Origin: Candidatus Eiseniibacteriota bacterium
Lineage (GTDB): Bacteria; Eisenbacteria; RBG-16-71-46; JABDJR01; JAWXBZ01
DNA length: 22,154 nucleotides
Reading direction: 5' to 3'
Assembly: GCA_034440375.1 (NCBI GenBank)
Contig: JAWXBZ010000157.1
Coordinates: 1 to 22,154 of the forward strand
Notes under the pieces: generated by a model
What the model saw: the letters and a program-made list of their open reading frames with translations, nothing else
Databases searched by the model: none
What the model was told of the DNA's origin: nothing
In this document: positions 1 through 22,154 of the stretch, piece after piece
Numbering within the stretch: position 1 is the first letter of the stretch
Layout of the letters: the number at the start of each line of letters is the position of its first letter
Translations under genes and position numbers: made by a program

Positions 1-1496
1 ACCCCGGCCAGCGACCCCGGCCCCGGAGCCGGCATCCGAATGGCCGCCAGAATCTCCCCTGACTTCCGAGGGATGACGGGCCAGAGGAGCGTGGCCGAGA
101 TCCGGACCGACTCGATCAGGGCGTTCATGACGGCCGCCAGCTCCGACCGGTGGGCCGGATCCTTCGCCAGCGTCCAGGGGGCCGTTTCCTCGATGAACTG
201 ATTGGCCCGTCGGACGATGCGGCGGGCGGCCGCAATCGCCTCATCCACTGCGTGCCGGTCAAAGGCCTCCACGTAGTCGAGGCGCGCCTGCCGTGCGACG
301 GCCCGGAGATCGGCTGCTCCTGGGTGGTCGGCCAGAGCGCCGGCCCCGAATTGATGCTCGGCCGGGAGTTCGCCACCGAAGTACTTCTCCGCCATGGCCA
401 CCGAGCGGCTGACCAGGTTCCCCAGATCATTTGCCAGCTCCGTGTTGTAGCGCTCGATGAAGAGGTCCCAGGTGAAATCCCCATCGCGATCCAGCGGCAC
501 TTCCTTGAGCAGATAGAACCGCAGGGCATCCGGCCCGACTTTCTGAGCCACTTCCAGCGGATCCACGATGTTCCCCAGGCTCTTGGACATCTTCTCGCCC
601 TTAAAGGTCACCCACCCGTGTCCGAGGACCTGCTTCGGGAGCGGCAAACCGGCACTCATCAGCATGGCCGGCCAGATGATGCAGTGAAACCGGGTAATGT
701 CCTTCCCGACGACATGCAGGTCCGCCGGCCACCAGTGCTCGTACAGGGCCTTCGCCGCCAACGAATCGTCCCCGTAACCCACGGCGCTCAGGTAATTCGT
801 CAGGGCATCGAACCAGACGTAGATGACATGCCCCGGGTCGGATGGCAGTGGAATCCCCCAGGTCGTGTTGGGGCGGGTCACCGAGATATCGTCCAGGCCA
901 CCCTTCAACACATTGACGATTTCATTCTTCCTCTCCACCGGCACCAGGAAGGCAGGATTCGCCTCATAGTGGTCGATCAGCCGCTGCTGATACCTGGAGA
1001 GCGCAAAGAAGTAGTTTTCCTCTTCCAACCAGTCCGGCGTGGTGTGGTGAACCGGACAAAGCCCTTCCACGAGGTCCTTCTCCTGCTTGTACCCCTCGCA
1101 ACTGACGCAGTACCACCCCTTGTAGTGCCCCTTGTAGATGTCCCCCGCATCCGCCACCGCCTTGAAAATGGCCTGAACCGCGCGATGATGCCTGGGCTCG
1201 GTGGTCCGGATGAAATCATCATGGGAGATGTCGAGCGCCCGCCAGGTCTCGCTGAAACGCTCGGCCATTTGGTCCGTGTAGGCCCTGGGCTCGAGGCCCT
1301 CCTTGCGAGCGGCCTTCTCCACATTTTGACTGTGCTCATCCGTGCCCATGACGAACCAGGTGTCGTGGCCGGCCAAGCGGTGATATCGCGCCAGGGCGTC
1401 CGCAGCGACCTTCTCGTAGGCCGTGCCAACGTGCGGGGCGGAATTGACGTAGTCGATGGCGGTGGTGATGTAGAAGCGGGGGGCGGGGATTTGCAT
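1..1496 (-). CDS. metG: Methionyl-tRNA synthetase (3' end runs off the window start)
   Basis: Not in the ORF track because it is edge-truncated. Manual translation from ATG at 1496 gives MQIPAPRFYITTAIDYVNSAPHVGTAYEKVAADALARYHRL...GTDEHSQ, a Zn knuckle WYCVSCEGY...LCPVH, EENYFFALSRY, GEKMSKSLGN (KMSKS) and the anticodon-domain helix LIESVRISATLLWPVIP. The frame is still open at the window edge. Confidence 0.97.
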   Translation of the reverse strand, partial: MQIPAPRFYITTAIDYVNSAPHVGTAYEKVAADALARYHRLAGHDTWFVMGTDEHSQNVEKAARKEGLEPRAYTDQMAERFSETWRALDISHDDFIRTTEPRHHRAVQAIFKAVADAGDIYKGHYKGWYCVSCEGYKQEKDLVEGLCPVHHTTPDWLEEENYFFALSRYQQRLIDHYEANPAFLVPVERKNEIVNVLKGGLDDISVTRPNTTWGIPLPSDPGHVIYVWFDALTNYLSAVGYGDDSLAAKALYEHWWPADLHVVGKDITRFHCIIWPAMLMSAGLPLPKQVLGHGWVTFKGEKMSKSLGNIVDPLEVAQKVGPDALRFYLLKEVPLDRDGDFTWDLFIERYNTELANDLGNLVSRSVAMAEKYFGGELPAEHQFGAGALADHPGAADLRAVARQARLDYVEAFDRHAVDEAIAAARRIVRRANQFIEETAPWTLAKDPAHRSELAAVMNALIESVRISATLLWPVIPRKSGEILAAIRMPAPGPGSLAG

Positions 1497-1524
1497 GCAG
1501 GAAGTCTGCCTTCTTTTGGGGGGG

Positions 1525-1548
1525 TAACTCCATCGACTGAATCACTTA
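1525..1548. promoter_or_regulatory. Imperfect palindrome TAACT-N14-ACTTA in the metG / block-1 divergent region (possible protein-binding site)
   Basis: TAACTCCATCGACTGAATCACTTA, flanked by GG and G. A similar element lies at 8995-9019. Confidence 0.3.
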
Positions 1549-1683
1549 GGTCGTGGAGCACGCGCCGGATGATCCGTATTCGCCGCAGTTTACGCGTTAA
1601 CCCCGGCAGGAAGCCATGACCTGGCCTGGTGTCCGCTCTCCCCACCAGACCGCTCCAATTTCCAACATCAGGAGGATCTGACC

Positions 1684-4600
1684 ATGTCGCGATCCGTAAT
1701 CGTCATCCTCGCAGCCATCATGCTGTCCGGGACCCTTCTGGCCCTGTCACACACACCTGCCCCGGCCTCGACCTGGGACGGCAAGGCAAAGCTGCTACTT
1801 CATGTGAAGGCCTTGACCACCAAGAGTGCCTGCACCTACGGCAAGCTGACTGACGCCCGACAGGCGAATACGCGGGGGGACGTGTATTCGTATTACCACG
1901 TCTACCTGCTCGCGGCCCGGGGTGATTCACCCGGCGTGGTGGGTGTCAGCACCGGCCTTACGTACGACAATGGATTTCCGAGTCAGATGTATGACTACTC
2001 CGGCGTGGACATTTACGGGTGGACCAACTGCGCCGACCTGGAATTCGTGCAGTCAGGTTGGCCAGCGCCCGGGAGCGGCAACCTGTTGACCTGGAACGAG
2101 TGTCAGGCATCCGAAACCGTTGTCGCCGGATACTTTTATGTCGGCATCTACAGCGCAGCGGAGATGTCGCTGACCTCACTTCCGTCGTCGTCTTCGGCCT
2201 CGGTAATGTCCTGTGACCAAAGCCAACGTCCGCAGACTGTCCTGGCCAGGGCCAACTTCACCAATGGCGCCTTGCCGTACGGCTGCAACCCGGCGCTTGC
2301 CAACTGCACGGATCCACCACCGGCACCGGGCCCGCCACCCGCCCTGGTTCTGGACTATCCCAACGGTGGAACGAATTGGGTTGTCGGTACGATTCAAACG
2401 GTTCGCTGGAGCGGCTCCGCCCGCGCGAACCTCTACTTCTCGGGTGATCTCGGGTTCACGTGGACATCAGTGGGCTCGAACCTGGGAGGACAACCGAGCA
2501 ACAGCTTCCTCTTTCCGGTCCCCAATACCAAAAATGATAACGCGCTTTTTCGCATTGCACCCTATTACCCAACTTCGGACTCCGCCCCGGATACATCCGA
2601 TGCCCCGTTCCGAATCGTCGAGGAGAAACCAACCCCGGCCGCAGCCTGTGTCCTTTCGGCTCAGCGATGGGGGGTTGCAGGAGACCGGCTCGGCTCCGCC
2701 ATGTCGGCGGCCGGCGATGTGAACCGGGATGGCTACTCCGACTTCGTCATTGGCGCACCCTTCGCCGACCAGTTCATGCCCGGCAGTGATACCGGGATAG
2801 CGTGGCTCGTGCTGGGAGGACCCTCGGGAGATCTCGTGCCCGACATTGAATTTCCGTCTGGTGGAGGCATGGGAATGTATGGCGCCGCCGTGACCGGCGG
2901 CGGTGACTTCAACGGCGACGGATTCGATGATGTCGCCGTCGCGGCCACCGGCAACGCCAGCGTGAAAATCCACCTGGGAGCGGCCATCCCGAACGGCTTC
3001 GAGGACTTCGTCATCTCACAGGGCACGCTCGGTTTCGGGAAGGCGATCGCATTCGTTGGTGACATGAACCGGGATGGGTTCGATGAACTCGCCATTGCGT
3101 CGCCCGATGACGGAATGGGTGGGCGGATCGACATTTTTCAGGGCGGCGCCGTGCCGAACGGAGTGGCGGATCTGACGATCACGGGAGCCCAGGCTGGCCA
3201 GGGCCTTGGAAGCTCCCTCTCCGGCGGCCACGACGTCAATGGCGATGGGTACGATGATCTGCTCGTGGGCGCCCCGGGGTTTGACGGCATCGCGGCGGAT
3301 ATAGGCCGCGCCGTGCTCTACTTTGGGGGCATCACACTGAACAGTGTCATCGATTGGGAATTTCGCGGGGCTGCGGTCAGCGACCGGCTTGGCGAGTCGG
3401 TGGCCATGGTTGGCGACACGGACGGCGACGGACGTTCTGATTTCGTCGTCGGTGCTCCCGGATCGGACGCTCGGACCCTCGACGGTGGTCGGGGCTTTCT
3501 TTTCTTCGGCGGCGCGCCGCCGGACATCCTTCCGGACCTGACGGTCGATGGATTGTCCTCGAGGGAGCAACTCGGTGCGGCCGTCGGAGGTGGCGTCGAC
3601 CTGAACGGCGACACCTGCCCCGACTTCGCCTTCGCCAGCCCATTCCTTGGGACGATCGGGACCGGCCGGGTCACGGTGTACTTCGGATCCACCACGCCAC
3701 GCCTGACGGCCGGGCTGCTCATCACCGCGGCTTCGGGGGACGGGCTCCTTGGCCTGAATCATTTTGGATCGACACTGGCATTCGCCCGCAACTTCGACGG
3801 TGACGGCTTCGGCGACATTCTCATCGGTGCCCCCAGGGGAACCGGCCCCGGCGGCGCGGACGCCGGTGATGTTCTGCTCCACGGGACCAGCCGTTACGTG
3901 CTGATGAATCCGAATGGCGGCGATAGCTGGAACGTGGGGGCCCGCCGCACCGTGAACTGGCTCGGCGCGGAGCCGGCCGATGTTCTCCTCTCGGTCGATG
4001 CCGGTGCCACGTGGAACGTCCTATCACAGGCGGTCGGCGGGTACTCGTCCAATGCCATCGCGGTCACCGTCCCACATCTGCCGACCCAGTACGCGATGGT
4101 GCAGATTCGTCCGGATGCCGCCACGGTGAACGGATCGGATCAATCTGCCGCAATCTTCGCCATCACCGCCTCGGTCATTCCGATGAACGTTCAGATAATT
4201 CCGCTGGCTGATGGAAGTGGCCGGACGGTCCGTTGGGAGACCGATCCCCCGGTCGGACCGGAGGGGATCGCCGGGTACCGACTCTACCGGCTTCGCGGTG
4301 AGGGAGACACGCAGGGGCAATCGATCGGACCGTCCCTGATCACGGAGACGGAATTTGTCGATCGCGACCTCGCCGACTGGGGCTACCGGCTGACCGCAAT
4401 GAACCACCTGGCGGAAGAACTCGAGCTGGCTCGCGTGGGAACCGGAAACGCTGCCACGACCCTTCGTATCGCGCCAAATCCGGCACGCGCTGGAACACCG
4501 ATCAGCATTGAGTTCACCATGCCTTTCCTGGCGAATGGCTCCCGATTGAACGACTTCGATGTTTCCATTTTCGATCTCAACGGGCGTCTTGTCCGGAACC

Positions 4601-4761
4601 TTGTAAGGGGCGTTGTCGAAGCCAACAGGGGTAATGTCGAACTCCGATGGGATGGTCTCACCGATTCAGGGAATTCGGCGTCCACGGGACTCTATTTTGT
4701 CCGGGCCAGCGATCCGTACGGGCGATTCGAGGTCCGACAGCGGCTTGTCCTGGTGCGATGA
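1684..4761 (+). CDS. Secreted multidomain protein: signal peptide, Cys-containing N-terminal domain, Ig-like PNGG domain, seven FG-GAP (integrin-alpha-like) repeats, second PNGG domain, FlgD-Ig/T9SS type A-like C-terminal domain
   Basis: 1025-aa ORF with SD AGGAGG at 1670-1675 and a hydrophobic N-terminus. Seven repeats of the type LGSAMSAAGDVNRDGYSDFVIGAP. C-terminus APNP...IFDLNGRLVRNL...WDG...GLYFVR...RLVLVR. Confidence 0.9.
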   Translation: MSRSVIVILAAIMLSGTLLALSHTPAPASTWDGKAKLLLHVKALTTKSACTYGKLTDARQANTRGDVYSYYHVYLLAARGDSPGVVGVSTGLTYDNGFPSQMYDYSGVDIYGWTNCADLEFVQSGWPAPGSGNLLTWNECQASETVVAGYFYVGIYSAAEMSLTSLPSSSSASVMSCDQSQRPQTVLARANFTNGALPYGCNPALANCTDPPPAPGPPPALVLDYPNGGTNWVVGTIQTVRWSGSARANLYFSGDLGFTWTSVGSNLGGQPSNSFLFPVPNTKNDNALFRIAPYYPTSDSAPDTSDAPFRIVEEKPTPAAACVLSAQRWGVAGDRLGSAMSAAGDVNRDGYSDFVIGAPFADQFMPGSDTGIAWLVLGGPSGDLVPDIEFPSGGGMGMYGAAVTGGGDFNGDGFDDVAVAATGNASVKIHLGAAIPNGFEDFVISQGTLGFGKAIAFVGDMNRDGFDELAIASPDDGMGGRIDIFQGGAVPNGVADLTITGAQAGQGLGSSLSGGHDVNGDGYDDLLVGAPGFDGIAADIGRAVLYFGGITLNSVIDWEFRGAAVSDRLGESVAMVGDTDGDGRSDFVVGAPGSDARTLDGGRGFLFFGGAPPDILPDLTVDGLSSREQLGAAVGGGVDLNGDTCPDFAFASPFLGTIGTGRVTVYFGSTTPRLTAGLLITAASGDGLLGLNHFGSTLAFARNFDGDGFGDILIGAPRGTGPGGADAGDVLLHGTSRYVLMNPNGGDSWNVGARRTVNWLGAEPADVLLSVDAGATWNVLSQAVGGYSSNAIAVTVPHLPTQYAMVQIRPDAATVNGSDQSAAIFAITASVIPMNVQIIPLADGSGRTVRWETDPPVGPEGIAGYRLYRLRGEGDTQGQSIGPSLITETEFVDRDLADWGYRLTAMNHLAEELELARVGTGNAATTLRIAPNPARAGTPISIEFTMPFLANGSRLNDFDVSIFDLNGRLVRNLVRGVVEANRGNVELRWDGLTDSGNSASTGLYFVRASDPYGRFEVRQRLVLVR

Positions 4762-4774
4762 CCGGGGGAATGCC

Positions 4775-5899
4775 ATGAACCGTCTGCGATGGATCATACC
4801 GGCGCTGATCGCTGTGGGTCTCGGCATTGCCGGACCTGCCCGGTCGACGGACCTCTACGCCCTTCTCAATACCGGCGAACTTCACCGGTCCCCTGATGGC
4901 GGCGCCACCTGGATGCTCCGCGCCGCCATCCCGGCCGATGCCGTGGCACTCGTGGCCGGGGTAAGCAGCACCCGGCTGCACCTGGCCTCCGAATCCGGCG
5001 AGATTTTTCGCTCGCTTGATTCCGGCGGCAGCTGGGCGGCCATTGGCACGCTCAACGCACCGGATGTGACAGCCCTGGCATTCCGCAGCGACGGACACCT
5101 TCTCGCCCTGACCCGCTCCGGAATTGTCTTTTTCTCCACGGATGACGGCGTAAGCTTCACCGCGCTGACTGTTCTTCCGGCGTCGAACATGGTCAGCCTG
5201 ACCTCGACGCCGGGCGGAGTCCTGTTCGGAGTATCGCGAACCGGAGAGGTATTTCGCAGCGGCGACCTCGGCTCCACCTGGCTCCGGCAGGCTGCGCTGC
5301 CGGTTTCCGACGCCCACGAAATCGTTGCCCGTTCAGGCGATCTGTTCGTAATGAGTCGAAGCGGCCTCCTCAATCGAAGCAGCGACGGGGGAATCACATG
5401 GTCGGCGGCCAGCACATTGAACCAAGTTTACACGGGGGGCCTGGTCAGCACAGCGGCCGGCCTCTTTGCCGCCACCGAGCAGGGACACGTAGCCCATTCA
5501 GTCGTCGGAAACGCCTGGACCTGGGTCGGGTCGGTCAACCAGGTCAGGCTCAGGGCCCTGGCATCGGGCGACCCACAGGTCAGCGGGATTCCAGGAAACG
5601 CGCCACAGCCCCGGCCATCGTTGACGCTCGGTCCGGCCTTTCCAAACCCGGCCCCTGGCCGTTTCCAGGTGGACGCCATTCTCCCCGGTTCGGCCCCCGT
5701 ACGGATGCGCTTGATCGACGCCGCCGGCCGTCTGGTAGCCGAGCAGTTCGAGGCAGGCAGAACCGCCGGTCCTCACCTGCTCTCCTGGCCCCAATCGCAA
5801 TCGTCCTCCTCGGTCAATCGACCGTCCGGAATCTACTGGCTGGAGGTGACCCAGGGAAGTGCGCGTGCGGTGACGAAGGTTTTGCTGCAGGGGCGGTGA
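4775..5899 (+). CDS. Secreted BNR/Asp-box beta-propeller protein with T9SS type A-like C-terminal domain
   Basis: Start re-called at ATG 4775 (MNRLRWIIPALIAVGLGIAGPARS, signal peptide, GGGGG upstream). Six repeats, five with a clear S-x-D-x-G-x-[ST]-[WF] Asp-box (RSPDGGATW, RSLDSGGSW, FSTDDGVSF, RSGDLGSTW, RSSDGGITW). C-terminus FPNP...IDAAGRLV...SGIYWL...KVLL. Confidence 0.87.
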   Translation: MNRLRWIIPALIAVGLGIAGPARSTDLYALLNTGELHRSPDGGATWMLRAAIPADAVALVAGVSSTRLHLASESGEIFRSLDSGGSWAAIGTLNAPDVTALAFRSDGHLLALTRSGIVFFSTDDGVSFTALTVLPASNMVSLTSTPGGVLFGVSRTGEVFRSGDLGSTWLRQAALPVSDAHEIVARSGDLFVMSRSGLLNRSSDGGITWSAASTLNQVYTGGLVSTAAGLFAATEQGHVAHSVVGNAWTWVGSVNQVRLRALASGDPQVSGIPGNAPQPRPSLTLGPAFPNPAPGRFQVDAILPGSAPVRMRLIDAAGRLVAEQFEAGRTAGPHLLSWPQSQSSSSVNRPSGIYWLEVTQGSARAVTKVLLQGR

Positions 5900-5955
5900 G
5901 TTACTGTCACCTTAGTGGCGGGTGCTCTAGGCGCTACTACGGCTCGAAAGATGTT

Positions 5956-6011
5956 TTTATCCTTCCATTAAGGATAAATATGTGTTAATTTCTCCTTTAC
6001 AGAAGGAGAAA
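5956..6011. promoter_or_regulatory. Tandem operator-like inverted repeats TTT(A/C)TCCTT-N5-AAGGA(T/G)AAA with an overlapping extended -10 and SD
   Basis: IR1 5956-5978 is TTTATCCTT ccatt AAGGATAAA and IR2 5989-6011 is TTTCTCCTT tacag AAGGAGAAA. Both have perfect 9-bp arms. TGtTAATTT lies at 5983-5991, and AAGGAG in IR2 is the SD of the ATPase. Confidence 0.7.
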
Positions 6012-6016
6012 AAGCG

Positions 6017-7351
6017 ATGACCGATTCCCTACCCACGCCGCTGAAGCAGGCCCTGACCGCAAAGCTTGCCGAGTCACTGGTGGGGACACTGCCGGCTGGA
6101 ACGCCGCGTCAAGTGCATGGCGCTGTGGAAATGCCGGGCAAGGCGACGGCGGTGATCGGAATGCGTCGGGCTGGTAAAACCACGTTTCTCCATCAGCTGC
6201 GGCGGGAGCGCCTTGAGCGGGGTGTCCCGCGGGAATGTCTTCCCTACCTGAATTTCGAGGACGAGCGGCTCACCGGACTTGAGGCGGGACATCTCAGCTT
6301 TCTTGTTGAGGAGTATGGACGGCGATTTTCGGAGACCCGCAGTCACGATATCGTTACCTGGTGTTTCGACGAGATTCAGGTCGTTCCGGGCTGGGAGCGC
6401 TTCGTCCGGCGACTGCTCGATGAAGGGCGATATGAAATTCTGGTGACCGGGTCGTCCGCGGCTCTCCTCTCCAGGGAGATTGCGACAGCGCTGCGTGGCC
6501 GGGCCTGGGAAGTAAGGATCTTTCCGTTCAGCTTTGCCGAGGCCCTGCGACATCGACAACTGACGATTCCCGGCGACCTCGGAATGCTGACCGGCGCAGA
6601 GCGGGCGCGAATCGAGTCGGCGTTTTCGGACTGGCTCACCGGTGGCGGATTTCCCGAGGCGCAGGGCCTGAAGGACGCCTCACGGCACCAGCTCTTGCGG
6701 GACTATGTCGACGTGGCCATATTTCGTGACGTCGTGGAGCGTCATGGCGTCACCAACGTCCTCGGCCTTCGCTGGCTGGTGCGACATCTGCTTGGCAACG
6801 CGGCGTCCCTGTTCAGCGTGGAAAAATTCTACGGCGCGCTCAGGAGTCAGGGAGTGGCCATCTCAAAAGACACCGTTCACCATTTGCTCGCGCACCTCGA
6901 AGACTGCTTCCTGGTTCGGACGGTCTGGATGGAATCGACCTCGGAGCGCCAGCGGATGGTGAATCCTCGCAAGTCGTATCCGGTTGATTCGGGCCTGATC
7001 CCGTTGTTCGATCGCACGGGTCGCGGCAACACGGGTCATGCCCTCGAAACTGCCGTGTTGATCGAACTGGAACGGCGACGGCTTGAGGTTACCTACGTGC
7101 GGACGCCGGCTGGTCATGAAGTGGACTTCCTCGCGCGTGGCCACGACGGTCGGTCGGACCTGATCCAGGTTTGTGCCGACGCCAGTGACCCGGCGACGGC
7201 CGAGCGGGAGCTGCGAGCGCTGGTCGAGGCGGGTCAGCTGTATCCAGAATCGCGGCGGCTGCTATTGACGATGTCGGCGGATGGCGCTCCACCCGGCTCG
7301 CCGACCGAAGTGATCGTCCGACCGGCTTATGAATGGATGCTGGACGAATAG
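6017..7351 (+). CDS. COG1373-type ATP-binding protein (AAA_14 + DUF4143)
   Basis: Walker A GMRRAGKTT, YLNFEDERL, Walker B CFDEIQ, VTGSSA, LRGR, GGFPE, PRKSYPVDSG, ALETAV and C-terminal EVDFL...LIQV, all typical of the family. Confidence 0.92.
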   Translation: MTDSLPTPLKQALTAKLAESLVGTLPAGTPRQVHGAVEMPGKATAVIGMRRAGKTTFLHQLRRERLERGVPRECLPYLNFEDERLTGLEAGHLSFLVEEYGRRFSETRSHDIVTWCFDEIQVVPGWERFVRRLLDEGRYEILVTGSSAALLSREIATALRGRAWEVRIFPFSFAEALRHRQLTIPGDLGMLTGAERARIESAFSDWLTGGGFPEAQGLKDASRHQLLRDYVDVAIFRDVVERHGVTNVLGLRWLVRHLLGNAASLFSVEKFYGALRSQGVAISKDTVHHLLAHLEDCFLVRTVWMESTSERQRMVNPRKSYPVDSGLIPLFDRTGRGNTGHALETAVLIELERRRLEVTYVRTPAGHEVDFLARGHDGRSDLIQVCADASDPATAERELRALVEAGQLYPESRRLLLTMSADGAPPGSPTEVIVRPAYEWMLDE

Positions 7352-7356
7352 GTCGA

Positions 7357-8838
7357 TCACCTCGAGTGCGGCCCACCCGAAGGCGGCGGATTCCCTTGCC
7401 GTGGCCGATTGCCATGACCGCGGCGGCGCGGGGAACGGCCGGCGAACGGTGTGGGCGCACCGCCAGGTGTTTCCGCAGCACCGGGTTTTGGTGGAACTGG
7501 CGTCCCGATCATGGGGCGCGGTGCCGGCTCGGCTGAACGTGGTGGCTCTGCCGTTGGTGGAGGGGTTGCTCCTTCGGGTAAATCTTCTTGACGAGTGGAC
7601 TGGAAGCCCCCGGATTTCCGTGGATCGCGCGGTTGATAGCGCGGGTTGCCGGTGCCACTGGCGGGGACGGGCCTGGAGGCGGGGCTGGACCTGGCGCTGT
7701 CGGTGCCGCAGCCGCCTTTGGACTCGCCTGATCCGCTCTTTGAACCACAGCCACCGCCGCTGCCGCAACCTCCGGCCGAGCGCGCCTCTCCCCGCCCGGC
7801 ACCACAACCGCCGGCGCTGACATTGCCGCAACCCCCCTGGCCGCCGGCGGACTTCTTCTTCTTGAAGCTCAGGCGGTCTTCGCGAGGGATTTCAGGGAGT
7901 TCAGTGAGAGGAACCCAGTGGCTTTCGCGGTCATCGTCGAGGAGAAAGACACCTTCCTTGAAGATGTCGACCTTGACGACCTGCATGGGGCGATCCTGGT
8001 AGACGAGCTGCGCGCCGAGACGCGGGTAGATCTTCTGCGCCTGCTGGTAGAACTCGATCTCGTAGCGGAGGCAGCACTTGAGTCGGCCGCAGACGCCTGA
8101 AAGCTTGCTGGGCGAAAGTGAGAGATTCTGCTCCTTGGCCATCTTGAGCGTGATCGGAGCAAACTCGCGGATCCAGGTCGTGCAGCAGAGGGGGCGGCCA
8201 CAAACACCGACGCCACCCAGTCGACCGGATTCATCGCGGACGCCGATCTGGCGAAGTTCGATTCGGGTGCGGAAGATGGCGGCCAGATCCTTGACCAGGT
8301 CGCGGAAATCGACCCGCTGTTCGGCCGTGAAGTAAAACGTGATCCGGTTGCCGTCGAACTGGTACTCGACATCGACCAGCTTCATGTCGAGCTTGTGCTC
8401 CAGGACCTTCTTGCGGGCACTCCGGGAGGCTTCCTCTTCCTTGTCGCGCAGGTCGACCACGCGGGCGATCTCGTCCATCGTGGCCCGACGCAGGATCCTC
8501 TTCAGCTGGCTGGGCTTGGTTTCGGGGCGGTTGCCACGCCCTTCGCGCTGATGGTGGCCATCCTTGAGTCGATTGTCTTCGCGCGGGGGAGGCGCATCGA
8601 CGGCCGGGGTGAGGGACGCAGGGACACCGGGTGGCGGAGCCAGGAGCGACATCCCCGCACCTTTCGTCATCGGATGGGACGAAAGAACGACGACCCCGAT
8701 GTCCTCGCCACGATCAGCCTGGACGATCAGATACTCGCCGGTGCGGTACTCGAGATGATCGGCGTTGAGATAAAGCTCGCGGCGCCGCCCCTTGAAGGAA
8801 AGCTCGACGACGTCCGTATTGACGGTTGCGGCAATCAT
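7357..8838 (-). CDS. ricT: PSP1-domain protein RicT/YaaT (Fe-S regulatory subunit) with Gly/Cys-rich and Pro-rich C-terminal extension
   Basis: MKLVDVEYQFDGNRITFYFTAEQRVDFRDLVKDLAAIFRTRIELRQIGVRDE, GVCGRPLCC, LSGVCGRLKCCLRYE. The holB-ricT-metG synteny supports the call. Confidence 0.93.
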   Translation of the reverse strand: MIAATVNTDVVELSFKGRRRELYLNADHLEYRTGEYLIVQADRGEDIGVVVLSSHPMTKGAGMSLLAPPPGVPASLTPAVDAPPPREDNRLKDGHHQREGRGNRPETKPSQLKRILRRATMDEIARVVDLRDKEEEASRSARKKVLEHKLDMKLVDVEYQFDGNRITFYFTAEQRVDFRDLVKDLAAIFRTRIELRQIGVRDESGRLGGVGVCGRPLCCTTWIREFAPITLKMAKEQNLSLSPSKLSGVCGRLKCCLRYEIEFYQQAQKIYPRLGAQLVYQDRPMQVVKVDIFKEGVFLLDDDRESHWVPLTELPEIPREDRLSFKKKKSAGGQGGCGNVSAGGCGAGRGEARSAGGCGSGGGCGSKSGSGESKGGCGTDSARSSPASRPVPASGTGNPRYQPRDPRKSGGFQSTRQEDLPEGATPPPTAEPPRSAEPAPRPMIGTPVPPKPGAAETPGGAPTPFAGRSPRRRGHGNRPRQGNPPPSGGPHSR

Positions 8839-8994
8839 GATAACGACCCCACGGGCAGCCCCGGAAGGGGCAGCGCCACCGGCTGCGGGCTACAGGAAGA
8901 CAGGAAGCATTTGGCGGGGTGGGGAGTTCGTCACGGCCGCGGCTCAAGGTCCTGTGGCGGTCAGACCGCCGAATTGGTCCTGGATGAGGAGCGG

Positions 8995-9019
8995 TAATTT
9001 ATTGAAGTGACGTCAGTTA
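8995..9019. promoter_or_regulatory. Imperfect palindrome TAATT-N15-AGTTA with IHF-like left half
   Basis: TAATTTATTGAAGTGACGTCAGTTA. The left half TAATTTATTGA fits the first 11 positions of YAANNNNTTGATW. It is an AT-rich island in GC-rich DNA. Confidence 0.3.
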
Positions 9020-9109
9020 GAAACTTTGCCCGTCACATTGAACTCGGTCCACCCACATCTATATGGAATCGGGTTGCGCGCCGGAGGCACGAAACCACGA
9101 GCAGGCCGC

Positions 9110-9118
9110 ACTATAGCA
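9110..9118 (-). promoter_or_regulatory. Candidate extended -10 promoter element (TGCTATAGT) facing ricT
   Basis: The minus strand reads TGcTATAGT, matching TGnTATAAT with one mismatch, about 270 nt upstream of the ricT ATG. Confidence 0.4.
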
Positions 9119-9155
9119 CAGGTCCGAGGGTGTCGATTCGGATAGGATGCTTCGA

Positions 9156-11255
9156 ATGCTGACACACCGACAACGCGCCACCCGGGTGATATCGCCGTGG
9201 GCAGCCCCCCTCATCCTTCTGTTGTTCGGGGCGGCTGGTTGTGGCGAACAAACAGGACTCATACCCCGGAACCACCCGCCGCAAGTTCGACTGACCGGCG
9301 GCCCGGCAAATGGCGATTCGGCTGCCTTTGATGCCACTTTTCTCTGGCATGGCTGGGACGATGACGGGATCGTCGCCTCCTACCGGTACGGCCTCGTCAA
9401 CCTGATCGACCACCCGGAGGTGACCGGCCCCGCCGACATCCCGCCGGAGGGCTGGCGGGACACTCTGTCGACCCGGGCTTCGTTCGAACTTCGGAGTCCG
9501 CAGTCGACGGATGAGGACGGCGATGAGCCGACACAATTCTCGCTGGGCCGGCACCTCTTCGCCGTGCAGGCAATTGACGACGCGGGCGATTCGTCCACCG
9601 TCGACTGGCTGGTGGTGACCAGCCGGAACATCGTCCCACGGACGACGATCGACTATCCGAAGATCCCGGTCGAATCCGGCCTGGTGCAGTTTCGGGAAGG
9701 CGTGGAAATTCGCTGGTCGGGTGTCGATTCCGACAGCCCCGACCCCGGCCGGAAGCCCGTTGCCTACGAGTGGAAGGTCGTGCCCCTGGCCCCAAGCACA
9801 CCGGGATTCACGGTCAATGTGCACTATGCCGTCACGAATACACCCGGCCCCCAGTATCCATGGAATCGGGTCGACGGCACGGTTCGCTCGGTCCGGCTCA
9901 ACCTCCAGGCGGGTCAGGACTACGTCTTTGCGGTGCGAGGAATTGATCTGGTCGGCGGCGTCGAGGACTTGTTCGTGAAGGGGCAGAATGCCATTCCGTT
10001 TTCGGTGTCGAGCATCGACCTCTTCCGCCCCTATCTGACCCTGCGCGAGCCGCTGCTCGGGCAGTTCACCTTTCCGGCGGACGGACCGGTCTGGGAGGTG
10101 GAAGCGCCCATGAGCCGATGCCTCCGTTTCGAACTGACAGGCGACGCCTCGAACTACGGCGGAGCCATCTCGGCGTACAACTGGTGTGTCGATCCGCCTG
10201 ATGGTGGCCAGGAGGAGGAGTGCCGGGGCTGGACCGGAATTCGCACGACGGAATCGATCTGTTTTACGGAACCCGGTTTGCACACCATCGTCCTGAAGGT
10301 GCGGGACACGGCCGGTGCCGTCACCACGGGCCTTTTGCTGGTGAGAGCGATACCGGTGGTGCGGGACCGGCCGGTGCTCTACGTGGACGACTTTCGAGTA
10401 GCCAGGCGTGGCAGCGTGCTGGACGCCGATTGTGACCGGCGGATGCTGTCAATGCTGGGTGATGCCGGTTACGCCCCGGAGGACATTTACCAATGGCATA
10501 CGTTTGGCGAGGACGACCGGGAGATCGTGCCGGCACTTCCCCGATTGAGTGAGCTGACCACCTACAAGCTGCTGGTCTGGTCTGTGTCAGGAGCCGGTTT
10601 CAACGGGAACCCGGGACTTCTGCTGGTCAGTTCCTGTCCCGGCGCGCGCGTGCTTCGCTCCTACATGGACGACGGCGGCCAAGTCTGGATATCCGGGCAG
10701 AATGCCTTCAGCGCACTGATGGGGCAGGCGGGCTCGGTTTCACGCTGCGGCTCCGACTTCTCCTACTCCGAGAGCATCGGGCTCTTTCCGGGGCCGGACC
10801 ATTTCGTCTGCGCCTACCTGGGGCTTTGCGGCTGTGATATCCGAACGGTAAGGGATCGCTACATGATGGATGGCCTGGTCCGTGCCCTGCCCACGGCGGA
10901 AGCGATTCGCGAGGGCTTCCCGGACGTTTGGCTCGATTCGACACTCACCCATCCGAACCTGTCCGGTCTGATTGGGAGTGACGCTGTCTTCCAGCCGACC
11001 TTTGATGCCACGGGCGGCCTCGACACGCTCTACACGTCCTCGCCGACCGCCTCGAACTCGCGCTTCAGGGGACGTCCGGTCGCCTTCCGCTATTTCGACC
11101 CTGACCCGGGGGCCCGGACCGGCGCCATCGCCATCATGGGATTTCCGCCTCACCTCATGAAACCGGGGTCGGTGGCCGCCGGCACGGGCACGTCCACCCT
11201 TGCCTCGCGCCTGATCGATTGGTTCCGGCGGAACGAGCGGGCCGTGATTCGTTAG
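9156..11255 (+). CDS. Lipoprotein with three Ig/FnIII-like domains and a C-terminal alpha/beta domain, function unknown
   Basis: Lipobox LLLFGAAG-C (Cys codon at 9240). Repeated W-x-G-x-D-x-D ... F-x-V-x-[AG]-I-D-x-x-G modules. C-terminal PVLYVDD...LVWS...YMDDGGQVWISG. Start is 9156 (AGGA 8 nt upstream) or the in-frame ATG at 9147. Confidence 0.82.
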   Translation: MLTHRQRATRVISPWAAPLILLLFGAAGCGEQTGLIPRNHPPQVRLTGGPANGDSAAFDATFLWHGWDDDGIVASYRYGLVNLIDHPEVTGPADIPPEGWRDTLSTRASFELRSPQSTDEDGDEPTQFSLGRHLFAVQAIDDAGDSSTVDWLVVTSRNIVPRTTIDYPKIPVESGLVQFREGVEIRWSGVDSDSPDPGRKPVAYEWKVVPLAPSTPGFTVNVHYAVTNTPGPQYPWNRVDGTVRSVRLNLQAGQDYVFAVRGIDLVGGVEDLFVKGQNAIPFSVSSIDLFRPYLTLREPLLGQFTFPADGPVWEVEAPMSRCLRFELTGDASNYGGAISAYNWCVDPPDGGQEEECRGWTGIRTTESICFTEPGLHTIVLKVRDTAGAVTTGLLLVRAIPVVRDRPVLYVDDFRVARRGSVLDADCDRRMLSMLGDAGYAPEDIYQWHTFGEDDREIVPALPRLSELTTYKLLVWSVSGAGFNGNPGLLLVSSCPGARVLRSYMDDGGQVWISGQNAFSALMGQAGSVSRCGSDFSYSESIGLFPGPDHFVCAYLGLCGCDIRTVRDRYMMDGLVRALPTAEAIREGFPDVWLDSTLTHPNLSGLIGSDAVFQPTFDATGGLDTLYTSSPTASNSRFRGRPVAFRYFDPDPGARTGAIAIMGFPPHLMKPGSVAAGTGTSTLASRLIDWFRRNERAVIR

Positions 11256-12376
11256 AACCCGGCTGAACCGCGGCGCGCGACGGATTCCACGAGCGCCGGC
11301 AGGACCAGCGGCAGATAACCGTGACCCTCGACGGCCCGACGGGCCTCTTCAACCGCCCGGACGCTCGACTCGATCTCCTCGAAGGAACGGCGCGGCGCCT
11401 GCGCCTCGAGGTCTGGAAGGCGGTCGTCATTGGCCAGTCCCTCACGCGGGTCGGTGGCACCGAGTTTGACCCGCAACAGGTCGCTCTGCCACAGGAGCAT
11501 GAGGTCGAACAGGAGGCCAAGACGCGAGCGGTCTTTGCCACGGAGCCAGGGCTCGAGCCGCTCGTGGACCTCGGGTTGACCGGCCAGTGCCGTCACGAAT
11601 GCCACCGCATCGTCACGCAGTCCGAGGACATCCTCGTCAAGAAGTGAGGCAGCCCGGGTCAGGCTTCCGCGGGCCACGCGGGCGGCCAGACGGACGGCCG
11701 TCTCCGAAACGGTATCGCCGGCCTTTCCTGCCCGCTCGACAAGGAGTCGGGCAATCTCCGCGGCAGGCAGCTCGCGAAAGCGAACAAGGGCACACCGGCT
11801 CTTGATGGTGTCGGGGAGGTCCGCGGGACGGCCAACACCCAGGATCAGGAGCGTGCCAGTGTTCGGCTCCTCAAGGAGCTTCAGAATGGCATTGGCGGCC
11901 TCAACATTGAGCTGCCCCGCCCGCTTCAGGATGAAGATTTTCCAGCTGGAAGCGGAAGCGGCGCGGGAAGCTTCCTGTTTGAGCCAGCGCATCGTGGCGA
12001 TCCGGTGTTCCAGCGGCTTCGATTCGTCCAGCTGGAAAATAGGCGACTTGATGAAGTCGGACTGCACGCTGCTGATCCAGTCGAGGCGCTGCCCCTCGCC
12101 GGCCTGCGAGTCGGGCGCCGAGGGCGTGGGTGGCAGGAGGAAAATGTCGGGGTGATTGAAGTGGCCCGACCGGAGGCAGTTGGCGCACCGGTCGCAGGCA
12201 TCAAGGAGCACCGGATTGGCGCAGAGGAGGCGGCGGGCCAGAGCCAGCGCGGCGGTGGTCTTGCCCACGCCCACCCGACCATGAAACAGGAAGGCATGCG
12301 GCAGTCGATCGGCGGCCACGCTCGCCTGGATCTGTTTGATCGCCTCGTCCTGCCCGATCAGATCTCTAAATCGCAT
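11252..12376 (-). CDS. holB: DNA polymerase III delta-prime subunit
   Basis: FRDLIGQDEA, RLPHAFLFHGRVGVGKTT, Zn motif C...CDRCANC, HPD, AANAILKLLEEP, TIKSRC. Confidence 0.93.
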   Translation of the reverse strand: MRFRDLIGQDEAIKQIQASVAADRLPHAFLFHGRVGVGKTTAALALARRLLCANPVLLDACDRCANCLRSGHFNHPDIFLLPPTPSAPDSQAGEGQRLDWISSVQSDFIKSPIFQLDESKPLEHRIATMRWLKQEASRAASASSWKIFILKRAGQLNVEAANAILKLLEEPNTGTLLILGVGRPADLPDTIKSRCALVRFRELPAAEIARLLVERAGKAGDTVSETAVRLAARVARGSLTRAASLLDEDVLGLRDDAVAFVTALAGQPEVHERLEPWLRGKDRSRLGLLFDLMLLWQSDLLRVKLGATDPREGLANDDRLPDLEAQAPRRSFEEIESSVRAVEEARRAVEGHGYLPLVLPALVESVARRGSAGF

Positions 12377-12382
12377 GGGTCA

Positions 12383-12388
12383 AGAATA
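12383..12388 (-). promoter_or_regulatory. Candidate -10 (TATTCT) 6 nt upstream of the holB ATG, possible leaderless transcript
   Basis: The minus strand reads ggcTATTCTtgacccATG, with no SD-like purine tract upstream. Confidence 0.45.
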
Positions 12389-12508
12389 GCCGAGCCTGCC
12401 AACTGTCGCACCGGGTCCGAAAATCGCGCTAGAATCCACCCCAGCCCGTCAGGGAAAGCACAAGCCTGAGCACCGGTCGAGAGGCTGGTAACAAGGAGGT
12501 CATGGCAT

Positions 12509-14995
12509 ATGTCACTTTGTCGTCGTTTCTCACAGTTCGGCGCCGCACTGCTCGTCGCCTCGTTCTTGAACTCCCCCACGCTCGTCCGTGGGGCAGATCT
12601 TTCCGGAATCGTTCGAACGAGTGACGGGACACCGGCGGGAGCCGGATGGCGTGTCGTGGTGAACGGGCTCGACGCCCCCGGGGCGACCCTGGCACTGACG
12701 AACGAGGCTGGCTTGTTCCACCTGACCGGCCTTGGAAGCGGCCGGTCCACGGTGACGGTGCATGCGCCGTCGGAATTGGAAGCTGTTGCCGATCCACGGG
12801 CGGGTCGACTGATCCAGCTCGTCGGAGACCGCGCAACGACACTCGAACTGACGCTGAGTCCGGCCGCCACCGCTGCTCCAACCTTCAATTTCACCTTTTA
12901 TCGCGGCGAATACTGGAATAACCAGCCCACGGAGGAGTTGTCCACCGGCGTTCCACTCCCGGAGCAGGGCTCAGTCGGCAACATCGACATGGAACTGGCG
13001 GCCGGCGGGGGCACCATCTCGGGTCGGATCGTCCGGGATGTGGGCGGCACCGGCATCGCCGGGCTCGTCGTGGCGGCCTTTGGATATGACACCGGCGTCT
13101 TTTCGTTTGATCGCACGGACAGCGATGGATATTACCGGATAACCGGGATCCCGGCGGACGGCTTCCTCGTGACGGCCGGGCTCGCCTTCGCCGATCCGAG
13201 CGGTGAATTCGTGGGGGAGTATTACAATAATTCGCTGACCATCGCCTCATCGAGCATTGTCAATGTGAGCGATGGATCTGACACGCCGGAAATCAATTTT
13301 TCGCTCGGCCAGGGCGGCGCCATCTCGGGACGCGTGACGGCCCAGTCTGGCGGCCAGGGGCTGCCAAATGTTCTGCTCACCGCCTACGAAGTAACGCTCG
13401 CCCTGCAATACATCGCCCTGACCGACGACACGGGCCGCTTTCTCATCAATCGACTGCCACCTGGTTCGTGGAAAGTAGGGGCCAGTTCCGGTGCCAATTA
13501 CGCAGCGGAATTCTGGAACGACAGGGCTTCGTTCGAAACCGCCGATCTCATCGTAGTGTCCGCCGGCCCGCCCGCGCCCGACATCAATCTGGTCCTGGCC
13601 ACCGGCGGTGCTATCAGGGGGGTCATTACCCACGCGACCGGGGGACAGCCACTGGCGGACCTGATCGTCCTGGCCGAACGTATCGGGGACCAGCTGACCC
13701 GCACGGCCCGGACCGACCTGACGGGAACTTACGAAGTGCTCGGGCTTCCGACGGGGATGTACCGGGTGTACGTACCGGAGATTGGCAAGTGGTGGAATAA
13801 TCGCGGCGGCCCGGAAACGGCTGACCCGGTTGATGTGAGCCTGGGGATAATCACGGCCGGAATAAACTTTCAGGGTTTTCCGTTTGGCACGAACTGCACC
13901 GATGAGCCGCAGAACGTGGCATCGATTCGGGGCATGGTCCTGGATCAGGAGTTGAATCCACTCCCGGAGGCCATCCTTGGATTGTATGTGGATGTCCTGG
14001 GCACTGTGTTTCAGATCAACCTGACGACTACCGACATCAACGGCGCCTACGCGTTCACCTGTGTCCAGCCAGGAAACTACTTCATCAAATGCCGCGTACC
14101 GTTTTCGACGTACGTGAGCGAGTGGTATGACGACAAGAGCGTGGTCCGGCCCGATACGGTTCGCGCAGTCGCCGGCCAGGTGACCCAAAACATCGACTTT
14201 CTCCTCGGGACCGGCGGCACGATCGCCGGACGGATCACCACGGCCGGCGGCGCCCCGCTGCCACGTATCGAGGTATTCGTTCGCAATCGCACGACCGGGG
14301 AGATCGCCTCCGATTCCAGCGCAACGGATGGCACCTACTCCATCGCGGGGGGCCAGGAGGGGGGCCTGCCCGGCGGAACCTACACCGTCTGGGCGGAAGG
14401 ACGGAGCACCGCCGACCCATCATTGGTGCCGGTGGTGCTCTCGCACTTTACCGCCTCCGCATCCGCCGGCGGAGGTGTTGTCCTCCAGTGGACGACCAGC
14501 CATGAGGCCGATCACTCTGGATTCCACGTGGAACGAGCCGCCGCGCCGAACGCCCCGGGGACCCGACTGACCTCCGAATTGCTGCGTGGCGGTCCGGATT
14601 ATCGATTCGAGGACATCCTGGCGCTTGAAGGAGGCAACTCCTACTGGCTGCTCGCGATCGACCGACAGGGGCGCATCGAACGACTCGGTCCGGTGTCGAT
14701 TCAGGTTGGTCCGGTGCTGGGATCCCGATTCCTCGGCCCGGCCGCAAATCCGTCCGTCGGCAACGCCTCGATTCGCTGGGAAATGGGCAGCGAGGGCCTT
14801 GCTCGACTCCTCGTGTTCGATGCCGCCGGACGCTGGGTCCGCACGCTGGTTGATGAAGTTCGACCGGCCGGCGCCGGCGCCGCGTACTGGGATGGACGTT
14901 CGGCCGACGGCCAGGAGGTGGCGGCCGGGCTCTACTTTCTCCGCTTCGAGGCTGCTGGCAGCCAGGAGCGCGGGCGACTGATACTGGTTCGTTGA
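12509..14995 (+). CDS. Secreted carboxypeptidase-regulatory-like (transthyretin-like beta-sandwich) repeat protein with FlgD-Ig/T9SS type A-like C-terminal domain
   Basis: SD AAGGAGGT at 12493-12500 and a signal peptide. Repeats GGxIxGRV...TDxxGxY...GLPxGxYxV...E[YFW][YW]N[ND]...I[ND]FxL. Pre-CTD motif PVVLSHFTA...LQWTTSHEADHSGFHVER. C-terminus FDAAGRWVRTL...WDGR...GLYFLR...RLILVR. Confidence 0.88.
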   Translation: MSLCRRFSQFGAALLVASFLNSPTLVRGADLSGIVRTSDGTPAGAGWRVVVNGLDAPGATLALTNEAGLFHLTGLGSGRSTVTVHAPSELEAVADPRAGRLIQLVGDRATTLELTLSPAATAAPTFNFTFYRGEYWNNQPTEELSTGVPLPEQGSVGNIDMELAAGGGTISGRIVRDVGGTGIAGLVVAAFGYDTGVFSFDRTDSDGYYRITGIPADGFLVTAGLAFADPSGEFVGEYYNNSLTIASSSIVNVSDGSDTPEINFSLGQGGAISGRVTAQSGGQGLPNVLLTAYEVTLALQYIALTDDTGRFLINRLPPGSWKVGASSGANYAAEFWNDRASFETADLIVVSAGPPAPDINLVLATGGAIRGVITHATGGQPLADLIVLAERIGDQLTRTARTDLTGTYEVLGLPTGMYRVYVPEIGKWWNNRGGPETADPVDVSLGIITAGINFQGFPFGTNCTDEPQNVASIRGMVLDQELNPLPEAILGLYVDVLGTVFQINLTTTDINGAYAFTCVQPGNYFIKCRVPFSTYVSEWYDDKSVVRPDTVRAVAGQVTQNIDFLLGTGGTIAGRITTAGGAPLPRIEVFVRNRTTGEIASDSSATDGTYSIAGGQEGGLPGGTYTVWAEGRSTADPSLVPVVLSHFTASASAGGGVVLQWTTSHEADHSGFHVERAAAPNAPGTRLTSELLRGGPDYRFEDILALEGGNSYWLLAIDRQGRIERLGPVSIQVGPVLGSRFLGPAANPSVGNASIRWEMGSEGLARLLVFDAAGRWVRTLVDEVRPAGAGAAYWDGRSADGQEVAAGLYFLRFEAAGSQERGRLILVR

Positions 14996-14999
14996 GCGC

Positions 15000-16283
15000 C
15001 TAGCGCAGCCAACCCGACGGGTTCTGGGCGTCGCGTGCCTTGCGGATTTCAAAGTGGAGGCAGGCGCCCTTCAGGCTGCCCGAGTCGCCGACGGCACCCA
15101 GCACCTGTCCCGCCTCGATCCGCGCCCCGACCTCCACCGATACGGAGGCCAGGTGCGAATAGACCGAGTAGTAGCTCTGACCATGATTGACGATGACACT
15201 TTGGCCGTAGCCGGGGAGCCAGTCGACCAGTTCAATGCGCCCCTCGCCGACAGAGCGTACCGGCGTCCCCTCCTCGGCCCGAATGTCGAGACCGTTGTTC
15301 CGAATCTGGGTTCCCCATTCCGGATGGGTTTCCAGGCCGAAATTGCCGATGATCTGGCCCTGAACCGGCCAGGGCAGGCGGCCACGGTTGGCGCCGAAAT
15401 TGTTCTTGTCGAGTTCCAGGGCCAGGTTGTCCTGCCCGCCCTTCAGCCGTTTTTTCCGCTGCTCTTCGAGATTCGCCAGCAGCTTCTGCATTTTCGTGGC
15501 TGCCGACTCGAGTTCCCGCGCCGCCTGTTCGTATGATTGCCGTTGACCACGCACTTTCGACACTTCGGCGCCCTGGGCTTGCTTCAGGCTCCGATACTTG
15601 TCCTGCTCGGCCTCCTTCTCGCCGCGCAACGAGTGAACCTGCCGTTCCCGATGCTCCAGTTCGACTTTTTCGGTTTCGACGAGGAGGCGCTGCTCCCGGA
15701 CGTCCTCGATGACGTGCCGCTCCTGCTGCATGACGGCGGACAGGAAATAGCTCTTCTTCAACAGGTCGCCAAAATCGGCCGACGAAAAGAAGATTTCCAG
15801 GTTACGCGTGCGCCCCTTTTTGTAGGCCTGCCGCATCCATCCGGCCAGCCGCTGGCGACGGCGCTCGAGCTCGGCACCCGCCCGCGTCAGGCCCTCTTCC
15901 TTGCGCTCGATTTCGATGTCGAGCAGTTTTTGCTGGGTATCGAGCCGGCTGAGGTAACGCCGGGACGCGCTGAGGGCTTCGTCCGACTTGCGGAGCTGGT
16001 TCAGGATCCCCTGTTCCTTCCCCTTCAGCTCGCGGGCTTGCCGGCGCTTGTCCTCGGCGGCTTTCTTGAGGCGATCGAGTTCATCGGGGCTGGCATCGAC
16101 CGGCGCGGGGCTCTTCGGGGACGGTGCGGTAGCCGCCTTCTTGCGAACCGTGCTGCCCCGCTTCGACTCCCGGGCGTGGGCGGGTCGGATGATCGAGACA
16201 CCCGTTGTGCCGATCACGGCCAGCGCCACCAGCCAGCCGAGCCGGCTGACGCGACCCAATTGCCGTCGCCCCGAGCAGTTCAC
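15000..16283 (-). CDS. envC: Murein hydrolase activator EnvC family (coiled coil + M23/LytM domain)
   Basis: Start re-called at GTG 16283, which overlaps the ftsX stop (GTGA). Hydrophobic N-terminus, long coiled coil, then GRLPWPVQG...NNGLDI...GYGQSVIVNHG...YSHL...LHFEIR. It directly follows ftsEX. Confidence 0.88.
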   Translation of the reverse strand: MNCSGRRQLGRVSRLGWLVALAVIGTTGVSIIRPAHARESKRGSTVRKKAATAPSPKSPAPVDASPDELDRLKKAAEDKRRQARELKGKEQGILNQLRKSDEALSASRRYLSRLDTQQKLLDIEIERKEEGLTRAGAELERRRQRLAGWMRQAYKKGRTRNLEIFFSSADFGDLLKKSYFLSAVMQQERHVIEDVREQRLLVETEKVELEHRERQVHSLRGEKEAEQDKYRSLKQAQGAEVSKVRGQRQSYEQAARELESAATKMQKLLANLEEQRKKRLKGGQDNLALELDKNNFGANRGRLPWPVQGQIIGNFGLETHPEWGTQIRNNGLDIRAEEGTPVRSVGEGRIELVDWLPGYGQSVIVNHGQSYYSVYSHLASVSVEVGARIEAGQVLGAVGDSGSLKGACLHFEIRKARDAQNPSGWLR

Positions 16284-17155
16284 ACCGGGTAATTCTTGAA
16301 GACGGGGCGCAGGGCGAGATACGACCCGGCGGCGCCGAGGATCAGCGCGGTACCGAGAAAGGCGGCGACCTGGGGCAGGGTGAGGAAACTGATGCCGCCA
16401 AACTGTTCGGACACGCCACGCGTGATGCCGTACAGCGTGCCGAGCGCTACCAGCGAGGCCCCGAGCGTTTGAATCATTCCCTCGTACAGGAACGGCGTCC
16501 GGATGAACCACTCGGAAGCGCCGACCACCTTCATCACTTCGATCATGTCGCGCTTCGCCAGAACTGTCAGGCGGATGGTATTGGCCACGACCGCAACCAC
16601 GGCCAGGCCGACGGCGAGAAGGACGCCAAGATTGAGCCAGGCCAGCTGCCGGGCAAACGCATCGAGTCGACTGACCCAGGCGCCGCCATAGGCCACTTCG
16701 TCCACTTCCTCCCAGGCACCGACTTCGCCGGCGATGGCCTCGATGGAGGCGAGATCACGCCGATCATTCGCCAGCTTGAGCTCGAACGACGGCGGCAGCG
16801 GATTGTCCCCGATTTCTTCCAGGAGTCCCTCGCCGGACATTTCGGCCGTGAAATCATCCCAGGCTTCCTCGGGGCTGATGTAACGCACGCCGACGACCCC
16901 CGGCACATCCTTGAGGCGCTCCTCCACGCGGAGCCGCACGGACGATTCCGGTTCCGGCAGGAGATAGACCACGACCTCCTTTCGCCCTTCCAGATCGTCC
17001 ACGATGCGATGCACATTGGCGCTGATGATGAGCAGGCCCCCCAGGACCAGGAGGGAGGCCGTCATGGCCACCACGGCCGACAGGGACAGGGCCGGATGAC
17101 GGCGGACGGCCTGAAGCCCCTCGCCGAAAAGGTACTTTGCGGTGCGGACGTTCAT
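16280..17155 (-). CDS. ftsX: Cell division ABC permease-like protein FtsX
   Basis: Start taken at ATG 17155 (MNVRTAKYLFGEG, GAGG upstream). VRYISPEEA, NPLPPS, NTIRLTVLAKRDMIEVMKVVGASEWFIRTPFLYEG, four TM segments. Confidence 0.93.
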   Translation of the reverse strand: MNVRTAKYLFGEGLQAVRRHPALSLSAVVAMTASLLVLGGLLIISANVHRIVDDLEGRKEVVVYLLPEPESSVRLRVEERLKDVPGVVGVRYISPEEAWDDFTAEMSGEGLLEEIGDNPLPPSFELKLANDRRDLASIEAIAGEVGAWEEVDEVAYGGAWVSRLDAFARQLAWLNLGVLLAVGLAVVAVVANTIRLTVLAKRDMIEVMKVVGASEWFIRTPFLYEGMIQTLGASLVALGTLYGITRGVSEQFGGISFLTLPQVAAFLGTALILGAAGSYLALRPVFKNYPV

Positions 17156-17195
17156 ACGGCGAGCCTCGGACGACTCATCGAACTGGTCTCTGAAA

Positions 17196-17885
17196 TCATG
17201 CGGTGGCTCCACGCCCGCTGCCGACCCAGTCCTCGACGATCTGCCCATGTTCGACACGGAGGTATCGTTCGGTCGAACGTTCGACCATATCCATCTTGTG
17301 CGTGGCGAACAGCACCGATGTGCCGTGGGCGTTCATCCGCTTTAGCAGCGCGGTAATGTCGTCGGATGTCTCCGGATCGAGGTTGCCGGTCGGCTCGTCG
17401 GCCACGAGCACGAACGGCTTGTTCACCACCGCCCTGGCAATGGCCACCCGTTGCTGTTCGCCGCCCGAAAGTTCATGCGGCAAAGCATGTCGACGGTGAT
17501 AGACGCCAACCTCGTTCAGCGCGGCGGCGGCCCGTTCCTTCATTTCCAGCTCGCTGGATTCGCCGCTGATCCGGAGAGGAAAAGCCACATTCTCGAGGAT
17601 GCTGCGGTCGCGCAGGAGGCGGAAGTCCTGGAAGATGACGCCAACGTGGCGGCGGAGTTCGAGGATCTTCTTCCGATTGATGCCCGCGGAGGTGAAGCGG
17701 CCGACCGTGACAATGCCATCGGTGGGAAGCTCCTCCATGTAGATCATCTTGAGGAGCGTTGATTTCCCGGCGCCGGAGGGACCGACGAGGAACAGGAACT
17801 CGCCATCCTGAATGGTGAGATTGATGTCGGTCAGGGCGAAACTGCCGCCAGAGTAGGATTTATAGACATGGTAGAACTTGATCAT
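17196..17885 (-). CDS. ftsE: Cell division ATP-binding protein FtsE
   Basis: GPSGAGKST, LRRHVGVIFQDFRLL, LSGGEQQRVAIARA, ADEPTGNLDP, ATH. It lies upstream of ftsX. Confidence 0.95.
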   Translation of the reverse strand: MIKFYHVYKSYSGGSFALTDINLTIQDGEFLFLVGPSGAGKSTLLKMIYMEELPTDGIVTVGRFTSAGINRKKILELRRHVGVIFQDFRLLRDRSILENVAFPLRISGESSELEMKERAAAALNEVGVYHRRHALPHELSGGEQQRVAIARAVVNKPFVLVADEPTGNLDPETSDDITALLKRMNAHGTSVLFATHKMDMVERSTERYLRVEHGQIVEDWVGSGRGATA

Positions 17886-18176
17886 CTACAAGTCCTCCGC
17901 AACCGAACGGTCGTCCCGGATCACGCGGTAGAAGTCGGGCGCTTTCGATTTTGAAATATTGCCGGCGGGCACGGCGGTGATCTCGACCTCCAGAGGGCCC
18001 CTCCCCAGGTCGATGATCACGCGCGAGCCGGGTCGGATGTCCCGGCTGGCCTTGGCCGGAATGCCGTCGAGGGCAATCTTTCCCCTCTGACAGGCTTCGC
18101 CGGCCATGCTCCGGCTCTTCATGAGGCAGACCTTGTGGAGCCAGACGTCAAGTCGCACGCGGCCCTCTCCGCTCAC
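17886..18176 (-). CDS. RNA-binding S4 domain protein (Hsp15/RqcP-YabO-like)
   Basis: VRLDVWLHKVCLMKSRSMAGEACQRGKI...AKASRDIRPGSRV, 96 aa. The GTG start overlaps the upstream stop. Confidence 0.88.
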   Translation of the reverse strand: MSGEGRVRLDVWLHKVCLMKSRSMAGEACQRGKIALDGIPAKASRDIRPGSRVIIDLGRGPLEVEITAVPAGNISKSKAPDFYRVIRDDRSVAEDL

Positions 18177-19477
18177 AGGGTCTTGAACTCGATGTAGGCG
18201 TTCTTACGGAGGTCCGTGATCCACTTCTCGTAGGCCTCCGCCAATTTTCTCTGGGTCAGCATGTTCATCAGCTGCTCGCGGATGGCGCTGAACTCGTACT
18301 CGCCCCCCTCCGAACGGCCAAGCAGCTTGAAAATGTGGAAACCGGTCGGCCCCTGGATGACTTCGCTGACACCGCCGACTTGAAGGGAATCGAGCGCCTC
18401 GATGTACGAGCGGCCAAGCCGGGAGGCGGGCACCTCGCCCAGCTTTCCCTCCATCTCTCGCGTGCCGGGGTCGTCGCTGTTCGCCCGCACGATTGCGGCC
18501 CAGTCGCCGCCGGCTTTCGCCTCGGCGCGTATCTTTCCCGCCCGGTCAATGGCCTTGCCGACATCTTCCGGCGAGGGCTGGGCCAGGAGCAGGATATGCC
18601 TCGCCCGATAGGTGATCCCCTGGCGTGACACCAGTTCGATCAGATGGAAACCGGCATTTGTCTCGACGACTCTCGTCCGCTGTCCGGGTTCGAGGTCGGC
18701 GATGGCCGCCTCGAAGGCCGGGTCGAAATCACCCACGCTGGCCTCACCCAGCATCCCGCCGTTCGCGGCGCTGCTCGGATCCTCGCTGACCTCGGCGACG
18801 ACCTTCTCCCAGGTCTCGCCTGAGTCCAGTCGCTTGAGGGCCTTTTCCGCACGGGCCCGGGCCGCGGACCGCCTGGATTCATCGGGGCGAGGAATCACCA
18901 GGATGTGGGCCAGGTCATACGTGGCCGGTTTCACCGGCAGCTGGTCCTTGTTGTTCTTGAAAAATGTATCGATGTCGGTGTCGGTCACTTTCACCTGACT
19001 TCGGACCTCGCGTTCAATGATCCGTTGGGCCATCGCTTCCTTGCGCATATCCTGGCGGTAGCGCTCGCGCAGGGTTTCGATGGTCATTCCTTCGCGGGCC
19101 AGCTCTTCGCTGAATTTTTCATCGGAACCGACGCGCGCCTTGACTTCATCGATCGAGGCCTGGACTTGCGGCTCGATCTGGTCGTCGGTGACCGTGATCC
19201 CGTTCTTTCCCGCGTGGTCGATGATCAGCCGCTCCTCGACCAGCTGGGCCAGAATTTCCCGGCGTGCCTCGGCCACGACGCTGGTATCGCCCAGGTCAAC
19301 GCGGCGCGAGGCCACCAGCAGCGCCAGTTGCTCGTCGATTTCGGAAGCCAGGATCGGTTCGTCGTTGACGACGGCGACGACCCGTTCCACGGTTCTGGGA
19401 GCGGCCAGGGCCGCGGGCGGATGGAACGGCGCGCCGGTAACGGCGGTCAACAAGAAAAGCGTCAGAAGACGGGGCAT
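18173..19477 (-). CDS. surA: SurA-type periplasmic chaperone / peptidyl-prolyl isomerase with two parvulin domains
   Basis: Signal peptide, VERVVAVVNDEPILASE, LAHILV...SEDPSSAANGGMLG...GFHLI and ARHILL...SDDPGT...GFHIFKL. SD AAGGAG upstream. Confidence 0.85.
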   Translation of the reverse strand: MPRLLTLFLLTAVTGAPFHPPAALAAPRTVERVVAVVNDEPILASEIDEQLALLVASRRVDLGDTSVVAEARREILAQLVEERLIIDHAGKNGITVTDDQIEPQVQASIDEVKARVGSDEKFSEELAREGMTIETLRERYRQDMRKEAMAQRIIEREVRSQVKVTDTDIDTFFKNNKDQLPVKPATYDLAHILVIPRPDESRRSAARARAEKALKRLDSGETWEKVVAEVSEDPSSAANGGMLGEASVGDFDPAFEAAIADLEPGQRTRVVETNAGFHLIELVSRQGITYRARHILLLAQPSPEDVGKAIDRAGKIRAEAKAGGDWAAIVRANSDDPGTREMEGKLGEVPASRLGRSYIEALDSLQVGGVSEVIQGPTGFHIFKLLGRSEGGEYEFSAIREQLMNMLTQRKLAEAYEKWITDLRKNAYIEFKTL

Positions 19478-19500
19478 GCGATCGACTCCTTGGTGTGATT

Positions 19501-19836
19501 TCAGACCTGGCCGCCGGAGCGGACCAGGAGGTCCTTCATTTCCTGAAAAGCGCGGGAGGCCGGCGAATCACCCGCGTGATGGTCGCAGGCCGACATCGTG
19601 GCCAGAAGCCCGGCCAGCGGCGTCCGCCCCTCACCATCCCGGACGTTCACATCAACCTTTCGAGTCAGCAACAGTTTCACGATCTCCACGCGGGCGTTCC
19701 AAACCGCCACGTGAAGCGGCGTATCGCCGAGGCTGTCCCGGACCAACAGGAGCGCCGGCTCCAAGTCAAGAATTTCGGCCATGCGATCCATGCGACCGTG
19801 GGCAATCACCTCGAACAGTTCGTCCGCGATGGTCAC
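19501..19836 (-). CDS. Small ankyrin-repeat protein
   Basis: RDSLGDTPLHVAVWNARVEIVKLLLTRKVDVNVRDGEGRTPL is a canonical ankyrin consensus. GTG start with GAGGG upstream. It fills the mfd-surA gap. Confidence 0.85.
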   Translation of the reverse strand: MTIADELFEVIAHGRMDRMAEILDLEPALLLVRDSLGDTPLHVAVWNARVEIVKLLLTRKVDVNVRDGEGRTPLAGLLATMSACDHHAGDSPASRAFQEMKDLLVRSGGQV

Positions 19837-19870
19837 GGAGCCCTCTTCGGCACCGCTGCTCCCGGCCGTT

Positions 19871-22154
19871 TCAGGATGATACCCCGGCCGTCTCCGGCGG
19901 GTGGGCCACGGCGATCTGCGTCAACAGGAGAACGGCCGTGGCCACCGGTTCGGCGCCACCGTTCTTGACCCGGAGGCTGAATCGATCGCCGGCGGCGAAC
20001 TCCACCGGCACCGTCAGGCGTGACATCCACCCCTTCAACATCTCCTTGGTCGGCGGCTGGGCCAGGGCAATCTCGATCTTTGGTCCGCGCACCTGGATCT
20101 GGAGCGCGCCGGCCTTGCGGCCCAGGATCTTGAGTCGTCGCAGATCGAAGAGGGCCCGGGCTTCGGGTGTCAGTTTTCCAAAACGATCGGTCATCTCGGC
20201 CAGCATCCGATCCACATCCAACGGTTCAGACAGGTCCGCCAGGCGTTTGTAGACCGCGATTTTTTCCTCGGCGTCGGTGACATACTCGTCGGGCAGGAAC
20301 GCCGCCACGTCGGTGACGAGGCGCGGCTCGGGCGTTTCCTCGATTGGCAGCCCCTTCAATTCCTTGACTGCCTCATCCAGCAGGCGACAGTACATGTCGA
20401 AGCCGACCGCCGCCACGAAGCCCGACTGAGCGGCACCGAGCAGATTACCAGCGCCCCGGATCTCGAGGTCGCGCATAGCCAGGGCGAATCCACTGCCGAG
20501 CTCGTCGAACTCGGCGATGGCCCGCAGGCGCTTCATGGCCGCCTCGGTCAGCACCTGCCGTGACGGCACCAGGAAATAGGCCCACGCCTTCACGTTGGAT
20601 CGACCGACGCGACCGCGGAGCTGGTAGAGCTGGGCCAGGCCCAGCGCATCGGCCCGATTCACGATCATCGTGTTGACGCTCGGGATATCGAGGCCGTTTT
20701 CGATGATCATCGTGGCCACCAGCACATCGAGTTTCTTTTCCACGAACTCGAGCATGACCTTTTCAAGTTGCTTCTCATCCATCTGGCCGTGCGCCACGCC
20801 GAAGCGAAGCATCGGACAGAGCTTGTGGAGATGCACGGCCATGGAGTCGATGGACTGCACGCGATTGTGCACGAAGAACGACTGGCCACCCCGGTCGGCC
20901 TCGCGCAGCATCGCGTCCTGGATCAGGTCGTCCTCGAATTCCACAATTTCGGTATGGATCGGCAGCCGGTCGCGCGGGGGGGTGGTGATGGTGGAGATGT
21001 CTCGCGCGCCGAGCATCGCCATGTTCAGGGTTCGAGGGATCGGCGTCGCGGTCAGCGTCAGGACGTCGACCTGCGTCCGCATGTGGCGGAGCTTTTCCTT
21101 GTGGGCCACGCCGAATCGCTGCTCTTCGTCGACCACCACAAGCCCCAGTTCCTTGAATTGCACGCGCGCCGCCAGGAGTGCATGGGTTCCAATGACCACG
21201 TTGACGGTGCCGTCGGCCACCCCCTTCAGCACCTGCTGCTGCTCCTTCGGGCTGCGGAAGCGCGACAGCAGTTCGACGACAACCGGAAAGCCGGCGTAGC
21301 GCTCACGAAAGGTGTTCCAGTGCTGCTGGGCCAGGATGGTCGTCGGCACCAGCACCGCCGCCTGTTTCCCTTCCATCACGGCCTTGAACGCGGCGCGTAC
21401 GGCCACCTCGGTCTTGCCGTATCCAACGTCGCCGCAGACGAGGCGATCCATCGGCGTCGCACTCTCCATGTCCCTGGTGACATCCTCGACGGCCTTCAGC
21501 TGGTCGGGCGTCTCGTCAAAGGGAAAGGTGCCCTCCAGCTCCTGCTGCCACACGGTGTCCGGCCCGAATGGATGACCCGGCAGCGCCCGCCGCCGCGCGT
21601 AGAGCGCGAGCAGTTCGCCGGCCATCTCCTTGATGGCCTTCTTGGCCTTTTCCTTGGTTTTGCTCCAGCCGTTGCCGCCAATTCTCGAGAGACTCGGCCT
21701 CGACCCCTCGTCGGCGGTGAATTTCTGGACCCGGTCGAGCTGATCAACCGGCAGGTAAAGACGATCGCCCGAGCCGTACTCGAGCAGCAGGCAATCGGTG
21801 GTCTGGCCATTGAGCTCCAGGCGCGAGATACCCCGGTAGATGCCGATGCCATGCTCGATGTGCACGATGTACGTGCCCGGCCGGAGGCTGGTGATCTCCT
21901 TGAGTCCAAACCCCGATTTGAACCTCCGGGCCCGGCGGGCGCGGCGCGAACGGCCGAAAAATTCGTGATCGGTGAGGACGGCGATCCTGAGATCCGGAAG
22001 CCGGAATCCCTCGGCCAGGATGCCGAGTTCCAGCGAGACCGGCGTGCCGGCCTCCACCAGCAACTCATCAAGGCGGTTCTTCTGGCCGGGGTTGTCGCAC
22101 AGGAGATGCGTTGACTCACCCGCCTCGGCCAGGCCCTCCAGGTAATGGCGCCAC
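19871..22154 (-). CDS. mfd: Transcription-repair coupling factor Mfd (5' part off-window)
   Basis: CarD-like VHIEHGIGIYRG, CGDVGYGKTEVA, DEEQRFGV, TATPIPRTL, QLRGRVGRS, RDLEIRGAGNLLG, TRCF domain. The frame stays open from 22063 to the window end. Confidence 0.98.
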   Translation of the reverse strand, partial: WRHYLEGLAEAGESTHLLCDNPGQKNRLDELLVEAGTPVSLELGILAEGFRLPDLRIAVLTDHEFFGRSRRARRARRFKSGFGLKEITSLRPGTYIVHIEHGIGIYRGISRLELNGQTTDCLLLEYGSGDRLYLPVDQLDRVQKFTADEGSRPSLSRIGGNGWSKTKEKAKKAIKEMAGELLALYARRRALPGHPFGPDTVWQQELEGTFPFDETPDQLKAVEDVTRDMESATPMDRLVCGDVGYGKTEVAVRAAFKAVMEGKQAAVLVPTTILAQQHWNTFRERYAGFPVVVELLSRFRSPKEQQQVLKGVADGTVNVVIGTHALLAARVQFKELGLVVVDEEQRFGVAHKEKLRHMRTQVDVLTLTATPIPRTLNMAMLGARDISTITTPPRDRLPIHTEIVEFEDDLIQDAMLREADRGGQSFFVHNRVQSIDSMAVHLHKLCPMLRFGVAHGQMDEKQLEKVMLEFVEKKLDVLVATMIIENGLDIPSVNTMIVNRADALGLAQLYQLRGRVGRSNVKAWAYFLVPSRQVLTEAAMKRLRAIAEFDELGSGFALAMRDLEIRGAGNLLGAAQSGFVAAVGFDMYCRLLDEAVKELKGLPIEETPEPRLVTDVAAFLPDEYVTDAEEKIAVYKRLADLSEPLDVDRMLAEMTDRFGKLTPEARALFDLRRLKILGRKAGALQIQVRGPKIEIALAQPPTKEMLKGWMSRLTVPVEFAAGDRFSLRVKNGGAEPVATAVLLLTQIAVAHPPETAGVSS

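What the first reader, a model, noticed from the sequence alone, without database searches (positions are those of the whole stretch)
12893..14407. Split, circularly permuted repeat in a secreted beta-sandwich protein: possible ring closure or filament-forming domain complementation
Seen: the four complete central repeats have a first half (GGxIxGRV...TDxxGxY...GxYxV) and a second half (E[YFW][YW]N[ND]...VxV..G....I[ND]FxL). Domain 1 looks already complete, ending RLIQLVGDRATTLELTL. It is followed by an orphan SECOND half (12893-12997, TFYRGEYWNNQPTEELSTGVPLPEQGSVGNIDMEL). The last repeat (14213-14407, GGTIAGRITT...ATDGTYSI...GLPGGTYTVWAEGRS) is an orphan FIRST half that runs straight into the PVVLSHFTA pre-CTD module. 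The two orphans add up to one whole repeat. Inference: they pair either within one chain, closing five domains into a ring, or between chains, polymerising head to tail in a way analogous to strand complementation in chaperone-usher and type V pili. The second case would be an undescribed CTD-secreted filament system.
Basis: partly seen in the sequence, partly recalled or inferred. Interest (0 to 1): 0.8.

Follow-up and report, generated by a model that had tools for sequence, protein, structure and literature searches.

The report
Split beta-sandwich predicted to close a ring
A secreted bacterial protein made of repeated beta-sandwich domains starts its repeat array with the back half of a domain and ends it with the front half, and structure predictions say the two halves join into one domain, most likely closing the chain into a five-domain ring.

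Summary
Gene 12509..14995 (+) encodes 828 aa: signal peptide, a complete short transthyretin-like domain (D1), an orphan second half (O2, aa 126-163), four complete CarboxypepD_reg repeats, an orphan first half (R5F, aa 569-633), an Fn3-like domain and a FlgD_ig-type C-terminal domain.

- Half-repeat HMMs trained only on the four complete repeats find O2 (6.7e-8) and R5F (1.2e-10).
- Both are kept in all 20 aligned rows (34-71% identity) and are as conserved as halves of whole repeats.
- D1 is complete on its own. The Fn3-like domain starts about 7 residues after R5F, so neither orphan can be completed locally.
- AlphaFold2 models O2 confidently (pLDDT 86-91) in the full protein. Confidence falls to 60-77 when everything after aa 268 is removed.
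- A two-chain prediction places O2 on R5F strand-for-strand: ipSAE 0.67, best control 0.00.

Best reading: a "Velcro" closure within one chain, giving a ring of five sandwiches (about 0.5). Head-to-tail pairing between chains is not excluded (about 0.15). All structural evidence is predictive, no coordinates were available, and fold-completion bias is not controlled. This is a new variant of a known kind, and the layout was found only in this small Eisenbacteria-type orthologue group.

The parts
12509..14995 (+). Whole gene, 828 aa plus stop
   Evidence: ORF list, translation. Pfam CarboxypepD_reg 137 bits in 6 stretches and FlgD_ig 30.7 bits.
12509..12592 (+). Signal peptide, aa 1-28 (inferred)
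   Evidence: Hydrophobic N-terminus, modelled as helix 5-20 with pLDDT below 50. The cleavage site is inferred from the sequence and was not run through a predictor.
12593..12859 (+). D1, aa 29-117: complete short (classical) transthyretin-like domain with seven strands
   Evidence: Seven strands in the AF2 model. Superposes on whole solved domains: 1qmu_A Z 10.5, 5aq0_B Z 10.3.
12884..12997 (+). O2, aa 126-163: orphan second half (last strands of a repeat)
   Evidence: Second-half HMM i-E 6.7e-8. Present in 20 of 20 aligned rows with mean pairwise identity 0.45. pLDDT 86-91 in the full model, 60-77 in the aa 29-268 fragment. Forms the interface with R5F.
13007..13306 (+). R1, aa 167-266: complete repeat (first plus second half)
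   Evidence: Half-HMM hits at 167-223 and 230-266. Superposes on SdrD/UafA B-type domains, Z 8.9-9.1.
13313..13597 (+). R2, aa 269-363: complete repeat
   Evidence: Half-HMM hits. Model 270-366 superposes on 81 of 81 residues of 5aq0_A, Z 12.6, rmsd 1.7 A.
13604..13876 (+). R3, aa 366-456: complete repeat
   Evidence: Half-HMM hits at 366-423 and 423-456.
13877..13918 (+). Long R3-R4 linker, aa 457-470, with invariant Cys463
   Evidence: C463 and C518 are invariant in 20 of 20 rows. pLDDT is 58 for aa 461-470. A disulfide is inferred only.
13919..14206 (+). R4, aa 471-566: complete repeat (contains Cys518)
   Evidence: Half-HMM hits. Model 471-569 superposes on whole transthyretin-like domains: 2nsm Z 11.9, 3e8v Z 11.7 with 82 of 82 aligned.
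14213..14407 (+). R5F, aa 569-633: orphan first half (strands A-E)
   Evidence: First-half HMM i-E 1.2e-10. pLDDT 87-94. Interface residues 568-594 and 620-636 against O2. Mean pairwise identity 0.41.
14408..14428 (+). Short tail, aa 634-640, between R5F and the Fn3-like domain
   Evidence: aa 634-643 is the most conserved segment of the protein, mean pairwise identity 0.64. pLDDT is 72 for aa 631-640 and 62 for aa 641-650.
14429..14713 (+). Fn3-like domain, aa 641-735
   Evidence: FnIII superpositions start at model residue 641-643: 3mpc_A Z 10.1, 2ibb Z 9.4. The same module occurs in P0040 and P0041, which have no CarboxypepD_reg halves.
14741..14992 (+). C-terminal sorting-type domain, aa 745-828
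   Evidence: Pfam FlgD_ig 30.7 bits against a cut-off of 27. TIGR04183 Por_Secre_tail 16.9 bits, below its cut-off of 23. The CTD is shared with proteins that their sources name T9SS type A sorting domain proteins.

Best explanation
The protein is a secreted or surface protein. Its array of transthyretin-like (CarboxypepD_reg) beta-sandwiches is circularly permuted at the level of the whole array: it begins with the last strands of a sandwich (O2) and ends with the first five strands of a sandwich (R5F). The two pieces associate within one chain into a composite fifth sandwich. The order O2-R1-R2-R3-R4-R5F then becomes a closed ring of five sandwiches, a 'Velcro' closure like that of beta-propellers but built from whole domains. 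D1 enters, and the Fn3-like domain plus sorting CTD leave, at the cut E-F loop of the composite domain.

Shown by calculation: the half-repeat identities, their conservation, the completeness of D1, the Fn3 boundary, O2's dependence on the C-terminal part, and the predicted O2-R5F strand pairing.

Inferred: that the pairing is in cis, that it gives a ring, export by a T9SS-like route, and a scaffold or binding role for the ring (ligand unknown).
For: 1. Half-HMMs trained on R1-R4 only call aa 129-163 a second half (6.7e-8) and aa 569-628 a first half (1.2e-10).
2. A complete repeat equals one complete fold: R2 aligns 81 of 81 residues of 5aq0_A at Z 12.6, rmsd 1.7 A. R5F alone therefore lacks the last strands.
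3. Neither orphan can be completed locally. D1 aligns to whole domains on its own. The Fn3-like domain begins at aa 641-643, about 7 residues after R5F.
4. Both orphans are present in 20 of 20 aligned rows, with 0 rows having more than 30% gaps. Mean pairwise identity is 0.45 for O2 and 0.41 for R5F, against 0.38-0.46 and 0.37-0.59 for the halves of whole repeats. The predicted contact positions stay hydrophobic or glycine in all 20 rows.
5. In-silico deletion: in the full-length AF2 model the O2 blocks score 87/90/91/86 and show strands. In the aa 29-268 fragment the same blocks score 60/72/77/62 and the strands are lost, while D1 (mostly 81-93) and R1 (72-91) stay mostly confident.
6. Two-chain prediction, aa 29-268 against aa 469-740, neighbours included: ipSAE 0.67 and best of 3 controls 0.00. 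The mark was reached by 116 of 157 solved complexes and 2 of 215 mismatched pairs. The runs agree in at least 71% of contacts and the partner pLDDT is at least 71. The confident interface is chain 1 residues 126-165 (plus R1 loops 195-200 and 212-215) against chain 2 residues 568-594 and 620-636. Residues 159-163 lie on 572-577 and residues 148-150 lie on 622-627. These are the positions homologous to the last strand, first strand and E strand of the whole repeats. The partner's pLDDT fell to 57 when chain 2 was replaced.
7. All 19 of the 20 aligned rows whose half order was displayed have exactly four whole repeats between the orphans, as do two genome copies, L002 and L003 (L003 is the P0019 protein).
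Against: - No coordinates or PAE were returned, so the O2-R5F contact in the full-length monomer model is inferred. It was not seen directly.
- Structure predictors tend to complete known folds. The controls were unrelated proteins, not other second halves, so this bias is not controlled.
- The alignment has only 20 rows. pTM is a moderate 0.53, and the other four AF2 models have lower mean pLDDT (75.8-77.1).
- O2 in the fragment is not fully disordered (pLDDT 60-77).
- The two-chain job shows pairing in trans by construction and cannot tell cis from trans.
- A constant repeat number is expected from orthology alone.
- VIA-align found no multi-domain ring analogue: every superposition that spans several domains has rmsd 7 A or more, most above 13 A.
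Confidence: 0.5

Rival explanations
1. The same complementation occurs between chains. O2 of one molecule completes R5F of the next, giving a domain-swapped dimer or a head-to-tail polymer after export.
For: The only direct pairing prediction was made with two separate chains and passed (ipSAE 0.67 against 0.00). An incomplete Ig-like fold completed by strands from elsewhere is the principle of donor-strand complementation in pili (recalled knowledge). The genome has a large CTD secretome and a SprA-like translocon.
Against: The monomer AF2 model already gives O2 high confidence when the C-terminal part is present in the same chain, which suggests cis closure is sterically possible, and cis pairing would then be favoured by proximity (inference). 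No pilin, usher or chaperone family hit at E <= 1 in Pfam. The neighbours are housekeeping genes: holB, M23 peptidase, ftsX, ftsE, surA.
Confidence: 0.15
2. The orphans do not pair. They are leftovers of unequal recombination in a tandem array. Each packs loosely on its neighbours or stays partly unfolded, and the protein is an ordinary beads-on-a-string stalk. The predicted pairing is a fold-completion artefact.
For: Tandem arrays of this repeat are very common and plastic: 56,170 cluster representatives at E <= 0.001, some with more than 40 repeats. Predictors are known to complete folds (recalled). O2 keeps pLDDT 60-77 without the C-terminal part.
Against: Relics should decay, yet both orphans are as conserved as the halves of whole repeats across 34-71% identity, with core positions kept hydrophobic in 20 of 20 rows. 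Outside this orthologue group there were 45 second-half hits without a detected first half. Eleven lie at the N-terminus, ten of them in truncated-looking gene calls and one (P0179) behind a divergent first half. The other 34 follow a stretch that, by my reading of the printed residues, looks like a divergent first half. A five-strand half sandwich with an exposed core would be an odd thing to conserve (inference).
Confidence: 0.25
3. O2 is the true second half of D1, with D1's own last two strands being an inserted hairpin, so that only R5F is orphan and is capped by the tail and Fn3-like domain.
For: The first-half HMM weakly hits aa 28-84 (i-E 2.4e-3), 44 residues before O2, so the linear order is F-S.
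Against: D1 (aa 29-119) superposes on whole domains using its own last strands: 79-80 residues aligned against domains of about 80-82 residues. O2 is not confidently folded when only D1 and R1 are present. The confident contacts of O2 are with R5F. The Fn3-like domain is complete from aa 641.
Confidence: 0.05

Closest known systems
Ordinary tandem arrays of CarboxypepD_reg (transthyretin-like, prealbumin-like) domains of the E-Y-Y-N-N subtype, such as P0058 and P0060
   Same: Same repeat unit, with the first and second halves recognised by the same HMMs, and the same 2-3-residue linkers. The four central repeats are normal members.
   Different: Those arrays start with a first half (153 of 164) and mostly end with a second half (98 of 164). 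The F-then-S order accounts for 94 of 164. This family starts the array with a second half and ends it with a first half, and has a fixed count of four whole repeats between them.
Velcro closure of beta-propellers (recalled knowledge)
   Same: A closed ring whose last structural unit is assembled from the N-terminal and C-terminal ends of the repeat array.
   Different: Here the unit is an independent seven-strand sandwich domain split about 5+2 strands, not a four-strand blade. The ring would be made of five separate domains. It is predicted only.
Donor-strand complementation or exchange in chaperone-usher and type V pili (recalled; papers seen only as listings)
   Same: An Ig-like sandwich that lacks its C-terminal strand(s) is completed by strands that are not contiguous with it.
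   Different: Donor and acceptor are in one polypeptide here, and two to three strands are donated. There is no pilin, chaperone or usher family hit, no lipoprotein-type signal peptide, and a T9SS-like CTD instead.
Sandwich domains built from discontiguous segments in multi-domain rings or nested adhesins, such as MG6 of complement C3/alpha-2-macroglobulin and D1 of RrgA (recalled; such chains appear only as generic hits)
   Same: One beta-sandwich is formed by two sequence-distant segments of a multi-sandwich protein.
   Different: In those cases the order is first part, insert, second part (a nested insertion). Here the order is second part, four domains, first part. That requires the array itself to curve back and close.

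Membership tests
CarboxypepD_reg (Pfam PF13620), transthyretin-like domain | Profile score above Pfam's gathering cut-off | tested here: met
   137 bits against a cut-off of 32.3, in 6 stretches.
CarboxypepD_reg (Pfam PF13620), transthyretin-like domain | Seven-strand transthyretin-like sandwich fold for one repeat | tested here: met
   R2 against 5aq0_A: Z 12.6, rmsd 1.7 A, 81 of 81 aligned. R4 against 3e8v: Z 11.7, 82 of 82 aligned. D1 against 1qmu_A: Z 10.5. These are predicted models, not structures.
T9SS type A sorting domain (NCBIfam TIGR04183) / FlgD_ig-type CTD (PF13860) | C-terminal domain scoring above the curated cut-off | tested here: inconclusive
   TIGR04183 scores 16.9 bits, below its cut-off of 23. 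PF13860 scores 30.7 bits, above its cut-off of 27. The CTD is shared with proteins that their sources name T9SS type A sorting domain proteins.
T9SS type A sorting domain (NCBIfam TIGR04183) / FlgD_ig-type CTD (PF13860) | T9SS machinery encoded in the same genome | tested here: inconclusive
   SprA_N scores 72.3 bits, over its cut-off, in a 2,321-aa open frame. The PorP family scores only 28.5 bits against a cut-off of 90.55. There are 114 FlgD_ig matches in the genome. Other core genes were not searched.
Pilins assembled by donor-strand complementation (chaperone-usher, type V) | Sequence membership in a fimbrial or pilin family | tested here: not met
   No fimbrial or pilin family is among the 15 Pfam families listed at E <= 1, nor among the 9 NCBIfam families.
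Pilins assembled by donor-strand complementation (chaperone-usher, type V) | Incomplete Ig-like fold lacking its C-terminal strand(s) | tested here: met
   R5F matches only the first-half HMM, and the Fn3-like domain follows after about 7 residues.
Pilins assembled by donor-strand complementation (chaperone-usher, type V) | The completing strand comes from the neighbouring subunit (polymer) | not testable with these tools
   One search shows only that the halves are predicted to pair. Cis against trans needs oligomer modelling with coordinates, or an experiment.
Velcro-closed repeat rings (working analogy, not a sequence family) | The terminal repeat unit is assembled from both ends of the array, closing a ring | tested here: inconclusive
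   The pairing is predicted and O2's confidence depends on the C-terminal part. Ring geometry was not seen because no coordinates were returned.

The most novel reading that the evidence does not exclude
The split sandwich is completed between chains. After export by a T9SS-like system the protein polymerises head to tail, with O2 of one subunit inserting into R5F of the next. That would be a new class of surface filament: two-to-three-strand complementation of a transthyretin-like domain, with no relation to chaperone-usher, type V or sortase pili.
Probability: 0.12. Interest if true: 0.85.

Novelty: new variant of a known kind. Interest (0 to 1): 0.62.

Why it matters
If real, this is a new way of building a closed ring from ordinary Ig-like domains: cut one domain of a tandem array and let the two ends of the array re-form it. 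That extends the propeller 'Velcro' principle from blades to whole domains, and it gives a natural template for designing closed multi-domain scaffolds. It would also show that half-domain matches at the ends of repeat arrays, which are usually dismissed as truncation or annotation noise, can be functional. If the pairing is instead between chains, it would define a new filament assembly principle in a poorly known phylum with a very large CTD secretome (114 FlgD_ig matches in this genome).

Tried and rejected
- Foldseek of the whole 828-aa model against the PDB gave only generic multi-sandwich arrays (TM about 0.1, rmsd 15-100 A) and said nothing about packing.
- VIA-align of the same model gave good single-domain matches but no multi-domain ring analogue.
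- A search for longer proteins (1,450-4,140 aa) with a D1+O2-like N-terminus found none at E <= 1e-5. The tool itself calls this weak evidence.
- I did not run the 'shorter' length class.
- A phylum-wide genome search found the family in only 2 of 151 genomes at E <= 1e-60: the window's own genome and one of the same family. It therefore added little diversity.
- Three literature searches (listings and abstract openings only, no paper read) listed no description of this protein family or of a split sandwich closing a ring of tandem sandwiches. That is not proof that none is in print.
- Notes of earlier scan stages held nothing. One look-up was rejected for a badly formed word and was not repeated.
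- The idea that O2 is D1's own second half was considered and rejected.
- The idea that R5F is completed by downstream residues was rejected.
- Covariation between O2 and R5F was not attempted beyond inspecting contact positions. With 20 rows and nearly invariant positions there is no signal to use.
Full report
WHAT IS THERE. The finding lies in one gene, window 12509..14995 on the + strand, encoding 828 aa. Pfam finds six stretches of CarboxypepD_reg (PF13620, 137 bits against a cut-off of 32.3), related prealbumin-like families (SdrD_B, SpaA), and a C-terminal FlgD_ig domain (30.7 bits against a cut-off of 27). NCBIfam's T9SS sorting-domain model TIGR04183 scores 16.9 bits, below its cut-off of 23. 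The neighbours are housekeeping genes: metG, a PSP1 protein, holB, an M23 peptidase, ftsX, ftsE, surA and mfd. There is also another FlgD_ig-tailed FG-GAP protein and a 702-aa ORF with no family. Nothing nearby resembles pilus machinery.

CHECK OF THE OBSERVATION. To measure this without circularity I built two HMMs, 'first half' and 'second half'. I used only the four complete repeats of 20 aligned sequences (80 segments each) and ran them over the protein. They report, in order:
- a weak first half at 28-84 (2.4e-3);
- a second half at 129-163 (6.7e-8, model positions 3-37 of 37);
- four first/second pairs: 167-223 with 230-266, 269-325 with 329-363, 366-423 with 423-456, and 471-529 with 531-566;
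- a final first half at 569-628 (1.2e-10).
The two orphans are therefore real, are significant, and together cover one repeat. An hmmalign of all the halves shows that they are in register with the complete repeats.

WHAT ONE REPEAT IS. In the AlphaFold2 model of the whole protein (20-row alignment, mean pLDDT 81.0, pTM 0.53), a complete repeat is one complete transthyretin-like sandwich. Model residues 270-366 (R2) superpose on 81 of 81 residues of the human carboxypeptidase D transthyretin-like domain (5aq0_A, Z 12.6, rmsd 1.7 A). R4 superposes on 82 of 82 residues of 3e8v (Z 11.7). The first half supplies five strands and the second half supplies the closing strands, so a first half alone is an open sandwich.

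CAN THE ORPHANS BE COMPLETED LOCALLY? No.
- D1 (aa 29-117) has seven strands of its own. Its model superposes on whole solved domains: 1qmu_A with Z 10.5, rmsd 2.3 A and 79 aligned; 5aq0_B with Z 10.3 and 80 aligned to an 82-residue chain. It needs nothing from O2.
- After R5F, the Fn3-like domain begins at aa 641-643 (FnIII superpositions, Z 9.3-10.1). The same Fn3-like plus CTD module occurs in proteins that have no CarboxypepD_reg halves (P0040, P0041).
- Only about seven residues (634-640) lie between R5F and that module.

RELATIVES. The repeat family is very large: 56,170 cluster representatives at E <= 0.001 and 1,722 at E <= 1e-30, many of them giant arrays. Full-length relatives are few. 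There are 17 (809-863 aa, 36-71% identity, 89-100% coverage) and 2, which makes a 20-row alignment with the query. The few source names among the hits (P0008, P0053, P0054) point to Candidatus Eisenbacteria.
- The 19 of these 20 rows whose half order I displayed all read (F)-S-FS-FS-FS-FS-F. The twentieth, P0183, aligns through both orphans.
- Two genome copies in a sister genome, L002 and L003 (L003 is the P0019 protein), read the same.
- No row has more than 30% gaps in O2 or R5F (0 of 20).
- In a sample of 151 genomes of the phylum, the family was found at E <= 1e-60 in 2: the window's own genome and one of the same family.

Among 164 other homologues with at least four half-hits, arrays start with a first half in 153 and end with a second half in 98. 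The order F...S occurs in 94, F...F in 59, S...F in 7 and S...S in 4. There were 45 second-half hits without a detected first half. Eleven of them lie at the N-terminus: ten in gene calls that begin mid-repeat without a signal peptide, and one (P0179) behind a divergent first half. The other 34 follow 40-237 residues that, by my reading of the printed residues, look like a divergent first half. First halves without a detected second half are common (669 of 2,643). My second-half HMM does not recognise the classical short ending of the kind D1 has, so that count says nothing about true orphans. The S-first/F-last layout is thus peculiar to this orthologue group among the proteins I sampled.

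ARE THE ORPHANS UNDER CONSTRAINT? Yes.
- Mean pairwise identity is 0.45 for O2, against 0.38-0.46 for the four other second halves. It is 0.41 for R5F, against 0.37-0.59 for the other first halves.
- F128 and Y131 are invariant, and F126, E134, Y135, I159 and L163 are at least 90% conserved.
- The positions predicted to touch stay hydrophobic or glycine in all 20 rows.
- A relic of unequal crossing-over would not be expected to look like this.

WHAT DOES O2 PACK AGAINST? The structure tool returns no coordinates, so I used two indirect tests.

(a) Deletion in silico. In the full-length model the 10-residue blocks covering aa 131-170 score 87, 90, 91 and 86. O2 shows the same strand pattern as the other second halves. 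I then folded aa 29-268 (D1+O2+R1) with the same relatives. D1 (mostly 81-93) and R1 (72-91) stayed mostly confident. The blocks covering aa 129-168 fell to 60, 72, 77 and 62, and O2's strands disappeared. O2's confident fold therefore depends on something beyond residue 268.

(b) Two-chain prediction with neighbours kept. I sent aa 29-268 against aa 469-740, each as an alignment.
- The tool's verdict is 'supports binding; it does not show it'.
- The ipSAE was 0.67 (runs 0.67, 0.65, 0.68), and the best of 3 controls was 0.00.
- The mark was reached by 116 of 157 solved complexes and 2 of 215 mismatched pairs.
- The runs agree in at least 71% of contacts, and the partner pLDDT is at least 71.
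- The confident interface is chain 1 residues 126, 128-136, 142, 145 and 147-165 (O2), plus 195, 197-200 and 212-215 (loops of R1). On chain 2 it is residues 568-581, 584, 587, 589, 591, 594 and 620-636 (R5F).
- The lowest-error pairs put 159-163 on 572-577 and 148-150 on 622-627.
- By the half alignment, these are the last strand on the first strand, and the preceding V-x-V strand on strand E. Pairing of the first and last strands is the canonical arrangement in CnaB/prealbumin-like sandwiches (recalled knowledge).
- When chain 2 was replaced by an unrelated protein, the partner's pLDDT fell to 57.

HOW IT MOST LIKELY WORKS. O2 is joined to R1, and R4 to R5F, by the same 2-3-residue linkers as any two consecutive repeats. 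The composite domain (R5F plus O2) would therefore sit between R4 and R1 like a normal array member. The only break is in its E-F loop, where D1 arrives and the Fn3-like/CTD part leaves. Topologically this is a circular permutation of a closed five-domain ring. Because the monomer model makes O2 confident only when the C-terminal part is present, I take cis closure to be the model's solution and the most likely state (about 0.5). Two further features fit a rigid extracytoplasmic ring, but both readings are inference:
- the long R3-R4 linker with the invariant pair C463/C518;
- the very conserved tail at aa 634-643 (identity 0.64).

Export by a T9SS-like route is plausible. The CTD type occurs 114 times in this genome at E <= 0.001. 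A SprA_N match above cut-off lies in a 2,321-aa open frame. A PorP-family match is weak. The ring's ligand or role is unknown. A surface scaffold or binding platform is my guess.

RIVALS.
- Pairing in trans (dimer or filament) uses the same interface and is not excluded (about 0.15).
- A fold-completion artefact with unpaired orphans remains possible (about 0.25). The controls were unrelated proteins rather than other second halves, the alignment is shallow, and O2 keeps pLDDT 60-77 in the fragment.
- O2 as D1's own second half is disfavoured (about 0.05).

COMPARISON AND NOVELTY. The repeats are ordinary members of CarboxypepD_reg. What is unusual is the permuted array and the predicted composite domain. 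The nearest principles are:
- beta-propeller Velcro closure;
- donor-strand complementation in pili;
- sandwiches built from discontiguous segments in C3/alpha-2-macroglobulin or RrgA-type adhesins (all three recalled).

None of these has the order 'second half, whole domains, first half'. Three literature searches listed no description of such an arrangement (listings only). I rate it a new variant of a known kind. It is interesting and directly testable, but so far it rests on predictions only.

Noticed in passing
L004:1438-2541 and L004:2683-3717 (G000 contig C117): The window's own genome holds a second copy of this gene family (44% identity to aa 23-355). It keeps the signal peptide, D1, an O2-like half, R1 and R2, then stops. 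About 140 bases downstream lies a 344-aa ORF that looks like a transposase or integrase by eye (no family scan was run). It is probably an insertion-truncated paralogue.
   Followed up: partly
window 13895-13897 (Cys463) and 14060-14062 (Cys518): These are the only two invariant cysteines of the family (20 of 20 rows). One is in the long R3-R4 linker and the other in R4. They may form a disulfide stapling the linker to R4; this was not tested.
   Followed up: no
window 14408-14437 (aa 634-643): The ten residues between R5F and the Fn3-like domain are the most conserved segment of the whole protein (mean pairwise identity 0.64 against 0.28-0.59 for the folded domain segments). They are modelled with only moderate confidence (pLDDT 72 for aa 631-640, 62 for aa 641-650). 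The reason is unexplained.
   Followed up: partly
window 9147-11255 (+): A 702-aa ORF with a lipoprotein-like N-terminus and no Pfam family at E <= 1e-5. Its end overlaps the end of the convergent holB gene by 4 bases.
   Followed up: no
window 1684-4761 (+): A 1,025-aa FG-GAP repeat protein carrying the same FlgD_ig-type C-terminal domain.
   Followed up: no
G000 whole genome (for example C34:46383-47600): 114 FlgD_ig-type matches at E <= 0.001 in a 3.96-Mb genome, 92 of them over the Pfam cut-off, plus one SprA_N match in a 2,321-aa open frame. This is a very large CTD secretome with a T9SS-like translocon in an Eisenbacteria-type genome.
   Followed up: partly
L002 and L003 (G006): The one other genome of the same family in the sample carries two full-length copies with the same S-first/F-last layout (49% and 37% identity). 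The family had therefore already duplicated with the layout intact.
   Followed up: partly
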